Assembly (NCBI GenBank): GCA_028023455.1 | Contig: JAQFVV010000003.1 | Coordinates: 28,706,001 to 28,770,000 of the forward strand | Direction: 5' to 3' | DNA: 64,000 nt | DNA from: Epiperipatus broadwayi | Lineage: Eukaryota > Animalia > Onychophora | Shown here: piece after piece, positions 1-64,000 of the stretch | Position numbering within the stretch: the first letter of the stretch is position 1 | How the letters are laid out: each line of letters starts with the position of its first letter | Position numbers and translations under genes: made by a program | Notes under the pieces: generated by a model | Told to the model about the DNA's origin: nothing | The model's input: only the letters and a program-made list of their open reading frames with translations | Databases searched by the model: none

Positions 1-52
1 GAATGGATTAAGCTTTAGTAAGTATTATTAAGAAATTATATGAAAATAATTA

Positions 53-613
53 AACCATTAAGCATCACATGATCACATTTCCTATACTAGCACATTAATT
101 GTTGATAAACAGAGCAAAACTCTCCATACAGTATTGCCACCTGTGCTAAACAGAGTAATCAATGGATGCCAGAAGGCTTGTGCATAAAATCCCTATCTAA
201 TGCCTAATGGTTTAACACCAATCCTGCCTAATAGGATAATGGTGGCTATGGTTGTAAAAGAGCCAAAGACACCAAAATGTATGGGTGCTGAACTGAGTTC
301 AGACCCATATGACTATTTAAGCTATTGAGCTTAGATTGAAAATATTTTTTGTGTTTTCAATTTCATTCTCATAGTTTAGTAGTTAAGTAGAGATAAAAGG
401 TGGTTGCTAGAGGGTTGCATTAGATCCTAAGATCTAGATGCAGTGCTCTCAGATCCAAAGCTCCTCACTGATGAAGGCCACAAGCCAGAAACTAGTCTGG
501 GGATATTGGATGAGTAGGCATTAGATAGGGATTTTATGCACAAGCCTTCTGGCATCCATTGATTACTCTGTTTAGCACAGGTGGCAATACTGTATGGAGA
601 GTTTTGCTCTGTT
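53..613. mobile_element. Hammerhead-ribozyme repeat family 1 insertion: inverted segment 53-206 (-) plus about 410 nt segment 207-613 (+)
   Basis: Flanked by an exact 14-bp direct repeat TATGAAAATAATTA (39-52 and 614-627) that is LINE ORF2 sequence. Nt 107-206 are the reverse complement of about 515-614. Confidence 0.88.
452..511 (+). ncRNA. Type I hammerhead ribozyme motif, family 1, intact core; predicted cleavage after GUC at 497
   Basis: ATCCAA-AGC-TCCTCA / CTGATGA (468-474) / A-GGC-CACAA-GCC-A / GAAAC-TA-GTC / TGGGGA-TA-TTGGAT. Stem I has an internal loop, and helix III is the palindrome ACTAGT. Confidence 0.85.
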
Positions 614-3600
614 TATGAAAATAATTATTATACTTACCCAATTAGGGGATATAGAATCAGTTAAAGTTAAAAATGGGGTGGGATTAAGGCAAGGATGCCC
701 TATGTCACCTATTTTGTTTTTGTTGTTTTTGAGTGAAATGGAGAAAGCAATAGAAAGACTAGAAAGAGGGATAGAGATACTGTTAATAGGTGGCAAGGGA
801 GTATATACTTTGTCGGGTCTGTTTTTTGCGGATGATATATTTTTGTGTGCAGAAAAAGGAGAAGATATGGAAATTATGTTGAGAGCATGTGCAAGAGTGG
901 GTAAAGAGATGGGGATTAAATTTAGTGAAGAAAAATCAAATATAATGATGGTTAATACTGGGGAAAGAGAAGATGTAGAATTTTTTACTGGGGGATATAA
1001 AGTTATGTGTGGTGGATAGATATAGGTATTTGGGAATCATCTTATGTAATCAGGAAAATTGCTTGGATGAATGGGAGAAAAAAATGGTAAATGAAGCAAA
1101 GAAAAGAAAGGGTCTGGTAAAGAAACTAACAGTATTTTCATATAATAAATATGATGTAGCTAGAATTGTATGGAAGGGAGTTGCAGTACCACGGTTAACA
1201 TATGGTAATGATGCATTATGTGTTTGTAAAAGCGTTTTAGCTTATTTAGAGAAAGTACAAAGGGAAGTAGGAAGATATGTATTAAATGCAGAGATGTGGA
1301 CAGCAAAGGAGGCAATTCAAGGAGAAATGGGATGGTCAAGTTTTTATATGAGAGATGCAAAAAGTAAAATGAAAATCTTTGGTAGGTTGCAGTTTATGGA
1401 TAGTAAAAGAATAGCCAAAATAGTGTTTAATTGGGTTATGAGTAAAGGGCAAGTAACAAGATGGGCAAGAAAGGTAATGTGGTATGCAAAACATTTGGAT
1501 AATGAATTTATATCAGTATACTTGTATAGAAGATGGGATGATTGTGTTAGAAGGATTGTTGAGTGTCATAGTGGTAAAGAATGGGATAAAAGAATGGAAG
1601 CATTAATAAAAAAATAGGGAGTTGGAGAGATGGAGAACTAGTATGGAGGGTAAGAAGAGTTTAAATATATGTAGAAGTAAACGGAATATTGGATGTGAGT
1701 CAATATTATGATAATAGTAAAGAAAGTAGTTTATTGTTTAAGGCTTGAATGGGATCTTTAGCAACAAGAGAATATACATGTAAATGGAAAACTATGGGTG
1801 ATTTAGGGTGCATATTGTGTAAGGAAGGTATAGAAAATATTAGGCATCTGTTGATTGAATGTAAATGCTTGAAAGCAGAAAGGGTACAGATAATGAAGTT
1901 ATGGGAGAATAGGTAGGAACAAAGTGACTACACAGAAAGTGAATTATTAGTTTTTATGCTGGATTTGCGAAAAGATAAGGGGGATTTATATATAAAGGCT
2001 ATAGAGTTGACAAAGATTATGTTGTGGAAATGGGATGGAGCAGAATATGGGAAGACTTAGAGTGGGGAATGGAAAATAAAGTGGCTAACCAGTTTATCTG
2101 GGCATAATTGCTGAGATATTCTTGACTTCGTTTAAGGAGAAGCCAAATACATCACATCACATCACAACAAAAACTTTCTCTTCTTTTGGCGTGGTTGCTC
2201 ACAAATAAAAAAAAATAAATGAATGAAGTCGACTTTTTAAATCCAAAAAACAATATTTAAAAAAGTAGCTATTCATCCTGTTGGGAAAGTCTTTTAACAA
2301 TACAGTCCTATCTGTAGCACAATATGACAGCTATTTAATGTGATATCAGATGGAAAAAAGTTTCAAAAATAATCTCTGGGTTTTTCCCGTTCACTTGGAT
2401 ATGGGTTTTAACTGCATCAGTGTCGATGATATAAATCTATACATATTTTTACTGAAAATACACATTTTTATATTCAATTCAAAATATTATTTTATGTTAC
2501 TTCAGATATAGTCTTTTATAAAGTTATTCTTTTTGTCATGATAATATTTTTTAATTATCCATTTGTTTCTTTTTCTGATGAATAATTTAAAGAAAAAAAA
2601 CTAGTTTTATATTATACTAATAATTTATGATATTAAATAATTTACTGTAGTTTTCAATTACAACTTGTCATAAAAAATATATCCGTAATAATATCGGTTT
2701 TTCTTTTTAATCATGTTTCAAGGGAAATTTGTAATAATAAACTTTTTTTAGAAAGACAATATTTAAAAAAAAATATTCACTGCAACTTTTTTCTAAGAAA
2801 AGACATAAGTAGTTACTAATGTAAGCATCAATGGTATCTTTTTATTCTAGGTTCAATATTAAATTCATTTTTTAACTTTTCAAAAATATTAAAATTTAAG
2901 TTTTTTCCATATAACTTTTTGTTCTCCAAATAAAGTTATCTATCTTTAAAATATAATGCATAAAAATGCTAGTTTTTAGAAAAATATTTCTACTCAACAT
3001 TCCTGCCAATGTTCAAAGTACTAAAAATAAATAATGATATAAATTTTTCCATAATATATTTAAAATTATACTTTCCTTTATTAGCTGTACTTTCTTCATT
3101 AATTCTTTTGAATACATTATCCTTGGTATTAAATCCATATTTTACCGTGAAGTTGGCTTAAGCTTCAATAAAATGACCAATAGAGAATTTTTTTTATATT
3201 AAGGGCTGCATTATTACTTTAACTTAATAAATTATTAATCCTTCAAAACTTTTCTTTAAAAATAATGATAATAATATTGATAATAAGTTAACAACTTATT
3301 AAGCATGCAATAAAAATGAGAACATCTACTTTTATATCAAATTAAACTGACAATTTGATTGGTTATTTACTCTTCAACTTATGATCTAATTTACATATTT
3401 GCCAAGTTTATGTAATTCAAATTTGGAAATAAAATCTATGACTTATATTAAATATCAAATATTATTAGAAAATTTAATTCTAAATTAATTCTACAATTTT
3501 ATTTAAACAAACTAAACACTCTAAATAACATTTTAAAAATAATACTTTATTAATTTATCCAATATTTAATTTTAATTTATCTATTTTTAAAATTTAACTT

Positions 3601-6600
3601 TACTAACTACATTTATTTTAAAGCTATTCAATTACATAAATTTCCTAACATTTACTTTTATGATACACAAATATTTCAATTTTTAAAAACAATTTTGAAA
3701 GTAATTTTGAAACTTTCTTTAGAAACTTTGTAAGCACAAAGCATGAGTATTCACTGGTCACATGACTTTAAAAAAAAAACCCAGACAAAATGTAGCAATT
3801 TTTTATAATTACTATCTAAAAACTGCATTATTTTATTACAAAATATTATATTAAAAAATAATAAAATGATACAATTTGAAATAATAAATTTTGAAATTAT
3901 TTAAACTGTAATAAATTAAATACATTTGTCTACCACAAAATATTATACTTTTAATAAATAATTTATAATATAAATATTAAATCTAATTTTTATTTAAAAT
4001 ACATTAGCTCATTTAATTTTAAGTCATTATTTTAAAATTAGCTTTTAGCACTTAGTTTACTAGAACTTTTACTATATAATTTCACTATGGTCAGTTTTCC
4101 CAACCATACAAAAATCATATTTAGCTTTACTTTATAATTTTAGCATATTAACAGTCTTTACATATTTACAACTCCCAATTTTATTTTAACAAAGTTTTAA
4201 AAATGTTATCAATACCATATAGCATTTATACTATTTTAAATTTACACTTAATTTAAAATTTTTCAAATATTGACTTAGTAAATCTATTTGTACCAATCAA
4301 AAGGGTATAATATATATATATATATATATTGTGTCATTCAGTGGCACAAAAACTATTAGTACGTAGAAATGAAGCTGTATTATTCAAAGTAAAAGTAGTT
4401 TTTTAAAGTACTTTGTTTAATATTCATTATTTTACCCCATGCTAGATTAAAAGTTTTAATAAAAATGTAATTATTAGAATAAATTTTTTTAAAAAGGAAA
4501 TTTTAAATGTAAAGTATGCATTTTATTAGCAGATATATTTTACAAAGTTTAAAAACAAAAAATGCATACTATCCTGAACTTTAATATATGTATATGTTTT
4601 ATTTGTAATAAAATTTTAAGAAGGACCCTGTTGCTAAACAACAATTGTAAAACTTGAAAGAAGTGAACAAGTCATGGGCTGGAGATAATTTTCATGCAGA
4701 TTGCAAACCTAAATGTAATTGTACGTATAAAAGTAAAATTAAAAGGAAAAAAAGATACTTTATGAAAAAAAAGCAGTGACTAATTAAATTAGGTATACAT
4801 AGCTGTGTCAGTTACATTTTCTGTCATATATTTTTTTTCTGCTGCAAAGAAGGTATAAGATATTTAAACTTGAAATCAATGGTAATGTGAAAGTAGCAAG
4901 AACCACAGTAGCTAATACCAAACCTTAAGTAGTCCATTATCTATTTTATTTAAAGTTATGGAAGCCATCAAATGTCACTGCAAAGTATTATTCATGGTGG
5001 GCTTAAAGTTTGCTACATTCTGTTCATCACTGATTGTCCTATATTCTGAGTGTTAAAATGTTGCTCTGACCAAATAAATCATACCTATTCTGAGTTTGTT
5101 CCCATTATTCACCTACAAACTGAATACCATTTATACTCATCTACAAAATTATCTTTAGATGACCCAACACCAACTTATTATCCAAAGAAATGTAAAAAGA
5201 TGAAAATCATCATCAAGAACATCAAAACAGCATGGAAATATCCAAGATCAAGAGACAGAAAAGTAAATATATATATAAAAAAGATACCTATAATTGAACT
5301 GATCTGAAAATATCAGTAATATATTCTTGTAATAATAATTAATTAATTAATTACCAAAGACCTTTCATAAAATATGTAAACAATATATTAATATTTTATT
5401 ATATGGATTTAAATTTAGACATTTTTTTAATTGTATATTTCTTTAAAAATACTTGCATCACTTAATCTTTTTATTCTCTCATGTACTGTAGAATGGGTTG
5501 TGGAGGAGACAAAATGAATTGTAACACTGTTTTTTTTTATTATTGTTAGTATTTTCTCTATATATAAACTTCAACAGATTCTTTTATAATGTAATTGCCT
5601 AAAACAAGCAATTCAATGGTAAAAAAATTATAATAAGCTAGAGAGAAAGTGTCAGATTACTTTCCACTTATTATTAAGATAGTGTATTAATAATTTGCAT
5701 TAATGCTGGCTTTCAAATGTAAGCTATTTTAAGTAAGGGGTGATCTCTTTCAATATCATCTTAACAAATTACAACCTAGAAGAGGGGCCAGATAATAAAA
5801 AAATGTCACTGGTTTTCCACATGTGATCATGCGTTTTTATGATTATGTCTAAATGCACTCAAACATAGCAATGGTGAAGCTAGGTATAAATTGTAATGTT
5901 AATTAGCTGAGTGCTTATCTTCTCATAATCATAGGAAGTTGATTGTGTGAGCATAATAAAAAAGTATGTGGAAAATATTTAAATATATGCAAAGTGGACT
6001 AAAAAAATCCACTTTTTGGAGTGAGTGAAGCATGATTCCTTCTGATTTATAGCATAGGTGTTGTTAATTATAAACTATGCTTCTTTGATTTTATGTTTTG
6101 AGCTATGGAATTCTATTCATGCAATGAAAACAGACAGCTCAAATATATGGCCAGTGGATCTTTGATGTTCTAAAATGATGGGATTATATTCAGGTTTATT
6201 CAGAACTCTTTTGTCTAAGTAGCAGTGCTGAGAGACAAAAGTGGTCATGTGGGATTCACCATAGTATATGGCATGGCAGCCAGTTTGGGAGATGGGGATA
6301 TTGTCTATTATGTGAGAAGTCTGATCACAGGCTAGGTGGTCTCTTGGTTGAAGGGGGGGGGGTACAAAAACCTAGCCTGAAGGAAAAAGAAAAGGTTTTA
6401 ATAAAAGTTTTTAATAGGGAATGGATGTGTGGAAGAAGCTATGATTTGTCATCTTCTTGTGAGATGGCTGGGTTTGAATCCAATGTTAATGAGATCTTTT
6501 ATATATTGATCTATGTTATCTTTGCAGGTGGCTTTAAATTTACATAAGTAATAATTACAAAAAAAGGAATGATGAAAGACCTGCAAATTTATGTGTGCAT

Positions 6601-7273
6601 GGAAAGTTTGATTTAGGGTGTACTACAACTATGAGAAGATAAAATTTCTCGAAAGTGCTCAGTCAATTAATATTTTAATTTGTACTTAACTTCACCATTG
6701 TTTTCATTTTAGCACATTTAGACATATTACTTGTTTAATTGGGAAGTCTACATTTTTCTTATTCTTACATCTTTATGATTGTATATTAGAAACGATAATT
6801 TAATTATCTTATAAATTAAGAAGGGACATTTATATCATAGTATATTTTAAATAAACCCCCAAAACTCAAGTACTCTGGTTGTTTTGACATATAACAAGAC
6901 AATACTTTATATTTGAGACTGGATAACTTGTTTTTCAAACCATGATTCATTAAACATTGCAACAAATTCTGTTATGAATAGTAGACAGAGTGGGTATTAT
7001 GTACATGCTCCAATCAGTTTCCTTTTGGATGCTTTTTTAAATGTTTTTGACCAAACATTCAGCTTGTCTATTGCACTTTGTGTGAAATGTCAATATGTGA
7101 TTAATTTTATCACATGTACAGAAGTATTTGGATTAGCTTGATGTAAAAGCTGTTCCATTATCCACAACAATAGTTAAAGGAAGTCATGAGTTGCATATAT
7201 TTTCCTTAAAATGTCAATTGTGGTTGAGGCATTAAAATTGGTTACAATAATTATTTTTAACCATTTAGAGTAG

Positions 7274-7473
7274 CAAACTCTCCATACAGCAGTACCACCC
7301 AGTCCAAGCCTTAGTAATCAATGGATTCAGGAAGGTTTGTGCATAAAATCTCCTTCTAAATGGCTACACATCCAATATCCCTAGATTTTAGCTTGTGGCT
7401 TTCATCAGTGAAGAGTTTTGGAATCTGATTAATAACAGTTTGAGTAAGCATAGGGAATGCTGATCGTGTGACC
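7274..7473. mobile_element. Family 1 ribozyme-repeat insertion (inverted part plus short 3' part) inside the Gypsy integrase; hammerhead degenerate
   Basis: Reverse complement of the family 1 sequence at 7274-7428 (CTGATGA-AAGC-CACAA-GCTA then AAAT instead of GAAA). The + strand tail ends at gatcgtgtga. A 10-bp direct repeat TTTAGAGTAG lies at 7264-7273 and 7474-7483. Confidence 0.75.
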
Positions 7474-10239
7474 TTTAGAGTAGGTATAATGAATGATGAT
7501 AATTTTTGCCCTTCCATGATTTAAATGTATTCTTTAGGATCCAGCTTCTTGTAGCCAAAGATTGTCTCTCATTTTAGCTGGCAGTTTGATTCATTTTGCT
7601 TTGTTGATATTAGTGTACCTGATATTTTATATTAGGTAATTAACATATAATCTACCCAGCACTTTTTGTTTTAATTATTCCAGAATGACCATAATGCAAT
7701 AACATTAACATCTGTTTGCAGCTTCTGGGCAATATGATTTGATTAGCCCACATTATTCTTACCCAAAAGGCTTCATGTATATATTGTGTTTTATTAATTG
7801 GCCACTTTGTGTGACCAATGAGTTATCATTTTACTGTTTATTTGGTCTTATTTTCTAAATTGATCACATTTATTAATGGTTTCTTCTTGCAATTGAGTTT
7901 TTTCTATTCTTATCTGATAATCTACTGAGAACATCACATGTGCCCCCCCCTCCATCTACCTAATGACATTTAAAGTATATGTGCTCAGCAAGTAAACCAT
8001 CCAAACTTGTAAGATGAGATGGGCTGAGGTACCTCTCTTTTGGCATTAAATATGCATAATAAGGGTTTATGATGAATTTGTAAAATGAGTGAATTTCTGT
8101 ATACATATTGATGGAATTTTTTAACACCTGCTACTAAATCCAGTGCGTTTCTGTCTATTGTCAATGTGCAAAAAGTGAATGCAATGGGAATGTCAGTTAC
8201 ATTTCTGTTACAATGTATTAGTACTGCTCCAATGCTACTGGTAAAGCATCATGATACAAATCTGTATTTGGGTCATAGTGGGTTAGTCGAATTGCATTGT
8301 TAGCCCCTTTAGCTTATTAAAAAAACAAATTTATTGAATGCTCCATATCCACTCAGCCTTTTTATTTTGCAGTTGATATAGTAGTTGGCAGCTTCTGTTT
8401 TGTGCTAAATGAAGCTCTCATAATAGATGATAAGTCCAAGGGAATATTTGAAGCTCTTTTGTTAGTGGAAGTCTATGCATTCAGAATAGCTTTTATTTTG
8501 TTATTAGTAGAAAAAAAATACCTTACTGTAATTGTGAATCCGAAAAATTCTATTTCCTCTGCCTCACACTCTTTGCTCCTTACTCCAGATTATTAATAGG
8601 AAATAATCAAAATATGGAATGGTCCCAGAAATTTTTGCTGCTAATTGATCAACTCCTTGCTAGAATATGGCTGGAACTACCAAAAGGCGAAATGGCTGTT
8701 AATTAACTTTGTAAAGTCAGTTATGAATAGGGTTCTAGGAGCTTCATCATCCACTTGTATTTGAAAATAAGCATGTTGTAGATCTATGTCTAATTGATGG
8801 AGAGGATAATTATTAAAAATTAAGGCTTTATTTAATGTACAGTGATAATCACACATATTTCACATTTCTCAGTTGTTTTTAATAAATAGTACTATTGATA
8901 TAGCCTATTCAGAATGAGATATTGGTTTGAACATTTCCTCAAATTACAACCTATATAACTCCTCAAAACTAGTTCTTAAAACAAAAGATATTGATCAATA
9001 GTTACATCTGATCAGTTTAATGAATAATTGTGTGGATGCTTTTTGATAATGATCAAAACCACGTTAAAAAACTTTATCATACTGTCTTTTAAATTCTGAT
9101 GTCATGCAACTTGATTTGTTTTATTGGTGAGGAGCTCACTGGCTTAAATCAATTTCAACTCATTTAGTTACTAAGTTCTCTTGCAGAAACAAGTAATGAC
9201 ATTTGTATATATTTAATCCTTTCTGGACATTGTACTGGGCTTCTTCCAGGGGTGTAAACTATTTGTACCGATTGTCATAGATTTGGGCTGAGCATTAGAT
9301 CAATCTTTTGATTTCTAGTTATTCTCGCATACACTTACTTGAGGTAATGGATATTGCTGAACCAGAATCAAACTTCTATTGCCACAGAAATGTTTTTTAA
9401 AAGCTGGAACTTCATTTTGCTTCTTAAATGCATTTAGCATCTAATTTTTTGAGATTTGATTGATGGTTTTATTAAAGGAACATTTATCACTATTTTGTCT
9501 CCATTTTGGAAGACAAGCAGCATTGATAAAATGATAGCTCATATTAATATACAAACTATGGGCTAAATGATTTTTTTTTTGCAACAGTAACCATTTTTAT
9601 CTTTGCGATTGCTTGGTGCTGAAATGATTGGTGTTTGACCATGTTTTTCTTATGTCATTTTTATTTCAGCATTTTTATTCGGCAAACATGCAGATTGATT
9701 GCTTCTTAAGGTCACCGGGGACATTTAAAATGTTGTGTTTCATCAACAATCTGACTCCTAATGCATAATTTTTCATAACAAATTTATACTGATCTCACAG
9801 AACTTCTCAAGATGATCAAGATCACCCTCTGCAATTCAATTGCATAGTTAACTGCCATTTCAGCAGTTTCTTGATCGCATTCATTTAATTTACTTTTGCA
9901 TTACTACCACGGCTTTGGTTTAAAATAGGTATTTAGAAGTTCTAGAGCTTATCAAACATTAGTTTAGAAGGGTGCAGAGATGTTGTCTGTGGCACAAGAA
10001 CAGCTAATCTGCAGACATTCATGAGTATGGCCAACTTTAGTTCTGCTTTAGTTTCATTAGCATCCATATAAAAATTCAGTTTGTCAAAATATGCTAGCAA
10101 GGATCCCTTGTTAAGTCTTCAAGAGATCCCATTTGAACCATTATCAACAAATCAGTGAACATTGCTTTTCACTTCATCAGGGTTTAGCCAGATACCATAA
10201 CACACTATCTATCTGGAAAATCTCATCCTCATCACCAGT

Positions 10240-10444
10240 TGTTGTTATGTATAGCAAAGGCAAACCCAAATTAGTTTTATTATACAATAACATAAATGAG
10301 TAAAGCACAATCTCACAAACAATATGAAGTTTGTCCACAACATATACATATGTCTGGATAATAAGAATATAAACATTCTTTCAAAACTGCAACCACTCCT
10401 TAAGCTTCTAAACAGTTGTAGCCCAGATAAAAAACTATGAGACA
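10240..10444 (-). repeat. Putative 5' LTR (~205 bp, TGT...ACA) followed by a primer-binding-site-like sequence
   Basis: On the minus strand it starts TGTCTCAT and ends ACA, then AC, then TGGTGATGAGGATGAGATT. This resembles a CpG-decayed TGGCGACGAGG-type Gypsy PBS and lies directly upstream of the gag relic. No partner LTR was found. Confidence 0.55.
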
Positions 10445-10676
10445 ATTCCTCTTCTCTCTAAGATCAAAAGGAATGGACTACCTAAAAAATGTTAATTCAC
10501 AAGTCATTTTCATTGCTTTGTTTATATATATTATCCACTGATAATCATTTCCTGTTGGCTGTATTTTTAAGAGAAATAAGACACTTAAAAAAAAAAAAAA
10601 CTGAATGCTTAATGATGGCATTGTAAAATGAATTTAGCCCATTAATAAATATCATGATAGCAAAATTTTATTAGCA

Positions 10677-11448
10677 GTAATAAATTCTCCATACAGTAGT
10701 GCCACCAGTGCAAGCCTTAATAATTAATGAATGCAGGAAGGTTTGTGAATAAAAATTCCCATCTAGTGCCCACTCATTCAATATCCCCAGACTAGCTTCT
10801 GGCTTTCATCAATGAAGAGCTTTGAATCTGAGAGCACTGCACCTAGATCCAAGAATCTAATGCAATCCTCCAGCAAACATCTTTTACCTATTTAGTTAAC
10901 TTTAAAGCTGGGAGTTCAAGAGTATAGTCAAATAGGTCTGAATCCAGTTCAGCATCTATACATCTTAGTGTCTTTGGTTTATCATAAACTACAGTTACCA
11001 TTGTCCTATAGGCAGGAATGATATAAAACCCACAACACATCATTTGGTGACTGTAGTTTTGATAAACCAAGGATACCAAAATATATAGATTCCAAACTGA
11101 ATTAAGATCTATATGACTATACAAGTGAATGATCTTGGGTTAAAGACATTAAGATGTTTTCATTTTGACACTCCTAGCTTTATAGTTAACTAAATAGGTA
11201 AAAGGTGGCTGGCGGAGAATTGCATTAGATCAAGGTACAGTGTTCTCAGATCCAAGACCCCCCAGTGATCAAAGCCACAAGCTAGAAACTAGTCTGGGGA
11301 TATTGGATGAGTAGGCACTAAATGGAGATTTTATGCACAAACCTTCCTGCATCCATTGATTACTAAGACGTGCAATGAGTGCACTACTGTATGAAGAGTT
11401 TGCTACTGTTAATAATAGCTGTGAAGCATAGGAAATGATGATAAAGTG
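10677..11448. mobile_element. Family 1 head-to-head inverted pair (about 10677-11043 -, 11044-11448 +), roughly 360-bp diverged arms
   Basis: Both arms align by eye to 207-613. There is an imperfect candidate TSD AAATTTTATTAGCA (10663-10676) / AAATTTATCTAGCA (11449-11462). Confidence 0.8.
11250..11308 (+). ncRNA. Type I hammerhead motif, family 1, with G3:C8 swapped core (GTGATCA); predicted cleavage after 11294
   Basis: ATCCAA..CCCCA / GTGATCA (11265-11271) / A-AGC-CACAA-GCT-A / GAAAC-TA-GTC / TGGGG-A-TA-TTGGAT. Confidence 0.65.
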
Positions 11449-11689
11449 AAATTTATCTAGCAAACTGAAAAAGACAAGCATAGTAAAATAATTTACTCGC
11501 ATAGCAGTGAGATAATTATTCAAAAACTAGTTTTTTTTGTGTGGATCAATTCCCATTAGAAAAAGAACAAAAATGAGTAGCTAGTGTCAATTGTAACTTC
11601 AATGTCACTTGACCTCCAAACGCAAGCAACAGATCTTACATAAATAAATAACTGGGGGAAAAACTTTATTGTATAAATGAGTATTTTGT

Positions 11690-11960
11690 AAGAAATAGTA
11701 ATTACGCGCCATTTATGGTACTTACGCCATAAATCTATAAACTCATATAATACAGGAATACGTACATATAAACACTTATCTATTCATGCAAAAATGGAAA
11801 TATTGTTACATAAATGTATAAAATATATTTTATTTCAAATAGAAACAGATATCTTAAATATAATTATTATCTAAGGGAGACTTAAAAATAAATAAATCTA
11901 AAAAAAAAAAAGTATTAACAAGCGAGAACGCGATCGTGACGTACAAAATGTTTGTTAAAT
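11690..11960 (+). promoter_or_regulatory. Probable promoter / 5' UTR region of TMEM115
   Basis: Local CpG enrichment in a CpG-poor background (acgcgccat, acgccat, gaacgcgatcgtgacgt), a TGACGT half-site, and a YY1-like AANATGGCGGC over the start codon. The TSS cannot be determined. Confidence 0.4.
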
Positions 11961-12664
11961 ATGGCGGCTTCCATATTACAAAGAAATATTCCTTATATTA
12001 AACAGCAAATCACAGCTGCTTTTGGTAATAGTAGTGTCGTATTAAAGTTTTTTTGTATAACAATATTTTCTTGTTACTTTTTATCGTTTGCACCAAGTGC
12101 TGTTGATGTTATTAGTGTTACACCCGGTTATGTTCTACCTCCTAGTTTTTGGATTTGGACCATTTTTACTTACTGCTTCCTGGAGATACACATTTGGGTT
12201 GTGTTTGTAGATATTGTTGTAGTTGTTTTATGTGGAAAATTAATAGAACCGTTATGGGGAGCAATGGAAATGTTAACATTTTTTGCGGTGGTTAATATAG
12301 GAGTTGCGATATTGTCGACGATATTTTATTTAATTGTTTATATGATTGCTATGGATATTGAATATTTATTCCAAGTTCATATTCATGGGTTGACTGGATA
12401 TGTTGCTGGAGTTTGTGTAGCAGTAAAACAAATAATGCCTGATCATGTTTTATTAGTTTTACCTATCGGGAAATTGCGGAATCGACACATTCCGCTTTTG
12501 TTAATGTTTATAGCCATTTTATTTGGATTGATTGGATTAATAGATGATGTTTATCCATGCATGTTTACAGCTGGAATGTTTTGTAGCTGGATTTACCTGC
12601 GATTTTATCAGAGACATTCCAATGGATCCAAAGGCGATTTAGCAGATAATTTTACATTTGCCAG
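11961..12664 (+). CDS. TMEM115: Transmembrane protein 115 (rhomboid-like Golgi protein), first coding exon
   Basis: ATG at 11961 gives MAASILQRNIPYIKQQ...VTPGYVLPP.FWIWT...GKLIEPLWGA.EML.FF...KQIMPD...W.YLRFYQRHSNGSKGDLADNFTFA, recognisable as TMEM115. Similarity stops at GCCAG|GT (12664/12665), a likely phase-2 donor. The C-terminal exon(s) were not found. Confidence 0.92.
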
Positions 12665-12937
12665 GTCATTATTTATTTTAATGATATGTAATTAATATAA
12701 TTATTATTTACGTAATTATTTATTTATCTCTTTATGTTATGTACATATATATGTACGTTTACATATAAATATATGAGAGTGTATATATGTATGTAATTAA
12801 TATAATTAATTTTGTATTTAACTATCTGTTTTTATGCTTTGTACATATATATATATATATGTTTACATTTAGAGTATTTGAATACAAGTATATTGTCTAT
12901 ATTGAACTTAATATAATTAGAAGAAATTTGAACTCAG

Positions 12938-13019
12938 ACTTTCAACCTATCAACAGCTATTAACTCTATCTTATAGAAACTTTCAACCTATCAACAGCTA
13001 TTAACTCTATCTTATAGAA
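12938..13019. repeat. 41-bp tandem duplication
   Basis: ACTTTCAACCTATCAACAGCTATTAACTCTATCTTATAGAA occurs at 12938 and 12979. Confidence 0.9.
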
Positions 13020-13886
13020 CCAATACGCATGATTACATATGCACAGAGGCAAAATTCTCCATACAGTAATGCCACTCAGTGCAAGCCAGAGTAATCAATG
13101 GATGAAGGAAGGTTTGTGCATAAAAGTCCTATCTAGTGCCTACTCATCCAATATCGCAAACTAGTTTTTACTTGTGGCTTTCATTAGTGAGTAGTCTTGG
13201 ATCTGAGAGCAGTGCACCTAGATCTTAGGATATAATGCAACTCTCCAGCTGCCCAGTGCTCTCGGATCCTAGGCTCCTCACTGATAAAAGCCACAAGATA
13301 GAAACTAGTCTAGGCATATTGGATGAGTAGGTATTAGATAGAGCTTTTATGCCAAACCTTCCTGCATCCATTGAATACTCTGACTTGCACTGAGTGGCAC
13401 TATTGTATGGAGAGTTTTGCCTTCATGTAAACTGCTTGTGTTAAGCATAAAGAATGATGATCATGTGATATTTAGTGGTTTAATACCAATCCTGCCCAAT
13501 AGGGTTATGGTGACTGTGTTTATTAAAGAACGAAAGACACCCAGAAATATGGATTCTGAACTGAGTTCAGATCTATATGACTATACATGCTAATGAGCTT
13601 GAATTGAAAATATTGTGTTTTCATTTTGGACTCAGGGCTTTATAGTTAGGTAATAAGATAAAAGGTGGCTGCTGGAGGGTTGCATTAATCTAGGTGTTAA
13701 AATAGGCAAAACTCTCTCATACAGTAGTACCACTCTAAGCAAGACAGAGTAATCAATGGATGCCAGAAGGCTTATACATAAAATACCTGTCTAGTGCCTA
13801 CTCATCCAATATCCCCAACTAGTTTCTGGCTTATGGCCTTCGTCAGTGAGGAGCCTTGGATCTGAGAGCACTGCACCTGCTCTCAG

Positions 13887-13945
13887 ATCCAAGGCTCCTC
13901 ACTGACGAAGGCCATAAGCCAGAAACTAGTTTGAGGATATTGGAT
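13887..13945 (+). ncRNA. Type I hammerhead motif, family 1, intact; predicted cleavage after GUU at 13931
   Basis: ATCCAA-GGC-TCCTCA / CTGACGA / A-GGC-CATAA-GCC-A / GAAAC-TA-GTT / TGAGGA-TA-TTGGAT, with a fully Watson-Crick proximal stem I. Confidence 0.85.
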
Positions 13946-13970
13946 GAGTAGGCAGGTGCAGTGCTCTCAG

Positions 13971-14029
13971 ATCCAAGGCTCCTCACTGACGAAGGCCATA
14001 AGCCAGAAACTAGTTTGGGGATATTGGAT
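13971..14029 (+). ncRNA. Type I hammerhead motif, family 1, intact; predicted cleavage after 14015
   Basis: Same fold exactly 84 nt downstream of the previous motif (CTGACGA at 13902 and 13986), with stem I TCCTCA/TGGGGA. Confidence 0.85.
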
Positions 14030-15344
14030 GAGTAGGCACTAGATAGGGATTTTATGCACAAGCCTTCTGGCATTCTTTGATTACTCTGTCTTGCTTAGAG
14101 TGGCACTACTGTATGGAGAGAGTTTTGCCCATTTTAACAACAATTATGAGCAAGCATGGAAGATAGTGATCATGTGATGTTTTACAGTTTAAAATCTAGG
14201 TGCAGTGTTCTCAGATTCAAGGCTCCTCACTGATGAAAGCCACAAGCTAGAAACTAGTTAAGGGATATTGGATGAGTAGGCACTAGATAGGGCTTTTATG
14301 CACACACGTTCCTGCATCCATTGATTACTTTGGCTTGGACTGAGTGACGCTAGCATGTGTATGTATCTGAATGGGGATCATGTGATATTTAGTGACCATG
14401 TACATGTGAAAAAGACAAAGCTCCCATATATGTATTTCATGCTGAACCAAGCACTCATCAATTGATCCAAATCATCATCTCCCACACACATAATATAGTC
14501 AATGCTCAGTTTATGTTAAGATAGCAAATCTTAAAACTTTAATGGACAGGTTTCAATCTTCACCCTTCCATGATGAAGAGATTGAAGCCTGTCCATTAAA
14601 GTTTGAAGATTTGCTATTTTAATATAAACTGAGCATTGATTATATATGTGTAGGAGATGATGATCTGGACCAATTGATGAATGTTGATTCAGCATGAAAT
14701 TCGTATATTGCAGATAATTGTATGTAGTCACATGTATCAGTTGTAGAAGATGGAGTGAATAGCTATAGAAACTTGAAAGTCTGAGTGTATATATATATAT
14801 ATTTATACACATTGCTTGTTATATATATTCACACACCCACATACTACATACTGAGAATATAAGTTAAAATATATATTACAATATATATACAATATTTTTT
14901 TTCTTTCCTATTCAAATTTGCAATTTATTTAGTATTATTAATAGTTTTGTAAACAGTATATATTGTTTAGATTTTTTAGCTACTTTTTGTTATAATAAGT
15001 GTGAAATACTGTTTGCAAAGCTGTAATAAAGTTTAATCCTAAATATGCAAGACACTATTAAAACAAAATGATTACATTTATGAATGTGTACAATATACAT
15101 ATTTGGATGTATGTGTACATAAAGCCATCCACTAAAAAAGCTTATTTTATGACAAAAGAGCATTAGTCATGCATCTAAAATGCACTGTCATTCTTAATGA
15201 AATTTTCATACATATGTGCTAACAATAAAATAAATGCATAATTCTGTATAATAATTAGAGAAAATTATCCAGCAATGATATTACCAAGCAACTAACAATG
15301 AAGTGCTTTCCTGAAGGTTTGTGATGATGGTGTTTTACTTGTGT

Positions 15345-15470
15345 TTTTATATTGTACTATTTCCTCATCTAATATGAGTATTGAATGTCTTTAGAAAATT
15401 ACTTTAAAGTTAAATTTTTCTAAAGACATTCAATTCTCATATTAGATGATGGAAATAATCCAATATAAAA
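15345..15470. repeat. ~125-bp imperfect fold-back palindrome
   Basis: ttttatattg..tatttcc.tcatctaatatgag.attgaatgtctttagaaaa pairs with ttttctaaagacattcaat.ctcatattagatga.ggaaata..caatataaaa. Confidence 0.85.
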
Positions 15471-16099
15471 TACAATCAACAATGAACATTGTTAGTTTTA
15501 AGTTGAATCACTTACTATTAGTTTTTTTGGCTGAATTTTACTAGGAAATAAAGATGGTACACCTTTATTTTAGTGCTTAAAATGTTTTATATATAGTTAA
15601 ATCAGATTTTTTGTATATGAGATTTAGAAGATTTACATTTTTCTCTGAAATCCCAATAATAACTAATTTTTTCTTAAGTTGTATATTTGTATATGTTAAA
15701 TATTTTCACAGATGATCGAGATGAAACAATAAGTTACTCACTTCTATTGTATATATTTTAAGTATCCTAAAAATATTATATATATATATATGTGCACATA
15801 CTATATATTGAGATAGAGTTGTTACTAGAAAAGATAATTAATGGAAAGTTGAAGTATTTATCACATAGGATGTTTTGATCAGGCCACAATTGGGTAGGCA
15901 AAGATAACTGGCTCAAGTTTATAATGGCCTATTGACCCAATCATAAACTATGATGAGCATTTTGAGGGAATTATGAGCTTAAAGCCTACTGCTGACAATG
16001 TTAACTCCAAGATAGTAATATTTCCTGCTCCTCATACGGATATAACCCATGATACCTAAGATTGCTAGAATATATTGAAACAGAATGAGTCCTCGGCTT

Positions 16100-19000
16100 A
16101 CATAGTGGTGTATTTAATAGGCCATCAGAGTGGATGAGAAAGTATATCTAGGTTTCCTAAATTTCTAGACTCATAACCAACTGGTGATAGGAGACCAGAA
16201 AAGTGGCAGGAATTAAACAAAGCAATTGAAAATGAGGAGCTTGAGGTATTATCAGTAGTGGAAACACATCTAAGAGAAAAAGAAGAACCTGTTTTGGAAG
16301 ATTTGGTATGGCAGGGTATAAATAGAAAAGAGAAAGAAAAAAAGGATGGTGGTATAGGTGTTATATCAAAAAAATATTTAAATACTGTTAAATGCCAAGA
16401 ACGTTTGTGGTTTGACATCAGGTTGGGAAAACAAGAATGGATGGTGGCTATAGTTTGTATAGCTGCTGGAAATAGTCAAACTATAATGGAGTGGAACAAT
16501 AGCATATATGAGTGCCTAGTTAAGGATATACAGAGTTTTAAAGAAAAGGGGAAGAGAATAATGTTTATAGGAAATATGAATGGGCATATTGAAGAAATTG
16601 ATGATGTAAACAATAAGAATGGACAGCTTTTGAAGAAATTTTGTCAGAGAGTAAATTTGAGCATTGGAAACTTATCTAATATTTATGAGGGACAATATAC
16701 ATGGTTTAGGAATAATATATCCCATACAATAGATTATATATTGGTAGAGAAAGAGGGAATGAATAAAATACGGAAAATTAAGATGTTTGATAATGAAGAG
16801 AGAGTATGTAATAGTGGTCATAATTTTGTTGTAATTGAAATGGTTAGTAATGTGATGGAAAATAGAAATAAAAGTAGAAACAATAGTGAAAGATGTGCAT
16901 GGAGAGTGAATGATAAGAATAAGTTAGAAGAGTATAAAATACAAGTTGAAGAAACCATGGAAGAGTTGATTGGAAATGAGTATGAGGACTGGTGTGATGA
17001 AATAGAAAAAGTCGCAAATAGGGTTTTAGGTGAGAATATTCAGAAGAATAAAAGTAATAGAAAAATGAGAGTTAGTAAAAGTGTAAAAGATATGAAAAAA
17101 ACATGCAGAGAATATAAGTGTGCTATTAAGAACAAAGAAAGTGAAAAAGATAATGCTAAATGGGAAAAGTACTTAGAAAAGAAGAAGTTAGCCAAAATAG
17201 ATAATTATATAGAGAGAATGAAACTAAATAGTAAATTATTGGATGATATTAATAAAAGTGGAAGAGATGGGAGTAAAAAATTTTGGAATTACATTAAAAG
17301 GATAAATTTAGCGGAGAGAGAGAGAGAGTATTACTGGATGAGGAGGGAATAGAGTGTAGCTCTAGAGAAGAATTAGAGAGAATATTGAATAGTTATGTAA
17401 TGGATATAGAAAAGATGTTAGATGTGAAGGACAGAGGGATAGAAAATATGAAAGCATATAGTAATGGGAATATTACATTTACAGAAAATGAACTGAATGA
17501 AGCCGGGAAGGAATTGAGAAGTGGTAAGGCAAGAGGATTAGATGGATGGGTAGCAGAAATGGTAATGAATTTGGGGCATAGGGCAAAAGTAAAGTTACCA
17601 TTATGTTTTAATAAGATGACACAGAAGAGAGTTTTTCTGGGTAGTTGGACTAATACAAGAATAAGATTATTATTTAAAGGAAAGGGTAAGGATTGTAGAA
17701 AGTTAAATAATTATAGACCGATAGCGGTAACATCAGTTTTATATAAAGTTTTTTCATATATGGTGGGAGTTGCAAAATGGATGGAAGAAAATAATGTAGT
17801 GGGGGAAATGCAAGGAGGTTTTAGGTCAGATGGGCATATAGGAGATAGTCTATTTATAGTTACACAACTTATAGATATGAGTAGAAATTCAGGTAGACTG
17901 TTATATATGAGTTTTATAGATATAGACAAGGCATATGATAGAGTGAATAGAAATAGATTATGGATAAGTTTAGCAAATCTGGAAATGGATGAAACTTTAG
18001 TGGGTGTTATTAAGAAATTATATGAAAATAATTACTATATATATCAATTAGGGGATATAGAATCAGTTAAAGTTAAAAATGGGATGGGACTGAGGCAAGG
18101 ATGCTCTATGTCATCTATTTTGTTTGTGTTGTATTTGAGTGAAATGGAAAGAGCAATAGAAAGTCTAGGAGGAGGGATAGAGATACCGTTAATAGGTGGC
18201 AAGAGAGTATATACATTGTCGAGTCTTTTTTTTGCGGATGATGTCTTTTTGTGTGCAGAAAGAAGAGAAGATATGGAAGTTATGCTGAGGACATGCGCAA
18301 GGGTAGGTAAAGATATGGGGATTAAATTTAGTGAAGAAAAATCAAATACAATGATGGTGAATACTGGGGAAAGAGAAGACGGAGATTTCTTATTGGGGGA
18401 TATAAAGTTAAGTGTGGTGAATAGATATAGTTATTTGGGAATCATCTTGAGTAATAAGAAAAATCGCTAGGATGAATGGGAGAAAAAATTGATAAATGAA
18501 GCAAAGAAAAGAAAGGGATTGATAGAGAAATTAACAGTGTTTTCATATAATAAATATGATTAGCTAGAATTGTATGGGAGTGGCAATAGAGGGTTAACAT
18601 ACGGCAATGATGCATTATGTGTTAGTAAAGGGGTATTAGATTGCTTAGAAAAAGTACAAAGGGAAGTAGGAAGACATGCATTAGATGTTGAGGTGTGGAC
18701 AGCAAAAGAGGCAATTCAAGGAGAAATGGGATGGTCAAGTTTTTATATGAGGGATGCAAAAAGCAAATTGAAAATGTTCGGTAGATTGCAGTTTATGGAT
18801 AATAAAAGAATAGCCAAAATAGTATTTAATTGGGTTACAAGTAAAGGGCAAGCAACACGATGGGTGAGAAAGGTAGTGTGGTATGCAGAAGATTTGGATA
18901 AAGAAGTTATGTCAGTATACTTGTACAAAAGATGGGATGATTGTGTTAGGAGGATTGTTGAGTGTTATAGTGGGAAGAAGTGGGATAGAAGAATAGATGC

Positions 19001-19564
19001 ATTAATAAAGAATAGGGAGTTGGAGAGATGGTTAACTAGTATGGAGAGTAAAACGAGTTTAAATATATATAGAAGTAAACGGAACATTGGGTGTGAGTTA
19101 ATTTATGGTAATAGTAAGCAAAGTAGTTTATTGTTTGAGGCTCGAATGGGATCTTTCGCAACAAGGGAATATACACGTAAATGGAAAAATATGGGTGATT
19201 TAGTCTGCAAGGTGTGTAAGGAAGGCATAGAAAATATTAGGCATCTGTTACTTCAATGTAAATGTTTGGAAGCAGAAAGGGTACAAATAATGAAGTTATG
19301 GAAGGTTAAATATGAACAAAGTGATTATACAGAAAGTGAGTTATTGGTTTTTATGCTAGGTTTGGGAAAAAATAAGGGGGATTTAGATATGAAGGTCATG
19401 GAGTTGACAAAGATTATGTTGTGGAAATGGGATGGAGCAGATTATGGGAAAACTTAGGGTGGACAATGGAAAAGGAAGGTAAAGTGGCTAACTGGTTTCT
19501 CAGGGCATAGCTGCTGAGAGATTGCTGACTCCGTTTAAGGAGAAGTCACAGTACATCACATCAC
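16100..19564 (+). mobile_element. Non-LTR retrotransposon (APE-RT LINE), copy B; near-complete ORF2, 5'-truncated, boundary approximate
   Basis: APE motifs (LGFLN ~16150, VVETHL, IGNMNGH, TIDYIL, SGHN), RT motifs (YRPIAV, QGGFR, FIDIDKAYDRV, GLRQGC, FFADD), a C-terminal CxxC-x8-H-x4-C knuckle (CKVCKEGIENIRHLLLQC) and a CATCACATCAC tail. Confidence 0.95.
16135..19457 (+). pseudogene. Disrupted ORF2 (endonuclease + reverse transcriptase + zinc knuckle) of LINE copy B
   Basis: Three consecutive ORF pieces (16258-17352, 17385-18470, 18570-19457) are separated by stops and frameshifts. Confidence 0.9.
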
Positions 19565-19949
19565 TTGTGAATTATATAGTATAATATCTTGAGAAGGTCT
19601 CAATGAAGATGAAAGCCGATTTGATAAATATTTAAATATACTTATTAATAGTTGTTTATTTCAATCTTGTTTGATTGATTATTTATTTATGTGTTTGTGA
19701 CCAACATTATGGATAAATAAATTATATTGGATATTTGACCATCATAATGATGTCATATTTAGATTTATGTGACAATGCAAGTAATCGAATGTTAATTAAT
19801 GGTATGGATTGTAAGTGCATTCGTACCCTTCATTTGTACAGTTTGGATAGCAGGATTCTAACTTCTATTTTATCATAAAGCACAATAATTATTATCTAAT
19901 TTATAGTGGTGGGAAATGTTCATTAAAGTTCCTGATATAGCTATAAATA

Positions 19950-20130
19950 TTGAATTGATTAATGGTCACAAGTTTATTTCAGTTTCTCTGATCCATAGCT
20001 TCACTCATCATTCCAGAAAATTTTCTATCTCATGTATTCATCTTACACATGATCTCTTTCTAGGTATTTTTTAATTGCCCATCCATATCATTTCTTCTGG
20101 AAGCATTTATACATCAAGGCAAAATATATT
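19950..20130 (-). mobile_element. Degenerate RTE-clade LINE 3' fragment
   Basis: Minus strand aaaatacctagaaagagatcatgtgtaagatg...gaagctatggatcagaga aligns by eye with the KRPRKRPHVRW...REA.D region of 37663-37926. Confidence 0.45.
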
Positions 20131-22138
20131 CACAGACCTTAATTACCCACATACACAGTCACTATTCATATGAATGTATTTACTAATATTATTCATATGT
20201 TTTAGAACTAAATTATGAAAAGGCCTTTAAATTATCACAATTAAATTTTTTTTTAAAACTTAATTGTGAATACATATGCATAAAAAAAAAGATATAATAA
20301 TTAAATTAGTATGTACACACATTTGGAAAACAAACAAAAAAAAAATCATTAAATATTTGTAAACTAAAATGCTTAGTGATATGAGACCATGATGAATTTG
20401 CACCAGTATGATTGAATAATCATCTGTCAGCACAATATTAACTATAGAACGTAAATTTTAATTTTGTTCTCTACTGGTGTTCTATAATTTAGTATTTTTT
20501 AAAGATATTTGATAAAGGTAAATGATCTCCAAAATGTATTTCATTCTGAATCAGCTCTCATATCTTTATTTTACAGTACTTGTTCAGGATTTATCAATAT
20601 CAAATTATACAATCTGTTGGGAAAATGCCAAACTTACTGCACACACAACTGTCACACCATTCTTCCCAGATAAATAAACACCTTAATGATTATTACTAAT
20701 CATTTTTCTAGTCTAAAAGTGGTTAGTAATAATTGTTCAGATATTTATCTAAAGAGAATGGTATTATAGTTGTTTGGGCAGTAATTTTGACACTTATACA
20801 ATTAATTATAAAGAATTTATTAACAATAAGAACAATAAGCAACCATTTGTAAATGAGTATGGTCAATTCTATTCCAAGATAAAAAAAAGGAGAGAAAAAA
20901 ACTGCTCTAGAAATGAGTTTTGTGATTATTATACAAACCAAATAACTACCAATAATGCTACATTTTTCTATTTATTTGATATTTTAGATGTCTTTTAATT
21001 TCTTCAGTAGAAATTTTTTTTTCTGAAATACTTTAACAGTAGTAATAAATATTTGTATTACAAAAATTAATTAAACATCAATTCATATTTAATAATGTTC
21101 TTTTTAAATTATGGCAAAAATTTTTTTTCTTGTCATTAAAAAGCAATTTGTTTTGTTTTTGAAAAGGTTCGCCAAAAATTATTTCAATATATTATAGTTC
21201 AGATAAATAAATAATTTTTTAAGTCTTCAAACAAAGAATATTATTTATCTAAAAAAAATAGTAAAGAAAAATTAATTAAAAAGTAAGTAAATATTGATTT
21301 ATATAAAAAAGTTTATCAGATTAACTTTTTAATAAAAGTGCTTATGAGAAAGTAATGAAAATTACTAGTAATAAATAAATTACCATATAATAAAAATATT
21401 TGTAAGAAAATGCAGTCAATAGACTAAATATTTTCAGTGTAAAAATTACTTATTTAAAAAACCATCACCCCACTTACATACAATTTATTTTATAAATAAA
21501 ACATAATTTAAAAATGTAGTTTGAGGTAAAACAATGTCTACTAGCTCATTTACTACTTAAATCTTGACTGCTAAAACCAATTGTAATATTAATTATTATT
21601 GCAGCATTTTTAAAATTGATTTAACTAGAATGACAACATAATTTGGCTGATTACATATATATATTATTGGAAAACTAAATGCTTCAATGAAAATGAACAT
21701 TTAATAAAATTATTTTATTCATCTTTATTGATTGACATTTGATCATTCAATTTGAATCTAAGTTAGTCAAATAAAAAGAAAAAAACTTTTATTTACTAAT
21801 CATAGTCACATTTATGTAAGGCTGAAAATTTCAAATCTTCATAACTAAAATTAATACTCTTATTATTAATTAATGGCAAAGTGATATTGGTTCATTTTCT
21901 GGAATTCATTCACTTAGATGATGACATTTAATATTCATGTGTTTCAAACATAAATTAAGAATGCATAGCTTTATTTGGATCTGTATGAATAATAGATGCT
22001 TCTAATTTTATATTATAATAAAATAATTCACCTTTTCTCTCTTCTTTTTTTGCTTGAGCTATATTGTAAATAACTATAATCACTTCTTATATCCACTTAA
22101 TATATGCATTTTGTTTATTGTGTCCAAATCTAAGCTGA

Positions 22139-22241
22139 CAGTTTTGATTGTTCAACATTCTTCCTCAGAGCTTTATACAGTAAAATGAAGTGAAAGCAAT
22201 TATATGAAGCTCTGAGGAAAACTGTTGACCATTCAAAACTA
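22139..22241. repeat. ~100-bp fold-back whose arms carry a decayed Penelope-type hammerhead start (GCTCTGAGGA)
   Basis: agttttgattgttcaacattcttcctcagagctt pairs with aagctctgaggaaaactgttgaccattcaaaact, and the motif resembles 34426-34459. Confidence 0.6.
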
Positions 22242-22836
22242 TCTTCTTGTATTTGAATATAATAAACAAATTGTATGTATTAAATGCTTATTGAAAATTC
22301 TTATTGAAATTTTAATTAAAATAATTACAAAATGCAGAAATTATTAGTAATATTAAAGTCTGGTTTGAAATTTGTTTTCTATGTGAGAAAATAAATTTAT
22401 TTATAGTTATAATCATTTTTTAAAAATACTCAGTATTCCAGTGAAAAGGTGATTGGTTTTCTCTCCAAACCACTTGTAGCTTTTTTGAAACAATACGTGT
22501 TACACAGTAGCTGAGTTTAGTTTATTCACCACAAAAATTTTAAGGCACTAGTGTGTCTGGATTACAAGTTACATCTTGAAATGTGATGGTATGTTTCATA
22601 TCTTTTTAGCTTCTTTAATACTTTCCATGCTATTATGAATTCTTAAAAACTATTTAAAATCATTCTTGGGATTCATGGCATGATTGTCATACATAGTTTT
22701 AATCATTTCAGTCATTTGCAGTTTCGTCCAATTAAAAAATGTTAATGCATTGTACTATCATAGAATTAAGATACAATACATTCTTGCACATTTCACGGCT
22801 AATTTATGACCCAGACACATTAACATTTAAAATTTC

Positions 22837-22966
22837 ACAGAGGCTAAACTCTCCATACAATAGCATCACCAGTGCAAGTCAAGTAACCAATGGATGCAAG
22901 AAAGTTTGGCGCTACTGTATGGAGAGTTTAGCCTCTGAAATGATGATCATGTGATATTTAGTGATC
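22837..22966. mobile_element. 130-bp family 1 mini-insertion (inverted plus 3' segment, no hammerhead)
   Basis: aggctaaactctccatac...gtatggagagtttagcct inverted ends, a tail ending gatcatgtgatatttagtg, and a 10-bp direct repeat TTAAAATTTC at 22827-22836 and 22967-22976. Confidence 0.8.
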
Positions 22967-25954
22967 TTAAAATTTCTATGGTAAATAGCTAAATTGTGTT
23001 GCTACATAACACACTGATTTAAAAATGAGCTGCAGGCATAGCGTGAAAAGAGAACTACTCATTTCACAGGACAAATTATGTGTGTGTATAAATATAAATT
23101 AAGTTAAAATGTATTATATTTGATTTTGACACATTGTAAAATGTAATAAAATGTAGACTATTTACAGATCTCTGATGAAAACTGCAAATAAGCTGAAATA
23201 AAAAAATAAAAATTGCTTTTAAATGCACTAAAGAGAGGCACACTTTATTTTAACATAGAATTGAGCATTTATGAGAAATGGAGTTATTAATTCATATTTA
23301 ATTTTTACTGCAGCATTGTAAACTTATTTGAAATTTTGTTTTTAATATCTAAATTTTTTTGATATACAGTATTTTGTTATAACGATGAACTCTATATCAA
23401 TTTACATTGACCCATGATTAAAATAAAAGAATTTCACTCTGTTATTTTAGTAATAATTCAAATTGTTTTTTTTTTTTTACTGTTCATAGTATTTTCATGA
23501 ATACTTTTCCAATTTTCATTATGCAGTCTATCTTACACATCTGTAGATGAAGAAATATTGTAGCTAAGACACTTTTTTTTTAAAAAGATATTGTAACAGG
23601 CACACATGCTTTTACATTATTCCAATAAAAAAGATTAGAAATTAAAAATAAAAAGTTCGCAAATAAAAAGTTGTTTTTAAAAATTAAAAGTCATCTAAAC
23701 TCATATATATATAAAATCGCACATATGGAAAATTATTAAAAGAAAACGTTATTTAAAAAAAAGTATTTTAAAACTAAATTTTCAACCAAAACTTAAAGAT
23801 TTAAAAATAAAAATATATCTTTAAGAATGTACAAAATTTAATTACTATTGTGTAAAAGGCTAAAAAATGGAAATGATTATTTTTAATTAGTCTAAGTAAA
23901 CTAGCCCTTGGGTTTAGGAGATAAAAATAATAAGAACAGAATAACCAATAAAATCCCTCAGAAAATGGACCACAGTGAAAGAATCATCATCATCATGACA
24001 TCATGTTCAGTTAATCTGGAGGTTTGATATAAAAACAAAAATATTTGAAATAAGAGTCAGTTTTTGAAGTTTTCAGTTTGAGTTTGCAGCTTTGAGTTTT
24101 GGGGAGAGTTGAAGGAGAAAGGATTGAAAGACACTCTTTCAATCCCTTAAGTTTTTCCAAAAGAAGAAACGAAATATCATTTTCCTATATTGTGGATCCC
24201 AGAACATCAGGGTCCTGCAATAAAATCCTGCAAAGAACTATATCAGCTGCAGTAAAGGACCACCAGATAAATACCAACAGAACAGCTAACACCACACCGG
24301 TCTCCTCAGGACAACATGGGAATTAGAAAGAACACGGGATCCAAGTCACAAGCAATTATTAAGGATGGACTTTTAAACTGTAAGAACTATATATATATAT
24401 AATTCATGAACTTTAAATATAAAGATTTTCAATATTTAAATAGAAATATGAATTCCTATCTGACCAAATTAAATCATTAATAATTATTTTTATTATATAT
24501 ATTTTTAAAACATTTCCATTAATTAATTTTTTTTTCCTTTGAGTATTTATTATGAATTTTTTTTTTTATTAAGCTAAAACTTTTAAATCATGTTAAATTT
24601 AAGTTGGATGTGGATGGCTGCGTAGTTTCATAAAGTTATGTCAGTTTAAGGGAAGAGTAATCTCAGGTTATTTGTTTTGCAGTTAGATTGGGCTAATGGA
24701 TTGAAGGTATTGGTGTAATTAGTAAATGTAGTATGAAGATTTGCTATGTGCAAAATCACATTATACACTGCACTTGGGCAAAATAAGCCTATTTCTTATT
24801 GCCCATCGGAGACAGCAGTATTTCCTGCTCCTTGGATCACTCCTTTAGCCTATGGAATGGGATCGTAAGTTGGCAAAAGGGACCGCAATCCCTTCCTATG
24901 AAGTTTTTTTTTTGTATTGTTCTTCTCGCCAGACAGACATAGCATTCCTATACTGGACGAGGGACATTTCTTCTAAATAACCACGCTGTTCAGATGTACA
25001 TTTCTGACAGTAGAGTATTGTGCTGTCGTATTCATGCTGCATTGAATACATCGATATATTAAATAGATTGGCGTTAGTTTGACTACAAACTTTTGGCCTG
25101 GGTTTAAATAAGTGATATAGAATATTTTCTTTTTCGAGTGCAATCTATGTAGTCTATCCATACTCGACACTAATAAAATATTAATTAATCCATCTGTGCG
25201 AACTTCTAAAATAAAAAGTTAAAATGTAAATTAAATTAAATTCTAAAGTAAAGTTATACTAAAGTAAATAATTCTGAATTTTATATATGTGCAAAATAAA
25301 TGTTTCTGTGTATTGTTAATCTAGCAGTGGCTTATTTTATTTTTTTAATCTTATATATTATCTCAGCTGTTCCATGACTAGTGTCTGGGGCATTTCGGTC
25401 ATATTTATAAAAATTGGATCTTAACAGTATCTACCTACTATATAAATTTTCCAGGTTTGAATGGCCTGGTGGCGCTCTTGTACGGCAGATATGGTAAAAC
25501 TCCAATACACCCGACTTTTATAATATGTTCTTATATTTAAAGACCTTTTCTAGGGCAATTCTGTTCTATATTGATCTATGAGGAGTAATCCAAGGAGGCA
25601 AAACTATGCTAATTTTAAAGTTAGGTGATGTTTCTGATTTTGTAGACTTTGTATTTAGCTATAATTTTCATTGATAAGCAGAGAGAGCACTTTTAAGCAC
25701 TTAATTACTAAAATTTAGATGAGTGAGTGCATGAGTGAATGTACTTGCTAGCTTTCTCTGACTCTCCCTTCATAAATATATTTTGATATTTTTGTACAAA
25801 GTAAACATTTTCTGGCTTCCCTTAGATTTTAAATGTTAACAAAATTTTGATTTGATAATTTACAGCAGCAAATGTCTTTGCTTTTATCACAAACCCATGA
25901 CTAATTGAGTATGTAAGACTGGTTGAATAAGATCATGAAATGAAAATTACAGAT

Positions 25955-26110
25955 TTTCAATTATTATCAATTTATTACAGGATGAAAGTCTTTCCAAGTT
26001 TAATACAGTTATTTTCAATCCATAACTTCTTTTTACTTCACTCCAGAAAACTGCTTTATCTTATCCATCTATCTCACATGATTTTTTTCTAAGTCTTTTA
26101 TAATCTTTTG
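25955..26110 (-). mobile_element. Degenerate RTE-clade LINE 3' fragment
   Basis: Minus strand reads FLNWIPKDYKRLRKK, matching ILNWIPRDCKRPRKR in the better-preserved copies. Confidence 0.6.
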
Positions 26111-29100
26111 GGATCCAGTTTAAGAATTGTTTTATATTGATAATATCTGCATTTCTGATAACAGGTGAGAGAGAATTTATAATCTTGTTTTTAAAGTTTT
26201 TTAACTATCCACTAATTAAACATAAATTTTTAATATGAATAATTTAATTATAATCTTCTGCATTAAATCATTTTTAAATCTATGTGATCATTGTACCAAT
26301 CAAGGATAGTCATCTTGTTACCTGTGAATTGATAGATATGGTAAATTACCAATCTTAGTCTAATGAGGATTATCAATTTCTAATTTAAACAGTTTTCTTT
26401 AAAATACTTTGTATATTTTAACACTTCTTGTTTATGTAGTTGGATAGAGAAGCTTTTCCTAACTGGAATTAATTTAAAAAGATTTGTCTATGGCCAATGT
26501 GATTCACATTTATTGGTTCATCAATAATTTTATTGGAATACATAAATATCAGTAAAATGGAATAAGAAGAAAGGGTAATGGAATTTGCAAAATGAAAAGC
26601 ATGGAAGTTAAAATTTAATATTACAGTATATATTTTCTTTTTATTAATAAATTATTTCTTTTGTTTAATAATATAATACTCCTTTTTATTTTTTAATATC
26701 TTTTATTAAAATTATATATTTTGTTAATAATTTTTTTATTAATAAAATATTTATTTTGTTTAATAATAATTTTCTAATATCTTTATGTTATTTATTCAAA
26801 GGATTTTATTTAAAATATCACATATAAATAAAATGGTTAATCAGGAAATATGTATTTTTGTTTTGTTTATGATTGATTAGTTGATCATTTTATATGGCTT
26901 AATTTATTAATACTAAATAGAAAACATTTAACTTATTCATTATAAATTTTTATCATGGTACATATGGTTTAACTAAGCCTACTTATTTTGATGTTACATA
27001 ATATTAAAATGGTCAGCAGAATACTTTACTAATTTTAGTAAGAAAGTCAATAGATCAAAAACATGTAAATAAACTGGCTTTCAGAAAAGTAGAAATATGA
27101 CTTCTTAATTAGATTATCAGTTATGTTTTAGGAGTGTTCCCAACTATTTCCCCATTCAGGATAAAAACTATTATTATATAAATAATTCATAACTTAAAAT
27201 GAAATTATCTTTGTTAAATCTAAAAAACTTTATATTTGCATGCACATAATCATTTATTTATTTGTTGAAATTATAATTTATCATCATTAATATCTTATTA
27301 TAAATTTGAGTACCAGTGCACAGTTAGCCATGATCCATGAGCTCTGAGGCCTAGAAATCTAACATTCTACATAGGCAATATCTGATTGTTAAATCAATTG
27401 AATTATTTATATGTGTAATGGTTTTGACACATACATATAGAAAAAAAAACTAACTAAAGAAAAAATATATAAAGATAGGAGGTATTTTTTAGCTCATTAA
27501 TATTTCAGCATGAACTGGCTTTGTTAGTTTAGTGATTACACACTTAAAAATGATCGCTATGATTATATAAAAAATCTTGATCTACTCCGGCTGCATTTTC
27601 ACTATTACAACAAACTGTCCCTTCAAGTGTAGAAGTGGATAAGACCAACGACAACTATAACCAGACTGAAGCTATATAAAGTATAACCTGCAACCACATT
27701 TCCAGGCTATAGAACTTCTCGGCTGCTAAATTTAAACCCCTGCCATCCAAAGCATTTTTATTAGTTTTGAGGTAAAACCTTAGCGCCAGCTAGTCATAAG
27801 TTATATAATCAGCATGCTCAGACAACAGGTATATAATTTAGCACTTGATCTATCCCAAGCTAGCTCTTTTATCTAATTGTTGGAAAACAAACTGACACCT
27901 TGCTTAATGCTTATACTTAACTATAAATTATCTATTAGTGGCGCAATTATAAAAGAGAACTGACAAAACACTAATTAGCAAACAAACAATTTATTTAAAT
28001 ACATTTCTAATTAAAAGGATGATAATAAAGAGTATTATAATAAAACAAATTTATTTAAAAACACTTCTAGTTAAAATATATGATAATAAAGAATATTATA
28101 ATTAAAGAACATTATAAGTTTAAACACGTGCACATGCATTATAATATATTATAATAAGAATTCAATAATCATTGTAAAGCTTTACACATATTAAAAATAC
28201 ATTATGAAAAAATTTAAATATGCACATACATATGAAGGTTTAACTCTGTGTAATAACTTATGGGAGATGCTTAAAGATTGCTATGGCTGTGGCTATTATA
28301 GTTCAACAAAGTATTTTATTCGAACATGATTCAGTTTATAAATGGAATAAAGTTCATAGTTACCTAGGATTTTTGGCGTATTGCACTTTACACTCCGAGA
28401 GACATGACTCCTCACTTTCTCCTGCTATATTGATCACCAACCAGTTGGGTTTTGGACTCTATTAATAGTTTTGTTCCTTGCTGACTTTCCATGTTCAATG
28501 AAAGAAAGAGATATTCTTTGAATTTTCAGATCATAAGATAGGCATGATTTCTAGATGGAGAACTTCTGCTGTTCTAGAGGACCGGGACTGAAAACTGGGG
28601 TCATACTTCAAGGACTGTCTAGCACTGCATGATGCTAGGTGATTTTTCGGTGAATGTGAATACACATGCTCACATGCTGAAGATTTCAATGGCCTTCACT
28701 GTCTTCTCTTCTTTGGAAATTCTTACATGGTAGCAATAATGAATACAATGGTACTATATAGTGAATCTTAATAATAATGAATGTATTTGCCGGTCCTTTT
28801 ATACTTTTCCTCCTTATTGTTTTTTTAGTTATCACTCCGATCTGATTTAATTCATTTACAATTTGTTAATCAATTTTCCATTATGCTTTAATCTGCATTT
28901 TTGCTTAGATTAATCTAGCATTCTGATAAGATACAGTTCTGAATCCTTTTTCTTTGTCTCTTCAATTAATGTAATCAGAGTTATTATTTCCTTTCTTTTA
29001 TTTATTAGCCAAATAATCTTTAAGTAGATTTAAGTTTACAAGCTTTCTTTTTATTTTTTAATTCAAGTTTCATTTTTATATTTTATTTTTTTAAATAAAC

Positions 29101-29161
29101 AAAAAAAGAGCAAACTTAGTTAATCCCCCCTCCCCTTCTTTTCCTAATTGCTCTTTAAGTA

Positions 29162-30566
29162 CACCCGGGTTTCATTTTATGTGGATTTATTTAATGCGAT
29201 TTTGAAGTTATGCAATTCATGTTTCTTCTTAATATCTTTGTATGTGGTTTTCATTTATGTAATAAAAATTATTAGATCAGAAGTCGAGCTCCTATAGTGC
29301 ACTATTACTTTAAATATAAATTTCACGCACTCGTGTCATATTTAAAGTAATAGCGCATTATGGGAGTTCGACTTCCTTCTAATAATTTCAATATATTCAG
29401 CGCTTTATAATAGTACTGTAATAGATTTTATGCAATAAAGAAGTTCATAATTCACTTAAAATCAGGATTTCCCCCATTTTATATACACACATTAAATTTT
29501 ACAAGATTATGTAAATCTGTTCAAACATTATAGATGCCTATACTATGTATAGTATACTACATATGTTGTTGTTTTTGCATTGTAAATCACATTCTATTTT
29601 TGCTTTTTAAAAAAGTATGTAATCAATTAATCATTTAGTGTATGCAACTAATAAATTTTACAAGATTATAATCTAAATCTGTTCAAACGTTTTAGATGCC
29701 TATACTATGTATGTTGTTTTTGCATTTTAAATTACGTTCTATTTTTGCTTTTTAAAAAAAGAGTAACAGCATTAGGAACAATTAAATTTGACAATTAAAA
29801 TCTGATTTTTAATTGTAATTAACAATTTAAAAATTACGTAACATGATCTGAAATTAATATGATGTGAAACTAAATTTTTTTTTTAAACCAAGTTGAAAGT
29901 TAAAGACAAAAATAAGAATTTAATTTTTAATTGTTAGTTTTAATTAAATTTTGTCCAACAGTGGTGAATCGGTGTCTTTTTATTATCGTAAGTCTAAGTT
30001 CTTATTTTTATTTTAAACTGGAGAGGGAAAAACATCCAAGAAAATGAATTTCTTCGGAAACAAAAATTTCAATTTTAGATCGCTTAGCGAAATGGGAAGG
30101 ATCAATAGCGATTGGAAAACATTTTAGTTTGGGCGAATCCACTATAAGACCAATTTAAAAAAATGAAGTTGGCGCTAATTGTATTTCCTCTTGTGATGAG
30201 TGTGATGTTTCAAATAGTGATAATGATTAAAATACCATACATGTATGAAAAAAAATGTAAATTATGCATAAAAATATTATGTTTTGAATAAAATTACATA
30301 CTGTAGTTAATAAAAAAAAGTAAAAAAAAGTTTGTCTTGTATCAATTTTTTTCAAATTTGAAATTTTTTATTTGTCATATTTTATTTTCTTATTTTTTAT
30401 TTATGTGAATTTTAAAGTAATTTTATGTTGTTGCTTTGCTTTTATGCAATTTTTGGAAAATTACAGTACGTATCCCCCATTTTTCAAGGTAAGTCTATTT
30501 TTGTGCGATTTCTTTTGTGCATGTTTTCTGAGGAACCTATCTACCGCATAAAATGAGACCCAGGTG
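29162..30566 (+). mobile_element. Non-autonomous Tc1/mariner-superfamily (pogo/Tigger-like) DNA transposon
   Basis: TIRs CACCCGGGTTTCATTTTATGTGG and CCGCATAAAATGAGACCCAGGTG, each flanked by TA. An internal relic at ~30048-30168 reads ISSETKISILDRLAKWEGSIAIGKHFSLGESTIRPI*KNE (CENP-B/Tigger N-terminal HTH). Confidence 0.85.
29268..29386 (+). repeat. 119-nt hairpin with ~49-bp arms inside the Tigger-like element
   Basis: attattaga..gaagtcgagctcctatagtgcactattactttaaatat pairs with atatttaaagtaatagcgcattatgggagttcgacttc..tctaataat. It has 3 G-U pairs, 1 A-C mismatch and 1 small internal loop. Confidence 0.85.
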
Positions 30567-30842
30567 TATTAAAATTTTTTTTCTAAATAACAAGATGATG
30601 CAATGCTTTATCTTTTGGCGATTTGCTTTTCTTTAAAAAAATCTCTTTAAGCATTTTAGGACTAATATTTCTTTTATTAAAACTTTATTTATTTCTATTG
30701 TAAAATTTAATCTGATTCTTTACTAATACATGATTCCGCAGTATTTTTATTTTTTAAAATTTCAATTTAAAATCTTAACCATAATTTTTTAAAAAAAAAT
30801 TATGAAACATGTAGCGCTATTCACTAGTGGTACAATATATAG

Positions 30843-30874
30843 TGTAACAGGAACTGAGTTCAAATCCTGTTACA
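30843..30874 (+). other. 10-bp stem enclosing a Pol III B-box-like motif (possible tRNA-SINE head relic)
   Basis: TGTAACAGGA-ACTGAGTTCAAA-TCCTGTTACA contains GTTCAAATCC. Confidence 0.35.
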
Positions 30875-33800
30875 AAAGAAGAGAAAGTGGGTAGGTTTTA
30901 TAATAATTTTTTTATTATTTTATTGTTTGGTTTATTTATTGGAAAGGTCACAGACAAGCGCTTATGTATTTATTGAGGTAATAAAGAATGACGGTAGTTA
31001 TGGGTTAATATTTTTATTTGGAATACGTGTGTATAGATAAATTTGTTTTAAAAGAAAAATAAAATAAAAAAATTTAAAGCATGTAAAAAGTTCCTTTTTA
31101 CAGTTATGATTTCATGAATTAATTAGCTAAAGGTTTCTGTAATTGTTCTAGAAACAGATGGGACTAATTAATGGCTATCTTGTTCTAGCTTAATGGATTG
31201 GATTGCTTCAAATATTCGGACTTTGTTTAAATAATTTTTAATTAAGGAAAGGAAACACAGGGATGTGGAATGCCCATTATAAATCAAATTCTTTTCGACT
31301 GCCTTTGTCCAAATTTAGATTAAACAAAAAAAAAAGTATTTCTAAAAAGTTCAAAAAGAAAAAAGTAAAAGGATCGATGTTGCTTAGTGATTTTTCTTTT
31401 GTTTATGCATTTTTTGTCAAAATATATTTTTGGAACAAAGAAAAAATGCCAGAGATAATGAAAAGGAAATTTGATTATATTATTGATTAATCGACTGAGG
31501 AGCAAGCAATATGCTTAAAAATCTGTCAATGGACATATGAACAGAAAATAAATAAATTTGGCAGTAAAAGTAAAAAAAGACATGAAATAAACTGTCATTA
31601 CCACCTTCATTGCTGGACAGAATTTGTGAAATGGAAAATAAAACTTTAAAGGACAACTCCATGGACCATATGGGGTAAATTTATAATCATGCTAGAGTCT
31701 ACATTCGGACTCCAGCTCTCTTTGCCATCTATGCCATAAAAGCCATTAGGATATTCATCACCCTAAGCATACTACTTGTCATCTGAAGCCAAAACCAATG
31801 GATCTAGTGCATGACATACGCCATCCCTGGAAATTATATAAAAATAAATCAAAAGAAATATGTTATTCGAAGATAGACTCAATAATTGGAATGCCCAATA
31901 CAATAGATGGATGCCAAGTTTTTCCCATGCTAATCCTGGGATTAAAGGTAACGAGTACACTCAGAAACATACCTATAGGTTGCTGATTCCTGAAAGCCGG
32001 TAAATATAGATTTTGTCTCATTTTCAATTTTTAAATACAATCCAGTCAAGATGTGTATTACTAAAACTTTTATGTGTGTATTATTTTGTTTATTGCTCTT
32101 TAATTGTAATTTTCTATAAAATACTAACACTGTTTAATTGCATACATGATTTATGCCATTTTATTTCTTGTTAAAATATTAATAGATTACCCATTAAACC
32201 ATTAATTCATTTTTTTTATTATATGTATTACACAATTTCTTATATATTTTAGCATTAACTTAGTAGTACATTAGTGTATGTGTTGGTGTATCTCCAATAG
32301 ATATTTAAAGTAAAAAAAAGTGAGATAGAAAGGTGTAAGAGTATTTTAAGAGTTTCATTTCAGATTCTAGTGGGAATTAAGATAAATAAAAATTCCGAAA
32401 GAATATTTAGTTTGAAAGTTAATTTTCTCTCCATTTCTTCTATGGAATATTGTGCTACTTCCCCTGAGCACGCGTTAGCTTTAATTAAGATAGGCATAAG
32501 TTTAAAAAGGCTGAGTTAGACAAATTATTAGTAGACCCTACAATTCTTGCTAATAAGCAAGATTGGCGCTTATTAATGGACACACAAAAAAACAAGGGCC
32601 GTTGTTCATAAACATAGAAGTCTAGTCGGTTCTTTCTCTAACCTTTTGAATGACCCACTACCAGGGAAAACTTCATTAAAAAGGAGGAATGACTCAGAAT
32701 ATGGAAAACTTCATATGGAAAGGGCCGTTTAATAAGACACAATGTAAATATATAAAATCACTCTCTGGAAAGAAAAAGTATTATTAGTTCAGGTTAAGAT
32801 AATTTTCTAACTACAGCTATATCTAAATTCAAATAAATAAAGGTCAGAAGTAGTATATAGAGGTAAAAATCCTCAGCAACCGTTACAATATATATGTGTT
32901 TTGGGAAATTTTTTTTCATGTTAATTTCAGAATAATCTAGTTATTAAATAAGAATTTAGTTATGTTAAATTTAATAAAAGATTTACATGAAGTGATTATA
33001 TGACACATTTAATACATTTTTATAATATAAAAATGTAATTTATATTAGATATAGCTGTAAAAGAAAAAAAAGTATAATTTTTTTTTCTTGGGTAGTTCCA
33101 TTTATTTTATTAAAAAATGTAAGATGGGATTAGGATTTTTAATAAATTGATTAAAAACAAGAAAAGATTGGGATTTTTATTTCTGAAGAAAGGGAGTTTG
33201 TTTTTCAATTAGTGTATAAATTAATTTATTTTGAGGTGGTCATGTGATTGAATGGAAGATTGATATCACAATTGTTTTTTTAAAAACAGTAGGTTGTTGC
33301 CATTAAAATTTACTATAGTGTTGAAGTTAGAAGTCAGAAGCTCAGCATTGAAGTCTGATGCTAAATTGATCCCACTTTTTGTTAAGAAATGTTTTCAAAG
33401 CAATATAATATGGTGTTTATAAGAATTAGGTGCTGCATACATTAAAAGCTGATCATTACTGATCTACCTACACAACCAATCTTTTCAAAAGGAATGTAGA
33501 AGGAAAATATTACTGAAACTTTCAACTAATCTTATGTATTGATCCATTCAAAATTATTCCAACTCATCTTATGATAACCTGAAATGAAAATAATTGTTAA
33601 ATTGGAAACCTGGAACTAGAAAAATAAAATGTTCAATAGATTAATAATGATCAGGAAAACTATTATAAAAAAGAAAAAAAACCTAGAACCAAACAGTTGA
33701 CAATATTACTATTTGCAAGATGTACCAGAAGAGACACTCAACTAGGCAACTACAAAAGGGCAAAAAAATCCATGGTAAAATGAGGTATTATAGGGTGTAC

Positions 33801-34379
33801 ATCTAACATATTTAAAAATGTTACTTTTTATAGAAAGTAATAATTGAAAATATTGTATATTTTTAAATTTTTGTTGAAAATACAACCTCATCCAAAGAAA
33901 AGGGAGAGAGAGGTTCAAGTTAAAATTATTTTCTTTCTTTATTGTAAAATATTTTTTAGAATTTGATCATTTAAATTAAATGTTAATTAATTAAGAATTA
34001 GAAGGGAATATGTATATGTTATATGAAATTGTATATTGCAAGAATAGGATTGATCAATATAAGTATTAACTTTGAGTTTATCATAATATCATTTATAATT
34101 TTTTTTATTCTTTTGTTTATTAGTTAATTTTATTAAATAATTTCTGAAATTATTTTTTTTGATGTGTTTATTTGTCTTGTTATCTGTTGTGAATTACCTG
34201 TAGATGAAACTGATTTCATCATAGACTTGAGCTTTAAGGGATTTATGTCATTTCAATAAAATTATTTACTAATAGAATGAATTATGTGTATATTTTTTTA
34301 TTCATAATCCCTAGGGTCTTTGTGATCCCAAAGCTAATTTAGGCATAATTGTATTTGCAATATATATATATATTAATAG

Positions 34380-35030
34380 TATTATTTCCAGGAGCTTCAG
34401 TGTAATAAAAATATAATAGCTAAATAGCTGGCATTTCAACAAGTGCTTTCCTCAGAGCTTTTTTCTCAAATCATAAGGTGTGTGATGAGATTTAAAATTA
34501 TTTTTTTTATATTTTCTCCTCATTCTTAAATTCTCTTTGTTGAGAAGTTTTACAAAATATTTTATCCTCCAATAGCTTTTTCCAAATATTGTTAATTTTC
34601 TTAAATTCACACACTCATGTATGCCCTTAGACCTTTTAAAAATCTCTATAGTTTCCCTTAGCAATCTCTGAACATATTATTCAATTTTTGCCAGAATATG
34701 TGTTTTATTAAAATTGATGTCATTATTTAATTTTATATGTGAATAAATGGCTGTTGAGTTAGATTTTTCTCCAACTGCCAAAATGTGTTCTTCCCTTCTT
34801 AGATTTATTCTATGATTGATCTGTTCAATGTATGAATGTAAACAAACTTTGCATGGAATTTCATATACACCATGAGACTCAAAAGGAATTTTATCTTTAG
34901 GGTGTGAAAATACTTCATTAATTTTTTTAAATGTAATACAAATTGTGTGGAAATTGTGTATATATTATTTTTCTTTAAAACATTACCAATTTTATATACT
35001 TCCATTCTTAGATGTTTTAATTGAAAGGAT
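34380..35030 (-). mobile_element. Penelope-like element 3' relic (linker + GIY-YIG endonuclease + terminal repeat)
   Basis: Minus-strand pieces KIGNVLKKNNI, FVYIHTLNRSI, NFNKTHILAKIE*YVQRLLRETIEIFK are typical PLE endonuclease-region sequence. It is the reverse complement of 35250-35935 and has a decayed hammerhead at 34426-34459. Confidence 0.8.
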
Positions 35031-35039
35031 CTTTTTTTA

Positions 35040-35935
35040 TTCCATAGTATTTATAGAAAGCAAACGCAAACAGAGATATCTACATATGTTTTCTCATCAC
35101 TATCCAGCACAAATTGTTAGATAGAACTAAGAAACTTTCTGATGACAGCCATTTTTACCAAGATATCTATGCTACTAAAAACATGCTTTTTCATAATGGT
35201 TTTGATCACAGGATTATTAATAGGGCTTTTTTTTATGTAATATGAAAAAAGATTTTGTTAGTTCAAAAATTAAGATTGTTCTGCCACATATAAAGGGAGT
35301 AACTGATAAAATTGGTATTGTTTTAATGAAAAACAATATCCACACAATTTATATTACATTTAAAAAAATTAATGAAGTATTTCCACGCCCTAAAGATAAA
35401 ATTTCTTTTGAGTCTCATAGTGAAAATATGAAATTCCATGAGAAGTTTGTTTACATTCATACATTGGACAGATCAGTTGTAGAATAAACATAAACAAGGA
35501 AGAACACATTTTGGCAATTAGGGAAAAATTGATTCATCAACTATTTATTTATTCACACATTAAATTAACAAGCCATATATCAATTTTAATAAGAGACATA
35601 TTCTGGCAAAAATTGAACAATATGACCAGAGGTTGCTAAGGGAAGCTATAGAGATTTTTAAAAGATCTATGAGCTTAAATGAAAAGTGCGAATTAAAGAA
35701 AATTAACATTATTTTGAAAAAGCTATTAGAGGATAAAATATTTTTTAAAACTTCTCAACCAATAGAATTTAAGAATGAGGAGAAAATAACAAAAGAAAAA
35801 ATAATGATTTTAAATCTTAACACACACATTCTTATGATTTGAGAAAGAAGTAGCTCTGAGGAAAATACTTGTTATTGTACTGAATTTAGCTATTATATTT
35901 TTGTTACAAAGAAGCTCCTGGAAATAATGCTATGA
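35040..35935 (+). mobile_element. Penelope-like element 3' relic (RT thumb + GIY-YIG), head-to-head with the previous copy
   Basis: RYLHMFSHHYPAQ; LDRTKKLSDDSHFYQDIYATKNMLFHNGF; IVLPHIKGVTDKIG; FPRPKDK; QRLLREAIEIFK. A decayed GCTCTGAGGA motif lies at ~35853. Confidence 0.85.
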
Positions 35936-37662
35936 ATTCATTTATCCATGTGAATATATACTTATGAGTATATGTGTATAGACATCCATATGGTTTTTTT
36001 TGTTGAATTATTTGGATAGCACAAAGGTAAAGTCACTTTTGAAGTCCACACTTCATTTTATTTATGTATTTTAGAATGAGTACCACCAGATGGCCATGAA
36101 TATTGATGATAATCAGCATTGATGTTATGATCCCAGTATTTTTTTATGTTTATTATTGTGAATATTTTAGCACTTAAATATGTGTGATAGGTTTTACATG
36201 CTCCAAATTTGGCATTGACTTGATGAGGATTAGCCTAGAATTTTATATTATGTCATTATAAAATCTAATCATAAGAAATAACTATTGATTCTTGATAAAT
36301 ATTGCTGGGGATGCTATGTTTATCATTTATAATCACATATGTTATTTATATTATTTATTTCCAATGCTGATTTATGCTTATTTTCTGTGCTGAGTAAAAA
36401 GTGTTGCTTTTAATGATGATGTCTGCCACCCTATATACCTCCTTATTTTATATCATTACAGTATATAAAGTTAGTCATATATTTATGCAGGATTATCCAC
36501 TTTTATGTATTATGATGCTCATTAGCATTTGAAAACAAATCATGATGAACTTTTATTATATATATTTTGTAGAAGTTAGATTTTCCATTTTGAAATCGAA
36601 TGATTAGTTGTTCAGCAGATTAGCATCAAAAGTGATCGATTAAGCTTTGATTTAGAGATTTGTAGTTCTCATGTTCATCTACTGCTGTTATAAATCACAT
36701 ATTAGCAATAAGAATTATCACAATCTCTATGTAATGGAACTATTTAATAAATTTATGTCTTTATACATAGATTGGAAGACAATAAGAGATTTGTTCATAA
36801 TTGAAGAAATAATCATTTGGAATTTCAACTGCTTATATTTAAAACCAATGACTAAGAAACTGAAATTATTAGATTTAAGAACACTAAATATGTATATTAA
36901 GATTATTTACGCAGTTTGTTTCAATCAAGATATTTGAATATACGTGTTCTAGCAATTGCAATTAATAACAAAAAATAGATTAGAGTAACTTTTGTTTTTA
37001 ATCACACTATAAAGATCTTTAAAATTGATGGTAAAGCAGATAGAAATCAGTCCTTACTTTGCGAGAGAATGGTGTAGTGAAAATTATACTACAGATATAT
37101 TATTCATTATAATGGATAATCTCTGGTCTACTAAATGACTAATAAAAATTATTAATATACTCTTAAGCTCAGTTTATATTATGTCATTATTATTGGGCTT
37201 TTTTTAAAAATCATTTTATTTTGTTTCTAACCATTATTGATTCCTTGCTTAAGATAAGTTATTATTATTTTTTGTGTTTCCTTTTATCTTTTATAATCAG
37301 TGTAAATATAGTGTATTGTTAATTTTATATTTTAACATTAGTAATTCATTCTACAGTAAATAGCAAACAAAGTAATCAATGGGAAACAAATAGTAATAAC
37401 AAACACATTGTTAGTATGGATCTGCTGATTTGTTTGGCACTATTAACTGACATTTATTATCTACTCATTCTTACATAAAAAGCTTTACAGTAATTTAGAG
37501 GGGCATACTGCTGCTAATATAGGTGTTAAATTTATGATAAGAGAGTCTAATTATGTTTTGTTTAATATATTTTTCTATGTTTAGGAATTTATGTCCATCC
37601 TCTCCATAATTTCCTAATTAATTGCTTTTTTTTTTTCTAATTACCTTCAGTAACTTAGTATT

Positions 37663-37926
37663 AATTAAAAGATTGAAGTGGAGTTGGGCTGGACATATTG
37701 CTAGAAGAGATGATAATAGATGGACAATTGAAATTTTAAACTGGATTCCAAGAGATTGTAAAAGACCCAGAAAGAGACCACATGTGAGATGGATGGATGA
37801 AATAAGAAAGTGTGCAGGGGTGATGTGGAGAAGAGAAGCTAAAGATCGAAGAAGATGGATTAAACTTGGAGAGACTTTCATCTCGCAGTGGATTGATAAT
37901 GGTTGATGATGATGATGATGATGATG
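37663..37926 (+). mobile_element. RTE-clade LINE 3' fragment with (TGA)n tail and TSD
   Basis: Reads KRLKWSWAGHIARRDDNRWTIEILNWIPRDCKRPRKRPHVRWMD, followed by a tgatgatga tail. An 11-bp direct repeat AACTTAGTATT lies at 37652-37662 and 37927-37937. Confidence 0.92.
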
Positions 37927-38504
37927 AACTTAGTATTTAATCTTATTAATCAACCTACATCTTAAAAGCCTTCAGTTGATTTTTTCTTCTAATTGTTCAT
38001 GTTTCACACTGTAATTCAAATACTTTTAATGATAATACAAGTTACACACAAAGTTGGGTACGTTACATGGTTGCCATTATATGAATAAAACTGTTGTTTA
38101 ATGTTATATATTTTTGCCTTTGTTTAAGTTTAAATCAAGTAGTGCAATATCATAAATGAATTTCATGAACTCCAAGCTAAGGCTTGGTGCTGATGGGATG
38201 ACCGCTAAATGGAAATAAATGAAAATTTGAGTGGTTAGTGATTCTATTATAGATATTAAATAGTGATACCAGCCCAAAATAATAAATATTATAGTAATCT
38301 CAGGTATCATAAGCCTAGTCAATAAGATGAACAGGAAAAAATACTGTTATACAATCAATATTATCAGGAATGTTTTAAAACTGCTAACACCCTTTAATAT
38401 GCTCAGTGTAGATAATGAGTGGCTCAATAAGAGTGGCAAATAATCGCATCATATATATATATATTTGATTCAATACAAATATATTTTTATATACTTGAAG
38501 TTTA

Positions 38505-38732
38505 GATGTAACATAAGGGACTTGAACACAGACTTTCAAGATCTCTTCAGTTATCCCCTCTATCTCATACAACTGATATCACTAACTGGTGAATGCTGGT
38601 TCAGCACAAAATACATATATTGATCATTTATCTCTTTCACATGTGTGTGGTCATATGTATCAATTACGTGATAGAGGGGATAGATGAAGAGGGAGCTTTA
38701 AAGTCTGTGTTCAAGTCCCTTATGGTTACATC
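38505..38732. mobile_element. Diverged family 2 fold-back copy; ~75-bp inverted arms enclosing a decayed hammerhead
   Basis: Arms 38505-38578 and 38658-38732 contain gaacacagactttc / aaagtctgtgttc. The loop has CTGGTGA-ATGCTG-GTT-CAGCAC-AAAATACATAT-A-TTGATC...cacatgtgtgtg. Confidence 0.7.
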
Positions 38733-38740
38733 TATATATA

Positions 38741-38998
38741 TCATTGCTGTACATATGGTGCTGCAATGTATTATGTTGATGGCTGCTCAAGTGAGACCTG
38801 ATCAAATCATTCTATATGTTATCCTGTTACATTTGATGCCATGGGTTCCAATTGATTCTTCACATAGTCATTGCTGTACATATGGTGCTGCAACGTATCA
38901 TGTTGATGGCCGCCCAAGTGAGGCCTGATCAAATCATTCTATATGTTATCCTGTTACATTTGATGCCATGTGTTCCAATTGATTCTTCACATAGTCAT
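38741..38998. repeat. 127-bp tandem duplication
   Basis: TCATTGCTGTACATATGGTGCTGCAA... starts at 38741 and 38868 with a few substitutions. It explains the overlapping ORFs 38593-38928 and 38852-39037. Confidence 0.9.
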
Positions 38999-39149
38999 CT
39001 GGTTAACACACATCAACCAAAGTTAAAGCTCGAATGAATCATCTAAGAAACTGTATGTGTATTCATTATGACGGAATTGTGAGAGGAAGCACAAACTCTG
39101 AGAGAAAATTTGCACTGATTTTGTCAGGATGAGGATGAATTTCTTTTTG

Positions 39150-42100
39150 TCTTAATAGATGCTCCAAAAAGGTGACTTCATGAGTTATGACAGTACTCTT
39201 TTACAGATTGATTTTGATGTTCTTTATGGAAAATGAGTAGTTATAAATGATGATGGTTTTGTTCCATATCTTTTGAGGTGATCACTACATTAGTCATGTA
39301 AAAGATTATAAGGCACTTCACTTTTTCTGACAGTACTTGACAAAGCATCTTAAGAGACCACTACTGTTAATGAGACCAAAGGACATACACTTGAAAACAT
39401 ATATAATCTGGTTACCTGAAAGCCATATATTTTTGATCTTGGGGATTCAGGATTATCTCTCAGTAACTAGAAGTCAGGTCAAAGATTAACAGATGGAGAC
39501 ACATTCTTTCCTGACAGAGTGATGGCATTTAATTTTTTTGTATCGAGGCACAACCTCACAGTTCCATCTTTTTTTTAAAATCAATATCCAGCAGATAGTT
39601 ATATGGCAATGGAAACTTCTCTATAACATCCCATTCTATCAGCTGTTATATTTGCATTTCAACTTTTCTATATTAATAAGATATGGAATATGATCTACTT
39701 TGAAACTGATTTTTCTCTTTTACTCTTATTCTATGAATATATCTATTGAGAATACCCGATTGGTTTGAAATATAACATCTATATATCTTAAAAATTTTCA
39801 CAGTCTTTACATAATATATTGATATCAACATACCTGACTCTTTTAACTTATTTTCAGTGTCAAACTCTGGGATTTTAATGTAATTAATATCCTACCATAT
39901 TCTATTTCTTCATCTTTATATGTCAATGTATTTTCCTTATAATCTAAAGTGTATTGATAGAGACAAAAAAGTCTAATTCCAGGATAATTTCATATATTAA
40001 ATCCAGCATAATCAAAATACATGTTTTGTAGATAAATTACTAATTTGTAGGCTTGACCCATATTTATCTGGTTTCCAGCTTAACATGTTTTCCAATAATG
40101 TCACAATGTTAGAGTAAGGATTTTTATTTCAGTCCCTTCAAGTTTTCTTAATGTTACTTCTGATATAATAAACACCTGCCTTCCAGTATCAATTAATATC
40201 TGCAAATGTATTTCTCCTATCTTTATTCCCACCAACATTTGACAGACTTGTGTCATTTGAAATGCAAAATCTTTGTTATTGTTAAAGATTATATTGGATA
40301 GATAATATCCCCACAATTTCTTATTGCATTTAATGTTCTTACATTTTTCTGGAGAACTCTGAGGTGAGGAATGCTCCATCAAAATTTCTTATTAATTTTT
40401 CTGAACAAATAATTGACTATTCTGACAATGTTGCTTCATCCCAGTTTGAGACTAGTATCTATTTAATTGTTCTTTTCTCCATAGTTTTTGAAAATAAGGT
40501 TTATTTCAAATGAGTGTATTTTTTTTACTTTTCTTTTACGTACTACATTATATCTTAGATCATAGCAAGTATTCATATGATGAGTCTCATTGTGATTCTT
40601 TTCAGCTATGTAAAGCATTGCCAAGTCAATGCACCTAGTAAATTGCCAATCTTTCAATACTCAACCAATTGTAAGACAACATGATGCATTGAACATTTGC
40701 AGGTAAGTCATGCCTTATAAGGTGAATAATATGACTTTCTGACTAGAAAAATAATAAGAGCTCTTACTTTTGCCACCTGCCTCAAAAAGAATTTTGAGAA
40801 GCTTTCACCAATGCCTGTCTTGTATCTTTCTTGAGCCACTTGCTGCAATACATTATTTTGTCACTCTTCATTCTAAATACTTTGGATTATTGCCTCTTTA
40901 TACTGTTTATGATGCTACTACTTTGGGTTCTATTATTTCATGGCTACACCACTTAAATAATGATAAATTTTTTCATTATCTGATAAACTATAAAATGTGA
41001 ATAGTTCAGAAAGTCTACTCAAATAGTCCAATGGATTTTAACATGACATTACTTTGAAGGTTTTCATCCTAACAAACTTAGATAAGGAGTTGTTTGTGTT
41101 GGTGGAATATATTTATTATTCAATTAACCATTCTCTTCTTGAAATTTATTGGTTGGTTATCTATATAGGATTGACTTTCTTTTCTACATCTATTCTGAGT
41201 AATAGGGATTCTCTAATATCCAGAAATCAGAGCCTTGCTCCATCTCAACAATAGTTTTTGGTTCCTTTACTTCAGAATAATTTAGAGATAATGTATGCAT
41301 GTACTCTTCTAATTTATCTATTCTTTCTATGACATCTCCCATTATGTTAGTCTTGAATTTTACAATTTCTATGTCCAGGTTGTCATGTATTACTTGATTA
41401 TATTGTTTTAACATAGCTTTTTATTTCTGATTTATGCTGATCTTTTTGATGTATTTTCCTTTGTTCTATTAATGAGTTTAATTCTTGCAGCTTAACCTGT
41501 TTCACTTCTATATTCTGAGACAGCACTTATAATTCCTTTATCATCACTTCAGGTATCTCATTCATTTTTTGTATTTGTTTGCCTCTGTTTTTTGAGATTT
41601 AACATTTTATTCTTGAACTCCTGAAATTTGTTTACCATGGCTTCCTGTATTTTTTTCCAGCATTTTGTTCATCTTATTTTTATTATTTTTGGATTTTATC
41701 ATATATTTCTATCATTTTTTCTTAAACCTGTACTTGGTTTCTTACACATTTCTCTATATTTCCTCAATCTGTCTATTCATCTTTAGGATCACTTGTTTCA
41801 CCTCCTTTTTGTTCTAATTTTTGCTGTAATTTTTCTATTTTTTGATCAAAATGTTTTTCTATTATTTTTTATCTTCAATTTCATCTGCCATTATCCAATT
41901 TCTGTGTTTTGATTCATTTGCTTTTGGCCATTTTCTCTCTTGATTTAAATATTTTTCTGTTTTAGTTCATTTTCTATATTTTTCATCAAGATATTTCATC
42001 TGCTTTTGTCCATTTTTTATCTTAAATTCACCTTCTTTGTGGATTTTCCATTTTCTCCAATAATATGTTGAACATCTGCATCAGTCCAAGTATGTTAATG

Positions 42101-42290
42101 GTGCAGCATTTTTTCAGGAATTTTTACTTTATTAGTCTGTTTTTGTTTCATTTGCTTATATATCTCATTATTTGGGTCAACATTATCTGTATCAGAACTC
42201 GCTATATCATCTTTCTTTATGATATCTACTTTTTTCTATAGCAATTTTTTAGCCATTTCTCTTCTATCTTTTAATTTTTAATTTACACAC
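39150..42290 (-). mobile_element. Second degenerate Ty3/Gypsy LTR retrotransposon relic (upper boundary approximate)
   Basis: Protease ILIDTG (~40185), RT KKDGTVRLCLDTKKLNAIT (~39560) and FKCMSFGL (~39385), and coiled-coil gag-like pieces at 41190-41414. Confidence 0.75.
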
Positions 42291-42516
42291 ATGTTAGAAA
42301 ACAATCATTGTAAAGTGTCCAATATTTATTTTGATTAATTTTAAACATTAATCTTTCAATTATGTATTATAATGACATGGTTATATGATCAAGCATGCAT
42401 ACTGTAGAATAAATCTCTGCCCTGCAATTCACCCTGCATATAATTCTATGTATGGCTGACTTCCACAAATACAATATATTCATTCATATCATTAGCTTCA
42501 TAGCATTGTCACACAT

Positions 42517-42607
42517 ATAAATTTAGTATGGGATTGTTATAACTAATACAACTTGCAATGATAAATTTAGTATGGGATTGTTATAACTAATACAACTTGC
42601 AATGATA
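42517..42607. repeat. 44-bp tandem duplication
   Basis: ATAAATTTAGTATGGGATTGTTATAACTAATACAACTTGCAATG occurs at 42517 and 42561. Confidence 0.9.
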
Positions 42608-44169
42608 TTTATGTTCGAATCCTGATTTAATAATAACTCAAAAAGGTTGCTCATTTAAGACATCCTAAATTTAATAATAATACTACTTTATTAACTGAAG
42701 TGACCCTTTGAATATAACTCCAAATTTGCAGAACAAAATCATGAATAAATCCACCATATTGATATAATATATTTTAACCATTTAACAGTGATCTTACAAC
42801 TGCATTTATATTATAAAATTAACAGTAATCAAAAGGAAGGTTAATTTATATACAAATGAACTCTGTTGATTTAACTTAAAACTAATAATTATACTATAGT
42901 TATTGTTTTGAATACTTGGACATTTCCCTTTAATTATTTTATATGTGTGTACACTTTTCACGTATTACACCTTTGATTTTATATAACTTTACATATTTGC
43001 TGACAATTTCACATTAAAAAAAACATTCTTCTTCTCTCTCTCATTTTTAAAAAAGATAAAATTTTAACAAATCATATTATATATATATTTTTTAAATATA
43101 TTTTTATTATTATTATTTCAACTGCTTTAAAATGCAATTTGAGTATTTATAGACAGCAACAAGTGCTAATCTTTTTTTTTTATAAAGACATTTACTTCCT
43201 CCTTAAATCAAACAATTAAATAATAATGTTATATATACACTTTATGCACAATAAAATATAGTTTGTTAAAATTAAATTTACGTTAAGATATTGTAAAATA
43301 AAACTTAAATTGCTTAATACATTAAAATGAAGTCTAAACAGTTGTTTTTAAAAAACTATGCAGCAAAAGTTCAGTAGTCAGAATTCTCCACAGTTTATTG
43401 TGAGGATTTTTTTTTGCAGACTATTATTTTTTCCAGGATGGCTTCAATTAATTGATTCCATTTATAATCTTATTCCTGTTCTTATAATTTCTAAAATGTA
43501 CTTTTTGAATCCTCTGTCTTTGAAACTTGAGAGTTACCCCTCCCCCCCATTTTTGAATAATGATTCCTTCAAAACAGCTTAGTCAGGTTTGCAATGGGTC
43601 CAGATTAGATTTCAGCAATTGATTATTTTTTTCTCTTTACTACTGGTCATCCTAATGATGATTCAATGCAGTTTGAATAAAACAGGAATCCAGATTAATT
43701 AATTTCTTGACTATATATAAGTTTTGACCTCTTGTTTTTAATACTGTTGATCTTGTTTTTAACTCCTAATAATAACTTATTTTCAACATTTTTATGACCT
43801 CATTTTATTTTAATTACATGAATTTTAAAACACTCAATTGTTTCTCTCAAATTTTGTTTCAAATCAGGATTAATCTTTTTTATTAACATTTTTAATTTAA
43901 TTATTTTTTAACATTGGTACTGTATATTTAATTGAGTTGTTTTGCTTTGACAAAGAAACAGTTCTAACAGTTTATATAATGTATTAGTTTCTCTTAAATT
44001 TAAAACATTTCATGGACATATCACATTATTTATTATTATTTTAAAATATGACATTTTAATAATTTATTACTTATTATTATATTTAATTCTTTACTTGAAG
44101 CTATTTATTCTATTTTATATAATTTTCTTTAAAACTTTTGAATGCTAATCAGATTACTATCATGTGAGA

Positions 44170-45735
44170 AACTATATTACTGACAGGGAATGAAGAAGAC
44201 ATTTTCATTTCAATATTATTATTACAAATTGAGCAAAATACTATATTTGTCATACAACTTCATGAATCAACTGACAATTTAAATGGTGCTAATTTAATGA
44301 TTTTTGTCAGATATTTATATAATTTGTAAATTCATGAAGGCCTGCTGTTTGTAGAAATCTCTTCAGTGGAATTAAAGAAAGGGATATGTAGGATTTAAAA
44401 AGATGAAAAACTTTTTTTTATAGAAACTGACATTAAATGGCAAAAGTGTATTGAGTTTTGGATTAATCGAGTTGCAGCTATGACTGGCAGGATTTCAAGA
44501 TTTATTGGGGAATTAAAAAAGGTTAGATCGAATACAACATATTTAATGCATTATCAACAAAGAAAACCTAGTATTCTGATACATGGAAGAATCACTTAGT
44601 AAAGTATTATCAGAAGTTTTCATAATGGTTAATTATGTAAAAAATAAATATCGCTAACACAAAAAAACGGTTTTGAATTTTATGCCAAGAGATGGACTTA
44701 ATTATAAATCTCTTGCATTATACAGAAGTAAATGACTATCTTACAATAATGTTCTAAAAAATGAATTACAAATTTTTAATCTCAATAAACATCTCACAGT
44801 ATCTCATTTTTCTGATCAACATTAGATATATTTATTTTACCTGGCAGATTTTTTGAAAAAATAAATGAATCTTTCTCTGCAGGGGGAAAATATCAATACA
44901 TTAACTCTAAACACAAAATTGCTAGCATTTCAAAATGAACTTTATGCATGGTTAAAAAGTTTTAGAATAGTACCACATAAATGTTTGCTTTTCTTCATAA
45001 ATTTCTTGCAGAAAGGAATTTTATTATCATCAGAAAATAAAAGAATAATAATTAACCACATTGCAAATTTGATAATTTTTTTTTTGAAAAATATTTTTCT
45101 AATTTGAATGCAAATAAAAAATGTGACTGGAAAAGAATGCAATTTGCTATATCTCTACAATTAGCGATCTCTCATGATCATCTTAAGAAGAACTAATTGA
45201 CTTGAGAGCAGATTCAAATCTTGAATTGGAATTTTGTAATGAGGATTTTTTAGAATTCTGCATATAGTAAAAAAGAATATCCTTCATTGGCAAACACAAT
45301 CTTAAATATTCTAGTTCTATCCATATCTACATACATATCTTTGCGAAACTGCATTTTCATCACTATTATTAATGAAAAATAATCATAGATCATATTATTA
45401 ATGGAATTATTGAAAAAAATCTAAGAATTGCTTTGTCAAATATTTCACCCAATATTGAATTTTTGTGTAGCAATATTCTAACATATCTACTACATTAATT
45501 TTTTGTTAAAATCTCTTTTGTTGTATTATTCAATTTTTGTTGTAAATATTATTAATGAATTTTGTGTTTTATATTTGTAATTCTTTTATAAATGAAAATA
45601 TAAATAAAATTATTTAATAAACTAAAATAAGTTCAATAAACCTGTATAATAACAGCATATCCCTCTATTAAGAATTTTTTTTCTTTTAGAGGTTGCAAAA
45701 TGACTAGATATCAACGAGTTTGAAAAGCATTAGTC
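44170..45735 (+). mobile_element. Degenerate hAT (Charlie/ZBED5-like) DNA transposon relic
   Basis: Frame-broken pieces AAMTG (~44475), LNLSLQGENI (~44865), KKEYPSLA..I..IL, CETAFS and LRIALSNISPNI (hATC dimerisation region). Confidence 0.75.
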
Positions 45736-46290
45736 TAAATAACTCACTACGAGTTATAGGTACAGCAATAACTTTCATAAATATTGAACATTTTATTAAT
45801 TATTAGCTGTACCTGTGGTTTTGCTTGTGTTATTAGATTAAATGAACGTAATGTAGTTGATAACTAAAATATATTTAAATAATATTTACATGGAATAATA
45901 ATACATAAGCTATAAACAGCAAGTAATGTATTTTTATAAACATTGTTATAGGTTATTTTTAATTGCTGTCGATAACTCGTAAATATTTTTTAAATATATT
46001 TTAATTTTCAACTACATTTCATTGTTTTATTTTACTAATGCAGAATAATAAAAATAAAATAATATAATGCAATTGGTTATTAAAATACATTTAATTTATT
46101 TATATAAAGAAGTTGTTAATGTTTTTTTCATTTTCGATGTATTGAATACCAAATAAAAATTTCCCTCATTAATTTTTTCCACTTCTATATTTACATATTT
46201 CACTTTTGAACTGTAGTTGTACCTTGGTGTTAATAGAAAGTTTGATAATTAAAATATATTTATATCCATTTTTGATTTTTGTTGTAAGGA

Positions 46291-47075
46291 ATCATCATCA
46301 TCATCAACCATTACCAATCCACTGCAGGTTGAAAGTCACTCCAAGTTCAATCCATCTTCTCTGATCATTAGCTTCTCTTCTCCACATCATCCTTGCACAC
46401 TTTCTTATTTCATCCATCCTTCTCACATGTGGTCTCTTTCTGGGTCTTTTGCAATCTCTTGGAATCCAGTTTAAGATTTCAATTGTCCATCTATTATCAT
46501 CTCTTCTAGCAATATGTCCAGACCAACTCCACTTCAGTCTTAATTTTTTCAATGAGGTCAGTAATACCTGTTTGTTCTCTTACCCATATACTGCATTTTC
46601 GATCTCTTCTTGTTACTCCCAACATGCATCTCCCCATACTTATTTAAGTGGTCTGAAGTTTCTGTATTGCTCTTCTATTAAGTGTTCAAGTCTCAGATCC
46701 ATAAGTAAGAACTGATAAAATACGTTTATTAAAAACCTTCCTTTTCAAACACATAGGCACATTTTCTTTTAGTATCAAGTTATTTTTACCAAAAGCACTC
46801 CAACTAAGTTTAATTCTATGATTAATTTTATCCATTATGTTTTCATCTGTATTAATAATCTGACCAAGGTATTTATTTGTAACTGTTAACTTTTTCTAAC
46901 TCATCATAATCAATCTTAATTTTCATATTTTGAGAAAATCCATTAAACATTATTTTAGTCTTTTCGTGTAGCTCTAAAGCATTATTTGCAAAAACTACTA
47001 CATCATCTGCAAAATCTAAATGACTTAAATAATCTCCATTTACTTTCACTCCTTTAGCTTCCCATTTTAATCCAC
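46291..47075 (-). mobile_element. RTE-clade LINE 3' fragment (RT FADD region to tail)
   Basis: Minus strand reads GVKVNGDYLSHLDFADDVVVF, then LKWSWSGHIARRDDNRW, then a (TGA)n tail at 46291-46306. Confidence 0.9.
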
Positions 47076-47551
47076 AAAATAAAATTTTTATTCATTAATT
47101 TTTTTAATTTCTCTAGTTGTTGCCTTGGGTTAGTAGAAAGTTTGATAATTAAAATATATTTACATAATATTTACATGAAATAATTATCAACAGCAGATCA
47201 CAAAAAATATAACTTTTATTAAATACAATAAATAATAATGTTAAAATAAATTATTTTACATTTCTAAAATGTCTCTAAAATTTTTACTTCATAATAAATA
47301 CATGGCCCAAATGAATTTTAAATAATTTAAAATATATTTATTCAGTAAAATTTTATCTGGATTACCAAAAACTAATATCTCTTAATTTCTCTAGTATGTA
47401 TTTTTCAATATACAGGCCATATTCTACTTTATAACGTGAATATACATAAAGAGAAATGCGGGATTCGAACTCAGACTTTCACACAACACACTACTCTCAG
47501 TGCCATCTCATATTGCTGATCCACCTGATCACACACATGTGAAAAGATAAA

Positions 47552-47608
47552 TAATCACCAATATACGTATTTCATGCTAAACCAGCAATCATCAGTTGGT
47601 CCAGATTA
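47552..47608 (-). ncRNA. Type I hammerhead motif, family 2, intact
   Basis: Reverse complement reads TAATC-TGG-ACCAA / CTGATGA / T-TGCT-GGTTT-AGCA-T / GAAATACGTAT-A / TTGGT-GATTA. Confidence 0.85.
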
Positions 47609-48138
47609 CTATCCTCACACATATATATAATCAGTGCTCAGCTTTATATTAAGATAGCCAATCTTTATACTTTAATGGACAGGCTTTAAACTATTTCAAC
47701 TCACAACTCTTCAGCCTTCCATTTTATTGAAAATCTGATGGTGGAACATTCAAAGCCCTTGTTAGTGCCAAGGTTGTCATCCTACACATGTTGACATATT
47801 AGTCATTCTGACCCCTTATGTACGGGAGAATAATCCATTTATACGTACATTTGTGAGGGATGGGCAGACCTTTTACACACTATTTATATAAATTAATACA
47901 TTCTACAGGCTTAAACCTGCATTTATACATGCAATATATGCGGGATTCGAACTCAGACTTTCACACAACCCACTACTCTCAGTGCTATCTCATATTGCTG
48001 ATCCACCTGATCACACACATGTGAAAAGATAAATAATCACCAATATATGAATTTCATGCTAAACCAGCAATCTAAAGTATAAAGATTGGCTATCTTAATA
48101 TAAAGGTGAGCAGTGATTATATATATGTGTGAGGATAG

Positions 48139-48195
48139 TAATCTGGACCAACTGATGATTGCTGGTTTAGCATGAAATACGTATATTGGTGATTA
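48139..48195 (+). ncRNA. Type I hammerhead motif, family 2, intact; predicted cleavage after AUA at 48185
   Basis: Stem I is TAATC/GATTA plus ACCAA/TTGGT with a TGG bulge. CTGATGA starts at 48152, stem II is TGCT/AGCA, GAAA is at 48174-48177, and helix III is the palindrome ATACGTAT. Confidence 0.87.
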
Positions 48196-48219
48196 TCTTT
48201 TCACATGTGTGTGATCAGG

Positions 48220-48282
48220 TGGCTCAGCAATATGAGATGGCACTGAGAGTAATGGGTTGTGTAAAAGTCTGAGTTCGAATCC
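48220..48282 (+). promoter_or_regulatory. tRNA-like internal Pol III promoter (A box / B box) in the family 2 unit
   Basis: TGGCTCAGC at 48220-48228 (A-box-like) and GTTCGAATCC at 48273-48282 (canonical B box). The B box recurs in all four head copies of the array. Confidence 0.6.
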
Positions 48283-48617
48283 TGCATATATTACATATAT
48301 AAATGCAGGTTTAAGCCTGTAGAATGTATTAATTTATATAAATAGTGTGTAAAAGGTCTGCCCATCCCTCGCACATGTATGTATAAATGGATTATTCTCC
48401 TGTACATGAGGGGTCAGAATGACTAATATGTCAACATGGGTAGGATGACAATCTTGGCACTAACAAGGGCTTTGAACGTTCCACCATCAGATTTTCAATG
48501 AAATGGAAGGCTGAAGAGTTGTGAGTTTGGAATAGTTTGAAGCCTGTCCATTAAAGTATAAAGATTGGCTATCTTAATATAAAGCTGAGCACTGATTATA
48601 TATATGTGTGAGGATAG

Positions 48618-48674
48618 TAATCTGGACCAACTGATGATTGCTGGTTTAGCATGAAATATGTATATTGGTGATTA
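48618..48674 (+). ncRNA. Type I hammerhead motif, family 2; predicted cleavage after 48664
   Basis: Same fold 479 nt downstream, with helix III ATATGTAT (one C>T in the palindrome). Confidence 0.8.
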
Positions 48675-51096
48675 TTTATCTTTTCACATGTGTGTGATCA
48701 GGTGGATCAGCAATATGAGATGGCACTGAGAGTAGTGGATTGTGTGAAAGTCTGAGTTCGAATCCCGCATATATTACATATATAAATGCAGGTTTAAGCC
48801 TGTAGAATGTATTAATTTATAAAGAGAAATGGTAAAAGTTTATCAAATTCATTTTTTCTCTAGCTGAATCCTAGTATTTTAAAATTTACATATTCACATA
48901 TTAAATATGTTTAAATTGACATCTTAAAAGTTTATCAATTTCACAATAAAAGTTGAACAAATTCAGTACTATTTGTCTTGCTATGTGACTCCATATTAAA
49001 TTTTACTTTTAACATTTTGTTAAATAAAATATATTCTTAAACTGAAATCCCAAAAGTTTATCAAATTCATTATTATAATTGATCTAAATTGTCATTATTT
49101 AAATGAGAAATTAAATACATGGTTTACAAACACAATTTAATTAAAAATGTATTTACAAAATCAAATTACTTTTAGTTTAAAAGTTTTTTCAACTGTGTAA
49201 TCTTTTGATTTTTGCTGCCCTCTTTTTGGTTTTTTTTAATGATGGGTTTTTTTATGATGTCATTCAAAATAATTACCCTCTTGTATCGATCTTGGAATTT
49301 GAATAATAAGAGCGAACTAAAGTTAAGCGCAAATTATAATAATCCTATGGATAGGAAAAGTTAATGCTTAATAATAAAAAATAACTTTTGTGATTTCACA
49401 CTTAAATCCAAATAACAAAGATGAAACAAGGTAGGAGAAAAAATATAATTTATTTTGATTGTAAATTATACTAATAGTCAGACCTTGCTGTATTCATAAA
49501 AATATAGACTATGGTTACTTTTCCAGACCATTATATCACCACTAATTCACTGAAGGGAACTTAGATCCTCTCTGGATTAAGAATTTTTTAAACCAGAGTG
49601 TCACACAATATTGGGAAATCCATTGGGAGGATATTTTACACCATCAGCATTATTAAGCATACAAATAATTTGGTAGAATATGAACTCTTATCTCACAAGC
49701 TATTACAAAATTAATTTATTATATTTAAATGGTCAAAATTTATGAGAGGAGAGACAAGAAGCTAGATTAGTAAATAATAAAAATTATTTATTAGACAACA
49801 TTCATTGATTAAATTACCCTACATTATTTTAATAAATGGTACCCAATAAACATCATATGATCACTATTCCTACTACTACTATATGGAGAGTTTTGCCTGT
49901 TTTAATTTTGGTATCCAATAAACTTAATATTATACATTAAAACGTATATGAAATATTAAACTACTATTACATTAGATAATAAAATATAAATAATAAATAC
50001 ATAAATATTACCATCCTTCAGGTGATCACACTTAAAATATCAAAAGTTTTATTAAAGTCAGTTTAAAATTCCTTTTTTGTTAAGCTTAACATTTTTCTTC
50101 ATTTGTTTTTATATTATGGAGTCTATTCTAGTATTTAAGTTGCTATAAATCTATCCTTGAAAATTTAGAAACATTTAAGGTTTCAACTTCTTTAGCAACT
50201 TTATATTTTAAATTATCTAGAGCATATTTTTTCACCTCTTTAATGACACATATTCCATGAGAGGACTTTCATTTAACATTATATGCAAGCATCATTTTTA
50301 AATGTAGATTAAGCACAACTCTGAAATGGCAATTCAAGTTTGATCACATATCAGGCTTTGAACATATAATCCAAACTATCCAGTCACACAGAGGATTTAG
50401 CTGCCATATGTCATCATAATCATTTTATAATATAACTTAGATGTTAAAAAAAATAAAACTTGAAGTTTTTACAAGCGGCTAATGACGAATGTTAAAACCA
50501 AAAGACAGATTCATGCTGGGAAGAGTGCAAGCTTTTAATAAAAAATTAATTACCCTGAGAATTGTTTAAATTATTACTATCTCATTATTTTTTCAAAATT
50601 AATTTTATTATTTACAATAAGAAAAAAAAATTTGTTACAATACAAAAATATTTTTTTATATACTTGACATTTTACTGAAATAAAATTTGGAATTCCTTTT
50701 TTTTTTAAACTAAAAAATCAGATTTTATTTTCAAACTTTGAATAATTGACTTATATTAATTTTAGAGACAAATTAAGCAAATTTCAAATCAGTGAATTAA
50801 AAGAAATTTTTTTTTTTTACTTGTCTACTCTTTTTTTCATCGCAAAAGTAACCAGCATTTAGCCACTCATGTGGGGCAATTATGTATCTTGCTTTGCAAC
50901 TGATACATTATAGATTTTCCATGCATTTTAATATTGCAAATTACAAATGTTTTTAAAAACATTTAAATCAAAAGTTTATATACTAATAAAATTCTATACA
51001 AAAAAAATGAAATGATTCAAGATTCTTCAAAATTAATGCAATATTTGATGAGTTATAAAATCATAAACAAACAAATAAACTTTCATATTTATTTAG

Positions 51097-51335
51097 TAAT
51101 ATAAAAATATAAACAAATATTATAGACAACTACATTTGAATTAATAAATAATAAATAATAAATTTATTACATCAAATCGATTTTTGTTCAAAATGAACCT
51201 TCTCAAGATGTTAGAATAAATCAAAAAGTCACGAGATTTATATTAACTTAGTATATACCTATTGTTCAAATTATTATTTATTATTTATTAATTCAAATGT
51301 AGTTGTCTATAATATTTGTTTATATTTTTATATTA
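51097..51335. mobile_element. MITE-like element with perfect 65-bp terminal inverted repeats
   Basis: 51097-51161 is the exact reverse complement of 51271-51335, with a 109-bp spacer and TA termini. Confidence 0.7.
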
Positions 51336-54300
51336 AAGTATTTTATGAAGGCAACATAATGGATTTTAATTCCATCATATGAAATATTATTTAGTAATAT
51401 AGATATACTTTTTAAATATTGTTATATTTCCTAGTACATATGTCTGAATACAGCTGTTTGGGAATTAAAAATGATCTGCAGAGGTTCAAATTCAAGGTCT
51501 AATTTTTATTTTATTTTTAAATTGCTGGGTTTTTTGTGTGATTGGATTGAAAAGCAATGCAAATTTTTACCTATATTAACATTTTGATATAGGTTTCTGT
51601 GTTTGTTTCCAAAACCAAATCTTATTCATTTCTGTCTATGATATCAGAATTTTGTTTTTGACAATCTGAGCAGAATTGCTTTTGAATACTCAAATTAATT
51701 TTTGTTCTATGCTGAAAGTTGTATTGGCAATTTGCAAAATAAAAGAGTGGTTGACAAAAAAAAAACAATGTTACTATCTTCTTTTATTAATATTTGATAT
51801 AAGAACATTAAATTTTTTCTTCTTGTAGATCAATAACCTTTATATGCCATGTTCTTTCTATTAAGAATTAATCAAAATCTTTTGTTTTGAATCTTTAGAA
51901 ATTTTTTTTTTTTTTAAGTTTTAATTGAGCAGAATAATTAATTAAAATAATGTTCTGATCTCAGTATTTTAAATAAAATTATTTGAATTGGTAACAAACT
52001 GAATTTTTTTTTAAAGTTTTAATTGAGCAGTTAGACTAATATTAGAATAGTATTGTGGTGAGCCAATGTTTATGGTTTTATTTTCTAGTGAGGGAAACTA
52101 AAAATAGTATAGGTCTTAATATTTCAATTAGAATTACTCTATGGAAAGACATTCTGTAATATCTAGCTATTCCAAGCTGTATATATCTTAAGTCTTTCAT
52201 TTATATGAATAATTGACTTTACCCCTAAAAATGATGTGAAATATCTTAAAAACTATAGTTATAGATGCTATAAACAGATTGTCAGTGGTTAATGCTGGTG
52301 AGAATTAGAATCTTTTATTCTGCAGTCAGCCAGAAAACATTAAATATTCAGAAATCTGCATCTCAAATCATCAGATAATAAACCATTTTGGTAAAATTGA
52401 GCTTTATCATGAATCACAATTGGTAAACAAAAAATTGTTTCTAAGAAAAACCATTCATGACACAGATAGTTAAAATTGTTTCTAAGAAAGACCATGTCAT
52501 ACATAAGTGTAATTTTTTTTTTTACTTTTCTAAATCTAATCTTTTACTAAAATTATCTATACTTAATTTAACTTTAACATTTTTTTCTAAAGATGATTTT
52601 TCTGATTTTTATTGTCTGTTTTTTTTTCTCATTTTATTTTTTGTTGTTTTTGTTAAAATTTATATGCATCAGCAACAACATAGAATGATGGTCACTGATG
52701 TCTTATCAGTATTTGAATTGATCACAAACTATTTTAGGCAAAATATTATATAATTTGTCAGCATCTAATATTATATGTGCATATATATAATATGCTCTTA
52801 TTGTTTACCAAAATGAATATTGGTTATGAATAGAATACTAATCAGCTATAACATACTGCTTTATGTTTTTATTGGGAAATGGTAAATGTTGTTTGTAGTC
52901 ACAAGTACTTTTTTATTTTGTGAAATAATCCATTATGTTTTTCTTGTATGTACTCAAGCTTTTGCTAAATGAACATTATTTTGTGAGGGTATATTCACAT
53001 TTCTTTATTGAAAATAACACAAATTTTAAAAGAAACGTTAATAATCTTAGAATGATCTTATTCTGATAGCATTCTTAATAAATGAATAGTTTTGAATAGT
53101 TGTTAATGTTTTACTGATGTCTATTTACTGAAAAATTCAAAGTGCACCTCCATCTGAATAAAATTCCTCCTCAATGACTTTCATGATTTTTTTTTTTTAA
53201 TTTTTATTTATAGTCTTTCTATTTTTGTCTTTTTTTTTTTTTTTACATTTTTTGTGTTTATCTTTTTTCTTAATAAATGAACTGTGATAAAATTATCCTC
53301 GGATGAACTTTTTTGTGATGCTTACATGTATTGATGAAAATTTTGATAGTTTTTTAGATGGTAATCATTTGTATTTTTATTTATTTATTATATCAGTGAT
53401 TTAATTAAAGTGATAATTATTTTATATTTTTACATTAGTTAAAAAAGAATTTCCATTAAAATAAATTGTGCTTAAGAAAAAAATATTCTCAATAAAATTT
53501 GAATTGCAACCTTCTGCTTTTAATTTCTGAAAATGCATAAATAATTCCCTCCTCTTCCATTGGGTTTGTATCATTTTTTTCAAAATGCTGTTTATAATTT
53601 TAATACTAAACTTCATATGGCTTTTGCAATTTCCATATTATACGAAGATATCTCTTGAGATCAAAATATAAACTCTTCGGTAATTCAGTATACAATTAGC
53701 TTATAAGTGAAGTCACAAAAATATATAAATGCTAATTGTAGATATTCAAGCAGATTAACTTAGATGCAAAATCTTAGGGTCCTAGCCATTACTTCAAATA
53801 ATAGTATGAGTAAAAGGTCAATACCAGATATATAAAATTTAAATTAGCCCCTTCTATGAAAAGTTCATAATAATGGGATGACCCCATGGGTATATCTGAC
53901 TGCATTGCCATTTTACATCCATTGATTTTATTTAATGTTTATATTTAACATCTAATCTAAGATAGAGAGAGATGTCATTTTCCAATTTATAACCTCCATT
54001 TTCAATATTTATTTAGCTTTTATATTTTAACTACAATCATTAATTGAACTTTGTATTTTACTATTAATCTACATATCAAATTTATATTTAAATTGAATGG
54101 CAATAAACATTTATCTCATATATATATAGAGTATATATTTAAAAAACAAAAACATTGTTTATTAAAAAACTATGAAAAACATTGTTTATTAAAAAACTAT
54201 GAATGGCTTATCTAATAATTGCATAATATAATGTTATTGTTTTAAGACAGTATTAAGTTATTAAATTGTAACAACAGAATTTAACATATTCAAATTATAT

Positions 54301-54574
54301 TAATAAAACAGTAGGTAATATACTCCTATAAATTATGAATACACAATAGGCTTGGAAAATTAAATATAATTCATTTAATGTATATTATTTGAATTTATTA
54401 AAAATAGGAATATTCCTGCAAATCTGTTGAATTTAGTTAATTAAAACAAAAATGTAAATGAATACTAATTATTTTAATTATTTGTAACTTGCGAAGATAT
54501 CCTTAATTTAATTATTGTTGTGTGAAATCATGCATATACTGAAGAAAAGGCATATCTTTTATTTCATGTATCAT

Positions 54575-54655
54575 AGCATTGGCCAGGAAGCGAACCCGTT
54601 AACCCGGGGCAACTGCTTGTAAGGTGGCTGTGCTGACTTCTCGACCACCATTGAT
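54575..54655 (-). mobile_element. tRNA-derived SINE head (degenerate)
   Basis: Minus strand TGGTGGTCGAGAAGTCAGCAC...GGGTTCGCTTCCTGGCC has A-box and B-box-like motifs at tRNA-like spacing in a GC-rich island. Confidence 0.5.
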
Positions 54656-57600
54656 TTTGCGAATTTGGAAAGAAGAAAAAAAGTCATAATATATATTGAA
54701 ATTTTTTTATTATATATATCTGCATAATTTGATTTGCAGACAAAAAGATTTTCAGAAGTGCTCAAAAAGTAGATTGTGATTGCTCATACTCTTATGTGGT
54801 TATGTATAAGTTTTTTTCAACATTAATGAAAAATTAAAAACTTAAGTCAACTACTTTAATTTCTAAATAGGCAGTCCTATTGAGTTTATAAACACTCTAA
54901 TAGTCATTGGATATTAGATGGCAGTCCAGACAGACCAATTTTTATTCAAGTGATTATCTAATAATTGATGTTTATTGGATTGTATCATTCAGCTAATGAT
55001 CTAACATTTTAAAACATTTTTGAGTTTTTGAATCTGTGCTAACTTACTTCTATAGCTGAATGAAGTTTTATACTTTGCAGTTATATTTTACTGATCTTGA
55101 TTATATGCTAAATGCAGAAATCCTTGGTCTTTTGAAGAAAAAGATATTTACCAAAACTAAACACTACATGACTTAGTTCTTACTTAATCTGTCTTAGACA
55201 GTGATAATTCTTTTATCCTTACTTTAGAATCAATTATTAATTATAAGGTAAAATAGCAGCTCCATATATTTAACATCACAGGAATGTAAATACATTAGGA
55301 TATATATATCTAACTTTTTATTTTTACAGAAAAATCATAAGGATGTGGAAAAAATAATATTTGACAGGAAATTTCTATCAGTTTTGTGAGCTTGTGAGAG
55401 GAAATAATGAATAAATAAATTTCTTCACAAAGATTCTGAACTTTTTTAACTGTTAATTGTTTTAAGATTAAGTCTCAGTGACAATCTTCTCTGAAGAAAG
55501 GAGCATGAAATTCTGAGCAGAAATCAATGCTTATTGAGAAAGACTTATGACTATTACAAAGTATTGTAGCCAAAAAAAGCACAGTCTCATCAGAAGATTA
55601 ATACACTTTTCAAAACTTTTGTAATTATCCAAATAATTCCTTATGATTTTCACAAGCAGAATATTCACAAGGGAGGTGATATTTTAAAGATATTTTTCTG
55701 ATGTCAATATTATGGCACAGAAATTCAGAATCTTTAGCTTAACTGGATAGCAGATGAGCATTGTCAGTTTGAGTTTTGATCAATAATTTACTCCAGAATG
55801 TAATAGCTGTGATTCTTAATATACTTTAAAACTATAAAGATTATTCACTATTTAATTAAGATCAGGGTTCCAAGTCTTCTGCACTACAATATTCACATCA
55901 GAAAGAGTATATTTGAAATGGCAACTCCCTCATGATTTATTTGTGAAGATCATGATATATTGATCTGATAGAACTTATTTGGTTTATTTTTGGGGAGGCA
56001 GACTCTGTTTATGTTGTAGGGATTATCTCAAAACCATTCCAAAAAGTGCATTTTAATTACTTTCAAAGGCAGAATATAATAGAGAGCAACAATTAGCCAG
56101 GGTTTTGGAAACTTACAAAAAGAAACGTTTACTGCAGAAAAAGATAAAAGATAGTATTTCAAAATATTAAATAAATAGAATAATAAACCTATTATGTTCA
56201 ATATTTAGACTATTAGTATTTCACAGACTATTAATATTTCACCATTGTTTTTAATCATTGCAAAACTCATTTCTAATATATGATTATAATCATCATCATC
56301 ACATCTTTTTTCTTTCTTGGAGTTGAAATTGCCCATACTCATTTTGTGAATGGCTACTATTGCTGATAATCAGAATACTCCAGCTTACATATGATACAAT
56401 TTTTAGCATGAATTTTTACTATTCTTTTGGATGATCGAATGTACTGTTAGATGTGACCTTACATTTCTCCAGTACCATTAACAACATTCTTTGCCTAATT
56501 CAAATCCAAAACCCAATATAACAACATTCTCTACCAACCACAACATTAATGAGAATGAAAATCAATTAAAATTTATTACAGTAAAAAAAATGAAACTAGT
56601 CATAAACACTAGTTAAGAAATAATTGTTTTTTCCAATTAAACATCTAATTAATTTTTATGATAAATACGTTATCTTAATTAAACCATAAAACATAGACAC
56701 AAATTCTAACTTTTGTTAAAAACATCTCGTCAATTGTGATGTAACTTATATACATTATAACAATACAAAGGAAATATGATCAGATGGATTTAAGTGTAAG
56801 AAAGAAGTAAAAAATTATTTAAAAGAAAGAAATAACAAATATTTTTTTTGTTGTTATTAATATATTATATACTAATGACGTAAATAATTAATTCATAACC
56901 ACAAACTGCTACTTGAATTCATCAAAAATCATATTATATTGAACATCCTCATTTTGATAATTAGAGAAATATAAAAACCAATAACTTTCTAAAAGATCAG
57001 ACAAAAAAATCTCTTCGGCTGAACAACCAGCACAAAGTTTAAGCGGAGAAATCGAATTTGCAGTTTGAATAGAGAATTCATCTGCCATTAAAGCGAAATA
57101 TTAATGAAAATAACTTCAGATATTAAGTAAAGCTAAATAAAAAGGCATATGGATTCAAACTAGCCAACTGAGGGATTCTAAAGTGAAATCTCCAAAATTA
57201 ACTTTAAATTATTCAACATTTCCAAAGTGTTCTTTATCTAAAAGTAAAGATATTGCTTTTAATTCACTCAAGATATTCTACTAAATATATATAAATAGCA
57301 ATACGTACAACCATGCACCCATGGAGCTGTAATTTCCAAAACTGAAGTGAATTCAACCTAACATTTTTTCATCTATGCTGTGAAACATCGACTTTACTAT
57401 TGAGAAATGAATCGACAAACTCTACATCTCAAAGCAGACCTTCTTAAGCGAGGAATTATGTGACATAACTGATGATCTAGAACACTTGAATCTTACCACC
57501 TATAATCTGAAATGGATTAAGGAGGAGAATTATAATTTTTTGCTAGGACATTTTCCTTATGAACTCTCAAGTTACCTTTAAGTTGACGTCATAATTTTTA

Positions 57601-60600
57601 TGTATTTATTTAATTTATGTAAATTACTTTATTTATCTCTTTCCTTTAGTATGGATTGAAGGGAGGGGGGTATAAGTTATTAGTACACAATAGAAGGGAT
57701 AAATATTATTAGCCTTATTGTAAATTAAAATAAAATATAGGTTCAGATGAGAACTTGCTTGCGTATAGGTCTGATCATCACCAAGAGAGAAGTACGATTT
57801 TACCCTTAATATATATTAATTACCAACACTTGTACAGTGACACTGTTATTTTTTTTCTTTTTTGTTTGTTATTATTAATCATTTAGTTAATTGTTTTCAG
57901 TGTACCTGACTAATTATTTCTAGTATAAATGGCGTTTTCTGGATATATAATAATCAAATACTATAGAAGGGGGATCTCATATCACCAACATATGATTGGT
58001 ATGAATTAACCAATCAAATTATTGGAGATAATAACAAATTATGATTTTGATAAAATAAATTAGCAAGCAACAGTAATTTAAATAATCATAGTTATAAAAT
58101 AATTTTCCTATGTGTTAATATTGACATCAAATAGTTATTCTTTGAAGGGAACAAAGGGTTGAACCAATAATTATAAATAATAATAGTCAAAGAATATTCA
58201 CCAATGTTAAATTAAATTATTTATATTTGTTATAACTTTGTTATCAAATTTATGCTAACTGTGAATAAATTTGTTAAATATATATAATTTTGAAATTAAA
58301 GACTATCGTTTGTATTTTTCTATATTCAGTTCTCAATTTGTCATATATTCTTACACACTTACATATATTTTGACATATCCTCATACATTTTCACATATTT
58401 GCACATACCCACATGTTAAATGATATTGATATACCCTGAACTAGACGACTGCATATTCTTCTCGAGTTCAAAATGCGGGAATAATGGAAACTAAAGATGG
58501 TAAGAATGAGATGAATATATGGGTGTAGTTTGATACATGTTTAAGTATTAATACTCCATTTCCAGGAATGAGATCAAAGTAGGTGTAGGTATATACATTT
58601 AGAAATTCCAGATAGACTTTCTGACTCACTGTGATCATTTAGCTAATCTACTATCATATAAGGTCGAGACCCGTTCCGTTACAGTACATTATAATTAGTA
58701 GCTTATAACAAGCCAATGAAATACATAATTGTTAATTTAATGTCAGATTCACATATCTATACAACAAACTTGATTTGAGTTCAAAACCTTAAATTATTTT
58801 GACATTTTAAATATTTTGCTTAAATAGTAGAATAAGAGCAAAAATAACCATTGAACAGGTAAAGTAAAAATTTTCTTCAATAAAAGCTAGATGACTAAAA
58901 ACTTGTCTAGAATTTTGGATTGTCTGCCATCATATGTGAGCTGAATTTCACAATGCTTATATTTTAGCTTTTAGAGTGAAGGGAGAGGTTGTAACATTTT
59001 CTAAAAAGTTTAACTACTTTCTCTTACTAATTGTAAAAGGTTTTTTATATTTTGGCATAATGGCTTTATAGTTTTTCTTCTGTAATTCTTTTTAATAGGT
59101 TTGATTTCAACATGGTCTTTTTTTTTCTTCTTAGTCTCACATATGTTATCACAGTATATTTCTCATTCAGTTAATTTTTGATTTGCTTTTTTGCTATGCA
59201 AATCTGGCCATTTAATATCATTTAGCATTTATTATATTTGATTTTAATCCATTAGGATCATCTATATTAAATTATTAGCTAGTATCTGAAGACATACAGA
59301 CTCATTGAAATAATACTTCTGATATAAATATTTTTGCTGAATATTAAATATATATATTTCTCTCGAGTCATTTTAGCCATTTGCTGCAAAAGATTTGGAA
59401 AGCAAACAATTCTACTTATCCAGAAATATTTTTGTTAGAAAATGCTTGTTCAGTTCTTTCATCATAAAGATTTTTGATAACAAATAGTGGGAAATTCATT
59501 GCAACTATTTTCTTATTAATTTCAAGTCTAATATCAGTCTATAATGCTTTCCCATCTTGCCTTTCAATACATATCATAGGGCCATTAAATGAGGACATTT
59601 TGTCTATAATGTCTACAGAAGTTCATTTATTTTTTAGTTATGATGATGGAATATCTTTTGCTAAAAATGACTGTTTCTGGATATAGGGCAATTTTGTATT
59701 GAACTACTCTTGATTCTTTTGGCTGTCGGTGTTTTTTCTGACTTTAGAATTTTTAAATATTTTTATTTCAATTAATTTCTTTGAATTTATTTTAATTGTT
59801 TTATTATTATACAACTTGGGTTTGATCTTATATTTTGGTTTGGCTTTAAGCATTTAAATTGAAAACTTTAATGTTATTCATTTTTGGTTAAAAATTCAGG
59901 ATATGATTTGTTATGACATTACAGCTATTACTATGAGAAAATGTTACACATTACTGTCTATTAATATTAACTATTTGCAATATTCCCATTGTACTTTTGA
60001 TGCCTAACTTGCATTTAAATTATACTTTTTATGTTTTTTTCTCTTTATGATAAATAATTATTTTTTATTTAGGTTTAGATTTAATACTTGATTTTAAAAT
60101 CCATAAATTGCTACCACTTTTTCATTCACAGTTTTAATATTTATTAGTAAAATTTGGACACCAAATGATAGTACAAAACATATTCCCAGACAAATTTCTG
60201 GTGTTTGTTTTCATCAATGAGTAATAGCAATAAAGTGGTTTTTGATGGTTATGTGTCAGTGCACTCTTTATACTTGCATGAATAGCTCTAGTGTAAAATG
60301 ATTAATCCCTTACTACTTATCTTAATCTGTATTTTATTCTTGACCCCACTTATTATCTAATATCAGTTTGACTTTAGTGTTATATTATTTTTCCTTAGAT
60401 AGTAATCTACCTATTTCTACCATTACTTTTTTATTGTGCTTTACTCATTTTTATCCTTTTATTGGGTTTTAGAACTTTTGTCTGTATACTAAATAGCATT
60501 TGTCTTTCTATTTTGAATCATTACCTTTTTCTACCAATTGATTGTATGAGGATATTTTGTTTCTAAGAATTATATCTTTCAGATGTAGCAATTCAGCTGA

Positions 60601-63600
60601 ATGTGTATCATTTATTCTTCTTTTGAGTTCAGCTGAATGGTATTTATATTTAAAAATGATTAATCTTCTCTTTAATGCAGCTGAATCAAATTTGTTAATT
60701 CATCTTTTTATCTTTCTTGAAAATCAGGGCTTCTTTTTACTTACATGTTAATGACATGTTATGCATACTGTTTCTTTTAATCCCTTCAGTAGGTAGCTTG
60801 TATTTTCAGTTGATTTCTTTATCCAGAAATTTTGTTCCTTTATGTGCCAAGTGTTCTTCATAATGGACTTATCTATTGACTGTTTAGCAGTATAGAAATG
60901 TTGCTTATCAATGCTTTAAATTACAATTTGAATTTTTTAAAGCCTAGCTGAAACATTCTATTTGATGCCATTATTATTTGTCAGGTTTTTTTTTTTTACA
61001 CATCTATTAATATCATGTATATTCTATTTGTATTTCAACCATACTGGTTTTTCTTGTTATCTCATGGATAATGAATTCATAGTTATTAAGTATTGATTGG
61101 TAAATGAATATCTACACTGTGTATTTATTTGTATTTAGCTAGAAGATAAAAATTGGAAGATATGTTAGATAGATTTAATTAACTTCAGAGTATTGATCAC
61201 AAAATAGTACTTTCACTGTTAAGTGCTGGAAATATTTCTATAGGCTCTGAACTTATTGAATACCTTTATCTCATTTCACTAAGTGGCTTCATTAGTTTTA
61301 TATTGATCATTACAAGTTCTGAATGAATATTGGCATGCTTTTTTTTTTATTATCTTTAATTAATGTTGCATAATAAATAAATTATATAATGGATGATTTT
61401 TATTGGTTCAACACAATTATGTGATGTTTTCCCAAATGAGCTATTCTGTATACATTTGTACTATATATCAAGTGCAAAATAAGTAATACCTCAGTATTTT
61501 AAATCTCTTAAATAAATAAAAAGTATTATTTAATTAAAGAAGAAACTTAAAAAATATATATTAATTAAATATGAAAATCTGTAATTTAAAATTCATATGC
61601 AAATAATGACTGTAAAAATATATATAATTTTTTTTTTTTGTTAATAAAGATTTTATTTAAAATAAATATAACTAATGCAATTTAGTTGTATTGTATTATT
61701 TTATAGCACTCTGCATAGTTAGAATTTTATCTAGACTGTCTAGTTGCCAAAAGCCAGCAGAATTTTGAATTTAAATATAATAATTTGTTCAATAATGTTT
61801 TATTCCTGCCACCATTTTAAACTCTGTGATTGAACCATGAAATTATTGAAGAGTTATATTATCTATTAAGCTTCATTACCTGAATTAGAGATGGAAAAAA
61901 AATTATTGAAAACAGAATAAAAAACAAATTTATTTTTAGGGATTTTGTGATTTTATATTAGTATGTTGCTTATCTCAATTCCACCATATCACAACTATCC
62001 ATCAGCACAGAAACTCATAACATTCTCTCTCATTGAAACAGTAAGATTTGAATCCAAATCTTAGTTTCACTTCAGTTCTATCAATTTGTCACCTCTCACC
62101 CATTATTACCATTTTACCTAAGTTCAAACTTCGGATATTGGACTGTGTGCGGGTATTATTATAAAATATATGTACATTTTCATTAAAAAGATCGTATAGA
62201 TGCACATACCCTGGTATAAGAGATGAGTTTTAAAGTCATACCACGTTATTTAAAATAATCGATAAATTAATAAATGCCAATAATATAAAATAAAATATGT
62301 TTACAGTTAAGATTTATTTTAATTTAATATCCAAAAGTTATTCCTTTAAATAATATTTTAAAAAGAAAGTTAAAGCGTTATAAATCGAGATGTAAATAGA
62401 AATTCCATTGGGTCTTTTGTCAAAATTACAAGTTATAGTGGGAGGGGAAAAAGAGATAGAACTGAAAAGTATTCCTGAAACTCATTATTAAGTAATTTTG
62501 TTAAAAGCATTTTAAATAGGTCAAATGTAAACAAAAAAAAAAAAGTAAAGTAAAAGTGGCCACATTGAAATCGTGATCTTAACCATGTGCCACTAATGCA
62601 TCTTTTACCTGAGGGAATATAATAGCGCCAATGAGAGACCTTTTGGTTTTATGATGCATCGCGCGATGGATCCGAAAGATAAGAAAGAAAGTAATAAAAG
62701 CTAAAGTTTCATATCAAAAAAAAAAGGAAAGGAAAAAAAGAAGAGACAACAAAAGAGAGAAGTCCTTCTCTTGTTCTGGCACTGATCTGGTCTATGTGCT
62801 ATTTGGTAAAAGAATATTTATTTTAGTATAACGTGAAAGTGTGCGAAAAGTAGAGATCATCGCTATAACCCTCCGACCTATGGCTATGGAAATGCTGAAC
62901 TTCCCATTTGATCTAAGTGAAACAAATCTAAACCAGACTGCTGCTTATGTATTCAGAATGTGAATGCTTATTATAATAATCGAACTAATGCTATTAATGA
63001 ATGAACCCTGGATTCTAGAAACTGAGTGTGCACACTTCGAATAATCAAAGGTAAACAATGCCCAAGATTAAAGACTTTCTTTAGGACTTTTAGTTTAAAT
63101 TTCTATTATATTGTTTCCGTAAATTTAAAATCTTACCCTCATTTCGTAAATCTTTAATGAAATTCTGTTTAATATGTTATGTAAATCTAATCAATCCTAT
63201 ACTTGTTTTATCTATTTACTTAGGTATCCATTTATTTACTATTTGTTTATATTATATTTCATGCCTACATGATTTCCGAGCTGATATTCTATCATAAATA
63301 AACTCGTTAAGAATCGCTGCTCATTGGCACACATTCCTATTTCGTAATATTCCCTTTTATTTTATAAACAGTCAGCTCAGAAGTTATAAGTTTTATCATT
63401 TATAGTTTATTGTAAATAATATTTATGTGAGATCCCATAACTTTTAGTATAGTGTGCTGGCCATCTTAGCCATCGTCCCATGTTATGTCGAATTTTGTAT
63501 CGGCTTGTAGTTTAACAACCTAATTTATCCGTAATATTATTACATATGGGGCAAATATTAATTCTGTTAGTCAGTGTGTGGGATTGGAAATGGGTTCTCT

Positions 63601-64000
63601 ATTTATAAAGTGTAATAATGATTAAATGGTTTACTTTGATTTGTGAGATGTGCTAGAGCCTATAGATGCTACTTTTTTTAAGCCATGGAAACAGAGTAGA
63701 CAGGTCCTTCTTTTAAACTCGCTCCCAGATATGGGGAGATAAACAAATGATCCCGTGGTAGTTGACCTTGTCACGTGGTCGGAAATGGAAAGGCAAAGAC
63801 CTCACACCGATACCACTCATGTGATTACTCTGAAGGATCCGGCCCGACGATTGGCCGTCCTCCCATCTCTGGAGTTTCCAAATCCTTTCGCAGTAGCGAA
63901 GCCCATTCTTCTTAAATACATGGCATCATTTAAGCCTATCACAGATCATTATGATTTGTAGGCGTAAATATCTATGCTAAGAACCATTTCCACGTCTTAC

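What the first reader, a model, noticed from the sequence alone, without database searches (positions are those of the whole stretch)
47446..48831. Young 1.36-kb retrozyme-like array: 479-nt ribozyme-to-ribozyme unit on both strands within one TSD
Seen: about 2.8 nearly identical units, a single inversion point at 48072/48073 that falls inside a hammerhead, an exact 13-bp TSD, three complete type I hammerheads with a bulged extended stem I and an 8-nt palindromic helix III, and no ORF. Established: metazoan non-LTR retrozymes are tandem hammerhead repeats whose transcripts self-process into monomers and circular RNAs. Inference: cleavage at 48185 and 48664 would release a 479-nt monomer. Non-integer tandem arms within one TSD fit rolling reverse transcription around a circular RNA followed by second-strand priming. 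The unit is unrelated in sequence to family 1, so two independent systems coexist here. The U.U opposition at the base of stem II is non-canonical.
Basis: partly seen in the sequence, partly recalled or inferred. Interest (0 to 1): 0.92.

Follow-up and report, generated by a model that had tools for sequence, protein, structure and literature searches.

The report
Hammerhead retrozyme insertion with Penelope-style architecture
This 1.36-kb block is one retrotransposition insert of an abundant non-coding repeat that carries a hammerhead-ribozyme motif; its head-to-head inverted, partly tandem layout is the known insertion footprint of Penelope-like retroelements, so it is a good example of a known kind, not a new system.

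Summary
Window 47459-48818 is a single 1,360-bp insert (2.8 units) flanked by an exact 13-bp duplication. At least ten paralogous copies of the host repeat carry the target site once and uninterrupted. The insert has three complete type I hammerhead motifs, a fourth cut at the inversion point, and no ORF.

It is one copy of a family with at least 3,341 first-look matches in this 5.6-Gb genome. In 29 independent copies:
- the 3' end is fixed, about 150 nt downstream of the predicted cleavage site;
- the 5' end varies, and all copies sampled exceed one unit (the query required a full unit);
- 18 carry a head-to-head inverted arm;
- 12 composites have 12-15-bp duplications.

In 16 of the 18, one arm stops about 45 nt short of the other. 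This matches the published insertion architecture of Penelope-like elements. Those elements are very abundant here and show the same head-to-head bias.

Best reading: a metazoan non-LTR retrozyme copied in by Penelope-type reverse transcription primed from both target DNA ends.

Not shown: ribozyme activity (U.U at the base of helix II; no Rfam hammerhead match), RNA expression, a circular template, or the autonomous partner. Other first-stage readers noted the same signature elsewhere in this genome.

The parts
47446..47458 (.). Left copy of the 13-bp target-site duplication (ATAAAGAGAAATG). Its last 3 nt (ATG) are also complementary to unit RNA CAU at the outer end of the inverted arm, giving a 3-nt microhomology.
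   Evidence: paralogous empty sites
47459..48072 (-). Inverted, 5'-truncated arm. Read on the - strand it covers ruler positions 455-483, 1-483 and 1-107. Its outer end is the 'short' end, about 45 nt before the family's canonical 3' end.
47538..47620 (-). Complete type I hammerhead motif with extended stem I (core to cleavage site 47595-47562). Its minimum-energy fold gives the three-way junction.
48044..48072 (-). Truncated hammerhead, with only the 3' 29 nt (part of helix II, GAAA, helix III). The inversion point 48072/48073 cuts it.
48073..48818 (+). Direct arm, a partial tandem covering ruler positions 371-483, 1-483 and 1-~155. It ends at the family's canonical 3' end. The match runs to 48821 through a 3-nt ATA overlap with the duplication.
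48127..48205 (+). Hammerhead motif 1 of the + arm (core to cleavage site 48152-48185). The core is intact, but a 4-nt deletion in the 3' strand of stem I leaves a minimum-energy fold that is not hammerhead-like.
48186..48664 (+). The 479-nt unit between two predicted cleavage sites. GC is 37%. The predicted fold is -148.7 kcal/mol (z = -5.3), with the two ends paired in a long closing helix that continues stem I.
48606..48688 (+). Hammerhead motif 2 of the + arm (core to cleavage site 48631-48664). Helix III reads AUAUGUAU, a CpG-decay variant.
48764..48818 (+). The 3'-terminal module: a hairpin at 48764-48792 followed by about 25 nt up to the fixed 3' end. Only one arm of each composite has this 'tail'. 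The other arm stops at the 5' foot of the hairpin.
48819..48831 (.). Right copy of the 13-bp target-site duplication.

Best explanation
Window 47459-48818 is one retrotransposition insert of a non-autonomous, non-coding repeat family whose unit is about 483 nt. Each unit carries a type I hammerhead motif, so it is a metazoan 'non-LTR retrozyme'.

Shown here:
- The insert is discrete and is bounded by a 13-bp target-site duplication.
- Family copies have a fixed 3' end, variable 5' ends and lengths above one unit.
- Most copies carry a head-to-head inverted second arm whose outer end stops about 45 nt before the canonical 3' end.
- Duplications are 12-15 bp.
- At both outer junctions of this copy, 3 nt of the duplicated target are also complementary to the (+) RNA.

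Inferred mechanism. An endonuclease makes nicks staggered by about 13 bp. Each 3' overhang anneals by a few bases to hammerhead-sense RNA and primes reverse transcription. One end primes at the 3' end site, just past a hairpin. The other primes at the 5' foot of that hairpin. Each cDNA runs for 0.1 to more than 2 units across the uncut or re-ligated ribozyme junction, and the two cDNAs are joined head to head.

This is the insertion architecture published for Penelope-like elements (PLEs). PLEs are very abundant in this genome, so their RT and GIY-YIG endonuclease are the likely mobilisers.

Unresolved: whether the template is a circular monomer (rolling reverse transcription) or an uncleaved multimeric transcript, and whether the hammerhead cleaves.
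For: Discrete insert:
- At least ten paralogous empty sites carry a single target.
- The 13/13 duplication is exact.

Family size and age:
- At least 3,341 first-look candidates, 93-96% identical to this unit.
- Copies differ from the majority ruler by 0.6-4.6%.

Architecture in 29 independent inserts:
- 18 are inverted, and all 18 are head-to-head.
- In 16 of the 18, one arm ends at about position 152 and the other at 58-113 (median 103; 14 of the 18 lie in 93-113).
- 12 composites have duplications of 12-15 bp, median 13.

Penelope-like elements in the same genome:
- At least 10,242 GIY-YIG first-look candidates, with open frames up to 901 aa.
- 20 neighbouring opposite-strand pairs are all head-to-head and none is tail-to-tail.
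- L070 shows an inverted arm plus 2.3 tandem units of 3,135 bp.

Literature:
- PLE inserts are 5'-truncated partial tandems, often with an inverted 5'-truncated copy and a 30-40-bp tail at one end (PMC8557442).
- Animal retrozymes are proposed to depend on or derive from PLEs (PMC7229834; PMC7761336; preprint 10.64898/2026.07.22.740005).

Template homogeneity and structure:
- All repeats in this insert share six diagnostic variants.
- The unit RNA is strongly structured (z = -5.3).
- The full hammerhead core is present in 52 of 71 family modules.
Against: - No autonomous partner was identified. The ends of 23 PLE loci from this genome show no sequence similarity to the unit. The only matches are neighbouring inserts of sister repeats.
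- No Rfam hammerhead model matches, even on a 106-nt slice at E <= 10.
- Position 10.1/11.1 is U.U instead of the G-C that is highly conserved in hammerheads (PMC4209133).
- There is no RNA evidence. All available runs are contigs of uncertain type, and their depth profile resembles the DNA run.
- The 5' ends of arms do not fall at the predicted cleavage site, so there is no footprint of cleaved templates.
- The sample of 29 inserts was selected to contain a full unit, so the length statistics are biased.
Confidence: 0.7

Rival explanations
1. A monomeric circular RNA, made by hammerhead cleavage and ligation, is the template. Rolling reverse transcription gives the non-integer tandem arm, and a second priming event gives the inverted arm.
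For: - Arms read through the cleavage junction and exceed one unit, up to about 2 units in L026.
- All repeats within this insert share six diagnostic variants.
- Internal and terminal repeats show no fixed differences family-wide.
- A family of 5'-truncating copies needs some way to regain length, and a circle provides one.
- The published retrozyme model proposes exactly this (PMC7761336).
Against: - An uncleaved multimeric transcript of a young partial tandem predicts the same sequence pattern.
- The fixed 3' end at about position 152 is not explained by a circle alone.
- No circular or monomer RNA evidence was obtainable.
- Ribozyme activity is unproven (U.U, no Rfam match).
- Second-strand priming on cDNA cannot by itself produce the inverted arm.
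Confidence: 0.4
2. A SINE mobilised by a LINE (not by a PLE), with classical L1-type twin priming producing a 5' inversion.
For: - Fixed 3' end, 5' truncation and 12-15-bp duplications also fit LINE target-primed reverse transcription.
- LINE-type RT ORFs are present in the window.
- The unit contains an 11-mer resembling a Pol III B box.
Against: - In twin priming the inverted piece starts at an arbitrary internal site and does not repeat the content of the direct piece. Here the outer end clusters at 93-113 in 14 of 18 composites, and the arms overlap in content.
- There is no poly(A) or simple-repeat tail.
- ARAGORN and the Rfam tRNA model find nothing.
- The B-box-like word is not conserved in sister families.
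- Partial tandems are not a LINE/SINE trait.
Confidence: 0.1
3. An artefact or a DNA-level rearrangement: an assembly fold-back, snap-back self-priming of a cDNA, or a local inversion or duplication of satellite DNA.
For: - Palindromes with no spacer are a known long-read artefact.
- No listed contig bridges the inversion point.
Against: - The centre is not symmetric. The arms start at 455 and 371, leaving 84 nt unique to the + arm.
- The arms differ at more than 20 positions and have different outer ends.
- The block is bracketed exactly by a duplication of a target that is single in at least ten paralogs.
- The same layout recurs in 18 of 29 independent loci, each with its own 12-15-bp duplication.
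- A short-read contig matches the left junction without mismatch (record 1).
Confidence: 0.03

Closest known systems
Metazoan non-LTR retrozymes (Cervera & de la Pena 2020, PMC7229834; review PMC7761336)
   Same: - Non-coding, AT-rich (37% GC) repeat of a few hundred nt.
- One type I hammerhead per unit, with a weak palindromic helix III.
- Tandem arrangement, and duplications longer than 4 bp.
- Predicted highly self-paired monomer.
- Coexists with PLEs in the genome.
   Different: - The unit (479-483 nt) is above the 150-450 nt range quoted.
- The sampled copies are dispersed 1-2-unit partial tandems, not long arrays.
- 10.1/11.1 is U.U.
- No Rfam hammerhead model matches.
- The papers read here (searched by key terms) do not mention the fixed 3' end 150 nt past the cleavage site or the inverted arm.
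- circRNA and cleavage were not tested here.
Penelope-like element insertion architecture (Evgen'ev & Arkhipova 2005; Arkhipova 2006; Craig et al. 2021, PMC8557442)
   Same: - 5' truncation and a partial tandem (pseudo-LTR).
- An inverted 5'-truncated copy joined head to head.
- An extension ('tail') present at only one end.
- A hammerhead in the repeated terminal part.
- No poly(A).
- PLEs of this same genome show the same layout.
   Different: - No RT/GIY-YIG ORF; the element is 0.48 kb, not 3-4 kb.
- The tail offset is about 45 nt, against the 30-40 bp quoted.
- No sequence similarity to the PLE copies sampled.
PLE-associated and 'minimal' type I hammerheads that act as dimers (Cervera & de la Pena 2014, PMC4209133; Forster et al. 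1988 as cited there)
   Same: - Short helix III (2 bp plus a 4-nt palindromic loop) that can form an 8-bp intermolecular helix between two copies.
- Motifs occur in pairs on opposite strands 100-700 bp apart.
   Different: - Stem I is long (about 20 bp with a 3-nt bulge) and helix II is 4 bp, closer to 'canonical' animal type I motifs.
- A symmetric U.U replaces the G10.1-C11.1 pair with one extra 5' nucleotide that is reported as conserved.
Schistosoma Sm-alpha hammerhead SINE-like repeat (Ferbeyre et al. 1998, cited in PMC4209133; details from my own knowledge)
   Same: A short interspersed or tandem non-coding repeat carrying a type I hammerhead. A Pol III-type promoter was proposed for it.
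   Different: A tRNA or Pol III origin is not supported here. There is no tRNA call, and the B-box-like word is family-specific.
L1 5' inversions by twin priming (Ostertag & Kazazian 2001; from my own knowledge)
   Same: Both target 3' ends prime on RNA, giving an inverted 5' segment inside one duplication, with microhomology at the junctions.
   Different: The priming site of the second arm is not random, and the arms repeat the same unit content.

Membership tests
Hammerhead ribozyme, type I | Invariant core (C3 U4 G5 A6 N7 G8 A9; G12 A13 A14; A15.1-U16.1; H17) flanked by three helices, with helix I open | tested here: met
   A motif scan finds it three times in the insert and nowhere else in the unit. 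The fold of two of the three gives the three-way junction. 52 of 71 family modules keep the core.
Hammerhead ribozyme, type I | Watson-Crick 10.1-11.1 pair (G-C in nearly all natural hammerheads) | tested here: not met
   This family and its closest sisters have U.U. More distant sister repeats show G.U or A-U at the same place, so it is a pairing position that has drifted. PMC4209133 calls G10.1-C11.1 highly conserved.
Hammerhead ribozyme, type I | Match to a curated Rfam hammerhead covariance model | tested here: not met
   No hammerhead family matches at the gathering score on the whole window, at E <= 10 on 2.3 kb, or at E <= 10 on 106 nt. The window's other hammerhead family is also missed at the gathering score, so the test may be insensitive to these short-helix-III forms.
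Hammerhead ribozyme, type I | Site-specific self-cleavage | not testable with these tools
   No raw RNA reads were available. The 5' ends of inserted arms do not mark the cleavage site.
Metazoan non-LTR retrozyme | Non-coding, low-GC tandem repeat of a few hundred nt with one hammerhead per unit | tested here: met
   Unit of 479-483 nt with 37% GC; longest ORF 54 aa; partial tandems of 1.2-2 units.
Metazoan non-LTR retrozyme | Retrotransposed: dispersed copies with target-site duplications longer than 4 bp | tested here: met
   At least 3,341 candidates. Duplications of 12-15 bp in 12 composites. Empty paralogous sites for this copy.
Metazoan non-LTR retrozyme | Expressed as monomer-length linear and circular RNA | not testable with these tools
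   Only contig-level runs of uncertain type were available, and their depth profile parallels the DNA run.
PLE-mobilised (non-autonomous Penelope-like) element | Insertion architecture: 5' truncation, partial tandem, inverted 5'-truncated copy head to head, tail at one end | tested here: met
   18 of 29 inserts are inverted and all are head to head. 16 of 18 have one long and one short outer end, offset by about 45 nt. The description is in PMC8557442.
PLE-mobilised (non-autonomous Penelope-like) element | Autonomous PLEs present and recently active in the same genome | tested here: met
   At least 10,242 GIY-YIG candidates. Open frames of 871-901 aa. Tandem plus inverted PLE copies 98-100% alike in L070.
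PLE-mobilised (non-autonomous Penelope-like) element | Sequence similarity of the 3' end or pseudo-LTR to an autonomous PLE | tested here: inconclusive
   None was found in 23 PLE loci.
tRNA-derived SINE | tRNA-related head with A and B boxes | tested here: not met
   ARAGORN finds none. No Rfam tRNA hit at E <= 10. The B-box-like word sits near the 3' end of the retroposed unit and is absent from sister families.
L1-type twin-priming 5' inversion | Inverted segment primed at an arbitrary internal site, not overlapping the direct segment | tested here: not met
   Outer ends cluster at 93-113 in 14 of 18 composites, and the arms repeat the same unit positions.

The most novel reading that the evidence does not exclude
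Retrozyme inserts in this genome preserve a nucleotide-level footprint of Penelope-type integration. Both 3' overhangs of a cut staggered by about 13 bp prime on hammerhead-sense RNA at two defined sites that flank a 3' hairpin. The palindromic helix III, which pairs two ribozyme copies, may be what brings two template copies (or two turns of a circle) together for this two-ended priming. That would give the long-unexplained PLE/retrozyme hammerheads a role in integration geometry as well as in RNA processing.
Probability: 0.15. Interest if true: 0.7.

Novelty: new member of a known kind. Interest (0 to 1): 0.42.

Why it matters
Reviews of animal retrozymes state that their repeats show no motif that reveals which autonomous element moves them (PMC7761336). 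The link to Penelope-like elements rests on co-occurrence and, in frogs, on similarity to pseudo-LTRs (2026 preprint).

This family adds a different kind of evidence. Its inserts show the full Penelope insertion signature: a fixed 3' end, partial tandems, a head-to-head inverted arm, a one-sided tail and duplications of about 13 bp.

The inserts also show that the reverse-transcribed RNA spanned the ribozyme junction. They place the start of reverse transcription about 150 nt downstream of the cleavage site, next to a hairpin. Both points are concrete and testable constraints on how retrozymes and PLEs integrate.

The U.U at the base of helix II, in a family with thousands of copies, is a natural test of how much ribozyme activity propagation needs.

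For genome annotation, such composites are easily mistaken for assembly fold-backs or satellites.

Tried and rejected
1. Rfam. No hammerhead hit at any threshold or slice size. The MIR5048 'hit' is only the long hairpin formed by the palindrome.

2. RNA evidence. The single run search returned only contig-level runs, none on record as RNA. Laying four of them showed family-wide depth with the same profile in the DNA run and the 'RNA?' runs, and no starts or ends. Nothing can be said about expression, cleavage or circles.

3. The 47403->48820 joint. I first took it for a possible empty allele. It is explained by paralogous copies of the host repeat.

4. Cleaved-template footprint. BLAST put five arm 5' ends at unit position 1. 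Inspection showed they start 2-16 nt upstream, inside the ribozyme. Arm 5' ends are enriched in the hammerhead region (12 of 49 against 5.4 expected, P = 0.006). I read that as reverse transcriptase stalling at structure, not as cleavage.

5. Fixed differences between internal and terminal repeats, which would have argued for a linear master copy. None were found.

6. Partner search. Blastn of the unit against 23 PLE loci found only adjacent inserts of sister repeats. Two motif scans (one with the canonical core, one allowing Watson-Crick 3-8 covariation) and Rfam found no hammerhead in those PLE copies. By eye, L070 carries a variant-core hammerhead-like motif at its 3' end.

7. tRNA or Pol III origin. 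Rejected.

8. Duplication around the L070 PLE composite. None of 9 bp or more was found, so the staggers could not be compared.

9. Core conservation. Substitutions in the ribozyme core are half as frequent as in the rest of the module (30 against 55 expected). Shared ancestry and CpG or indel hot spots confound this, so I treat it as suggestive only.

Method note. A majority-rule ruler of 20 copies of this non-coding repeat was used only to number positions. It is not reproduced here.
Full report
WHAT IS THERE

The window is part of a 5.6-Gb, AT-rich genome (about 27% GC locally).

Between 47446 and 48831 the sequence is built from one repeat unit on both strands. Unit position 1 is set at 48186.
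- The + arm 48073-48821 reads unit positions 367-479, 1-479 and 1-153.
- The - arm, read from 48072 down to 47456, reads 451-479, 1-479 and 1-~106.
- There is one inversion point, at 48072/48073. The centre is not symmetric: 84 nt (48073-48156) are unique to the + arm.

The 13-mer ATAAAGAGAAATG is exact at 47446-47458 and 48819-48831.

Both flanks belong to an older dispersed repeat (at least 775 and 512 first-look candidates, 75-84% identity). In at least ten paralogous copies the left and right flanks are contiguous, with one copy of a TTAAAGGGAAATG-like target. The 1,360 bp from 47459 to 48818 (2.8 units, 36% GC) are therefore a single insert with a true target-site duplication.

No ORF exceeds 54 aa.

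THE HAMMERHEAD MOTIF

A scan for the invariant core plus three helices finds the motif three times in the insert. Core to cleavage site lies at 48152-48185 (+), 48631-48664 (+) and 47595-47562 (-). A fourth copy is cut by the inversion point (48044-48072). The topology is type I.

The parts of the motif are:
- Stem I: 5 bp, then a 3-nt bulge, then about 12-15 further pairs. It merges into the long helix that closes the predicted fold of the whole unit (-148.7 kcal/mol, z = -5.3, 0 of 100 shuffles as stable).
- Helix II: 4 bp with a 5-nt loop, preceded by a U.U opposition at 10.1/11.1.
- Helix III: 2 bp closed by a 4-nt loop. Together these form the 8-nt palindrome AUACGUAU. Across the family, the CpG in it has decayed to TG or CA in about half of the copies, including the motif at 48631-48664.

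This weak, palindromic helix III is the usual animal type I design that is thought to act through dimers in tandem copies (PMC4209133).

Points against calling it a proven ribozyme:
- No Rfam hammerhead model matches at any threshold, even on a 106-nt slice.
- G10.1-C11.1, described as highly conserved, is replaced by U.U.
- The copy at 48152-48185 has lost 4 nt of the 3' strand of stem I, and its minimum-energy fold is not hammerhead-like.

Points for it:
- The full core in this arrangement is very unlikely by chance.
- 52 of 71 family modules keep the core.
- Closer sister repeats (68-86% identical overall) keep the core and helix II letter for letter, and their changes in stem I are wobble-compatible.
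- More distant sisters show G.U or A-U where this family has U.U, so the position behaves as a pair.

Cleavage itself could not be tested.

THE FAMILY

The unit has at least 3,341 first-look matches in the genome. The 40 that were scored are 93-96% identical to this unit. Twenty full copies differ by 0.6-4.6% (mean 2.6%) from a majority-rule ruler of 483 nt.

In 29 independent inserts:
(a) One end is fixed, at ruler position about 148-165, ending in ...CAATGTATTAAT, with no poly(A).
(b) The other end varies, which is the pattern of 5' truncation.
(c) All sampled copies exceed one unit, up to about 2 units. The sample was chosen to contain a full unit, so this is biased.
(d) 18 of the 29 have a second, inverted arm, and it is always joined head to head.
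(e) In 16 of those 18, one arm ends at the canonical 3' end and the other ends earlier, at 58-113 (median 103; 14 of the 18 lie in 93-113). That position is the 5' foot of a hairpin about 20 nt upstream of the canonical end. A 'tail' of about 45 nt is therefore present at only one end.
(f) 12 composites have clear duplications of 12-15 bp (median 13).

The window's copy is a typical member: short end at 107, long end at about 155, duplication of 13 bp.

At both of its outer junctions, 3 nt of the duplication also match the element (ATA on the right; ATG, the complement of CAU, on the left). That is what annealing of each target 3' overhang to (+) RNA before extension would leave.

WHAT IT RESEMBLES

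Craig et al. (PMC8557442) describe Penelope-like element (PLE) inserts this way:
- They are highly 5'-truncated.
- They are often organised into partial tandems, the pseudo-LTRs.
- They often carry an inverted 5'-truncated copy at the 5' end.
- They often carry a 30-40-bp extension at only one end.
- Hammerheads typically lie in the pseudo-LTRs.

The family meets each of these points.

PLEs are very abundant in this genome. There are at least 10,242 first-look GIY-YIG candidates, all 150 scored are above the Pfam cut-off, and open frames reach 901 aa. Among the scored hits, I counted 20 neighbouring opposite-strand pairs that are head to head and none tail to tail. Five neighbouring same-strand (tandem) pairs are spaced about 3.1 kb apart.

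Locus L070 shows a 1.08-kb inverted arm joined to 2.3 tandem units of 3,135 bp, with two intact ORFs of 875-877 aa.

The literature already proposes PLEs as the mobilisers, or the source, of animal retrozymes. The grounds are co-occurrence and, in Xenopus, similarity to pseudo-LTRs. A term search of the three retrozyme papers read here found no mention of an inverted arm; none was checked specifically for the fixed 3' end or the tail.

TEMPLATE FORM

All repeats in this insert share six variants relative to the ruler (positions 22, 43, 78, 142, 379 and 443). They differ by about 29 private changes in 1,360 nt (2.1%), mostly G>A and C>T. Family-wide, internal and terminal repeats have the same majority sequence. 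Arms read through the cleavage junction.

This fits either rolling reverse transcription on a ligated monomer circle or copying of an uncleaved multimeric transcript. I could not separate the two.

An argument for a length-restoring step such as a circle: a lineage whose copies are 5'-truncated at every generation would otherwise shrink below one unit. This is inference only.

The 5' ends of arms do not fall at the cleavage site. They are enriched inside the ribozyme region (12 of 49 against 5.4 expected, P = 0.006). I read that as reverse transcriptase stalling at structure.

RIVALS

- Classical LINE twin priming does not predict the clustered second priming site or the repeated content of the arms.
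- Snap-back priming and assembly fold-back both predict a symmetric centre. A fold-back would also not be bracketed by a duplication whose target is single in the paralogs.
- A tRNA-derived SINE origin is not supported.

WHAT COULD NOT BE DONE

- No run on record as RNA holds the stretch, and only contigs were available.
- The autonomous partner was not found in 23 PLE loci.

EARLIER NOTES OF THIS SCAN

First-stage readers recorded the same 'inversion plus about 13-bp duplication' signature for several other hammerhead repeat families in this genome, alongside Penelope remnants. These notes are unchecked. My family-level counts agree with them for this family.

VERDICT

It is a well-preserved example of a known kind: a metazoan non-LTR retrozyme inserted with Penelope-type architecture. 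It is moderately interesting for the mechanistic constraints it gives. It is not a new system.

Noticed in passing
window 14427-14707: A second head-to-head pair: the hammerhead-containing module of a sister repeat (82-84% identical to ruler positions 349-483) lies on the - strand at 14427-14559 and on the + strand at 14575-14707. It shows the same inverted layout in a diverged family.
   Followed up: partly
window 39-627 and 13887-14029: An unrelated hammerhead family. Its core is CUGAUGA or CUGACGA, it has an A.A opposition at the base of a 3-bp helix II, and helix III is the palindrome ACUAGU. The copy at 39-627 also has inverted arms around the ribozyme. A mismatch at 10.1/11.1 is therefore not peculiar to one family in this genome.
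   Followed up: partly
L070:9420-9490 (G000:C12394, about 20950420-20950490): The 3' end of an intact PLE carries a hammerhead-like motif with a variant core (UUGAAAA, i.e. U3 and A8), a 6-bp helix II, GAAA and a short palindromic ACGU. The element ends 12 nt after the predicted cut. Rfam does not match it.
   Followed up: partly
L030:19-1356 (G000:C34): One long - arm reads ruler positions 98-483, 1-483, then jumps from 483 to 157 and continues 157-483, 1-155. This is an exactly unit-length permuted monomer, starting just after the canonical 3' end and appended to a unit that ends at the ribozyme cleavage site. It could be a template switch or two nested events.
   Followed up: no
window 48264-48275 and 48747-48758 (+), 47469-47480 (-): The word GAGTTCGAATCC matches the Pol III B-box / tRNA T-loop consensus at 10 of 11 positions. 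No tRNA is called, and sister repeats read GTGCTCATATACC at this place. It is probably a coincidence or a family-specific acquisition.
   Followed up: yes
window 47200-47445 and 48832-49080: The insert sits in an older dispersed AT-rich repeat (hundreds of copies, 75-84% identity) that contains an internal duplication of about 126 nt (48898-49100).
   Followed up: partly
window 47459-48818: A read-through transcript of the whole composite would fold into a hairpin of about 600 bp with 95% pairing. That is a possible source of small RNAs against the family. This was not tested.
   Followed up: no
window 16258-19457 and 594-1617: LINE-type reverse-transcriptase ORF fragments (RVT_1, zf-RVT). A DUF1751/TMEM115-like ORF lies at 11952-12695.
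   Followed up: no
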